NCBI GenBank assembly: GCA_951406725.2
Contig: OX597818.1
Coordinates: 22,692,001-22,756,000, forward strand
Direction of reading: 5' to 3'
DNA length: 64,000 nucleotides
From: Octopus vulgaris
Taxonomy: Eukaryota
Shown: positions 1 through 64,000 of the stretch, piece by piece
How positions within the stretch are numbered: the first letter of the stretch is position 1
Layout of the letters: each line of letters starts with the position of its first letter
Made by a program: the position numbers and the translations under genes
The notes under the pieces: model-generated
Told to the model about the DNA's origin: nothing
Seen by the model: only the letters and a program-made list of their open reading frames with translations
Databases searched by the model: none

Positions 1-114
1 AACGTGAAACACCTAGGAGACGACACAAGAACCACAGGACGGGACATTCGAAGCCCTCAGTCATCAGTCAAGAACCAGATCATCTTCGCAATTTCGGCTG
101 ATTAATCTTGAGAT
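1..114 (-). repeat. Short interspersed repeat, second copy at ~33453-33560 (+)
   Basis: Reverse complement (atctcaagattaatcagccgaaattgcgaagatgatctggttcttgactgatgactgagggcttcgaatgtcc) aligns to 33453-33560. Confidence 0.75.
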
Positions 115-394
115 ATAGATATATATACACAGAGAGAGAGATGCGTAAATGTCGAACCATGAAAGTGAGTGCTCAACACTGCATTGGTGGATATCATTTC
201 TTTACTTGTGAATTAAGGCTACGATTGGTTTCATGTTGCGCAAAGAAGGAAAATATCTTAGTTTCTTAATTTTTCAAGCCGATCAAGGATATATATTTTA
301 ACCTCGTTCTGGTCTGACGACCCTCCATGTTTGTTTTCCTTCGGTTTCCTCGTATGTCTCCACTCCTGTTTTTGTTCCTAACTTTGATCCTCCA

Positions 395-610
395 TAAATT
401 CCAAATTTTATTTTGGTACTTATGGGAGCAACTGTCTTCGAAGATTCATATTGTCGTTCAATGCTCGAAATGAGGAGTAGATAGACAACCGACAACTTCT
501 GTTCCTTATGTGACTTGTCCTGTTTTCTATTTGTTTCTCTCGGTGTTTGCGTATTGAACTCATTTGTTTTCGTATTTCATAATGTTTAATGTTGGTAACG
601 TCCTGTACCC
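395..610 (+). repeat. Short interspersed repeat, second copy at ~31770-31925
   Basis: Both copies share ccaaattt..ttttggta.ttatgggagcaactgtcttcgaaga...gctcgaaat..ggagtaga.agaca.ccgacaact. Confidence 0.7.
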
Positions 611-620
611 ATATATGCAC

Positions 621-677
<57 letters not shown>

Positions 678-685
678 TATATATA

Positions 686-1104
686 GGATCCTTTCGGTTT
701 GAACGGCAGTTTTTAACATAATTTCTAGGTAACTAAAAAATTTTAAACTTCGTATACTGGTAGAATGTGTTTATAATAATAATAATAATATTAGGGAGTA
801 AATCCAAACTTACAGGGAAAAATTAGATTTAGGTATCTTTTTTTTCATCACAAATGTAAATAAACCCAATCTGTTTCTTAAACGAGGGACATGTTCATAC
901 GGCACAGAATGTTTTTTACCTCGTCAGTGATTGGTTGAAATTGAAGAAAAAGTAACAACAAATATCTTACAAATTATAGAATTTTCTCAATAAAGCCAAG
1001 AGAAAAAGATGTATTATAAACACATTCTACCAGTATACGAAGTTTAAAATTTTTTAGTTACCTAGAAATTATGTTAAAAACTGCCGTTCAAACCGAAAGG
1101 ATCC
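686..1104. mobile_element. MITE with ~93-bp perfect terminal inverted repeats, inserted in (TA)n
   Basis: 686-778 (ggatcctttcggtttgaacggcag...ttataata) is the reverse complement of 1012-1104; non-coding interior; TA flanks. Confidence 0.9.
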
Positions 1105-1157
1105 TATATATATGCATATATATATATTATATTATATATATATTCATGTTTTACGCG

Positions 1158-1287
<130 letters not shown>

Positions 1288-1934
1288 TACATTTTTACTG
1301 TCTCTGTCACTCTCTCACTATCTGTATACATGCGCATATGTGCCCATGTATTATATACGTACTTGCGAATATGTATATAGATATACATTTGTGTGGTGTG
1401 TATATACATGTAAACGTAAACACGTGCATAAGTCCAGGTACTTTGTATCTGTTACATCAGAGTTTCTTCCGTACAACAGCTGTCAAACAATAAGAGCCAA
1501 AACAACAAGAACAACAGAAGCAGTAACAACAACAACAACATTAAATTAAACAAACAACAGAAAATAAATAATCACTGGGTTTGTTAGGTCTGAAAATTTT
1601 CACAATTACTTGAAAACTTCAGCAGCCTTCCGTTGTCATTCACAGCTATTTGTTAATACTGTCCAGACATGTGTTTTATTTTCTTTTATTTGCAAATGCT
1701 AAAATATGCACAACATTAGTTTGGCGGCAGGAAGCGGGTGGTGGGGTGGCTAGGTGTGGGAAAAAGTAAGGTTTCATGCGACTACGTTGAAATATTAAAA
1801 GTTCACAGTAAACTAAAAAAAAAAAGAGAATAAGTTTATTGGTTTTTACATCGTTATCTGTGTGAAACGGTTAGGTAAGGGAGAGGCTTAATGTAACCGC
1901 GAGAAAGAAAAATATTCAATTACATATATACATA

Positions 1935-2343
1935 GGCGCGGGAGTGGCTGTGTGGTAAGTAGCTTGCTAACCAACCCCATGGTTCCGGGTTCAGTCCCAC
2001 TGCGTGGCACCTTGGGCAAGTGTCTTCTGCTATAGCCCCGGGCCGACCAATGCCTTGTGAGTGGATTTGGTAGATGGAAACTGAAAGAAGCCTGTCGTAT
2101 ATATGTATATATATATGTGTGTATGTGTGTGTGTTTGTGTGTCTGTTTGTCCCCCTAGCATTGCTTGACAACCGATGCTGGTGTGTTTACGTCCCCGTCA
2201 CTTAGCGGTTCGGCAAAAGAGACCGATATAATAAGTACTGGGCTTAAAAAGAATAAGTCCCAGGGTCGATTTGCTCGAATAAAGGCGGTGCTCCAGCATG
2301 GCCGCAGTCAAATGACTGAAACAAGTAAAAGAGAGTAAAGAGT
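1935..2343 (+). mobile_element. tRNA-derived SINE family A, full length
   Basis: Box A-like tggctgtgtggt, box B-like ggttcagtccc, ttgggcaagtg core, internal microsatellite, LINE-like tail and (gagtaaaa)n end; many copies in the window. Confidence 0.9.
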
Positions 2344-2361
2344 ATACCTACATTCATGCAT

Positions 2362-2423
<62 letters not shown>

Positions 2424-2432
2424 GTATGTATA

Positions 2433-2556
2433 TGTGGCTGAGTGGTAAGAAGTTTGCTTCCCAACCTCATGGTTCAGTCCCACTGTAAGGCATCTTGGGC
2501 AAATGTCTTCTACTATAGTCTCTGCTTTGCTTGATGGAAACTGACAGAAGCCTGTC
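2433..2556 (+). mobile_element. SINE family A, 5' fragment
   Basis: gtggctgagtggtaagaagtttgcttcccaacc...ttgggcaaatgtcttctactatag matches the copy at 1935. Confidence 0.8.
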
Positions 2557-2573
2557 GAATTTTCCGATGGCCG

Positions 2574-2634
2574 GATAACTGAAGAGATGGCGGCGTGGAT
2601 TTTCACCTCGGCATCCGAAACTCGGAGTTTTATC
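2574..2634 (+). ncRNA. Hammerhead ribozyme-like motif (type I, minimal)
   Basis: GATAA-CTGAAGA-GATG...CATC-C-GAAA-CTC.GAG-TT-TTATC; stem I 5 bp; second copy at 17994-18054 (-). Confidence 0.6.
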
Positions 2635-2782
2635 ATGACTACCGAATAATTGTCTCATATTACATTTACAGATATATATATATATATTATATGTGTGAGG
2701 ATGGGGAGGGGTGAGCGCGCGCCCGCGCGAGAGTATGCATGTGTGCAACAATTCATTTTCTCCTGACTGCTTATCTTTATGC

Positions 2783-2863
<81 letters not shown>

Positions 2864-2918
2864 CCTACCTACCTATCTATCTATCCATCCATCTATCTAT
2901 CCATCCATCTATCCATCC

Positions 2919-2986
<68 letters not shown>

Positions 2987-2990
2987 CTCT
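2783..2990. repeat. (TATC)n microsatellite
   Basis: Read directly; similar tracts at ~10000-10114, 10380-10447, 50165-50235, 51338-51440, 52885-52948. Confidence 0.95.
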
Positions 2991-3296
2991 ATCCATCAAT
3001 ATACGTGTTTTGTGTGTGTGTGTGTTTCGGCATGTACAATGAAGTGAGTACATATAACAGGAAGTGAAAACTTAGTACTTGTTGTAGAATTATATTTGTT
3101 CATTTACAGGAACCGGAAACATCTTATTCACTACATATACAAGGCAAATATATGTGTGAGTGTGTGTGTGTGTGTGCATGTGTATGCGTGTGTGTGTGTA
3201 TATATGAGCATGTGTATGCTGTATGTATACACACAAGCGCATATTTATAAATATACATGTATGTGTATGTGTGTATATCTATATAATATCTATGTT

Positions 3297-3528
3297 AAGG
3301 CGGCGAGCTGGCTGAAACGTTAGCACGCCGGGCGAAATGCCTTGCCGTATTTCGCCTGCCGTTACGTTCTGAGTTCAAATTCCACCGAGGTCGACTTTGC
3401 CTTTCATCCTTTCGGGGTCGATAAATTAAGTACCAGTTACGCACTGGGGTCGATGTAATCGACTTAATCTCTTCGTCTGTCCTTGTTTGTCCCATCTGTG
3501 TTTAGCCCCTCGTGGGTAGTAAAGAAAA
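3297..3528 (+). mobile_element. tRNA-derived SINE family B (MetaSINE-like core)
   Basis: aaggcggcgagctggc head, gagttcaaattcc box B, core gcctttcatcctttcggggtcgataaattaagtaccag resembling the Meta domain. Confidence 0.88.
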
Positions 3529-3808
3529 ATATATAATATCTATGTATATGTCTGTGTGTCTACACAAACATACGCGCATATACTATAGAGGTATGGCGGT
3601 TGAGTCAGTCCATATAGTGCCTTTAGGCAGGTCACTACATTCTACTTTGCGTCAGCATTATTTAGAAATAGATACGACAAGATCAGGTTTAAAAAATATA
3701 GACCTGCTTGTTTAAGTATTTAAGTATTTGTTTCATGTTCAGAAAATACCTATCTTAAATATTCTGATTGCGGCCGAAAAATTGGTTTTCTAAAGTTGAC
3801 TTACAGGC

Positions 3809-3874
<66 letters not shown>

Positions 3875-4062
3875 TAAGTGAGGGATTATCAATCCGGGCA
3901 AAATACTTTATATGCTTTCTATTGGCATACCAGACTAACAATATTTAGATTAATGAAGAACTACAAGTATTCTTACGGTAGGGTTGGAGGTTATGGTTCA
4001 TGACAATTCTATATTGTGAATCCGTGATAGCCCTCTAGTCAAACTGGATTTTACCCAGATTC

Positions 4063-4402
4063 ATATATAAGACGCGGTATAAATAATGGTCATTATGTAT
4101 TTTTACTTTATTAGAGTAAATTTGGCTTACAGCTGTTTCAAGTAGTCATTATAGGTTCACTCAATTGGTTTATTGATCAGTTGGGAAATGTTGAATGACC
4201 ATAGAAATGATTCTGACGAAAGTAGCATTATTTTTATTTATCTATCTATTTATTTTTGTCGTTCAATTTTTCTCAACTGATCAGTAGACAGATTGAGTAA
4301 ACCTATAAGTAATGTACATATAATGACTACAGGAAACAGTTGTAAGCCATATTTACTCTAATAAAGGAAAAATATGTAATGACCTTTATTTATACCTTGT
4401 CT

Positions 4403-4409
<7 letters not shown>
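4063..4409. repeat. Inverted pair of ~140-bp repeat units with ~58-bp spacer
   Basis: 4063-4199 is an imperfect reverse complement of 4258-4409; both arms carry GAAACAGYTGTAAG. Confidence 0.85.
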
Positions 4410-4460
<51 letters not shown>

Positions 4461-4680
4461 AAGGCGCATGGCTCAGTGGTTAGAGCGTCGATCTTACGAC
4501 GTTGATATGTCTTTCTTTTTCGTCTCTCTCACTATTATTATCATTTTTACATTTTGCAACTTGTTTTTATCCCTATTACCCCCCCCCCCTGTATTCCTCT
4601 ATTCTCCATTATTGTATCTTATTTTATTTTTATTTTATTTTATATTATTAAACTTTTTGATGTTCTTCCAAAAATTCCTC

Positions 4681-4777
4681 ACACTGATGAGAATGACAAC
4701 GCATAAATTTAATTATAAATACTATGATTATAATTTTTTCTTACATATTTGTATTGTCTTTCGAAACATGCGTATGT
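4681..4777 (+). ncRNA. Hammerhead-like motif with long stem II loop
   Basis: ACA-CTGATGA-GAATGACAA...TTGTCTTTC-GAAA-CATGCG-TA-TGT. Confidence 0.6.
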
Positions 4778-6089
4778 ATTGAACCCAATTTTGTATTGTA
4801 TCTAATTTTGATTCAACATTTTTTCTCCATTTTTTATACTTGTTTATGGTGTATTTATACCTATAACGAAATTTTTCAACTATTATTTTCATATACTTAT
4901 TACTTGCTCTGGCTGATTTTTATGAATACGATGAATCTTTATTAGAAATTTTTTCTCTCTTTTTGGATCTCTCAAAAAGTTTGAATTGTTCTTTTTGAAC
5001 TTATTTTTTTCACACATACATACATACATACATACATACATACATACATACATACATACATACATACATAAATGTATGTATACATGTACGTATGGATGGA
5101 TGGATGTATGTATAGTTCACAGATGAGATCCAGAGATTCTCCGTATAGAAGACACTTAGTGGTACTCAAAAGATTCAAACTTAGTCTCCGATGTCTTTAC
5201 AGGGGATCATTCCACAAGGTAAAGAAAGGCTATAAAAGGGATCAGATAGAGCGGGTATAGAGGCAAATATGCAGATAAACAAATTAGTCACATCAAATAT
5301 ACTAACTATATTAAATACTTAAATTACAAAATATGTATATATGTATATATGCAAAACAAGAGAAAACAAAAGGTGGAAACTTTCAAATAATGAATTTATA
5401 TGTATAAATACATAGATATTTATATTAAAAGGCTCAACTAACAAACACCTGAAAGAGAGAGAGAGAGAAGTTTATTAGTTTCTGTGTCTGTGGGTGGACG
5501 GGGAGGGACTGTTTCCTCTATGTATGCATGCATGCTTGTATGTTCATTTGCATGTACGCACACGTGTATGTTTCTTTGCAAAGAGATGCATCTACAAACA
5601 AACATGGAGACGAAGTGTAATGAAAGTGTGAAACACGCAGACACACACACACACATACACACACAAACCTATTGCGAACAACAACGCTGAACAAAGTAAG
5701 CCTACAGGCTAATTCTTACTTTAACCGTGCACGACTGCTACTGTGTTGCTGAGTTCACACTGCAACTGACTGCACTCGTCTTGCACTTTATTGAACTAAT
5801 ACACATCTGTCAAACTGTACTCTATTGCATTACTGTACTCCGTTGCACTATATTCCTTTATTGTATACTATTCGGTAACTATTACATTGTTATGTTATTT
5901 TTTTATGAATATGGTGGTACACTATACAACAGAATAATACTGTTACATTCTATTGTACAATACTATGTATACTATATTATATGTTCTATGGTTGTAGTGT
6001 ATTATTGATGTGACATCATTGTCTCTGTCTTATCTCTACACTATCAACGTTTTATATTGTTTCCATTCTGCTTGTGCACTCTTTCTAAC

Positions 6090-6530
6090 TCCACCAAGGA
6101 CGCTCCCAAGCACGGCTGCAAACGGAAAAGGGTGGTTGCCCTGCCGAGGTAGCCAGAATCAGGAAACTGGGGAAACCAGGCGAGAAAACGTATAGATAGT
6201 ATCGGACAACGTTTATTCGTTCATGCCACTGAATCCTTGGCAGCCGATACGTCAACACGGGGGACCCAAGGTGCGATTGGGAAATGGATGACTGGCTGAA
6301 GCAACTATCTTCCATATAGATCGCATGCTTGACCAAGGAGCTTCACACAGCGTCATCACATTTTAACCAGTGTCCGATCGCCAGGCAGTCCTAAGGCTTG
6401 AAGTCTCAGCGTCTCGACCTCGAAAATGCTAAAGCCAACGCCATTGATCGGAAAGCATGGAATAACATCATTCAGTGACACTCACAGCAGCGTTATTGGT
6501 TGAGAGGACAGCCCCACTCCGGTCGCCAGC
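6090..6530 (+). mobile_element. Possible RTE-type LINE 3' remnant
   Basis: Translates to ...ENAKANAIDRKAWNNII, like the A.DR..W..I C-terminus of RTE ORFs; highly decayed. Confidence 0.35.
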
Positions 6531-7821
6531 TAGGGATTTTATTTTGTTTTACTGCACTCTTTCTAGAGCCCCTAAACTGCACACTTTCTCTATATCATCA
6601 CCATGTCACTAACATTCTATCTCCATATTATTCTTATGCTATCTCGAAACTGACTCCATACTGTCTTCACAGAATTTCAACACTGTCTCTATGTTTCCAA
6701 GTATGGAATAGTATTGGCGATCCCAATCCGTCATTGCACTGTTTCCACAGTACGTATTCAGCGCCCCTTCTATATCGCCACTAACTCCATACTGCTATCT
6801 CGCTATCTAACCTGTCTCCATAATATCTTGACGCTGACTCCAAACCAACTCTATACTGCCTTTGCACAGTCTCATTACTCTAATTATCTATGGTTATAAC
6901 TGGGGAAACAACGGTACTATCAGCACGTTGTCGCCACACTATTCCCACGTTGCTTGGCTCAGTCAGCAGCTGATTGTGCAACGCTGTTCTGTACTGCATT
7001 CCGTCACAATACTTTGACTGCATGAACCATTCTTCTACATCATGCTTTACTCCAGCCAGCGAGGGAATCTCTACATGATCGCCAGACAATTCTAGTAATA
7101 GAAGCCAAATCCCTGCTAAAAAAAAAGTCTTTGTATTTATTGAGAAAGAATACATTAGACAATGTGGTCCTGGGTTCCCATCACGTTGCAAACAGACTAA
7201 GGTGACCACGGCTGGAAAGACTTTGATCATGCATTTGCTTGATCAAGGTTAATCTGTGTCTAAGCAAGAACAGCAATAATCTGGTTCTACTAAGCTGAAC
7301 TTTAAATATGGAGTGATGGTTTACTTTCATTTCCTCGTGTTTACATGGATGAGATGGTGTATATTTTTAGCAATTGCTTTTACTGCTGGGTAAAGTAGAC
7401 CTCAACGTGGTCAACGGACTTTCCAGAAACAGTAATCAAATCTCCCCTAAATTCCACTCTACCATCTTTAAAAAAATGCGAAGAAATTAAATAAATCTTA
7501 GGAAATACTCATACAAATGTTTTAAATGATGTTTTTAAGAGTCACAGCTTACCCCATTTTCTATGGTATTAATTGGTGAGAGATAATTGTCCTATTCTCC
7601 CTAGATAAGTTCCAGTCTTTCATCTCTAGCTTTCCCAGCCGATCTGTTAAGACTCTTCACTAGGAAAAATTCAGGTCTTCAAATTAGTTACTAGTACCAA
7701 ACAGAGTGCTGGATACACATCACCATTGGTAAATGTTGAGATGACTCTTACATTCTTGCAGGATCCTCCTTGCCTACAATAGTTGTGGATGCTGGTAGAA
7801 CTGCATGTGCATAGCCTTATT

Positions 7822-8159
7822 TGCTGAGACCCCCTTCGGTCATTACTGACCATGGGATTGCACCTAGGAAGTTACCCTCTCAGGCACAAGTCCGCGCAAG
7901 GTTGTTTATGGAAGACCAGCAGTCGCCCATGCATACCGGCCTCCCCTCTCCACACTACCTATGTTATCCAAGGGAAAGGCAAAGGCCGATACAGCTTGGC
8001 ACCTGTGACGTCGCAACTCATTTCTACAGTTGATTGAACTGGAGCAACGTGAAATAAAGTGTATTGCTCAAGAACACAACACGCAGCCCGGTCCGGGGTT
8101 CGAACTCACAACCTCGCGATCGTAAGCTCGACGCTCTAACCAGTGAGCCATGTGCCTTC
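7822..8159 (-). mobile_element. tRNA-derived SINE family C, full length with 13-bp TSD
   Basis: Minus-strand head ggcacatggctcactggttagagcgtcgagcttacgatc...gagttcgaaccc; TSD GCATAGCCTTATT at 7809-7821 and 8160-8172; related pieces at 4461-4500, 12745-13030, 43200-43365. Confidence 0.88.
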
Positions 8160-8449
8160 GCATAGCCTTATTACACGATGCAAAAAAAAACGTAATCTTA
8201 AACAGAAGTCGTCCATTTGGAACAAATCTCCAGACATCAGAACCATCTTAACCGATTGTTTAGAAGCTTTCAAAGAACGTGTGTTGAGACAACTCTTGTC
8301 ACTCTCGCAATCGGAAATGCAGTGAACCATGATCTGGCCTGCTGGAAAACTCTTTTCTCTTTAAATGCTAGAATTAATGTAATAAAAAGTTTCTGGCCTT
8401 ACTACATAAGGTTTTCTCTGAAGTAGTTCTAATTTTCTCTGAAGGTCCA

Positions 8450-8865
8450 CTATAGTTGCGGTTGATGGGACTTGCAATGTTAAGTTAGAAGTAAGCGGAG
8501 CTTGAATCATCTCAAGTACACCAATTAAAATGGCTGATAAGAAAAAGTACATCGGCATGTGTGAGGCATGACTTCAAGGAAAGATTTTATGATCACGTAT
8601 TATCAGTCAGGCACACTCATAAAAGAAGTACACAGAATTATCAAATCACATCAGTAAACTGAGGGGCAAAAACATCGCTTACATCACCAAAAAGTGTGTT
8701 CTCGAGCAATCAAAACCAAACGTAACTGGATCAAAGAAATGTAGCTCCTGTATAGCAGAAAGACAGAACATACACCCTGCAAAAGTTGAAAAGCCATATC
8801 AACTATTTAAATTCTAGAACTAAGACTTTCACTAGATATATCCACCAAGACAAGTTTATTTCATT
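8450..8865 (+). pseudogene. Penelope-like element GIY-YIG endonuclease remnant
   Basis: Frameshifted translation KKYIGMCE / DFKERFYDHVLS / TELSNHISKLR...KKCSSCIAERQNI matches the YIG..FK.R...H..S..TELS..I..L...C..C..E pattern of PLE endonucleases. Confidence 0.75.
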
Positions 8866-9967
8866 CATTTAGAAGATATCTCCTACACCGAGATGACTAC
8901 ACCATAATTCTCCAGGTCAGATCTCCATTTACACAATGAACTTGCACAGTGAATCTACATCAAATCTCTATAAAGTACACACCTATAAATTATCTTCAAT
9001 TTTGGGCGTATCAGCAAACTACCCCACTAGCTGTCAATAAATTTCGACATTCCAACCACACACAACACAAACATCTACAATAAGCGTAAACATCTAAGTA
9101 AATTCAACACAGCATAATATGCTTACAAATTCTTTTTCCTCGTTTAAAAGAATAATATTTTAGGTTTCAAAATAAACTAATTGCTGAGAACCTAAGGGAA
9201 GAACATTACGTTTTTAAATACTGACTTACCGTTCCTTCCAGGTGAATGAGCGATTGACTCTCGAATGATGATTCATTCTTTGCTCGTAAAAAATCTCGTA
9301 CTAGCGGTAGCCATTTTGTGGAAAACATGAAAAATTGTCAGAATACGATGGCAGCGGCTTGATCTAAGTTAAGCCAGGTATCGTTCCCCTGACATGAAAC
9401 CTAAGCGTTATGTCGAAAAAAGATACACTATTGAAGATATTAATAACACTCGACTGTAATGAGTGTTATATTTTACTGTATCTATCATAAACATTTAGTA
9501 CACACACACGCACACATACACATACATACATACACACACACATGTGTTTGTATGAATGTATAAATATGTGAGGGTGTCTGTGTATATGTAGACGAGACGG
9601 GTGCTTATATATGGATGCATGCACGCATGCCTACAGCATAACCCGAGGCTAGTTTAAATCACAAGCTTGCGTGTGCATTTGTTAGTCTAATACGACTGAA
9701 TGTGACTCTTCGTGTTCGTATATATATAATAGTGTGTGTTCGTATAAGTACGCAATTGTTCGTGTGTATGTGTGTGCGTGTGTATGTATGTGTGTACTTT
9801 TATGTATATTTTATGTATTTGTGTATATACGCATAAGTGTATGCTTTGTGTTATCTGAGGTTATCCGAAAGTCTTTACATCACTTACCTTTGTTCAATGT
9901 TGCATGAAAGAAGCTGTGATGTACTAGCTATCAACTTGCTCTCCCCCCTCCATCCCTCCATTCCTCC

Positions 9968-10115
<148 letters not shown>

Positions 10116-10377
10116 CGTTCCTCCTCACTTTATCTCACACTTTCTCCGTTTATCTGCTTCTCGTTTACTCTGCCACACTTCCATTTTCTCTTCAATATAT
10201 CTGTATTTAGGTTTGTCTGCTTGTCTGTGTCTGTCCATGTATGTATGTATGTATGTATGTATGTATGTATGTATGTATGTATGTATGTATGTATGTATGT
10301 ATGTATGTATGTATGTATGTATGTATGCATACACTTATACATCTATATATACTTGTATAATCTACCTACCTAGCTAC

Positions 10378-10447
<70 letters not shown>

Positions 10448-11269
10448 GTCTGTCTGTCTGTCTGTATGTCTGTCTGTCTCTGTCTGTCTCTCTATATGTG
10501 TGTGTGTATGTGTGCGTGTGCATGTGTATGTATGTATATGATATATACCCATATGCACAGACACGCACACTCACTCACAAACACACATACACACACACAC
10601 ACAAACACGCACACACGCGCACACAAACACAGACACACACGCACACACACAGACAGACATATACATACACACAACACACACACACACGTATAATGTTCAC
10701 TCGCCACTAAAACCAGACATGATAATCTGGCGTGATGGAAACTAAGTTATACAATCCAACATCCTTTCTACTTTCTCCGTCTCTCTTTCTTTCGGTATTC
10801 AATTCCCTTGGCCCCACCGTACACTCACTGTCTCCTTCTTCACTACCCTTACTACCACTACAACTCCCTCACTACCCGCAGTTGTATTTGATCTCAGTAA
10901 GTGATGCAGTTCAACTTGGCTAGTCAAAAGGCAGCGTCTACTTTTATACATGCCAACTCCTGTACATTATAAGTATGTATGTAGGTACATAAGTATGTAT
11001 GTAGGTATATGTGTGTGTGTGTGTGTGTGTATGATGGTGGACAAATACAGACACAAAGACACACTCATACATACATACGTACGTACGTACATACATACAT
11101 ACGTACGTACATACATACATACGTACGTACATACATACATACGTACGTACATACATACATACGTACGTACGTACGTACATACATACATACGTACGTACGT
11201 ACATACATACGTACGTACATACATACATACATACATACATACATACATACATACATACATACATACACA

Positions 11270-11410
11270 ACGGGCTTCTTTCTGCTTCCGTCAAACAAAT
11301 CCATTCACAAGGCTTTGGTCGGCCCGAGACTATAGCAGATTAGAAGACATTTGCCCAAGTGGGTCCGAATCCAGAGTAGGACTGAATCCAGAACCATGTA
11401 CTCGGGAAGT
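11270..11410 (-). mobile_element. SINE family A fragment with expanded (TACA/TACG)n interior to its left
   Basis: cgggcttcttt...ccattcacaaggctttggtcggcccgagactatagcag...gacatttgcccaag. Confidence 0.75.
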
Positions 11411-11552
11411 GTGTGTGTCTGTGCATCTAAAACTCTATTTTTTTCTGTTTATATATGTATATGTGTATGAACATGTGTATGTATATATACATACATAGAT
11501 GTATGTATCTATGTATGGATGGATAGATGGATGGATGGATTGATGGATGTTC

Positions 11553-11965
11553 TTTTACTCTTTCATGTGTTTCGGCAGAAAGGCTGTGGCCATGCTGTGG
11601 CATCGCCAGTGTTAACACCTTCTCAGAAGCCATTCTTATCTGAATTACTTTTTGTGAAGGTAAGAGTTCGACTTTACTGCTTTCTTTTGAGTTTCTCGCC
11701 GTGATATAGACTCATCTGGGACCTTGGACGGCAGGAGATCGCGTCGCTTCTTGAATACATTTATCACTGTTTCACGTAGAACCCAGATGGTATTGAATAG
11801 TCGTAGGCCCTTGATTACCAAAGTATTGCAATACATAGTCCTCACTCTAGACGGGATAGCTGGTATCTTGAGGACAGTGCAGCGTCGTCCAGTTCGGGGG
11901 CTGGTATAGCTCTCGGTGCCAAAGTTTGGTGCCAACCCCTTCAAGATTTTGCTTAGGTATATCAC
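11553..11965 (-). mobile_element. CR1/L2-group LINE 3' fragment, same family as 19150-21230
   Basis: ORF 11645-11965 (KILKGLAPNFG...RTGRRCTVLKIP) parallels 20714-20923; shares the 3' UTR motif. Confidence 0.85.
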
Positions 11966-11974
11966 TGTATATGT

Positions 11975-12181
11975 ATATTTTGCATATGTATATCAAAAGA
12001 TTGACGATCGGTGAACATTTTTGATAAAAAAAATAGGAGTGAAAATACGACGTTTTGAGCATGGATCTTCATCGGATAGAGGAAGAAAGTCCAGAGAAGA
12101 AGAAAAAGAGGAAGGAGCAGTTAGTCTAGAGAAAGGCACGTGTATTTTTGCATGGACCCAAAATAAATGACTGGAAGTTGA

Positions 12182-12190
<9 letters not shown>
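11975..12190 (-). mobile_element. Decayed short hammerhead-bearing element (family of 46690-46905)
   Basis: Minus strand CCGATGA-a-GATC-cat-GCTC-AAAACGTC at 12045-12080, a mutated CTGANGA-a-GAGC..GCTC-GAAACGT. Confidence 0.45.
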
Positions 12191-12217
<27 letters not shown>

Positions 12218-12744
12218 TAGCCTGCTGACAAATGGCGTAGCATCCTGCCAGCATCCTAGAAATAAAATGAAATAGAAAAAATAGCTGACGTCGCCTAAAT
12301 AGCATCAATACTAGGTAACCTGAGCTGACCACATAGAACCTATATTGAATTTCCCACAAATCTTCTACTCTGCTCCTAGCATCTCATGAGATGGACCTAT
12401 GAACCCGCAAAACTTTTAGTTACGTAGAGCTTAGACAGACTGATAAACGTGTGCGTGTGTGTGGGTATGTGTATGTATGTATGTATGTATGTATGTATGT
12501 ATGTATGTATGTATGTATGTATGTATATGTATGTATGTACGTATGTATTATGTATGTATGTATGTATGTATGTATGTATGTATGTATGCATGTATGCATG
12601 CATGCATGTATGCATGCATGTATGTATGCATGTATGTATGCATGCATGTATGTATGCATGTATGTACTTATGTAGTATGTATGTGTGTATGTGTGTATGT
12701 ATGTGTGTGTGTGTGTATGTGTGAAGATGCGTGACATAGTAGTC

Positions 12745-13030
12745 TGGGTATTCGTGAGTTCGATTCCTAGCGGCGCATTGTGTCCTCAAGCGAAACACTT
12801 TATTTCTCGTTGCTCAACTCCACTCAGCTACCAAAAATGAGTAGTATTGTAATGTATTTCAACGGGTCAGCCTTGTCACCTTCCATGTCGCGTTGATTCT
12901 CCCTAAGAACTACGTTAAACGCGCGCGTGTCTGTGGCGTACTCAGCCACTTAGACTCTAATTTCAGGAGCAGGCTGTTCTGTTGCTCAGATCAACTGGAA
13001 CATTCGATGTCGTAACCGATGGAATGCCAG
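12745..13030 (+). mobile_element. Diverged SINE family C-related copy
   Basis: gagttcgattcc box B, then tgtgtcctcaagcgaaacactttatttctcgttgctc...cactcagcta..aaaaatgagt as in family C. Confidence 0.7.
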
Positions 13031-13091
13031 CTGTGTGTGTTCGTGTACACTTTAGAATATAATACGTATAATTCCTTTACATCATATTTTA

Positions 13092-13665
13092 TTGGGTTGT
13101 CCAGAAAGTTCGTACCGATTTATAGTAGCTTACCTTTCGACTTATTTTAGAACATGGTTGAGTTCATAAAATAGGATTTGACTACACCTCCATTTAGAGC
13201 ACAGTTTAAGCCAACTTTTCGTGGAAGAAGGTTTATGTCCCTATAACCTGTGTTAATTCTGTAACCCTTTAAAATGGAAGATAAGAAAATTCATTTCCGA
13301 CACTTGATGCTTTGGGAACCAGACAAAAATTGCTGCAGCTCGGCTGGGATGTGTTACTCCACCCTCCATATTCACCAGATATTGCTCCTTCGAATTTCCA
13401 CTTATTCAGGTCTCTGAATGGAAAAAATTAGTCTTAATGGAAAAAAATTTCAATTCTTTGGATGACGTAAAAAGATACCTTGATGACTTCTTTGCCATGA
13501 AACAACCTCAATTCTGTGAAGAGGGTATTTTCAAGTTAAAGGAAAGATGGAAACGTATTGTGCAACAAAATGGTTCATATTTGATTGATTAAAAATGTAA
13601 TGGCAAGTCTTTATTGACCTTTTTCTTTCCTTCAAAAATCGGCACGAACTTTCCAGATAACCCAA
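13092..13665 (+). mobile_element. Internally deleted mariner transposon
   Basis: TIRs ttgggttgtccagaaagttcgtaccgattt / aaatcggcacgaactttccagataacccaa; TA TSD; encodes LGWDVLLHPPYSPDIAPSNFHLFRSL and EEGIFKLKERWKRIVQQNGSY. Confidence 0.93.
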
Positions 13666-13924
13666 TATCATTCTTCGTAACTTCTAAATTCATACAAATT
13701 TAGTTTACTTTTCTATGTTTTAAGTACTACAATCTACTTATTAGTATCATGTTTCGTGTTTTATATTTGGTTGGCAAAACTTTTAATGTGAACTCATGTG
13801 TTGAAAGAGATTCTGTTGTATCTCGGGAGGGTCATTATGTCAATAAAACACACAGACACACACACACACACACATTGGTTCCATTTCACTTCTTTCATTA
13901 TCGTTAGTCAATGACAAAGCAACG

Positions 13925-14132
13925 TACTGGCAGAATCGTTAGCACGCTGGGCGAAATACTTAACTGTGTTTCCGTCCGGCCTTACGTTCCGAGTTCAAAT
14001 TTCGCCGAGGTCAACTTTGTCTTTCATCCTTTCGGGGTCGATGAAATAAGTACCACTTGAACACTGCGGTCAATGTCATCGACATTACTCGTACCCCAAA
14101 ATTGCTGGCCTTGTGCCAAAATCTGAATCCAT
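13925..14132 (+). mobile_element. SINE family B, alternative tail
   Basis: Same head and core as 3297, tail ccccaaaattgctggccttgtgccaaaatctgaa. Confidence 0.85.
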
Positions 14133-14889
14133 TGTTAGTCAATGACTGAACTATTAATTAAACAATCAACTAGATAATTGATTCAAATGGTTAATTTGTT
14201 GATTAATAATAATAAAAGAAGCGAAACAGAACCAGTGCGTATGTTTATTTTTGGCATACTGACCCTCTCTAAATGCAACAAAAACTTCAATTATGTTCCA
14301 TATGAATATTATTATAAATACTTTAATTTCTAAGGTGAATAACCTACCTCTTTTGATATTTCACTTGCATTATACCTCATAATAATTATTATAAATTCAT
14401 AGAGTTCCTGAACATTTTTTAAAATTCTTCATGTTTCAACACTACTATTTGTCTTCGGGATTTTATTTGGCTCTATAGTTTATACATATATAACTACATG
14501 CGTTCACGCGTACATACATGCACACATCCACCCGCATACACACACACGCACACACACACACACACACGTACGGACACATAGACATGTATATGCATATACT
14601 AATACGTTTGCGCGTATGTATATTTGTGTGTGAATATACACATATATACTCATATGCATATATTTATATACATAGTACATATAAATACACATATATACAA
14701 TTTTACTTATACACACATACATACAACCATATGTATATATATACCCACATTCTTCGAGATACAATTATATATCCATGTACATATATATACACCCCTATAT
14801 ACATCGATAGGTCCCTCTCTCTCTCTCTCTTTCTCTCTCTCCCTCGGCCTTTATATATATATATGTGTGTATGTATGTATGCGTGTGTA

Positions 14890-14922
<33 letters not shown>

Positions 14923-15076
14923 ACCTTAACATACAACAGAAACCCAGATGTTTTAGTTAAATCAAATCCAGATGTGAAATGGTAAGAAACTATTCCAAAT
15001 CTCTTTACATAGACTTCAGACTTGATTGCTTAACTGTAGTGGTGATGGTGGTGGAGGTGGTGACGGTTGTGGTGGT

Positions 15077-15107
<31 letters not shown>

Positions 15108-15184
15108 AAGGTAGGGGTGGTGGGGTGGTGGAGATGACGGTGTGGTGTTAACTCAGAGGTATCGTGATGACGGAGATGATGGTG

Positions 15185-15360
15185 TGTTTTGACCCAGATC
15201 AGCTCCCATCGAGCGGAACTATGATCAAAGGCTCTCCAGCTGTGACCATCCAGTCTGTTTTTTAGGGTGTGTGTAGGAATACGCTACCTAGTACTTCCTG
15301 GCCTCATTTAAGTTGCCTCGAGAAGATTTAGCTGTTGTTTCTGCAGTTCGTGTGACCACT
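15185..15360 (-). repeat. Old interspersed repeat family
   Basis: Related pieces at 7200-7270, 7405-7480, 23945-24020, 41590-41640, 43830-43870 and 52340-52550 share cctgctagaaatagcagccaaatct or ggtca.ggctggaa.gcctttgatcat. Confidence 0.55.
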
Positions 15361-15539
15361 TTGAATGTTGTTGGTCCGTTGTGCAGTGTTGATGAATGGT
15401 GATTTCTTGGTCCTATAATCGTAGTTCAGTGTTATGTAATGGTATTGGCCAGTTTGTCTTAAGGCACTGGCACATTGGACAGTTGTTCAGGGGCTCCAAA
15501 GTTTTAACGTCGCAATACTAATCTTTGTAGGTATGGTGT

Positions 15540-15869
15540 TATTGTACATTATTTTCATTTTTTACATTATTTACATTATTTACATTCGACGGATATTTTT
15601 CCTCATCTTGTTTGTTGTTAACATAACGTTTCGGCTGATATACCCTCCAGCCTTCTTCAGGTGTCTTGGAGAAATTTCGAACCTGGGTTCTCATTCCTTA
15701 GGTATTCTTCGATGTTGTTATTATTATTATAATAATTATTATTGAAGAAGGCTGGAGAGTATATCAGCCGAAACGTTGTGTTAACAACAAACAAAATGAG
15801 GACAAATACCCGTCGAATGTAAATAATGTAAATAATGTACATAATTCCTCATCTCTTAAATATAGAACT
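15540..15869. mobile_element. Penelope-like terminal-repeat remnant: inverted pair of hammerhead-bearing units with TSD
   Basis: ~15565-15659 is inverted at 15743-15840; direct repeat GTATGGTGT at 15531-15539 and 15870-15878. Confidence 0.75.
15620..15665 (-). ncRNA. Minimal type I hammerhead ribozyme motif
   Basis: GACAC-CTGAAGA-a-GGCTG-gagggtatat-CAGCC-GAAA-CG-TT-ATGTT; the inverted copy reads GTGTT, which fully pairs GACAC. Confidence 0.72.
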
Positions 15870-16299
15870 GTATGGTGTGATTGTGTATGAAAGAAACTCA
15901 ATGTACTGCTTTGTCTGTTGGTGATAGTGATGGTGCGACACTTGCTGTTCGATGTAAGTCATCCTTATATCTTTAAGAATGACTGATGACTTGAACAATG
16001 ATTTTGTTTAAAGGGAAAAAAAGTTGAGCACTGTGAACCTCACTCTCTCGTCCGTAACCATCTTCAGTCCAGTCAAAAGATCAAATCAAGACAACTGAGG
16101 ATGGAGACAGATGCAGTGGATGACCAACATGTCTTATTTGCCTCGTCTTGTTCTCTGCGCTTTACAATGAGTTGCTATCGCTGCCTTCTCCTCCATTAAA
16201 CCATGAAATCTTTTTCCACAGGATCCACTGGATCCAGTCTTCACTTGCATATGCAGGCAAGCTCTAATATCCTAATTAACCCATTGCTGTGACTGACTG

Positions 16300-16430
16300 A
16301 TATTACCACTCCGGGTCAGAGTAGACCCAGAACAACAGTGTTTAAGAAGTGACTCCACATTCCTTAAAACTCTGGGACCCCAGAACAGGGCCTCAACACC
16401 GGATGCAGTTTACAGTCATACCCAGGACAT
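16300..16430 (-). repeat. Interspersed repeat fragment, retroelement UTR- or SINE-like
   Basis: Minus strand gtcctgggtatgactgtaaactgcatccggtg...gaatgtggagtcac...ctctgacccggagtggta; single copy here, family not assigned. Confidence 0.4.
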
Positions 16431-16785
16431 GAGGACCCATAATACAGTCAAGACAGTCTTGATGGTCAATGGTCAATGTTGATATGATACTTAAGCCTTT
16501 CGTTCCCAATGAAACATGAGCTATTGACCACTGTTCTCCTCTGTTCTCGATTCTGGGCTATCGTCGAGGGAAGGCCTTTCTCTCCCAGATTTTAAATTGT
16601 CTTCGATACCTCTGTAACTTTGCTTCTTCCTAGGTGGGGATGTTGGCTCTAGGCAAACTCATTTTTTTTTACCTCTAGGAATAGGTAGTCCGTATTAGTT
16701 TGGCTTCTGTTCTTTGACCTGTCCAGCATGAGCGGCAACATTTTCAGTCTCATTAAGGCACAATGGTGTTCTAGTCGTTGCTTAA

Positions 16786-16892
16786 GTAGTAGTAATGTTA
16801 GTAGTAGTAGTAGTAGTAGTAGTAGTAGCAGCAGCAGCAGTAGTAGCAGCAGCAGCAGCAGTAGTAGCAGTAGTAATAGTAGTAGTAGTAGT

Positions 16893-16960
<68 letters not shown>

Positions 16961-16970
16961 CAGTAGTAGT
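16786..16970. repeat. (AGT/AGC)n compound microsatellite
   Basis: Read directly; source of the spurious poly-Ser ORF. Confidence 0.95.
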
Positions 16971-17386
16971 TATTGCTTAGCCTTATTTCAGCCTTGTTCA
17001 ACCTAGAAAAATGATCCAAACGTTGAGCATTCCACCTATATTAAATGTGTGCGCGCGCACGTGTGTGTGCGCGCACGTATGCGTGTGCATAACGTAAAAG
17101 AATTGGAATTTTGAATCCGAGCAAGTACCTTACAAGTACTCCGACATAATCCAGGTTCTAGCTAACCACATCGAATGATATGGAACACATGAAATTGCTT
17201 AAGGTAAACATTTCCCTCGAAAGGTAAATCCTGAGTTCGCTTCCTTGGATTTTATACATTACACAGAATGCATATTCAAGACATTATAAAAAAGAATGGA
17301 AAATTATACATCCTCAAAAGATACTGTTTATTACAGTATCATACATCACGTTAAAATTAACGTGGGTTCTATTCTTTTTTGTCTTG

Positions 17387-17432
<46 letters not shown>

Positions 17433-17486
17433 TGCATGTATGTATGTATGTATGTATGTATGTATGTATGTATGTATGTATGTATA

Positions 17487-17845
17487 TCTCTCTATATATA
17501 AACGGCAAAATGTGTGTGTGTCCTTTATTCAAATCCACAATTTTTCCGTTAGAGGGCTCACACTTTCTATGGTCTTTCAAAACCATCCAAGGGTGGCCGT
17601 GCACATCTTTACATTTCCCCAGTCACCCCGCAAAGCCATTAAAACATCAATAGAAGTGACTTTTTTGTGAATTTTCTATCCAAAACCCAATCAAAATGCC
17701 CGAAACTTGATACGCCAATTGAATGCCAGCTAGCTGCATGTGATTGCTCGGAGATTTGGAAAGTACTCGCGTGTATGTGCGCACGCACGCAGCTGTATAT
17801 GCATGCACTAGCACTATGACCCGGCGTTGCCGGGTCATAGTGCTA

Positions 17846-17846
<1 letters not shown>
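17487..17846 (+). mobile_element. Non-autonomous Helitron
   Basis: 5' TC(TC)TCTATATATAAA start after an A, 3' GC-rich hairpin and CTAG end, no TIR or TSD. Confidence 0.8.
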
Positions 17847-17891
<45 letters not shown>

Positions 17892-17993
17892 ATAAAAATG
17901 GTAAGACAACAAAAGAATGAAAGAGACCTCGATATTATGTAAATAGAGGAATTTATCTGTAAATATAATATGTGACAGTTATTCGGTAGCCAT

Positions 17994-18054
17994 GATAAAG
18001 GTCCGAGTTTCGGATGCCGAGGTGGAAATCCACGCCGCCATCTCTTCAGTTATC
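17994..18054 (-). ncRNA. Hammerhead-like motif, paralog of 2574-2634
   Basis: GATAA-CTGAAGA-GATG..GTGGA.TTCCAC..CATC-C-GAAA-CTCGGACCT-TTATC; cleavage triplet altered. Confidence 0.5.
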
Positions 18055-18990
18055 TGGCCATCGGAAAAATACTATGGAAAATGACCGTTATACAAAGGGA
18101 AATTACTGTGTGATTGACCGTTATTAAGACAAAAGAGCTATTTGAATGCCCGCTAAGTGAGGGGAAGGAGTAAAAGTAAGGGGGTAAAAAAGTTCATAGT
18201 ATTCGCGTAAGCGCGCATGTTCATACCTACACATGCGCGCCCGCACACCCACGTGCATGCGCCTAAAAGTATACATTCATCCACCCTCACATGAAACGTA
18301 CACATCCTCACCCGCACCATTCGCCAAATATATATATATATATATACACCCTCCCCCCACACACACGCACCATAAAGGTTTATACACACGTCTATATACG
18401 CACAAGCACAAGAAAAAAACAGGGCTAAGGGTGACAATACAGAAAAAAGGTGTAAGGGAGTATACAAAGAGTAAACCCCGTCTGTATACGCACATGCCCG
18501 TATGCACGCACACACACATACCTATATACGCACATACCTGCACACGTCTGCGTGTGTGTGTGCGTATATAGACGTGTGCGGGTATGAACTGTTCCCCACT
18601 CGAGGGTGTTTCGGAACAAGTTGTCCATATTTGTTACATTATCTGTTTTGTGCGTTTGTACACCCGTAGATTTCTACTGAAGTAACAGGCAATGAAAGCA
18701 AATGAAGCCCTCAACAAAAAACTCATGCTAAAAATAACAGCTAAATGTCTGGTATACAGATATATGGTATTAAGACGACTTATCTGTTGCATACGTTTTT
18801 TTTGTTTTTTTTCACTTTAAGTAAATTCACAGGTAAACGGTTCTAATAGAAAAGCAGAAGACATCAGGAACAGAAATAAAGAATATACACGCACAATAAA
18901 ATATAGAAGTGTAAAGTATAATTTGTTTCATAATCTCTATAATAAACATGATATTGAATGGAATAATTCCCCATTTGAACTTTTTTTCTA

Positions 18991-19029
<39 letters not shown>

Positions 19030-19101
19030 TGTATGCGCGTGTGTGTGTGTGTGCTTGTATGCGTGTGTGTGTGCTTGTATGCGTGTGTGTGTGTGCTTGT
19101 A

Positions 19102-19149
<48 letters not shown>

Positions 19150-19151
<2 letters not shown>

Positions 19152-21230
19152 GACACTCAGAATATGAGATGGCGTGCAAAAGTTTCAAATCACCTAAACA
19201 AACAAATTGAAAGCAGCGAAAAATCTCGCCTGAAGGTACAACTGCTGGAGATTAAAAAAATTCTGCAACTCTCCCATGAAAAAGAAAGAGCAGACAAAGA
19301 AACCTGGGCTATAGACAGTATAAAATCTAATCTGCCAAAGAAACAGCTTCACTGCACTGCAGGGTGGGGCCACTCCTCTAAAAAGATGGTTCACTCACAG
19401 GAAACCAAATGAAGATATGTGAAATACTAAATCAGCAATTCAAAAGTGTTTTCACTCAACCCCTACGACACTTGCAAGTTAGCAATCCAGCTGACTTTTT
19501 CGCCACTGCAGATATGAAAACAGGCAGTGATGATTGTTTACATCAATATAAAAGATGACGATGTAATAAGGGCTATAGGAACCCGAACTCATTTACTAGC
19601 CCTGATGGATTCCCAGCAATCCTTCTAAAATCATGTAAACGAGTCCTAGCGAGACCACTGCAGTCTCTCTTCCAGAGCTTGCTTGCAACTGGCAAACTTC
19701 CAAGCAACTGAAGGAAGGTAAAATATGCCCCATTCATAAAGAAGGTAGCAGAGCAGAGGCCAAAAACTACAGATCTATCTCTCTTACCTCGCACATCATC
19801 AAAGTCATGGAACGAATAGTTAGAAGCAAACTAATCACCTTCCTTGAAGCAAATGACATGCTGACTGACACCCAACATGGTTTCCGACCACGAAGAAGTT
19901 ACCCGACTCAGCTCTTACAACATTATGACTGGGTGTTGAAACAGCTGCTCAACCACTCAAATGTGGATATGATATATCTCAACATTGCAAAGGCTTCGAT
20001 AAAGACGATCATGGAATGATATGTCACAAACTGCGTGATCTCGACATAGTTGGAAAATTTGGAGAATGGCTTTATGACTTTCTGAAAGATAGATGTCAAG
20101 CAGTAGTAGTCAATGGGGCCACCTCCAATGAGACGCAAATAGAGAGCGGTGTTCCGCAAGACACTGTTTTGGGACCACTGCTGTTCATAATGCCCCTTTC
20201 AGATATGCCCTCAGCCACACAGAGCCACAATCACAAGTTATGCAGATGATACAAAAGTCTCACAGGTGACACAGAACCCTGAAGACACTATGCATCTGCA
20301 ATGTGAGTTAGATAAAATATACAAGTGGGCTAAGAAGAATAACACGCAGTTTAATGCTGAAAAGTTTCGAGCCCTATTCTATGAGCATGCAAACTAAATT
20401 CAGTATCAGTTAAATACACTGGACCTACAGGAATTGCAATCCCAGAGACACTGTCAGTGCGAGAGCTGGGCATTTACATGAGTAATGATGCATCCTCCAT
20501 GCGCATGTTGCTAAGTTGGCAATGAAATGCTGGCGGCTGACCAGATGGGTTCTTAGAATTTTTAAAACGGGAGATCAGGAAACCATGGTGATCCTCTGAA
20601 GGACATTTGTCCTAAGGCGCTTTGACTATTGCTCCCAGCTATGTTCACCAACCAGTGTAAAATTAATTGCAGAACTTAAGGCAATCCAACGAAGTTACAC
20701 GAAGATAGCCTTTATGCAGCATATTGGCTACTGGGAAAGACTCAAGAGATTGAGACTCAATTCCATAGAGCGTAGGCAGGAAATATATGCCATAATATAC
20801 ATCTTAAAGATCCTGGAGGGACCCATCCCAAACTTTGGCATTGCGAATTACACTAACACTAGAACGGGGCGCCACTGCATAGTGCCAAAGACTCCAACTT
20901 TGCCATCAAAATATAGTACATGATATTGCAACAGCCTGGGTTTTAAAGGCCCACAGCACTTCAGTATCCTCCCGAAGGACCTGAGAGACCTGCACGGGGT
21001 GGATGTGTTTTCAAAATGAATCTAGATCCCTTACTATCAAGTGTCCCAGATGAACCAACTTCACAGCAGGAAGTGTAAATGAGGGCAGCGGCGTCAAACT
21101 CCCTCATGCACCAAATGTCAAGTTCTAAAAAGAATTAGCGAAGTAAAAATTATGTAGCGACATCAAATGGCGGTGCCCCAGCATGGCCACAGCTCGTGAA
21201 CTGAAACTAGTTCAATTTAACTTAATTCAA
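19150..21230 (+). pseudogene. 5'-truncated CR1/L2-group LINE reverse transcriptase pseudogene with 3' UTR
   Basis: NYRSISLTS, QHGFRPRRS, SGVPQDTVLGPLLFI, YADDT (20239-20253), LRLNSIERR; many stops and frameshifts. Confidence 0.93.
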
Positions 21231-21239
21231 TGTAAAAAC

Positions 21240-23017
21240 AAAAGACGTAAAAATTTAAACTTAAGACTTAATTGTGTTCTTATCTACGATGCTTGATTCT
21301 TTTTGCAGGTATCATGAATTCAAAAATCTATTTTCGTCTATTCTACTGTTAAGTAGGCTGTTAATATCTTTTTCTGCTGAAAATATGTGCTTTAAACCTG
21401 TAGGTCAAACCTTTGAACTGAGAATCTTAAGTTCATTGATTAATTCAAAGTACTTTTTAAAATCAGCTTTATTAACTTGTTCTTCATCAGTTGTCTACCC
21501 TTCCATATCATTATTTAGAGATTTGGAATTTATCATTTGACTTGTAAACATTCTGTTTCTCTAGTTTCATAATTTTGTTGTTCAGTAAAAGTAACAGTAT
21601 CATATTTTAATTCCTTGAGTTCCTTAAGTGCGTATTGCAGCTCGTATTCCTCATTTTCTGAAGTCAATCCAACTTATGTTTTTTCAAGCGAATCTTCACT
21701 CATTGAATTCTGTATTTGTAGACCTGAATTTTTCCAGCAATTTACAATTGTCTCTTTTACAACCGAATCCCATGCCTGGACTGACCAAAAAATACCATCT
21801 AAAAATGATGTTCCTTTTGAATTGATTCTTTCACGTCTTTCTTTATTAACCAAATTTTTAATAAAAATCGTATTGTAGTTGCACTTGAATGACCAAATTA
21901 TCCCTTGATCTAAAGGTCGTAAATTTGCAGTCGTGTTTCCGGGGTAGAAGAAAAAGTTCTATATTTCAAAAGCTTTGTGTTTGTGATGTACTGCATTATC
22001 AATGAGCAATATTTTTCTCTGTTGTTTAAAAAATTCGTAATTGATTTCTTTTAGGTAAAATGAAAATCTGTTTTCCGTCATCCATGCTGTATTGTTCGTT
22101 TTTATAATAAAATTCCTGTTCCGAAATGTCAATATTCTTGAAACAACGAGGTTTAAGACTTTTTCCAATGAAAAGGTGTTTAAACTTCTCATCAGTTGCA
22201 CTACATGTCAATAATACTGTAATTCACTCTTTTGATTCCTTTAATTTTGTATTATCATCATTAGGAAAAGCATAACTCTTAGTCGGCAATTTTTTGTAGA
22301 ACAATGCAGTTTCATCTGTGTTAAAGATATTTTCTGCATTATATTCAAGAGGTTTCTCTTTAAATTTATCACGAAATTCATCTATTTCATTTTCAGACAC
22401 GTCAACTTTAGTACCCGTTTGAGTTTTAAATTTAACATTATTTCTTCTTCAAAAAAAAAAAAAAAAAAAAAGAATTTAACCACCCATTACTGGCCTTAAA
22501 CTCCTTTTCATCGTTCTCTTTCGCAATTTCCAGAGCGTTTTGTTTGATGATATGTCTATCTATTAGGAATTTTAGCGATCTAATATTTTGAAGTTCTTCA
22601 ATAAGTGATTCATCTACCTTGGTCTTAATTGGCTGTAGTATTTCTCGATTGAAGCATATCATTATAAGTACATATGTTTTTTCTAATTTTTTAAAGTTCG
22701 GATATTGTTGGTTTTGGTATGTTTCTCTGTTTCATTACAAATGAAGCTTTGTATTTCTTCAAATCATCAAACATTTCCTTTTTAGTTTTATTAGAATATG
22801 CGTTCCGCTTATGTTCTTCCGCCATGTGATTGTATATTATTTTGTTTGTAATTTTCAAAATGAAAAATATAATTTGTTAAGAATTTCCAAGTAAACTTTA
22901 AAAGATTTTGGAATACTAATAATGCTGTAAAAATAAGAACAAAAATATGAAGAATAGTCGTTTTGGAAGCCTCAACAATGCAGATGGGTAAATCTCCGAG
23001 TAACAAAATACAGTGGT

Positions 23018-23083
<66 letters not shown>

Positions 23084-23350
23084 AGAGATAAGAAGAAGCG
23101 TAGAAACGTGGAAGCGTAGAAACGCAGAAGGCGTAAAATCTCGTCTCACTTCTCTCGGATCGATTATTAATCCAAAGTGCTTCCTTGATCCTTAAAGTGT
23201 CAGTGTTTTCTTTGTAGACGATAAGAAAATAACAAAAACAAAAATATATTTATTTAATGAAAATCTGCAAATAGCGAACTTTTCTTTAGAGTTCGTTATA
23301 CAGAGAGAAAATTCGTTATTGACAGAGTTCGTTATTTACAGGTTAGACTG
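21240..23350 (-). mobile_element. Tigger/pogo-like DNA transposon remnant (CENP-B-type HTH plus DDE)
   Basis: ATG at 22825; FKASNGWLNSF, IFNTDETALFYKKLP, FIGKSLKPRCFK, KILLLIDNA, PGNTTANLRPLDQGII; 5' end CAGTCTAACCTG at 23350 next to TA, with three ttcgttat subterminal repeats. Confidence 0.88.
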
Positions 23351-23420
23351 TATTATACAATGTCTGACGATATTAAAGCAATATGCTGTGAGTGAAGCGT
23401 CGGTGTGCATTAATTTTAGT

Positions 23421-23838
23421 AAGGCGGAGAGCTGGCAGAATCGTTAGCACGCCGGGCGAAATACATAGCAGTATTTCGTCTGCCGTTACGTTCTGAGTTG
23501 AAATTCCGCCGAGGTCGACTTTGCCTTTCATCCTTTCGGGGTCGATTAAATAAGTACCAGTTACGCACTGGGGTCGATATAATCGACTTAATCCATTTTT
23601 CTGTCCTTGTTTGTCATCTCTGTGTTTAGCCCCTTGTGGGTAGTAAAGAAATAAGTATTTCGTCTGCCGCTATGTTCTGAGTTCAAATTCCGCCGAGGTC
23701 GACTTTGCCTTTCATCCTTTCGGGGTCGATTAGATAAGTACCAGTTACGCACTGGGGTCGATGTAATCGACTTAATCCGTTTGTCTGTTTTTGTTTCCTC
23801 TCTGTGTTTAGCCCCTTGTGGGTAGTAAAGAAATAGGT
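23421..23838 (+). mobile_element. SINE family B dimer with 15-bp TSD
   Basis: Body repeated from gtatttcgtctgccg; TSD tgcattaattttagt on both sides. Confidence 0.92.
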
Positions 23839-24059
23839 ATGCATTAATTTTAGTGCAATAATTTTGGGATGATTTAAGCAGATGCTCAGTGCCTTTACAA
23901 TGTCAGAAATGTTAGCATTCGTGTTTACATGGTCGTGTTTTGTTGTTGTTTAACCCAGAGACAGCCTGATTGAGCAGATTTTAAATCCAAGGTGTCTTAG
24001 TCGGGTCTAACTTGTTTTTCTTTTAAACAACATAAACCAACATCTGGTCAACAGACGTG

Positions 24060-24420
24060 CTGTCTCCTCGTCTACAATTTTTAATACTGCTACTGTGGCT
24101 TCTGCGCTTCGGACCCAGTTAATCTCGTGCCACCTTCATTTAGGTACCACTTCCAATTTACCTCTCTTTCTCTCATCATCTATATTGTACCCATTTTCCC
24201 GTCCCAAACTCTACATAAGCCACTGCGCCTAGTTGTATCCACCTCGACCGCCTGCATAGGCCCAAGAGAATTCCTTCGCCTTCCATCAGCACATGCTTTT
24301 CTTACAGTCGTTGACTTGAAACTGTTTAAGAGGAACTTGAACGCCAACGACCTCACAGGCTTTCGAGGGCATGCGAAGAGCATGGGCACAGCCTCTTACG
24401 ACAGACCAAAGAAACAAATA
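24060..24420 (+). mobile_element. Possible L2/Jockey-group LINE 3' remnant
   Basis: ...LPSAHAFLTVVDLKLFKRNLN resembles the LP..VF....L..FK..N C-terminus of these LINEs. Confidence 0.4.
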
Positions 24421-24989
24421 AAACGAACGCGGGGCTATATTATCCAATGTGTCCTTCGTTTTCCCTGAAGGCAAGATGTAATTTTTGAGAAGATTTTTTT
24501 TGCTGCTATTTTTAGTAGATAACGCGACTGCAAAGAGGTCTACGCATTGCATTGTGTGTATCGCAACAGCAATCGCGGCACAGGGCGTCGTGCATGTTTA
24601 CCTTTTGTGACTAAACTAATTCCAGGTGATATAGTGTATTTCATATGAATGTATCGAATGACAATCATTAATACATTAAACGTGTATGTTTGCGCGCGCA
24701 CGCGCATGCATGCTCGTGCATGAGCGCATGTTAATACATCAGTATAAACAATATAAATGCCACTATCATGCATACACGATAGCATTTATGCTTGCTTACA
24801 TGTTTGTTTACATATATTTATTTACAACCGTGGTATGTACAACCAACTAGTTTTTATTCTTATGAATATGTGTGCGTTTATACATATTTGGAATATGTAC
24901 ATACACATACACTCGTACATATATGAATACATCCACATGCATCCACATACATTCATTCATATATACATACCTACATACATAGAATATCC

Positions 24990-25500
24990 CTCTGTTATAG
25001 AACACATTCATCAACACCAACTCAAGGAATACTGGTGGAATATTCCCATCATAAATGCTGCCAAATGTAAACATAAAAGGCCGGATATTGTTGTTTGGGA
25101 CAGAGGGGCAAAGGTATGTATTGTCATAGATGTCAGCTGCCCTGCAGATACAAATATCTCTTTAAAAATCAAAGAAAGGACAACCTCTTCGAAACCTCCA
25201 GCTTCTATATCCAGACTATGAATTCATATTCATACCAATAATAATTGCAGCACTAGGTTTTGTTAGTAAATGCTTAAAGGAAAATCTAGATAAACTGGGA
25301 TTTTCAGAAAGAGAAATCGACCGGCTAATTCGTACATTACAAGTACAATCTGTGAGTGGAAGAGTAAAAATATGCAAGACTTTTCTCAAGTTCCAAATGT
25401 GAATTTGTGCTAACTACATCCCAAAGATGGATCCTTGTATCTTTATTGGAAACCGGCCCCCTCGTCAGTGGAAGATTTATAATAATTAAAAAATAGAAGA
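24990..25500 (+). pseudogene. R4/Dong-like non-LTR element 3' end (restriction-like endonuclease domain)
   Basis: KHKRPDIVVWDR..KVCIVIDVSCPADTNI then LQLLYPDYEFIFIPIIIAALG...ICKTFLKFQM*; short 3' UTR followed by (TACA)n. Confidence 0.85.
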
Positions 25501-25678
25501 GATACATACATACATACATACATACATACATACATACATACATACATACATACATACATAAATACATACACACATACATACATAAATACATACACATATA
25601 CATACATACATGCATACACATATACATACATACATACATACATGCATACATACACACATACACACATACATACACACA

Positions 25679-25712
<34 letters not shown>

Positions 25713-25730
25713 CATACACACATACATACA

Positions 25731-25885
25731 GGAGCTTGCAAATCCACTACACAAGATACACTTTCAGTTTCATACCCATTATCATTGGAGCAACAGGATA
25801 CATACCAACCCATGACTGAACTTGGAATCTAGGGGAGAGAATGTAAATCCTTAATTCGTACGCTACAAATGATCACGATATCTAG
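25731..25885 (+). pseudogene. Second related RLE-LINE fragment
   Basis: SLQIHYTRYTFSFIPIIIGATGYIP...KSLIRTLQMITIS parallels the translation of 25197-25360. Confidence 0.7.
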
Positions 25886-26045
25886 GCAAAGCTAAGAAGC
25901 GTTTGGTGGAGGAACTTAATGAATGAAGTGAAATCTGGATGGAGCTGGGACAAATGGAGAGGAAGGCCCAGACCCGGAATTAATGGACCGGAATTCGTCG
26001 TTGATCTATGCCCCAAAGAGACCAAGGACCTGATTTCGTAATAGA
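25886..26045 (+). mobile_element. RTE LINE 3' tip
   Basis: ...GQMERKAQTRN*W..EFVVDLCP, an RTE-like C-terminus. Confidence 0.5.
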
Positions 26046-27235
26046 CGCACACGCACACACGTGCGTACGTACATACATACATACATACATACATACATAC
26101 ATACATACATACATACATACATACATACATACATACATACATGCATGCATGCATGCACATATGTACATGGTGGAAGTCGTTTAATGTGATAACCTTGGCC
26201 AAAACCTCTTCGATAACAATGATCGGATGATAACATTACACAAATAAAAGTTTGTGTGACACACTAGTTTTTATAGCAATAACCAGTTGATAACGTTATT
26301 TGGGATTATAATGAACAGCTTCCACTGTGGACGTATATTCACAAAAAAAAGGAAAGAAAGAAAAAAGACAGAAAGAAAGAAAGAAAGAAAGAAAGAAAAG
26401 AAAGACAAAAGGAAGTGGAGTTAGGCTCCTGTAAGAATTTGGGTATATTTCAATTAATTGTAATTTATGAGCTTTGGCAGAGTTACGTGGATATATGTAT
26501 GTACGTACGTACGTACGTACGTATGTATGTATGTACGTACGTATGTACGTATGTATGTATGTATCTATGTATGTATGTATGTATGTATGTATGTATGTAT
26601 GTATCTATACATGCATGTATGTATGTATGTATGTATGTAGGTCTTAATTGATTTGTGGCTTGAGAAAAGAAGAATATTTGAGAGTGAAGAAAGATGGCAT
26701 GTTAAATGTTGCATACATTTTATGCTAACACTTTTATTAATAGATTTTTATGATGCTGCATTGAAATAAAAGGAAAAGTATAAGAATATAGAAGTAAAAA
26801 GAGGGACGTCTGGATCTTATCAGACGAAGGAAGACTATGGTATTTCACAATACACACACACGCACACACACACACACACACACATGCATGTACGTATGTA
26901 TGCATGTGTGTGTGTGTGTGTGTTTGTATACATTCACATACAGTTTGCAAGTAGATAAACAAATGAAAGAGTGTAGCATTCAACACCTGTAGTTGGTGAT
27001 GTAAATATTTAATAATAATACGCTTCCTTTCCATATCAGTAAAGTTTCGTCGGCGGAGATATAGTTATATAATCTCTAGTTTTAGGAGTTCGAAATCAGT
27101 CTAAGAAGGATTTAAATATGGCTTTTCTAAGTAATATTGTATGAGGAACCTCCATTGGTCTGTTCAGGTCAAATGAACAGATTGATAAAATAGAGACACC
27201 ATATTATATATATATATATAATTATATATATATAT

Positions 27236-27318
<83 letters not shown>

Positions 27319-27373
27319 TGTATGTATGTGTATGTGTGTGTGTGTGTGTGTGCATGTATATATATATATGTAG

Positions 27374-28200
27374 CACCCGCCAAAAAGTCTTTAAACTATT
27401 GCGAATTTCTGCTAATTGCCAACTTATAAGTTGATGTTTCGCATTGCATTTTTAACAGATGAAACATTGGCCCTGTTGGAGTCATTTCCATGCCTAATCA
27501 TTATATTTTGTAGAAGGGGTTCCGAATTAGAAGGGAAGATGCGAGACGACCACCAAAAATGGCTGTGCAAAAGTTTTTGGCCAACTCACATAAACGAATC
27601 AAGATACAGTGTTTTAAAACAGCAAAATGTCTATTATGAAAATTTATCACAAAATGTTCATTTCAAGAATTTACTGTACATTGTTAATATTTCGGGTAGC
27701 TTCCCTTAGCTTAAATAATTGCTTCAGCGCACCTATGAAGAGATGCGTACAAATCCTTCACCATCTTCACAGGTATGAGATGCCATTCTCTGTGGCTGAG
27801 CTCTCACAACTCTTCAGGATCGCGTGGATTCTTCTGATGAACTGTTCTCCTTAGTTCTGTCCACATTTGCTCGATAATATTTAAGTCAGGGCTCTGAGCT
27901 GGCCATTCTTTCAATACGGTAGCACCATCAGCCAGACTTTGTTGTGTTGCCCACGATCTGTGATATGGAGCTCCGTCATGCTGAAAAATCTCACCTTCAG
28001 CCAAGTCTGGTATCAAATTGTCCTTCAGCAACTGGATGTATTTGGCACTATTCAAGTTACTGCCAATTACGACCAATTTTCTTGAACAATCACTTATGTA
28101 TCTTCAATGCATCAGACTGTTACCCCCAAACTTCACTGTTTTCGTCATTTAACGTGGGTCGTTTCGCTTTCCTGGAGGCCTTCTGACAAATTCTCGCTTA
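27374..28200 (-). mobile_element. Tc1-like transposon remnant (DDE C-terminal half)
   Basis: ORF 27804-28076 IFQHDGAPYHRS...WPAQSPDLNIIEQMWTEL. Confidence 0.88.
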
Positions 28201-28211
28201 TTACAAAGCGA

Positions 28212-28255
<44 letters not shown>

Positions 28256-28260
<5 letters not shown>

Positions 28261-28826
28261 TGCAGGAAGTAAATAGACACCTTTGATTTTCAAAATTGCT
28301 GATCTAAGCGTCTTAATATGTTTTCAGCGGTGTAGAATTTACAATGTAATTATCTTTTTTCACTCCAGGTGCCATTATATTAAACATTTGCGAAGAGCAA
28401 CCATAACATGCACAAAAAATTCAGCAGAACTGTCAGATTTTCAAAGACGTCGTATTGTTGGGCAATCTGAAGCCGGTCTTAGCCAGTGAAAAATTGCTGA
28501 AAATCTTCAAATTCCTCTTGCTACTGTTAAAAGAATTGTAGTGCAATTCAAAAGCCAAGGAAAGGAATCAACAGATTCTCGTCCCGGCCGACCTGGGCCC
28601 TCGAAAAGGAAGCTTCGCTGTTTGAAGAGAATTGTGGAAAATGAATCCCGTTCGAAAGCTTCTGACATTGCACAACAGCTAGAAGTTAGTCCAAGAACGT
28701 GTGTTACATATCTGCATAAGCTTGGGTATTATGGACGAGCAGCTAGAAGAAAACCTCTCCTTCAACCAATTAATAGCAAATAAAAGATTTTGAAAATTCA
28801 AGGTGTCTATTTACTTGCTGCATGTC
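28256..28826 (+). mobile_element. Internally deleted Tc1-like element (N-terminal HTH only) with ~40-bp TIRs
   Basis: TIRs catgcaggaagtaaatagacacctttgattttcaaaat / attttgaaaattcaaggtgtctatttacttgctgcatg; ELSDFQRRRIVG...RPGRP...GRAARRKPLL. Confidence 0.9.
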
Positions 28827-28876
28827 TATATATATATGTGTGTGTGTGTATGTGTGTGTGTGTGTGTGTGTGCGTG

Positions 28877-28924
<48 letters not shown>

Positions 28925-28929
<5 letters not shown>

Positions 28930-29137
28930 CTGTGTTTGCCGCACCATCGCTTGACAACCGATGCTGATGTATTTACGTCCACGTAACTTAGCGGTTCGGC
29001 AAAAGGGGTTGATAGAATAAGTACTAAGCTTACAAAGAATAAGTCTTGGGGCCGATTTGTTTGACTAAAACCGTTTAAGGTGGTGCTCCAGCGTGGCTGC
29101 ATTCAAATGACTGAAACAAGTAAAAGAATAAAAGAAT
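28925..29137 (+). mobile_element. SINE family A 3' half
   Basis: gcttgacaaccgatgctg...ttagcggttcggcaaaa...gactgaaacaagtaaaag. Confidence 0.85.
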
Positions 29138-29160
29138 ATATATATATGTGTGTATGTATT

Positions 29161-29214
<54 letters not shown>

Positions 29215-29218
<4 letters not shown>

Positions 29219-29435
29219 GAACCGTTAATCCCTACACATTTTTGTTTCTCTTACTTTTTTTGGTTGTTTTTTTTATTTTTGGCATCTCTCCATTTTTTCC
29301 TCTCAATCCTTCTGTTGAAGAGCGCAGGCTCGAATCATCCAAAGACTTTTCCTTTTTTTCCGGGCGTTAAACTAATACAGCTGGTTGTTGTTCTCGCATC
29401 TGTCTTCGGCTTTTGTTTTCTGTAAATTTGAACTA

Positions 29436-29440
<5 letters not shown>
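29215..29440 (+). mobile_element. Short hammerhead-bearing element ending in (TA)n, paralog of 46500-46655
   Basis: CTGTTGA-a-GAGC-gcag-GCTC-GAAt; shares the tail gggcgttaaa...tgtcttcg...tgtaaatttgaacta. Confidence 0.65.
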
Positions 29441-29488
<48 letters not shown>

Positions 29489-29622
29489 CTTTACGCTAGT
29501 TAAAATATGTTTGTGATATATTTTTAATTCTAAAGGCAAATTCACTGCAGTTACTATGGAGAAAAAATTCTGTTATGGTAAAATGTGTAAGAATAATATC
29601 TGCCCAGTACCTCCTCTAGCAG

Positions 29623-29670
29623 ATTCCCTGACGCGCGTTTCTGACTCTTTAGCCTTCTTCAGTGGGAAAT
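29623..29670 (-). ncRNA. Minimal type I hammerhead ribozyme motif with GUC triplet
   Basis: TTCCCa-CTGAAGA-a-GGCT-aaag-AGTC-a-GAAA-CGCGCG-TC-aGGGAA. Confidence 0.7.
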
Positions 29671-29673
29671 ACT

Positions 29674-29768
<95 letters not shown>

Positions 29769-30059
29769 TGGGCCGGTTCAAAGCTGTAGCTTCAACTAAA
29801 AAACAGTCAACATCAGTGACTGAATTTCGCTAATGGACCGCGTGATTAGGATAAAAATAGCAATATCAGCGCCGAGCAGTGATTAGTCACATATTTTAAC
29901 TTCATTGCAGTCACCGAGAAGAAAAAAATTCTCTCTTTTGGTAAAATCCAGTATATATTTTTAACTGAAAATAAAACACAAGCAAAAACCTAATTATACT
30001 GGTTACATTTATTGGTTTATTGACAAGCTCATCGATTCAGAGTCGAGAGTGTGTCAAGA

Positions 30060-30757
30060 CAAGTCGCATATCACATTCCACTCGTAAACGACTTTTATAT
30101 TTCGTCTTCAAATTTGCTGAAGCAGTAAAAGCCTTTTTCCACATAAATATGTAGAGCTAAATGAAAGTAGAGTTTGTATTGCCTTCTTTAAACAATTCGG
30201 GTTCTATTGTGCAGATACAAATTCACTTCAAAAGCTTTGAAGGCTCAAATAACATTTCCTTTATAATTGTCAGAGCGTCAAAGCGGTTTGATATTGTAAA
30301 TGCATTTAATAGACTGATTCACGTTTTGAGGTAATATCGAATCATGACAGAAGGTGAACTCAACCTTGCACATGCAACATTATTGGACAAATACCCAATC
30401 GATCTCTAAGAAAAGATGCTAGAGAAAATAAGGCGCCTTAAGAAATTACATGCATAAAATTTTGGTAAAAATATGGGGCCACATAAACTATTAAATATAA
30501 TAAAAACGTTCAAGCTTAATGACATTTTCCCAAATGTATGTATTGCAAATATCCTGCACATTGCTAGCTTCCAGCAGCATCTGTTGCGGAAGCTTTCAGC
30601 AAAGTAGGGATCATCAAGACCTTCTAAAGGGGCATGATGACATAGGAAAAACTGAACAACCCAGCCGTCCTAAGTATTGAGAGCGAACGTGCAAAGAGAA
30701 TTGACTTCTGTGAATTACATTTGCTATAAAAAGATCACGTAAAGCTTGCTTCACTTA
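30060..30757 (+). pseudogene. hAT transposase remnant (C-terminal dimerization domain)
   Basis: FPNVCIA...AFSKVGIIKTF*RGMMT*EKLNNPAVLSIESERAKRIDF, matching the FSKL..IK..LR..M...RL..LA.LSIE motif. Confidence 0.75.
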
Positions 30758-30929
30758 ATTATAAGAATTCATTTGGAGAATTCTAAAGGAATTCTTGATA
30801 AAGTGTATATATTTCCAATATCGTCGTCAACGGCGTCGTCGTCGGCGGCTTTTATCTCGTATCCGAGTATTTATTCTTCTTTGCTGAACGCTTCCTTTAA
30901 GGTGATGCCGCTAATGACTTTGTAGACCA

Positions 30930-31760
30930 ATTTTTATGTAGAAGAGTCGATAGCATTGACTGCATTGCAATGTTGGTGGAGGATGAGGCTAATTTTATCT
31001 AGCCTTTCTCTCCTGCCGTTTGATTTTTTCCTTTTTTCTTCTGATGACTTCGAAGTTTTTGGTTCCGTTAGTGATAGAACACCGCCATTTGGTACGGTCT
31101 CAAGTTTGTGTTTCAAACAATTTAGGCTCAATTCCAGTGGCTTTCAGTCTTGTTTTGAGTTAGCCCTTGTGTCTTCGAAGAGGAAAACCCAATGGTCTTT
31201 TTCCTGAAGTGAGCTCACTGGATAAGACTTGACGTGGGAACCTTGACTGTTGCATTCTTGCTACATGCCCTGTTTCATGATCAGCGATTCGATACTTTGT
31301 TTGCTCTTTCCGGGGATTTGTTATTGGTCACATAGTGTTCCCATTTGACGCTCAAGATTGAACGAAGCTTTTGTTGGTGAAATTGCTCTAATTTTTGGAT
31401 GTCACAACGATATAGAGTTCAGGTTTCGTAGCCATATAGCAAGGTCGAAATGATAACATCATTATAAACCATAAATTTCGTTGCTAAGTTAAGATTTTTG
31501 TGGTTGAAGACGCGTTTGGTTAACTTTCTAAATGCTCTGTGTGCAGCTCCAATTCTGTGTTCCACATTTTTTTCTGGGGTGCACTTGTTTGGTAAAAGGC
31601 TGTTTAGATATGAAATATGCTTATTTTTCGAAATGTATATCAGAGATTGTAATATCAAAATCTGATAAGATGGTGTTTGGGGTTAGATGTGCAAGGGCCT
31701 TGGTTTTCTTGATGTTTATTTTGAGGCCGAAGCGATGGTAGGCCATAGCAAAGTTGTTTA
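30930..31760 (-). pseudogene. RTE-clade LINE 3' remnant
   Basis: FGLKINIRKTK, HRIGAAHRAFRKLTKRVF, TKFMVYNDVIISTLLYGYET. Confidence 0.85.
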
Positions 31761-32554
31761 CTCCCATAAATACCAAAATTTTGTTTTGGTATTTATGGGA
31801 GCAACTGTCTTCGAAGACCCATATTATCGTTGATTGCTCGAAATAGGGAGTAGAGAGACAGCCGACAACTGATGAAGAGTCGTTTTTTGTATTCTTTGTA
31901 AGATTGTCGCCATTTTATGTTTGTGTGTGTGGACGACAAGTTTACACATATTTCCCGTCTACCAAATCCACTCACAAGGATTTGGTCGGCTCGGGGCTAT
32001 ACTAGAAGACACCTGCGCCGAGTGCCACGAAGCAAGCTTTTTCAACACACAGGTATGCTTGTATACATTTCTCTTCTTTTTATCAGAAAATGATATTGTT
32101 GATTGTTGGAGGCCGTTGTCCCAAAACTATTTCACAAATGAGACCGGCCTTTGGTACCCTAGGGAAGCGAATCGTCAGATTATTGTGCTATTGCTATTGA
32201 TGTCATCAATATAGTTTAATTTACACCTTTGAAAATGTACCTATGAAAATTTCATTTAAAAATATGCCTTCCTAAATAGTTAGTAGTAGTCTCATCCAAC
32301 ATGGCCTTGAGTACCAACTTTCTTAGATGGAATGTTTGAAAATTGCGGAATTTCCTACATGAAAACGTTGGTACTAATGTTAATCCACAAATAAAGAATA
32401 TGCATGTATGCATGTTTCTATATATGCATGTATGTATACATACACACACACATATATATATATACACACATATATATATGCACACGCACACTCACACGCA
32501 AACGCACATATATATAAATATATATATATATACATACAAACATGCACACATATA

Positions 32555-32970
32555 CTCTTTTACTCTTTTACTTGTTTCAGTCATTTGACTGCGGCCATGC
32601 TGGAGCACCGCCTTTAGTCGAGCAAATCGACCCTGGGACTTATTCTTTGTAAGCCCAGTACTTATTCTATCAGTTTCTTTTGCCGAACCGCTAAGTGACG
32701 GGGACGTAAACACACCAGCATCGGTTGTCAAGCAATGCTAGGGGGACAAACACAGACACACAAACACATACATATATATATATATACATATATGTATATA
32801 TATATATATATATACGACAGGCTTCTTTCAGTTTCCGTCTACCAAATCCACTCACAAGGCATTGGTCGGCCCGGGGCTATAGCAGAAGACACTTGCCCAA
32901 GATGCCACGCAGAGTGGGACTGAACCTGGAACCATGTGGCTGGTTAGCAAGCTACTTACCACACAGCCAC
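32555..32970 (-). mobile_element. SINE family A, full length
   Basis: Near-identical reverse complement of 1935-2343. Confidence 0.92.
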
Positions 32971-33255
32971 TACTATATTGAAAGTACTAGATATTTAAAT
33001 ACTTCATATTTGTGTTGAGGTTGTTGCGTCTAAAAATGTGCTTGTCATCATCATCATCATGACACTTGAACTCAATCCCTATGAGCATACTTATGTATCT
33101 ATATTGTACCTTATATGTTTCTATAATATCCGGCGAACACACAGCTTTTAAAATCGTTTTTACTATTTTGCTCCCATTTGGTTTTTTTTCTTTTCTTTTT
33201 TTTTCTTTTAACTAATAACATAATCAAAATTAAATTTTATAAACTTAAATATTTT

Positions 33256-33377
33256 AGGTGCAGGAGCAACTATGTGGTAAGAAGCTTACTTTCCAGCCAT
33301 ATGGTTCCGGGTTCACCCCCAGTGTGTGGCACTTTGGGCAAGTGTTCTCTACTATCGCCTTGTGAGTGGATTTTGTA

Positions 33378-33380
<3 letters not shown>
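33256..33380 (+). mobile_element. SINE family A 5' part (3' part at ~33720-33830)
   Basis: tgtggtaagaagcttac...ggttccgggttcacccc...ttgggcaagtg. Confidence 0.75.
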
Positions 33381-33448
<68 letters not shown>

Positions 33449-33648
33449 GAGCAATCTCAGGATTAATCAGCCGAAATCGCGAGGATGATCCGGTTCTTGA
33501 CTGAAGATTGAAGGCTTCGAATGTCCGTGTTTTTTGTATCGTCTTCTAAATGTTTTACGTTCTTGTCCCAGTTTGTATTTTTTTACATATACCTATATAT
33601 GCATATATATCGTTTATATATGTATATATATGTCGTATATCTACAAAC

Positions 33649-33700
<52 letters not shown>

Positions 33701-34173
33701 GTTTGTAGATATATATATATACATAACTTAGAGACCGACAGAATAAAGTACCAGGTTTAAAATATAAGTACTGGGGTCGATTCATTCGACTAAAAATTCA
33801 AGGTTGCAGTCTAATGACTGAGGCGGGTAAAGAGTTGTATAACACTGAGTGGTTGTACTTGATTTGTCATCTCTGTTATTATGCAGGAATGGACCCTGTT
33901 TGACAATCAAGTGGAGTAAAGTAAGCTGAATTAGATACTTTTTGTGGAGACGTGAAATCTTATAGTGAGATTAGAATTGGTGACGATGTGATCAGAATTC
34001 TAGAAAGTTAGCTTGTGAAGCAGGCTGCGCACTACAGAATAGGAAGTGGATGATGTAAGCTCTAAATTCTGGGAGCTAGCCTTTTCTGATCGATATCAAC
34101 TTACTTTACATACATCATTCTAAAAGTGTATATATAGTTCGTTCGTATCCGTATGTATGTGTGTATGTGTATA

Positions 34174-34923
34174 CCGTAAATCCTCGAGTATAATCCGCAC
34201 TTTTCCCCAAAATTTAATGGTCAAAATCCCTAGTGCGTACTATATACAAGATTAAAAATGAAAATTATTTTCTAAGCAATTTCCGAGTCTCTATTTGCTG
34301 TCCGGCAATGTTTATTCAGACGCATTTTGTGATGTCGGGCGCGAAAATACCGTAAGCTAAGCCAGAAAGCAATGAAGTCATAAAAGAATCGTCCATAACT
34401 TGCAGTAAGCAACATTTTAAAACGTTATTACTGTTATTACTGCTATTTCTGCAAACAAAATGCACAAAAAAAGTTGCATTATGTTATATATACAATAATA
34501 ATAAAGGACGTTACCGTATACATTTTTACAAACCAAGGACGTTATATAGACCTCTTTGACTCAAGTTAGAGAGGGGTGCGTATTATACACAAGGTTTTGT
34601 GATGTCGGGCGCGAAAATACCTTAAGCTAAGCCAGAAAGCAATGAAGTCATAAAAGAATCATCCATAACTTGCAGTAAGCTACATTTATTAAACGTTATT
34701 ACTGTTATTTCTTTATTTTCTGCAAACAAAATGCACAAAAAAGTTACACGTTGCATGATGTTATAAATATACAATAATAATAAAGGACGTTACAGTATAC
34801 ATTTTTACAATGTATATAGACCTCCTTGACTCAAGTTAGAGAAGGAGTACGTATTATACACAAGGTTTAGGTTTTTCCCCTGCGTATTATACTCAAAGGC
34901 GGACTATACTCGAGGATTTACGG
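34174..34923. mobile_element. Tc2/pogo-type MITE with internal 270-bp tandem duplication
   Basis: TIRs CCGTAAATCCTCGAGTATAATCCGC / GCGGACTATACTCGAGGATTTACGG; TA TSD; 34325-34594 repeated at 34595-34868. Confidence 0.9.
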
Positions 34924-35232
34924 TATGCGTGTGTGGGTGTGAGAGTGTGTATATGAGTAAGAGTTTGTGTGTTCGAAAACCATAGCGAAGAAAGAAGAAT
35001 TATGTGGGCGCAAGCACAATATACTCTTGAAATATGCATTGGCACTCATTAACTTTTTTTTTTCTTTCTTCGATCGCATTGTTTACAAAGACATATTCGT
35101 AACTTTCTGTGCTGGATATGAATTCTATCGAAAGTCCGTAGGGATAAACTTAGAAATGTGAACATCACACTGCTAACACAAAAATAAGGTACAATATTGA
35201 CTTGTAAACTTTTAATGTACTTGGTAGTATGT

Positions 35233-35865
35233 AAGGAGATGAGCTGGCAGAATTGTAAGCACGTCGTCTGAAATGTTTACTCTCTTTTTCTTTTACTTGT
35301 TTCAGTCATTTGACTGTGGTCATGATGGAGCACCGCCTTCAGTCGAAGAAATCGACCCCAGGGCTTATTTTTTGTAAGCCTAGTACTTATTCTATCGGTC
35401 TCTTTTGCCGAACCGCTAAGTTACGGGGATGTAAACACACCAGCATCGGTTGTCAAGCGATGTTGGGTGAACAAACACAGAGACACAAACATATATATAT
35501 ATATATATATATATACGACGGGCTTCTTTCAGTTTCCGTCTACCAAATCCAATCACAAGGCTTTGGTTGGCCCGAGGCTATAGTAGAAGATATTTTCCCA
35601 ATGTGCCACGCAGTGGGACTGAACCCAGAACCATGTAGTTCGTAAGGAAGCTACTTACCACACAGCCACTCCTTCGCCTCTGTTTAAGCGGCATTTCGTC
35701 TGTCTTTCTTTACGGCCTAAATTCAAATTCCGCCGGGGTTGATTTTGCTTTTAAGCTTTTCGGGGCACGTGATAAAATAGGTGCCAGTTGAGCACTGGAG
35801 TCGATGTAATCGACTTACCCTCTTCTCCGAAATTGCTGATCTTGTGCCAAACTTTGAATCCAATA
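35233..35865 (+). mobile_element. SINE family B interrupted by a family A copy
   Basis: Head at 35233-35279, remainder at 35681-35865. Confidence 0.75.
35280..35678 (-). mobile_element. SINE family A, full length (nested)
   Basis: Reverse complement of the family A sequence; flanked by tgttta on both sides. Confidence 0.9.
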
Positions 35866-36040
35866 TACTTTGTAGTATATTATGACAGCAAACGGAATAC
35901 CATGTCCTTGCCAGCAATTAATATTTACGCACCAGTTGCAAGGAATGTGTTTAATATGTAAATCGGTCTATCAAATAGTGTTACACTGCTAAACTTAGTG
36001 GGTATTTAAACAATGAGTTCGTGGATAGTTGATAGATTGG

Positions 36041-36090
36041 ATGTAGTACTGATGAAAGAGCAATAACTTTTGAAATATGCATATACACAT
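36041..36090 (+). ncRNA. Minimal hammerhead-like motif
   Basis: ATGTaGTA-CTGATGA-AAGAG-caataa-CTTTT-GAAA-TATGCA-TA-TACACAT. Confidence 0.55.
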
Positions 36091-36376
36091 ATTACCTATT
36101 TTCTCTGTCTTTACATAGACGTACTCGTATACCAAACGTCGTAACTTTCAGTACTGGATCTGAATTCTACAGAAAATCAGTTGAGATAAACTTTAAAATC
36201 GTAAAATGTCTTGTGTCTTGACTCTGCAAAGTTAATTTGGATTCATTCAGAAGGTAAAATGAGCTTAACTGTGATAATTTGACATCATAACCAGGTGGGA
36301 AGGAGTTAAATCTCATCCGTCTAATACTATAGACTCCATAAGATAAGCACTGGATGCTTAAAGGGTGTTCAGAAAG

Positions 36377-36393
<17 letters not shown>

Positions 36394-36410
<17 letters not shown>

Positions 36411-36654
36411 GGGAAGAGAGAAACGGAGGGAGGGCAGGGAAGGGAAGGAAAGAGAAAGGTGAATGTGGGAGGGAGAGAAAGAGGAAGTGAGAGAGGGAGA
36501 GATTAAGCGGGGAAACATCCAGGAAAGGGAGAGAAAGCTGCAGAGAGAGGGAGAGAGAGAGAAGAAAGGGAAAGAAGGTAAGAAAAGAAAACAGTGAAAC
36601 AAAGAAACAGAAAGAAATGTAAATAGTAAAAGATAAATAAAAGAGAGAAAGAGA

Positions 36655-36696
<42 letters not shown>

Positions 36697-37640
36697 ACAA
36701 ACTGAAAGTAAAGAGAGAAAGATTTAAAGAAAAGCAGAGACTTAAAAAGCGGGGGGGGGAAATAAGAGAGTAAAATATAAACTAAATGGGGGATAAAAAG
36801 AGGAGATAGAGAAAGTAGTATGCAAATAGAGAAAAAAAGGGAGAGAACGAAAGAGTGAAAGAATGAGTAAAAGAGAGAAAGATAGAAAGTATACGTAGAG
36901 AGAGAGTGTGTGAAAGGGACGGGGGGGATGGTATTAATAGATGACATACATCCACAGAGTATCTGTGATTTGTTTGGTCTGTCTGTGTGTCTTTTAGTCA
37001 ATCAGTCAAGCCAAGCAGTCAGTCAGTCAAGTAGAAGGGAAAGAAGGGAGGAGGTATAGTGGAATGGAGGGAGGGAAGAAGGACGGGGCAGGCAGCCCTC
37101 CTCCCTGGTCTACTAAATAGCTGAGAGAGAAATAAAGAGAGAGAGAGACTACATAGAGAGGCAGAAGGATACAAAGATATGGTGGAAGGCGAAAGACTGC
37201 ATGTAAGACGGAGTGAGGTGGGGGAAGAGAAGGAAAAGTTGATGGGATCAGATGGTAAGGGAGGGGGTGACGATTGATGCCTGCAAGTGTGGAGTGGTGA
37301 GAGGTGGGAAGGGCGACGAGGTGGGGGTGAGTTGTGAAGCGGGGAGGAAGGATCTGGGTAGAGCGCGAACAAGCAACTATATGTAAGATGTGAGTGTAGC
37401 TGTTTAGAGCTTGAGTGCGGTAGTGGAGGGAAGGTTGCATGATGTATTGAGGGGAGGAGGAATGTGAAGGGAGAGGAAAGCTAATCAAGAGGCGAGAGCT
37501 GGAGGGGGAGAGCATGAGGGCAGAGAGCAAGAGGGGAAGGTGGAGTTGTAAAAAAAAAAATAAATGGAGATGGGAGGGGTGAAGAAGAGAACGCGGGAAG
37601 ACAAGGAGATACATATGGCTGGGGTAACAAGCAAAAAAAA
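36394..37640 (+). repeat. Long purine (GA)-rich low-complexity tract
   Basis: Strong purine strand bias over ~1.25 kb; similar tracts at 47940-48400 and 48720-49000. Confidence 0.85.
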
Positions 37641-38089
37641 AAACGAAGGCAGGGACTTTATGAAAACTTTAAGGCCTCAGATTGTTGACGTTTTTGCTGC
37701 TGCTGCTGCTACTGCTGCTGCAGTTCTTGTTTTTGTTAAGTAACCTACCCACTGCATCCCGTCAGTCTTCATCAAGCAAAGCTATGGCACAGTTGAAAGA
37801 TTTGAGTATGACCTACTGATCCCTGGCTACAGATTTACCATGCTCCATATCGTTGAGGATCATACTTTCACACACAGTTAAACAGTGACTGTAAGCTGCT
37901 GGCGTTGTATAGCCTTCCTAAATCAGCCATGATCGAAGACGCTGCAGCTCTAACTAGCTATGTCAGCCATTTTTTTTGCATGTTTTCTTTCAAGACTTAC
38001 GTTTCGGTCTCTGGATGACGGCCATGCTGTAGTTAAGGGATTGACCTCTTAACATATTATCCCGTATATTTTCGTTCAGAGATGTCTAA

Positions 38090-41234
<3,145 letters not shown>

Positions 41235-41914
41235 TAAATATATATTTGAACGAAAATATACGTTCACTGTACTGAGGAATCTGCCACTTAATTCTTACCC
41301 GAAATACTTCGTTCATGATGTTATTCTCATTTTGTATCACTAACTATCAGTAACTTCATAATAAAAATCACAACTGATCCAAGATAATTTGTGTACTTAT
41401 TCTTCCCTATATACAGATTCAAAATAAATAATTAAAAAATATATTTTTTGCATGGAAAGTGAAAAAAAAAAGGTGTCTGTTAGGAGGCTAATCGTACAAA
41501 TCAACTCCAGTACTAATTATTTTTTTATTTTTTTATTTTTACCAAACCGCTATTTCTCTATATATTTTTCAATGTGTCTTTTAATTAAGTAGAACGTGAT
41601 TCGTTAGAAATTTGGTTGTTATTTCTAGCAGGGTCGAACTGTAAATGCATAAGAACGCATTTTGTTTGCTAACCTCTTGTAATAGCGTTGTGATTGTGCT
41701 AGGGTTCCGAGGTATTGTTTGGTGTTTATGCTGTTCTTGCGGTTATATTGCGGTGTTGTTCTGGTTGTGATGATGGTTGTTTAGTTATTAGTAAAACTGG
41801 TTGTGGTGTTAGTATTGGCGGTGTTAATGTTCAAAATAGGTCCGCCATATTTATTTCATAGTAAATATCTAGCATTTTATTTTCGTCTGGTAGCACTTGC
41901 TAAAGAAAGTGTAT

Positions 41915-42325
41915 CTGTTTCAGTCATTAGACTGCGGCCATGCTGGAGCACCGCCTTGAACAATTTTTTAGTCGAATGAATCGACCCCAGTACTTTTTTT
42001 AAAGCCTGATACTTATTCTATCGATCTGTCTTGCCAAACCGCTTGATTACGGGGATACAAACACACCAACACCAGTTGCCAAGCGGTGGTGGCGGCGGAC
42101 AAACACAGACACAAAAACACACACGCACGTACGCACGCATGCACGCACACACACATACACACACATATACACATACATACACAACGGGCTTTTTTCAGTT
42201 TTCCGTCTACCAAATCCACTCACAAGGCTTTGGGTGACCCGAGAGTATAAAAGACATTTGCCCAAGGTGCCACGCAGTGGGAATCAACCTATAACCACGT
42301 GGCTGGGGAGCAAGCTTCTTACCAG
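41915..42325 (-). mobile_element. SINE family A
   Basis: gtttcagtcattagactgcggccatgctggagcaccgcc...cccaaggtgccacgcagtggga. Confidence 0.88.
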
Positions 42326-42629
42326 ACATCTACAAGATTTAAGAATAAAAGAGAAAAAAACACGGTTGAGATTAGGTATATTACTTTCCAACCCCCTTCA
42401 TCGACAACCGGTGACTGCCGTACGCAGAAGACAGGCAAATACCTAGAAACTGCAGTCCGTGCGTGTCACCTAGGTTGACGAGGGAGGGATGACCTCCCTT
42501 TGCAAATACCATAAGGGCACAGAAGGTGTGCCTAAAGCCAGCTGAAGACGATGATCTCCTGGGGCTACAAGCTACAGTAACACCCACCCTTAGTGGTTAG
42601 CCATATTGAGATGGCTAGTATACCTTACA

Positions 42630-42797
42630 TTTCCAACGATATTTTACTCGAAATATGGGTATTCTGGGGGCTAGTAGACTATATTACTCCCAGCTTTATT
42701 TTATGAATATCGGTAGAATGACAGACAAAGTAGAATTGGGTAGGATTTGAGCTCAGAACATTAGAAGAGCATAAATAAATACAACAAAGGTTATGCG
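42630..42797 (-). repeat. Diverged SINE B-derived segment, duplicated in inverted orientation at 44782-44948
   Basis: Near-identical reverse complements over ~167 bp. Confidence 0.85.
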
Positions 42798-43498
42798 AGC
42801 TACCAAAAATATATCTATATACAAATTCTTCTACATGTAGAATTTATGGCCTCTTATGTCGTTGATGACAGATAAGCGTTCTACAATTTCTTGTTGAACA
42901 AACTGCTCAGATGATTTGTTTATAGTAGTTTGTAGTGATTAAATAGTTGTACTGTATATTCATGTCTGTTAAGTTCATCGTCATCAACTCACCCCAGGGA
43001 AAGTTCTCCGTCATCAATTCACCTTTTCTTTTTTGTTTTCAGTAAAATAGTTCTTAACTATTTTCGGTGAGATATTATGGATATATTTTCTCTGTAAGCT
43101 TTCCTCACAGTGAACTTTCCTCGCGGTGAATTGACGGCGGTGAACTTGCCCCGTAATCCTGTTCATTAGCTCACTTCCTCCATCAGATCGACGGTGTCTG
43201 AATAGATGCACGGTGTGTCACACGTCAGATGTCGAAGTGATCGCATTGTAAAACGTAAAATGAAGCGTTTTGCTGAAGAACACAATGCACCTCCTGGTCC
43301 AGGAGTCGAAACCGCAATCTCCCGATCGTGAGAGCAACACTCTAACTACTAGAGCACGGGCCTTCACTAATGGTAGGGTTACAGTTTCTGGAAATCGCAA
43401 CGACTTTCCTCAATGTCCTAAGATTAATGACATTTCATCCAACGTCTAAAGTACATTACGGTACCACATTATCTTGTATGATTGTCTTTTATTTTAGA

Positions 43499-44028
43499 CT
43501 AGCTTAAAAGCTGCATTCCGTGCTGACTTTTAGGCTAGCTCCCGCGCAGGGCTAATTAAGCCTGCGGACCAAAACTAAAGAGAGCTAAATAACATGACTA
43601 TAATATTTCTATAATGACTATATACCCCGGTGGGGTTTGATAAGAGGTTAAGGACGGATGGGAATTAATTTTGTAATGCAATCATTCTATTGTTCCAGTC
43701 CCTGGCCAATTTGTCCCAAAGTTCTTATCACGGTGTAAAATTAACGAAACGAATGTCATTTATCTCCCTCCTTGATATCTAACGTCATCTGACAAATGCC
43801 AACTAAGATAGCGTGAATCACCCAAGCTTTGCCTGCTAGAAATAGTAGCCCAAATGCTTTTAAATCATATCCCAATTCTGGATGTTCAAGAACTAAATGA
43901 AGGGCAGATTTTCAATCCCGGGATCATCCTGATTCCAAAATGGTATAATATGTCTATGTAGAGCAAATGTAGACTGAAGTACAGGGGTTCCAGACGGACA
44001 GACACAATTTCGCTTTTATTAATATAGA
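43499..44028 (-). mobile_element. Possible non-autonomous Helitron
   Basis: Minus strand starts A|TCTATATTAATAAAAGCGAAATTGTGTCTGTCCGTCTG; candidate CTAG|T end at 43499 with only a weak hairpin. Confidence 0.4.
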
Positions 44029-44442
44029 TGTACCTTACGAATGTGAGTCAACAACATAACCATTAAGCCACGCGCCTTCTACGACCGTTAAACTAAGCTT
44101 CTCTTATAAGGTCTAATAACACCAAAATATGTCCGCAGTTGTCACCGTTTTGCTAAAGGTTAAAATTATTCCTCCAGCGCAGTCTAGCTTCTTTTACTTG
44201 TCTCAGTTATTAACCTGCGGTCATGCTAGGGCATTCACGTTAAATGGTTTAGTCGAATAAACTGATACCAGAACTGTTTTTTTTTCAAAACTATGGTACT
44301 TATTCTATCGTTATCGTTTCCTTTTGCCGGACAGCTAAGTTACGGTGGTGTAACTTGACGGTTGTCGAATGGTAAGGGGGATGGGTGACAACAACAACAA
44401 CATAAAAACATAAAGATAAACACACAAATACATACATAAATT

Positions 44443-44485
<43 letters not shown>

Positions 44486-44518
44486 ATAATATGTGTACAT
44501 ACATATATACACACACAA

Positions 44519-44549
<31 letters not shown>

Positions 44550-45652
44550 AATATATATCGATCTGTGTGTGTGTGTGTGTGAATCATCATGAAAATTGTT
44601 CAAACTGAAGTCCTTCTTGAGCGACACATTTTTCCATTCGAGTCAATACAGAATTACATACATTGTTTATGGAATATATATATGACGATCACCCTCGTAA
44701 TATATATATGGAATATATATATATATTTATGGAATATATATATGACGATATATATTTATGGAATATATATATGACGATCACCGCATAACCTTTGTTGTAT
44801 TTATTTATGCTCTTCTAATGTTCTGAGCTCAAACCTACCCAATTCTACTTTGTCTGTCATGCTACCGATATTCATAAAATAAAGCTGGGAGTAATATAAT
44901 CTACTAGCCCCCAGAATAGTCATATTTCGAGTAAAATATCGTTGGAAAGTAATTTTTTCCCAAAATTCGCCAACAAGGCTATAGTAGAAGATACCAGCCT
45001 ACGGTGCCACGAAACTACCTGGTTGCAAAACAAGTTTCTTAACCACAGAGCCATGCCCACACGTATAGTTACTTAATTTTATTTTGTTAAAATTTCTGAG
45101 TTATACTCCCTTTCTTTTTATTTGCCTAAACTTAGTCATTTAGTAAATGGTTGTTTTCCTCATTAAGGGTGCAATTTCAATTAAATGAAATTATTTTGAT
45201 TGACTAAAATAAAATATACCAGCACAGGAACTACAATTCAGTTTTCATGCAGCAGGCGTCCATGTTTTCTTTTCTTTCCCTTTTTTTTACTGTCAGTTTT
45301 ATTATGCAAAACGGATATTGTTACAATTGTTACTGCTAACTTTCTTTCCCGCCGACTAACTTGAGCACACACGCACGCGACACTAGAAAGTTATCCCTGC
45401 CCCATTCGTTAGTGATACCCGCTTCGTTCCTACAACGCATGTAGCCAAAATTCCACACACACACACACTCACAGATTTATGTCACACGAGGCTAAATGTC
45501 ACACGAATGGATGAATGAATGCCAGAGTGAAATATGATAAGGAACGATGACAAGTAGACGCAGATTGACACATGCATACATGGATACATACATACATACA
45601 TACATACATACATACATACATACATACATACATACATACATACATACATACA

Positions 45653-45738
<86 letters not shown>

Positions 45739-45833
45739 CAAGAGCTAAGGAATGGAATAGATATCCGGGCTACATGTTTCATAAGTGTGTGTGAGTGTCT
45801 GTCTGTCTATCTGTCTGTCTGTCTGTCTGTCTA

Positions 45834-45900
<67 letters not shown>

Positions 45901-45963
45901 GTATGTATATATATATATGTGTGTGTGTATGTCTGAATGTATGTATGTATTTGTGTGTGTATA

Positions 45964-46176
45964 TAGGGTTGGCCCAAAACCGCCTGGTAATAAATCAAAA
46001 CCATTTAATTCCAAGATTTATTTATGCTTAACAATTGAATGAATTTAAGCATCATGAAAATTGTTCAAACTGTAGTCCTTTTTGGGCGACACATTTTTCC
46101 ATTCGAATCAATACAGAATTACTTATATTATTTATAGAATATTTATTTACTGTCGGGTGACTTTTGGCCAACCCTG
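45964..46176. mobile_element. Tc1/mariner-type MITE
   Basis: Imperfect TIRs tagggttggcccaaaaccgcctg / cgggtgacttttggccaaccctg; interior also present at 44585-44675. Confidence 0.75.
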
Positions 46177-46177
46177 C

Positions 46178-46212
<35 letters not shown>

Positions 46213-46499
46213 TATGAATGTCTATGTATATCTATATATGTATACACACATGTTTTTAACTCATCAATCTCCATACTTCATTTTTTACATACCTTTATAT
46301 TTTTTCGATAGTCATGTTTTCTATATACAAATGCCTCCCCAAATAAAATTAGACGCCATATTTGAAGCTCCAACATGTCTTCTACACTCATATGTTATTT
46401 TTATGCCTTTGAAATTAAGTGGAAACGCTTGGCTAAGTGGTTACCGTGTTGGATTCATTACCGGCTGCCAAACTACTACGGTGGGACAAATATATAGAT

Positions 46500-46649
46500 A
46501 TTCTATTCTTTTTTCTTTTTCCTCTTAATCCTTTCTGTCGAAGATCGTAGTCTTGAAACGTAAAAGACTTTTCCATTCTTCCCGGGGCGTTAAATACACC
46601 TGTTTGTTGTTCCTACACCTGTCTTCGCCTTTTGTTCACTGTAAATTTG

Positions 46650-46655
<6 letters not shown>
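46500..46655 (+). mobile_element. Short hammerhead-bearing element, unit 1 of tandem trio
   Basis: CTTT-CTGTCGA-AGA-tcgtag-TCT-t-GAAA-CG-TA-AAAG at 46531-46566; followed by (TA)n. Confidence 0.6.
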
Positions 46656-46689
<34 letters not shown>

Positions 46690-46694
<5 letters not shown>

Positions 46695-46905
46695 GCCATT
46701 CAATATGTGACCGCGTGTGTACCGTTGGTGATTTTTTTCCTCCGTTTTCCCTTCTCTGGATCTTTCCTTTTCCTATGTTTCTGACGAAGAGCTCCGCTCG
46801 AAACGTTAAACCCTCCTTCTTCCCTTCCTTCCTGAGCGTCCAATAATACTATATTTATTCCACGTCCTCGCGTTGTTGTGTTTTCATGTTGGGATTAACT
46901 TTATA
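46690..46905 (+). mobile_element. Short hammerhead-bearing element, unit 2; near-identical copy at 50300-50505 (-)
   Basis: Flanked by (TA)n on both sides; non-coding. Confidence 0.8.
46777..46811 (+). ncRNA. Minimal type I hammerhead ribozyme motif
   Basis: GTTT-CTGACGA-a-GAGC-tcc-GCTC-GAAA-CG-TT-AAAC; identical at 50404-50438 (-). Confidence 0.75.
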
Positions 46906-46924
46906 TATATATATATATATATAA

Positions 46925-47115
46925 TGTAATTACGCATGTACTGTTGGTGATTTCGTTTCCATCTTTGGACTTTTCCTTTTCTTTCCTATAGATGAGAAGC
47001 TATGTTCGAAACGTCCTTTCACCGAGCGTTAAGCTAATACTTTTCTTGTGTACATTCTCACGTTCGTTTTTTTTTTTGGTTTCGCTTTTTATTCGTTTAT
47101 TTGAATTGACTATAT
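46925..47115 (+). mobile_element. Short hammerhead-bearing element, unit 3 (decayed)
   Basis: gtactgttggtgattt...tttcctata-GATGAg-AAGC-tat-GTTC-GAAACGTC...gagcgttaa parallels unit 2. Confidence 0.55.
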
Positions 47116-47119
47116 GACA

Positions 47120-47275
47120 GTATTCTATCAGTTTCTGTCTACCAAGTCCATTCAGAATGCTTTGGTCAACCTGACGCTATAGTAGAAGACACTTTCCCAA
47201 AGTGCCACGCAGTGGGACAGAATCCGGGGGACCATGTCGTTGAGAAACAGACTTCTCACAACACAGCCAGCCATA
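47120..47275 (-). mobile_element. SINE family A 5' part
   Basis: gctatagtagaagacactttcccaaagtgccacgcagtgggac. Confidence 0.8.
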
Positions 47276-47394
47276 AACCCAACTCTTTTGAGCGTTGTAT
47301 TTCGTCCCTTGATATTGTCCTCAATGTCTTCGACGCTTGTGACCAAGAAAAAAATCCTTATTGTTATTATATAAAGAATATTAATATGATGCAA

Positions 47395-47464
47395 TTCCAC
47401 TGACCCGTTTCGATGTTTTACGATTTACGGTAGCGCAGTTATATCAAAACTTCGTCAGTGAACT
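47395..47464 (-). ncRNA. Hammerhead-like motif (decayed)
   Basis: CTGACGA-a-GTTTT...AAAAC-atc-GAAA-CGGG-TC-AGTGGAA; stem I out of register. Confidence 0.45.
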
Positions 47465-47791
47465 CGAATCTGTTAATGAAGACAAGTTCACGGCTATCAT
47501 CCAAAATTGACATTGAATGAAAATGGAGGCTGAGAAAAAGGAAAAAAAGCTTGTACGGTCCAACGGTGCAGAGACTGGAAGTGTGCAACGGTGTAGAGAG
47601 TGAAAGGAGGCAATAAGAAAAGAGTGGAAAGAGAGTTAGTGGATGTCTACCGTGTATTATACAATATTAAAACGATTATATGGAACTGCTATAAAAAGAA
47701 AAGAAAAGCTACACTTCTACTGGTGTTTCGACTCCAAGTTGAATTCGGGGTCCTGCTGAGCCCAAGATTAACAACTAACACACACACGCAT

Positions 47792-47864
<73 letters not shown>

Positions 47865-48545
47865 TACCCACATACACACTTCCATACATGTATATACACT
47901 GCATATGTTTTTTCGAAATTAATGCTTGAACTTGAAGAGAAAGACAATTAGAGAGAGAGAGGGGGAGAGAGGGAGAGAGGGAGAGAAGGAGAGAGAGATT
48001 AAGTGCAAGAGTGAGTGAGAGGGAGAAAGTGGAGGGTGGTGGGTGAAAAGAAGCAGCTGGACAAAGTTCGTACAAAAGAAAATGTGAAACAGATTACTAA
48101 CAAAAAAAAAAAGAAGAAATAGGAGGGAGAATTTGCATATGAAACTGAGAGAGTGAAGGTAAATGTTTGATAACTCGGAGATAGAGAAAGAGATAGCGTT
48201 GAGAGAAAGAAAAATAGAGAGCGAGACGAAGGTAGAGAGAGATAGGGAGGGAGCGAAGATAGTGAAACAGAAAGAGATGATAATGAAACAGCAAGAGAAT
48301 GTTCTCGGAAAGAATTTGTAAGCCCCAGAGACGAACAATGAGCGATGTTCACGAGAGCGAAAGATAGATACTGAATGAGAGAACGGTTCGAGAGCCATAT
48401 ATATATATATATGATGGGAAAGAAAAAGTTTTTCAATAAACTTTTATTGAAATGAATATTAGAGACGTGTTGGATACCGTTGAAAGAGGAAAAAGATTCC
48501 GAAATACTGGCCAGGAGACTGCACAGGGCGAGAGAGAGAGAGAGA

Positions 48546-48649
<104 letters not shown>

Positions 48650-48655
48650 CGCGTG

Positions 48656-48687
<32 letters not shown>

Positions 48688-49063
48688 TACTCACATACAC
48701 ACACAAAAAGAGTACACAAATGGTTAAATAAGAAAGTGGGAACTAGTAAGAAAGCAAGAGAAATACTGTGAGTGAGACATGTACAAAAAATGGGAAAGAA
48801 AACCTCTAATGGTGGAAAATAAGGAAAGAGAATATAGATATAAGAGAGGAATTATACCACCTACAAAAATAGAGAGAGAAAGAGAGAGAGTGATAGATAA
48901 ATAGATAGATAGATCGGGAGACAGTGAGAGAGAAAAGGGGGGGTAGAGAGAGAAAGTGAGAAAGGAGAAGAGTAAAAGAAAATAAAGACAGAATAAACGA
49001 ATTAACGAAACTGAATATAAAGACATCTCGGTATATGTGGATTCTATATTCTGTCTGTGTCCA

Positions 49064-49112
<49 letters not shown>

Positions 49113-49225
49113 ATGTGTGTGTGTGAATGTGTGTGTGCATGTGTGTATGTGTGTGTGTGTGTTAAAATGAGACAACAAAGCCAAGGGTGTGTAGAATTTT
49201 CAGCACATTTATAAAGAGAAAGTTA

Positions 49226-49273
49226 GTCTTACAGCTGTTTCTGGGAGATTAGGGATATCCCTTCATCAGGGAC
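49226..49273 (-). ncRNA. Minimal hammerhead-like motif
   Basis: GTCc-CTGATGA-a-GGGA..TCCC-a-GAAA-CAGCTG-TA-aGAC; related tail at 63115-63165. Confidence 0.65.
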
Positions 49274-49274
49274 A

Positions 49275-49317
<43 letters not shown>

Positions 49318-49367
49318 AAAGAAGTTTGAAAACGCCACTATATAAGATAAATTTTAATTGTCTTAGA

Positions 49368-49417
49368 GATTTTACATGTTTCGGTTCTTCTTGAAAAAAC
49401 GAACCTTATCAAAAATA
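49368..49417 (-). ncRNA. Decayed hammerhead-like motif
   Basis: TTT-tTGATAA-GGTTC...GAACC-GAAA-CATG-TA-AAA; core carries two transitions. Confidence 0.5.
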
Positions 49418-50163
49418 TTTTTAAAAGTTAAGTGTAATAAAAAAGTTCATAATTGTTTCTTACTAGTCTCAACAGACTCCACGTTGTGGTGGGGAGCATA
49501 ATGTCTGTCTTGTGCGTTGACTAGAATCGTTGGCTGTAATCGAGAGAGAGAAAATGAAAAAGACCGAAGGGAGACCGACTAATACACATTACATACACAA
49601 GTATACGCTCAAACACGCAGCCAAAGACGCACAAACACATACGTATAACCAAAGATGTACGCGGACTGGTGTTTACAACTGTAGTGATATATGAAATTTT
49701 TTGTCCAACAGTTAATGAAGAAACTATTTTACTTTATTACAGAAATCCCAAGAAAATATTCTCAGACATTTTAATAGCAACAGACTATAATTATAAAAAT
49801 ACCGTGTTTATAAATTTATTCTGTTGGCATATGTATGATTATATGTCGAGTAATCATCACTCCTTGTTCATAAATTATAATGTTGTTTAATCTAACATTC
49901 TCTATACAATCACACAGTTGTGTATAAAAATAAATATTTTGTATGAATTTAAGGAGAGTGAAGTGTATGTTTCAGCCTTGAACTCTGAGGTTTCTTACAC
50001 TGAAACTGCCTGGTTGAGACCCACACGAATACGTACAACTCGTAATTATGTACCCAAAGGTCGGACAGTTGTATGTCTGATACCGGCTATTGAACCAGTT
50101 TTTTTATTCTCGACCCCATGTCGATATCGATATATATATATATATATATCAGAATCGGTTGAA

Positions 50164-50296
<133 letters not shown>

Positions 50297-50299
50297 TAT

Positions 50300-50505
50300 A
50301 AAGTTAATCCAAACATGAAAACACAAAGAGAAAACACAACAATGCGAGGACGTGGAACAAATATAGTATTATTGGACGCTCAGGAAGGAAGGGAAGAAGG
50401 AGGGTTTAACGTTTCGAGCGGAGCTCTTCGTCAGAAACATAGGAAAAAGAAAGATCCAGAGAAGGGAAGACGGAGGGAAAAAAATCGCCAACGGTACACA
50501 CGCGA
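50300..50505 (-). mobile_element. Short hammerhead-bearing element in (TA)n
   Basis: Reverse complement of ~46710-46905 with an intact hammerhead motif at 50404-50438. Confidence 0.8.
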
Positions 50506-50539
50506 TATATATATACACATATATATATATATATATATT

Positions 50540-50589
50540 TTTGTCAGTGAGCAGGTCGCGGATTTTAGCGACGAAAATAATTTGACAAA
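50540..50589 (+). ncRNA. Hammerhead-topology motif with variant core
   Basis: TTTGTCA-GTGAGCA-g-GTCGC-ggatttta-GCGAC-GAAA-ATAA-TT-TGACAAA. Confidence 0.45.
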
Positions 50590-50723
50590 TTAAACCTAAA
50601 TGTTGAAGTGAATCGAACGGCTTTTGTGTGTTTCTTAAATGGCTTACAAACACCTTCCACGCTGCAATTGTTTCGTTTCAGCACACGATCTCAGATCAAA
50701 TCACTTGCTATGCGAGTACATCT

Positions 50724-50842
<119 letters not shown>

Positions 50843-51336
50843 CAGATGAATAAGTTGAGGCACCAGAATTTAGTACGGTATTATCCTTACAATTTCAAAG
50901 TAATTTTGTCCATAGAAAATAAGTCTGCTCTCTCCTTTAATGGTGTGTCGACTTTGAAATATTCTTGATTCCTGAGATTAACCGCCCTTCTCATGTGGGG
51001 CTGGTGTTAATTACAATTTGGTTATTATGACACATTCTGCAGGGGTGGAGCTGATCTTAATAAATCAAGGATTTATGTTTTATGATATTTGATATACCTG
51101 TGTTTGTTTATGTTGTGCAAATAGAGCTACTGACCACTCAGAGTTAATTCTCTACGGTAATTTTTGTTTAAGTATACATATATGTGTATGTATACACACA
51201 TTCTCTCTCTTTCACACACACATACACACACGCACACACACACACATACACAAATATACACACATAAACACACGCACTACATATATACTCAGGTAGTTTA
51301 CGAAAGCTTTTAATTATATATAACCAGTAGTTTAAT

Positions 51337-51367
<31 letters not shown>

Positions 51368-51384
51368 CTAGCTAGCTAGCTAGC

Positions 51385-51441
<57 letters not shown>

Positions 51442-51626
51442 GTGTGTGTGGGTGTGTGTGAGCTATTTGTGTGTTATATATGTAACTGTAGTTTCATCTA
51501 CACAGAAGGTGTAGGATGGAGTGGCTGTAATTCGTTGATCCTCTTCAGGGATGTGCCGTAGTCATCGTCTTCATTGATCATAAATAGACAAAACTGTTGG
51601 CTTTAGACAACTCCTGTTTTCTCTAT

Positions 51627-51657
<31 letters not shown>

Positions 51658-51659
51658 TT

Positions 51660-52075
51660 GTTCATTTATCTGACAGTTACCAAGTCTGCATCAAATTTGA
51701 CGTGTGAACTATCATCACTCTGGTCTACCTCCAAAGTTCAGTAATCTCGCTCATAATACTCTTTTAGTACATTAACGACCTAATTGCTGTCACACCGAGC
51801 AACACAAATATCTATGCAGATGATACCGCACTTCCCCCTCCGTATTCTCCTTCGTACAGGCGCCATCACACACAACCAAAACATCCCACTTTAGTGTTAC
51901 AGTAAGGTACTTTGAGAACGTTCTTCAGTGGAGACATGGCAACCTTGTCATTTTCAATGGCACAACGGTTCAATCACTGAATGCGTCGAGAAAACTGTCT
52001 CGTAGCTTCTCCCTTTCTCATAAGGAACAATATGCAGCTAAATACCTCAGAGTCACTATCAATGATAAGCCTCAT
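51660..52075 (+). pseudogene. L2/Jockey-group reverse transcriptase remnant
   Basis: LPPKFSNL...LFLVHINDLIAVTPSNTNIYADDT...QWRHGNLVIFN. Confidence 0.65.
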
Positions 52076-52866
52076 AATTTCTGATAATCTCTCTCTCTCT
52101 TTCTCTTTCTCTCTCTCTCTCTCGTTCTTTCCTTCTCTTATGGTGACATTACATATAATACTGCTATATGTGAAATGCTAATATTATTTTTTTAGCGTCA
52201 AGTTGTACTTCGTCACTGTTCAGTCTAAAAAGGTCAAGTAAGACCCACACCGGACTACAGCTAATCATCCTCTAGACAGTTTCTAAGAAGGCTAGTGAAT
52301 TGACGGGCTTCAACCACAGGCAGATACACTTATTCGAAGGATTCTGAATGTGGTCGCTTGACCTGCTAGAAAAAGCAGTCAAATCTCTCTTAAATTACAC
52401 CTAACTATTTTTCAAAAGACAGGGTCACTGGATAATGTATTCCTAAACGTGTAATGACCGGTAGAAATACAAAGTGGTCATGTCTGGAATGCCTTTGATG
52501 ATGGCCCTACTCGATCTGGATTGAACTGGTGCTAAACAATAACATCAACAACGACACTGTTTCTTCTTTGCGAGTTCTGTCATACAAAACGGTTCGTTAT
52601 CCTCTTAACTAACCAGCTGGATACAAGCTCTACCAGGTCCACTTCTCTCACACGCCTCTCGTTCTCTTGTCATTCTGTTCGAGTTTGTCTGTCGAATGTC
52701 CACTTACGAATATTGAAGCTGAATGCCAACTTCTATCAATCTCACCAAACACGGATACCCTTTTCTGACTAAACGATAGAAAATATACACATCTGTCTGT
52801 CTGTCTATTTGTCCGTCGGTCTGTCGGTCTGTAGGTCGGTCGGGCCGTCTGTCTGCCCGTCTGCCC

Positions 52867-52948
<82 letters not shown>

Positions 52949-53501
52949 TAAACTGTCTGTCTGTCCGTCTGCCTATCTATCTATCTATCTTTCTCACTCT
53001 ATCTGTCTGTCTGTCTGTCTGTTTTGCTTTCTCTTTCTACCCCTCTCTCTATTCTCTTATGGCTGTCCACAGAATTCAACGAAGACTATCTTTTCCTTCA
53101 GATGTAAATTCTATGACCAACTCCTTCCATAATGAAGCCATTGATGACTTTCTAAAAACGAGTATCTACTGCACATATGACCAGAGAATCGTGATTGTTA
53201 CCGCCTAAGCTCTACCTATCGTGTCCCTTCACGAGCAAAGAAACTACGAGTGTGACTGTATACTTCGTCGTCTTAGATGCTGTTGATACGTTGACCACTG
53301 CAACAAAAACGATCTCGCTTTTAGATACATGATCCATGATTCACACTTCAGAAAAATATATTGAAGATTTATAATGGCGGTGAATTTTCACATTTTTCAA
53401 TATCGTTGTCTTCGCAGTGAAAGAGATAAACCCAGTAGCAGGGATGACCAAAGTCGAATGTTACCGTCACCCAGCTTCAGAAAGCTATCCGAAACTCACG
53501 T

Positions 53502-53907
53502 TACTCTTTTACTTGTTTCAGTCATTTGACTGTGGCCATGCTGGAGCACCGCCTTAAGACGAGCAAATCGACCCCAGGACTTATTCTTTGTAAGCCTAGT
53601 ACTTATTCTATTGGTCTCTTTTGCCGAATCGCTAAGTTACGGGGACGTAAACACACCAGCATCGGTTGTCAAGCAATGCTAGGGGGACAAACACAGACAC
53701 ATACATATACACACATAAACATATATACATATATATATGCATATATACGACGGGCTTCTTTCAGTTTCCGCCTACCAAATCCACTCACAAGGCTTTGTTC
53801 GGCCCGAGGCTATAGTAGAAGACACTTGCCCAAGGTGCTACGCAGTGGGACTGAACCCGGAACCATGTGGTTGGTAAGCAAGCTACTTACCACACAGCCA
53901 CTCGCCT
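53502..53907 (-). mobile_element. SINE family A, full length
   Basis: Reverse complement of the family A sequence. Confidence 0.92.
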
Positions 53908-54987
53908 ACTTTATTAGAAACCACTCTAAACTGACCACCATAGTTTGTTTTTCTCTCAGTAGTAGTCTCTTCAAGCTTTGCTTTTCTAATCTCACCAATA
54001 GAGAAGACAGGTGTTTTGCAGAGAGGTTTCCCTCACTACGGATAAGGTGGACTGTGAAGAGTAGTTTGCGGTTGTTTGAACGCTAGTGATTTGGCACGAC
54101 TGTACGTTTTAACGACGGTACGTTTTGGCACTGGAGGCAAATACACCCACACGCATACATGCTTTGACACGCGCTCGCACGCACATACATGTACGTGCAC
54201 GCAGAAATATACACATAGACAGAGAGAGTGAACGAGGGAAAGAAGGAGATATTACAATTTATTAAGTGAACACGATTGATGTAAGCACTTTCCCTCTCCT
54301 CATACACATAAAGAGAAATATGTTGACACACATAAATAGTGAGAGAGAGAGAGAAGGAGGGAGAGAGAGAGAGAGAGAGAAGGAGGGAGAGAGAGAGAGA
54401 AGGGGAGACGAGAGGAAAATTAAAACGAGAGAAATGTTTATAACGTCTGATTTCAGATAAGTCAGCTTCGAATCAGAGACTCCAAAGAGTTGGCGCCGAA
54501 ACGGCTGTGGCAAAACGTCTCAAACCTAGCTTCAACAAAGCTAGGGGTTCATCACTCCTAAAGTGGTCTTTGCGGCGCGCTCGTTCAGCATCCTTGTGCA
54601 ATATTTTAAAATAGTTTTTATCCGTATGCTCGGGTCATCCGCCCTTTTGACAAGTTATATTTTTTCCAGCTGAGTTTCCAGCAACTATCTATCCCAAACC
54701 AGACTTGTCGGGGTGTCACTTCAGTCGCCGACGACACGATGACACGACGACTTCTATGTATGTGTCTGTGTGCGTCCGTGCACACGTACGTGTGATTATC
54801 TACAGACATATACGTCATATATACGCGTAGGCATGGTTGGGAAGTTAATAGTTTTGTGTATACTTCCAGATCGATCAAACTACTCGGTACTTCAGTCGTG
54901 TCTGCAAATGTAGCAGCATGGAATTTGACACACACATGTGTGTGTGTGTATACACGCACATATATATATACATATGTATACATATAT

Positions 54988-55207
54988 CAGGGGCGGGGTG
55001 CTGAAAAGTTATTGACTCTAACGGTATCTCGAAAGGCCTGGTTGGAGACCCAACCTTCTGACTTCTTTTACAGGGCTTAGAAAAACTGAAGGACCGCTGC
55101 AATAAGTGTGTGAATCTGAGACGGGAATAATTTGGATAAAATAAAAATTAACCGATCCTCCTGCATTTTCTTTTACGCGAAACCAGGAGGTTTTCAACAC
55201 CCCCTTG
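54988..55207 (+). mobile_element. Mariner-derived MITE
   Basis: Same family as 62325-62544; interior encodes FTGLRKTEG/GLEKLKDRCNKCVNLR, the mariner C-terminus. Confidence 0.8.
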
Positions 55208-55213
55208 TGTGTG

Positions 55214-55271
<58 letters not shown>

Positions 55272-55299
55272 CATGTATGTATGTACGTATTTCTCCATC

Positions 55300-56050
55300 A
55301 TCTATCTTCTCCGCCCACTATTCCTAGGAGGGTCGTGAGGGTAGAATCCTCCGATACTTTCTCCGTAGAAGCCTATCATAAGCAACCGTCATTAGAAGAT
55401 CTGGATGGATTTTCAGCTGTGACCAACTGAGTCTATGGATATTATCCATGCATCCCGTTCTCGGTCTACTCCTTTGTCTCCTGCCGGTTGGCTTGTCTTG
55501 TAGAATGCTGGAGCTGCGCCAACTCCTCAAATTCTTATTTCTTTATTGCCCATAAGGGGCTAAATATAGAGGGGACAAACAAGGACAGACAAAGGGATTA
55601 AGTCGATTACATCGATCCCAGTACGAAATTGGTACTTAATTTATCGACCCCGAAAGGATGAAAGGCAAAGTCGACCTCGGCGAAATTTGAACTCAGAACG
55701 TAATGACAGGCGAAATACCTATTTCTTTACTTCCCACAAGGGGCTAAACACAGAGAGGACAAACAAGGACAGACAAAGGGATTAAGTCGATTACATCGAC
55801 CCCAGTACGTAACTGGTACTTTATTTATCGATCCCGAAAGGATGAAAGGTAAAGTCGACCTCGGCGGAATTTGAACTCAGAACGTAACTGCAGACGAAAT
55901 ACAGCTACGCATTTCGCCCGGCGTGCTAACGTTTCTGCCAGCTCGCCGCCTCAAATTCTACTACCTAATTCAGCCTCCTGTTTTTCATCATTCGTAAATA
56001 TGGTCCCGAGATACTTAAACTCCTCCACTTGTCTCAGTGGTGTTTCACAA
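55300..56050 (-). mobile_element. RTE LINE fragments interrupted by a SINE
   Basis: LRQVEEFKYLGTIF...ELGSRI (55960-56040) and ILQDKPTGRRQRSRPRTGCMDNI (55324-55530). Confidence 0.7.
55536..55950 (-). mobile_element. SINE family B dimer
   Basis: Same duplicated-body structure as 23421; TSD tcaaattct at 55527-55535 and 55951-55959. Confidence 0.9.
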
Positions 56051-56129
56051 ACATCCAGATTAAACAATGCATGCACATTATCGACAATGTGCATATATTG
56101 TGTATGAAAGATGAAATATAGATGGCAAT

Positions 56130-56223
<94 letters not shown>

Positions 56224-57396
56224 GTGGGTGTGTATATAAATCGAATTGGCGTACATTCTCTGGTAGTTGACATTTTTATTTATAATGTTGCACTTTCTAT
56301 ATAACATCAATGATAAACCAGGAAGCTGAAACAGAGCGATGCTCAAATATCGTCTGTCTGCTAAATATCGTAGCAACTCATGCTACAGAGCTCCTGTTTA
56401 TGATTGGTGTATGATATATGTAGTTCAACATTAGATATTCCATAATAGTTTTCTGGGTCTAGGTGCAGGACACCACCTTCTCGCATTTATAGTAAATATA
56501 ATATTTTTTTCATGGCTATTGAGTAGCGTGTTCTAAATGCAGTCATTAATTTACTCCCTTTCCTGTCTAATATTGCTATTTCAACTTCTATTTGAAACTG
56601 TAATGACTGAAACGGTATTGGCACCTATTGACTTACTATTGGTATTTAGCGCTATTTTGAGTTTAGATATAATATGTCTATAGTATTACATCCATATCTT
56701 TTCTTTCAGTAGCATGTGTCATGTACTTTAGTTTATTAACAAGTATTTGTAAGTCTATGCTTGATCTAATTCTCTTTATTCCAGTTTCATAATTTCCTAT
56801 TTTATTAGTTTCTTTTTTGTTCATTTCTTTTGTTTTCAATTTTGCTGTTCGGCATAATTTTCTAAACTGAATGAATCCATGTACTGTATACACAAGTGTT
56901 TCCAGTTAATTAAATTCTGCAAATTTTTTCAATTATTTCTGTAGAATAAAAATGGAAGTCATCTACAAACAAACAATATTTGATTCTCTCCCATTCCCGA
57001 ACGTATCGATGTGAGTTTTGTGTAAGTTTAGCATGTTGGTTGAAGTGTTAGCACTAGGTAGACAAGAGACCCCTTCTAATATTCCTTTTTTGATTGAGAT
57101 ACGGCTAGTTTTCTATTTCTGTCTTTTGTTAGTATCTGCAGAATCGTTTGCCATTTATTCATAACATATTTTATGGATCTGCTTATTGTCGGTACTAACT
57201 TACAACACAAACAACTGAAGAAAACTTCTAAGGAGATAGGCATGGTAGTTGAAACCAGATCAATCTGGCTGTGGTTAGTAAAGCAAAATTAAAAACCGCA
57301 AATGGAACCTTTCCGCAGGTAAAGCGTATAGGCTAAGAGCCGAAACGGTTTGAACCTGTAATACCTACATTGTGATGGATTCAGAAGGAAAGCTTA

Positions 57397-57488
57397 CAAT
57401 ACTTTTGAGTAGCTTCTTCAGTTTCTGCAACACTTTTGAATAGCTTCTTCAGTTTCTGCAATACTTTTGAATAGCTTCTGCAGTTTCC
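57397..57488. repeat. 31-bp tandem repeat x3
   Basis: Unit caatacttttgaatagcttcttcagtttctg. Confidence 0.9.
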
Positions 57489-57689
57489 GATATTTATTTC
57501 ACATGGCTAATGTTTTCAGAATCAATGTGAGGCGAACATTGACCAAAGCATTCTTATAAACAATGTATGTAATACATAAGCCTTCTTTCTCTTTCAACAA
57601 TTTTTGATTATCGCTTTACTACACAACAATTGATCATAACAACCAAGAGAGCGCTAGCATAATACCATCAAGCGAAACTCATCTATCCA

Positions 57690-58189
57690 TCTCTTTTTCT
57701 TTCTCCAGTTGCAAGCAAACGAGAAGAAATGCTTGATTTGCATACCGACATATGTTCGAGTACCTTCCTCTACTGTTTCCCTTAGTGTGTAGTCATGAAA
57801 GGATCGCTTCCTTCCTGTGCAATCAAAATCTTTAAGGCTCTCATCACCTCGCCGAAACCTCGGAAACCAATTCTGTACTGTGTGAACAGGAACCGATCCT
57901 TAACCAAATGCTTGGTTGATGCATCGTGCAGTTTCAGAAGCAGTCTTCATTAGTTTGTACTCATAAAGAAAACCCACATGAAAGTCGTTTTCGCTCGTGC
58001 TGTGGCTCGGATTGATTAATACAATCTGTAAAAAACAAAAATGGAAGCATAAGATCTTGAAAAGTTTTAAATAAAGTTATACTGTATGTAAGATGCCACG
58101 GTATACTCTATTTGTACCATGCAAATTTTCTTTATTCGTTGACGAGCATCAGTAGTCTAAACAACACCATTACTTTCTGGCCGACCAAA
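57690..58189 (-). mobile_element. Mariner 5' remnant (TIR plus N-terminal HTH)
   Basis: TIR-like tttggtcggccagaaagtaatg; FLYEYKLMKTASETARCINQAFG*GSVPVHTVQNWFPRFRRGDESLKD...GR. Confidence 0.82.
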
Positions 58190-58195
58190 TACATA

Positions 58196-58260
<65 letters not shown>

Positions 58261-58352
58261 GTACGTGCACACACACGCACATACACTCACACATATATGT
58301 ATCATATATTCGAAAAAGAAGCACAGTCTAAAACATAGAGCAGTAATGTATT

Positions 58353-58758
58353 TATATGCAGTTAAGTCTATGTCCAATCATAGAGTGACCAATGGTTTTA
58401 CATCCATAAAGGGCCTTGCCCCGTGGACGTCTCGTCAGACATATAACTCCAAGACATATAACTCTTCAACTCTGAGAGGCAAGAATCCGTTACCTTCAAT
58501 TAGCTTATAAGTAACCCAAAATAAACAATCTGGATCGGTGAGGATGGGTAATCTCCCTCAGACCAGTTCATGTAGACCAAAAGAGGGAGAACAGGAAATT
58601 TTGCCCTTAGGTTGGACCTTCCCGGGGGGAATCCCATGCTTGTAGCAGGTAGCAGGTCTTCGGTTTTAGAGTCTGACGAGTTGTCAATGGGGTTAGACAC
58701 TTTATGGATGTGAAGCCACTGGTCACTCTATGACCGGACATAGACTTAGCTGCATATA
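58353..58758. mobile_element. MITE or foldback element with ~90-bp imperfect TIRs
   Basis: 58353-58440 is the imperfect reverse complement of 58671-58758. Confidence 0.8.
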
Positions 58759-59478
58759 CTCCTTTATTAATATCAGTATATATCAATTAATCAATATTCA
58801 CAGATACCATCTGATGAGTTAGTATTTAAGTGTACAATATGTATAAATATTAAACTATTTCTGGATAATTTCTTTTCCTCCCTCTATTGTGGTAAAAGTT
58901 TGGTATATACTCAAAAGTATTCATAAATTTCTATCCTTTTGTTATAATATTCTTCTCTGAATAACCCTAAACTTTAACTCTATACAATATAGCAACATTG
59001 TTTAAAATATTTAACTATAGTACTACATGATAAGACTTCCCCTGTTTCATTATCAATGGTCTGCTAGTGGAAGACCCCCTTAATTGTCAGCTAACATCTT
59101 GTTTTTAAGTTTTCCTTTACCAAACTGCATGATATTGCTTCTAATAAATCTTGATTTTTATGACTATACCAACTATGATGTCTGTCTGCTCCCTCAGCCC
59201 TACCCCTAACAGATACTGCCCTCTGTTCTCTCAGCCTTAGAAATACAAGGGTTTTGATAAACTAGTCTATAAATTAAAACTGACCCCATAACAACAAACA
59301 AACAAAAAATCAGTGACAGAGTCTGTAACAATGTATATCTTCTTGAAAAGCCTAGTAACTTCTATGCTGGAGTAAGAACAGCATGTTCTTTGTCTATCTC
59401 TTTAACATCTTGGGGATTTTAGGTATAATTACACTAATGTGTCCATCTGTTCTAATTTAATTAAATTCTATGTCTTTG

Positions 59479-59565
59479 TGCAGCTGAAGATTGCTCTACA
59501 TTTTAAATTGATGTAATGATCGCATAGTTCAATTAAATGGAGTTGCCTGAAACGATCGTACTGCA
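59479..59565 (+). ncRNA. Hammerhead-like motif with long stem II
   Basis: TGCAG-CTGAAGA-(58 nt, partly paired)-GAAA-CGATCG-TA-CTGCA; followed ~35 nt later by (TA)n. Confidence 0.65.
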
Positions 59566-59594
59566 TTACCTCTGGATATTCTTGTTGCTTATTT

Positions 59595-59655
<61 letters not shown>

Positions 59656-59866
59656 TTAAGTAACGAGAAGATGGATTTGGTATTAAGTTTAATACTAAAT
59701 CCATCTTATCATTATTTAATATTATTACTCCAACTGACACTGCAGAATTCCTGAAGTAGTTCCAACAGAAATAATACGACTGCGGATGAAAACAGGAAGC
59801 CTAAAGCTGTGCCAGTGCTCTACTCAACACTTAAGCACACTAATCGACTTATACCTATCAGTCCAA

Positions 59867-59949
<83 letters not shown>

Positions 59950-59962
59950 CATTATTATTATT

Positions 59963-60447
<485 letters not shown>

Positions 60448-60490
60448 TTATTATTATTATTATTATTGTTATCATTATTGTTATTATTAC

Positions 60491-61085
<595 letters not shown>

Positions 61086-61102
61086 TTATTATTATCATTA
61101 TG

Positions 61103-61133
<31 letters not shown>

Positions 61134-61824
61134 TTCGTCAGTTACTTTTGTTGATTATTAATAGTGAGAAAATATATGTACATATGTTTTGAGTACTATT
61201 TTCCTGTTTGCATCACCAAACACAGACACTCACTCATTCACTCACTCACTCATTCACATAACTACTCACACATACACATGTATGTGTGCAGGTATGTATT
61301 CATCTAGATGCGTATGTATGTGTCCATAAATATGTAGGTACCAACATGAATACGTGTATGTATGTATGTATGTATGTATGTATGTATGTATGTATGTATG
61401 TATGTATGTATGTATGTATGTTTGTTTGTATGTATGTATGTACGTATGTATGTATGTACGTATGTATGTACGTATGCATGTATGTAAAGGAAGGGTTCAG
61501 TCAACTAGCTCTTTCCATAAAAATTCTAACCTTTTGCTAATACGTATGCGTATTATACAACCATATATGCGTGTGTTCGCGAGTGTATGTTTTGTTTTTA
61601 ATCTTGTATAGGTGTATGTGTGTGTGCTTGTGTATGCATCAGTGCACACACACACGCACACACACACACGAGGGAACAAAAGTTTTCTAGATGATGAAAG
61701 ATTGCATTATATACATGTCCTCTCATCCACCATCACTCTTCCGCTTTATCACCTCTCTCTGTGTCTATCTCGCCCAGTCACTCATTCCCTCCCTGTCCTC
61801 TCCCCCTCTCCCTTTCCCCTCTCA

Positions 61825-61867
<43 letters not shown>

Positions 61868-62324
61868 ACACACACACACACGCCACACTCCCAGGAATAT
61901 TTGCGACATAAGCAAAAGGACAAAAGTATTCAGATGGGAATTGAAAGCGTACTGTTGACTTGTCTCAATGAAAGTCACCGCCATGCTTACTCCCCACGAA
62001 AAAATTACAAAAAAAAATATGGCAGCCAGGCATGAAATTGAACCGTCTTCCACTCTGATTAAAATCTCTACCAGACTGATGCCCTGTCAAAAATGTTATT
62101 TCGAAATTTCCGGGGGATTTCGGTAGATCTAACAATTTACTTTTGTCTGTAATTTTTCCTATTTTACTTCTTTTTTTTTCTTCTTTTTGGTGGGGTTTCT
62201 TCTTTTTTTCTTTCTTTCCCTTCCAGACTACAGACATACCTCAACTCTTGTTTCCAAGACATACTATTTAACTCGAAAAACAACGTAACACGATAAAACG
62301 TATTTTAAAATTTATTAGCTTATA

Positions 62325-62544
62325 CGAAGGGTGCTGAAAACTTGCTGGCTTCAAGGTTATCGCGAGAGGCCTGGTTGGTGGCCCAACCGTTCTTCCGAAT
62401 TCTTTTACAGTGCTTAGAAACACTAAAGGACCGCTACAGTATATGTGTGGATCTGAGAGGGGAATATGTTGAATACAATCATAACTAACTAATCCTCCTG
62501 TGTTTTCTTTTATCCAAATCCCGGAACTTTTCATCACACCTTCG
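62325..62544 (+). mobile_element. Mariner-derived MITE
   Basis: TIRs cgaagggtgctgaaaa / ttttcatcacaccttcg; TA TSD; partial third copy at 62850-63024. Confidence 0.85.
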
Positions 62545-62572
62545 TATCTGTTTCAATAAATGATTTGTACCT

Positions 62573-62850
62573 TAGGCGGCAAGCTGGCAGAAACGTAAGC
62601 ACGCCGGGCGAAATGCGTAGCCGTATTTCGTCTGCCGTTACGTTCTGAGTTCAAATTCCGCCGAGGTCGACTTTGCCTTTCATCCCTTCGGGGTCGATAA
62701 ATTAAGTACCAGTTGCGCAATGGGGTCGATATAATCGACGTAATCTGTTTGTCTGTCCTTGTTTGTCCTCTCTGTGTTTATTTAGCCCCTTGTAGGTAGT
62801 ATAGAAACAGATATTTTGTCTGTCTTTACGTTCAGAGTTCAAATCCCTGA
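62573..62850 (+). mobile_element. SINE family B with start of a second body unit
   Basis: Full body then ...gaaacagatattttgtctgtctttacgttcagagttcaaatcc. Confidence 0.88.
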
Positions 62851-63178
62851 AAGGTCAGGCTGGAGGCCCAACCTTCTGAGTTCTTTAACAGGGTTTAGAA
62901 AAACTGAAGGACCGCTGCCGTATGTGTGTGAATCTGAAAAAGGAATATGTTGAATAAAATTATACTTAACTGACTCTTCTGTATTTTCTTTTACCCAAAA
63001 CCAGGAACTTTACTGTACCCCTCGTGTGTGTGTGTGTGTGTGTGTGTTTTTTTTTTTGTTTTATGTATGTATTCTCATGCACATAGTTGCATATCTAGAC
63101 ATGCTCATTATACTCCAGAAACAGTTGTGAGAATTTCCTCTTTACAAATGTCCTGAAATTTGTCGTCACGTTTTATTT

Positions 63179-63223
<45 letters not shown>

Positions 63224-63256
63224 ACACACACTCACACACACATACATTTATATATA

Positions 63257-64000
63257 TTGGGTCATCCCAATTTAATAATGGGACTCTAATCTAGCAAAAA
63301 CATATGTATTTTAATAAAAAATAATTGTGCACCTGTCATCCATAGGCTTACTATTAAAATTGTTCTATGAATCCACCTTCATTTCAATGCATAGCTGCTT
63401 CTATGCATGACCGGAATCGGTAACATGCCTCCAGTAAATGGTCCGTAATTATTTCGGACATCACCTGGACAATGGCGGCATCCAGTAAAGTTATGATATT
63501 ATGAGGATGTCGATTAATCTCCCTCTGAACATTGTTACAAAAGTAATATTCCATGGGGTTTAAATCAAGATGAATTCTGAGCCCATAAGTTTGGTATTAC
63601 ATGGACGAGTCTTGTTGAAAATACGTATCACCTTCTACTGAGTACTTCACCCACTCACAGTTTAACTACAGTTTCCAGCACCTTAACGTATCCAACAACA
63701 TTAATTCTAAAATTCTGTGGAAAAATGTGAGTTGACCTTCATTACTCACCCCTCCGGAAACCATCACAGTTACTGGAAACTTAATGTGCATCACTTCAGA
63801 GACATCAGAAGGCTCTGCACATAATCACCTGCAATTTCACATGTAAAACTATTGGTCTTTGTTGAAGATTTTTTTCGTCAAAGAACCATAATATTCTCGT
63901 GAGGATTTTAAGTGTGTTAAATAACCGCACGACAAGGATCAAATAGTTCTGCCGTGACTTTACAGACACGAATAATCCTCTCCTCTGTACAAACAAACGT
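63257..64000 (-). mobile_element. maT/DD37D-like Tc1-mariner transposase remnant, runs off the window
   Basis: WFFDEKN, KFPVTVMVSGGVSNEG, YVFQQDS, LWAQNS.DLNPMEY, ACYRFRSCIEA..EGGFIE; terminus ttgggtcatccca after TA. Confidence 0.8.

Follow-up and report, generated by a model that had tools for sequence, protein, structure and literature searches.

Three short units carrying hammerhead ribozyme sequence lie head to tail, joined by (TA)n, in the 64,000-nucleotide stretch of Octopus vulgaris DNA analysed here (the window), which comes from a microsatellite-rich genome of 2.8 Gb. Are they successive monomers of one ribozyme-processed repeat, as an initial annotation proposed, or did they reach this site separately? 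The trio itself is a real feature: three same-strand units, each with GAAACGT and separated by (TA)n as first described, occupy 46505-47110 (Table 1) and score 118-208 bits on family profiles, against a best score of 11.2 bits in 20 shuffled windows. The profiles, which we call A, B and C, were each built on 29 relatives of one unit, with the copies in the window left out. Each unit scores best on a different profile (unit 1 on A, 129.8 bits over 46516-46652; unit 2 on B, 208.2 bits; unit 3 on C, 118.3 bits), and cross-family scores are 18-64 bits. Units 1 and 2 are 65.7% identical and units 2 and 3 are 70.6% identical, and TRF finds no ~200-bp array at the trio. Thus, the trio consists of three units of three families, not of the single monomer in tandem that characterizes non-LTR retrozymes, and the idea that the units are copies of one another is not borne out.

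Table 1. Coordinates of the trio, its hammerhead motifs, its relatives in the window and related loci elsewhere in the genome (window positions unless a locus, L, is named).
Feature	Position	Strand	Remark
Unit 1 (u1): 5'-truncated 3' end (pLTR), PLE family A	46505..46652	+	5' edge approximate
Unit 1 minimal type I hammerhead motif, core CTGTCGA	46535..46562	+	stem II damaged; predicted cleavage after A46562
Unit 1 GAAACGT	46555		
(TA)19.5 tract	46653..46691	.	target for the 3' end of unit 1; flanks unit 2 on the 5' side
Unit 2 (u2): 5'-truncated 3' end, PLE family B	46693..46899	+	least diverged of the trio
Unit 2 minimal hammerhead motif	46777..46811	+	intact; predicted cleavage after T46807
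Unit 2 GAAACGT	46800		
TT + (TA)n tract	46900..46922	.	separates units 2 and 3
Unit 3 (u3): 3' end, family C, then TATAT	46923..47110	+	decayed
Unit 3 hammerhead remnant, core TAGATGA	46989..47015	+	broken
Unit 3 GAAACGT	47008		
Solo family A copy, flanked by (GT)n and (TA)n	29218..29434	+	GAAACGT decayed to GAATCAT
Solo family B copy, TA tracts on both sides	50297..50504	-	core intact; 93.5% identity to unit 2
Family C-like copy	11999..12104	-	old, weak; 30.5 bits
Young PLE family copies	L189:2502-L190:4857; L191:3371-9691; L193:3361-9567		
Family B homomultimer, three units	L200:1300-1950		219-bp period; no TA at junctions
Family B homomultimer, four units	L211:1300-2150		units 215-224 bp apart

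The nearest kin of each unit are dispersed. Among the 40 relatives scored for each unit, the closest are 93-97% identical to unit 2, 83-88% to unit 1 and 73-80% to unit 3, out of 2249, 3415 and 583 candidates, respectively, from the DNA search. A profile search of the window recovered the three relatives annotated earlier at 29215 (+), 50300 (-) and 11975 (-), and no further copies; the first is 80.1% identical to unit 1. Family C resembles B (~70%), with which it shares the upstream TTCCGGTCA motif, and by this likeness is likely an older sister of B. In each of the three families the 3' end is fixed and runs into TA. Unit 1 ends in GTAAATTTGAAC followed by TA, as do 28/29 of its relatives, and unit 3 ends in TTTGAATTGAC followed by TA, resembling its relatives. 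The fixed end is present in 29/29 copies of B, 28/29 of A and 19/29 of C, with TATA within 10 nt in 27/29, 22/28 and 13/19 of these, compared to a background rate of 11.6%.

Other repeats share the window with these copies. Directly 3' of unit 3, at 47111-47270, lies a different and very abundant short repeat, with 113 blast matches at ~80% identity in the loci fetched. At 15570-15800, other hammerhead-bearing ends form an inverted head-to-head pair beside ATT repeats (core CTGAAGA; 5-bp stem II GGCTG/CAGCC; GAAACGT at 15632 on the minus and 15770 on the plus strand), which looks like a different Penelope-like element (PLE) family with a typical inverted 5'-truncated copy. Two-copy tandem repeats occur at 23470-23840 (184 bp), 55529-55902 (184 bp) and 34325-34868 (270 bp), and the two 184-bp repeats look like one SINE-type repeat on opposite strands.

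A complete minimal type I hammerhead is found in unit 2 and at the family level, whereas unit 1 is degraded and unit 3 no longer qualifies. The unit 2 motif comprises stem I (GTTT/AAAC), the core CTGACGA, an extra A, stem II (GAGC-TCC-GCTC), GAAACGT and T. Unit 1 has U at core position 6, as family A does throughout, and its stem II is down to 2 pairs; unit 3 has lost C3 and U4, its stem II is out of register, and stem I is missing its 3' strand, deleted after GAAACGT. The core and stem II first reported for every unit are therefore borne out in unit 2 alone. Reading these units as minimal hammerheads with an ACGT palindrome was correct, and all three units retain the palindrome, although the 29215 relative has lost its GAAACGT to decay. 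Across 54 aligned cores, stems I and II are paired in 91.5% of cells, compared to 88.1% in shuffles, a test inflated by the kinship of the rows, which were chosen by core pattern, and to at most 48% when the strands are slid. The outer stem I pair swaps between G-C and C-G in families A and B. An Rfam search at gathering thresholds returned 0 matches.

The cores also depart from the canonical sequence across whole families. In the family A copies L032-L060, position 6 is U in 27/29 and A in 0/29, and among the matches listed for the core with a 5-nt loop, all have U at this position. Many B and C copies, as well as a young sister family described below, have C at position 4. In the available text of Perreault et al. 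(PMC3088659), the U4C change lowers in vitro activity yet supports viroid infectivity, and A6C cleaves slowly; the term A6U does not occur in those passages. Minimal hammerheads are described in the accessible part of PMC4209133 as cleaving weakly, dimers included.

Could the trio be processed as dimers? The predicted cleavage sites are 245 and 208 nt apart, in keeping with the ~210-250-nt units first envisaged, but the second piece lacks a 3' site that can be cleaved, and both pieces would be chimeric, joining for instance an A tail, TA and a B head. The 208-nt unit could not be released because unit 3 has lost stem I and core bases. A strand-swapped dimer of units 2 and 3 would have 0 stem I pairs on either side, and one of units 1 and 2 would have 3 + 3, with the unit 1 stem II at 2 pairs; a natural B-B pair reaches 4/4/4/4. 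We used such pair counts and set aside constrained double-hammerhead folding energies, which lie 19-29 kcal/mol above the free ensemble, since even a perfect B-B dimer costs 21. Unit 2 is the sole complete hammerhead of the trio, where a retrozyme has at least two consecutive complete units.

Genome-wide, the core pattern of the minimal hammerhead has 15,993 exact matches over all families, and a control pattern has 0. True core numbers must be several-fold higher, because just 8 of 43 neighbouring copies match the pattern exactly. Most copies are short. In an unbiased sample of 19 B-type copies, drawn from the first 30 core-pattern matches on one contig (C1), the distance reached upstream of the core is 16-260 nt, with a median of 58; 18/19 extend 83 nt or less, and 7/19 stop at 75-83 nt. 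One member of this sample (L126) belongs to the young sister family, and its extension value is an underestimate. More broadly, 5' ends are scattered 30-85 nt from the core and grade on to >1.5 kb. A motif ~80-110 nt upstream of the core, beyond the start of unit 2, has 60 exact matches, beyond which 30 longer B copies have between 6 and at least 1500 additional upstream nt in common. In a tree built on 66 ends of family B (41 of them short and 25 long), the short and long labels change at least 14 times, and short and long copies form single groups in 0/200 bootstrap trees; the tree is poorly resolved, with 1/63 branches well supported, and its labels are more clustered than in shuffles, partly from the choice of rows. 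The CTGACGA subgroup that holds unit 2 contains copies reaching 257, 355, 530 and 1123 nt.

Where do the long copies lead? Four of the five longest B copies fetched (L091-L094) cross a CA-rich 3' UTR and then enter a broken ORF with reverse transcriptase (RT), linker and GIY-YIG endonuclease, 61-85% identical in its RT and GIY-YIG remnants to an intact young ORF; the fifth (L095) stops inside the UTR. In L093, the GIY-YIG ORF ends 1.7 kb before the core of a unit 2-type end. Family A is similar: in L197, ORF remnants finish ~690 nt upstream of the core, and in L046 and L112 GIY-YIG ends lie upstream of A copies, while the long A copy L198 yielded no ORF remnant. For family C, no linked ORF was found in 29 loci, and the longer copies from two pattern searches (three distinct) all stop within ~110 nt of the core. 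LINE-type ORF fragments, one RT and one endonuclease, lie beside PLE copies at L091:2764-4689 (-) and L196:2-1216 (-).

A young sister family gives the complete layout: hammerhead end, 950-aa ORF, ~2.8-kb CA-rich 3' UTR, hammerhead end and (TA)n. A protein search gave 15,735 candidates, many of which belong to this family and have identical scores and open frames of 800-1060 codons, and on contig C10 three tandem units of the family, 6164 and 6191 bp apart, are 99.4% identical. This family has probably been active recently. Its core is CCGACGA, with one mismatch in stem I, and its tandem copies differ at their ends: the internal junction reads ...TAAAATTATA joined to CCAC, versus ...TAAAATTATATATA at the terminus. 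The ORF has GLRF, DKG, a CX4CxxC linker and, at the C terminus, a GIY-YIG domain with CxxC..H..H; in L191 these motifs read KPADKGG, CSRSRCNTC (linker) and YCIKCNLC..EH..RH (endonuclease). It has 2864 homologues, and those listed carry PF00078/PF26215/PF01541; direct Pfam matches to the RT and GIY-YIG domains fall below curated cut-offs, and a PDB sequence search gave no match. A selenocysteine, suggested by "1 TGA" in many matches, was discarded, as the TGA lies in an out-of-frame part of the query and is an artefact.

These features are those of canonical EN+ PLEs. Families A and B have an ORF with RT and C-terminal GIY-YIG upstream of the terminal repeat, pseudo-LTRs (pLTRs) or partial tandems are seen in L191, L193 (where the upstream pLTR is 5'-truncated) and L189-L190, and the ends and extents of the copies show 5' truncation and a fixed 3' end. 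The CX2-5CxxC linker, CCHH endonuclease, DKG and bias to a (TA) microsatellite are those of Neptune. By their sequence motifs, the A and B elements fit canonical PLEs of Neptune type; Nematis shares the linker in reduced form. Judged by the criteria in the available text of PMC8557442, the ORF motifs exclude placement with Hydra, Naiad or Penelope/Poseidon.

The initial annotation called for genome-wide checks. The copies are very numerous, with fixed 3' ends running into TA, and in A and B the terminus is shared with Penelope-like elements. Its central proposal, a SINE-like and retrozyme-like family that releases circles, is not supported. It had itself named copies that are truncated ends of long elements as the outcome that would overturn this proposal, and the copies are such ends, with short and long B copies interleaved on the tree and unit 3 uncleavable. 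Nor do the units resemble a tRNA-derived, polymerase III SINE: ARAGORN finds 0 tRNA genes within the 64-kb window, in agreement with the reported lack of a tRNA head, there is no Rfam match, and the 5' ends vary. The alternative it offered, in which the units entered a single microsatellite in separate events, is supported by the mixture of families and orientations among neighbouring copies.

We counted such neighbours in 144 loci of ~3 kb each. Not included were the three self loci, three loci that were overlapping duplicates, five of 10 kb, one split hit, and any hit scoring below 30 bits. Within 350 bp there are 24 pairs, 8 of them head-tail, 10 tail-tail and 6 head-head (binomial p = 0.15 when tested against half being same-strand). 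Of these, 14 join different families, and copy density is 0.21/kb near a copy versus 0.079/kb further out. B copies form 35 tail-to-tail junctions with TA-type spacers genome-wide, and 20 head-to-tail junctions at 17 loci, the latter an undercount because the search pattern requires one particular 5' end. No second A-B-C trio occurs in the 144 loci. In the accessible parts of earlier papers, PLEs tend to insert beside existing copies (PMC6765202) and are marked by 5' truncation, by tandems that are partial and by a bias to microsatellites (PMC8557442), and most minimal hammerheads stand alone, as motifs described as "probably related to truncated PLEs" (PMC4209133).

Altogether, we conclude with high confidence that the trio represents the 3' ends of three families, two of which (A and B) lead to PLE RT and GIY-YIG genes while C is likely B's sister, inserted independently in one (TA)n. 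From known PLE biology, the GIY-YIG endonuclease would nick (TA)n, and the nick would prime reverse transcription from the TA-like sequence at the close of the pLTR, which can offer the target a short TA match. Synthesis would mostly abort after 130-215 nt and leave a stub bearing the hammerhead. The common B stop point sits in the A/T stretch ATTCAAAATGTG, and pairing of the target TA with this stretch could end synthesis there. Stubs would pile up because each insertion leaves TA beside itself, which later families may reuse. Judged by divergence, C probably inserted before A, and A before B. The neighbour, junction and tree data are all explained by insertions that were independent of one another and shared a self-renewing TA target. 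Counting against aborted synthesis, the 7/19 B-type stops at 75-83 nt could also reflect a discrete ~205-nt template.

That last observation is the core of one rival, in which copies of ~205 nt inserted independently but were templated by a short, non-autonomous, SINE-like derivative mobilised by the PLE in trans. The shortness of 18/19 B-type copies and the small number of upstream-motif matches beside the core matches of all families (60 versus 15,993) also suit such a template. The scatter of 5' ends, their gradation to >1.5 kb, and the long copies inside unit 2's own subgroup do not, and the window holds no tRNA head; the position of the common stop in an A/T stretch, if TA pairing does end synthesis there, offers another reason for the pile-up. 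We consider a short template very unlikely. It is also tempting to see the trio as a retrozyme-like, non-autonomous multimer, cleaved as dimers via ACGT into 245- and 208-nt units, circularised and reinserted by a PLE. The units do share an orientation and the palindrome, their spacing falls in the 150-450 bp given for animal retrozymes in the available text of PMC7229834, and derivation of retrozymes from PLE pLTRs is proposed in the accessible part of bioRxiv 10.64898/2026.07.22.740005. However, a multimer of three families only 66-71% alike, with deficient stem I pairing in both dimers and chimeric products, makes this highly improbable for the trio, as do the lack of another A-B-C trio in the 144 loci and neighbours that stand tail to tail as commonly as head to tail. 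A single ancestral unit that was duplicated in tandem on the spot, its copies then diverging, would account for the homology and single orientation of the units; with dispersed copies far closer to each unit than its neighbours are, we give it next to no credence.

True B homomultimers do exist at L200 and L211 and lend the retrozyme reading some support elsewhere in the genome. Among the 11 loci viewed, there are 5 head-to-tail junctions that lack TA; because all of them differ from one another, they did not spread from a shared circle master. In L211, the same broken core recurs in two of the units, a sign of local duplication of a unit that had already decayed. Such data favour local duplication over spread through circles for both multimers. 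Even so, these are the best retrozyme-like candidates in the genome, and L200 would count as a retrozyme by the sequence criterion of Li et al. 2026 (bioRxiv 10.64898/2026.07.22.740005), in the accessible part of which 1 of 9 dimers tested cleaved. The four sequencing runs matched are contigs dominated by other repeat copies; among the joints listed, none agrees with the predicted circle junctions, but contigs cannot show such junctions, and this counts neither for nor against circles. A further scenario, suggested by these arrays, is that the PLE families act as a nursery of retrozymes: target sharing and local duplication would now and then set two or more intact B ends of ~215 nt head to tail, as at L200, L211 and the 20 junctions at 17 loci, and the arrays would then be transcribed, cleaved as dimers in spite of non-canonical cores (C4, U6), circularised and reinserted by the still-active sister element. 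If true, this would account for the clustering of 5' ends at 75-85 nt upstream of the core, though we regard it as unlikely.

To return to independent insertion, the hammerhead of a full-length element likely serves in dimeric processing of tandem or pLTR-flanked transcripts, while in the short stubs it is most likely a passenger. The trio is ordinary transposon debris, because the ends of the three families most likely landed successively in one TA microsatellite. It has a known explanation, in which the families are new and their kind is known, and as the expected footprint of microsatellite-targeting PLEs it has little significance as found. It does warn that mixed piles of truncated PLE ends can mimic retrozyme multimers. 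Two by-products are of modest value. The young family, in which many open ORFs are near-identical and tandems are perfect, could serve for studying PLE target priming at (TA)n, and the spread of non-canonical cores through entire successful families (U6 in A, C4 in the youngest) makes the need of PLE hammerheads for cleavage testable. Were the nursery scenario true, a PLE-to-retrozyme transition would have been caught in progress.

How do these families compare with known systems, as far as the available parts of the papers cited describe them? Searches of the open literature gave no published description of these particular families; a recent octopus repeat annotation (PMC13282606) lists Penelope-like elements, and its available text has "hammerhead" and "Neptune" 0 times. 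The closest likeness is to Neptune-type PLEs (PMC4209133, PMC8557442), which share the RT, the CX2-5CxxC linker, a GIY-YIG domain with CCHH-type residues and a hammerhead in both pLTRs. The ribozymes agree in detail, with an extra nucleotide before stem II (after A9), a G10.1-C11.1 pair, a short stem I and, as in PLE-type hammerheads generally, a palindromic stem III remnant (15.2-16.2). Both are heavily truncated at the 5' end, form partial tandems, have inverted neighbours that are 5'-truncated, target microsatellites and leave thousands of solo motifs. In contrast, the families here have CA-rich 3' UTRs of 0.7-2.8 kb and the non-canonical cores noted above, with U6 in A and C4 in many B and C copies and the young family. 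Hydra and Naiad PLEs (PMC8557442) likewise insert in (TA)n, but Hydra carries DKT with a CxCX5C linker and lacks CCHH, where our element has DKG, GLRF and CX4CxxC, and Naiad has an N-terminal endonuclease, in contrast to the C-terminal one here, and no canonical hammerhead. Schistosome hammerhead SINEs (PMC6765202) are also short, dispersed, hammerhead-bearing repeats; they carry a polymerase III promoter, whereas the units here are ends of coding elements, and no tRNA gene was found in the window. Animal non-LTR retrozymes (PMC7229834; bioRxiv 10.64898/2026.07.22.740005) resemble our units in being ~200-250 bp, non-coding and AT-rich, with a type I hammerhead and kinship to PLE pLTRs. Yet retrozymes are one monomer in tandem, with at least two consecutive complete hammerheads and expression as circles, whereas the trio joins three families across their (TA)n target around one intact motif.
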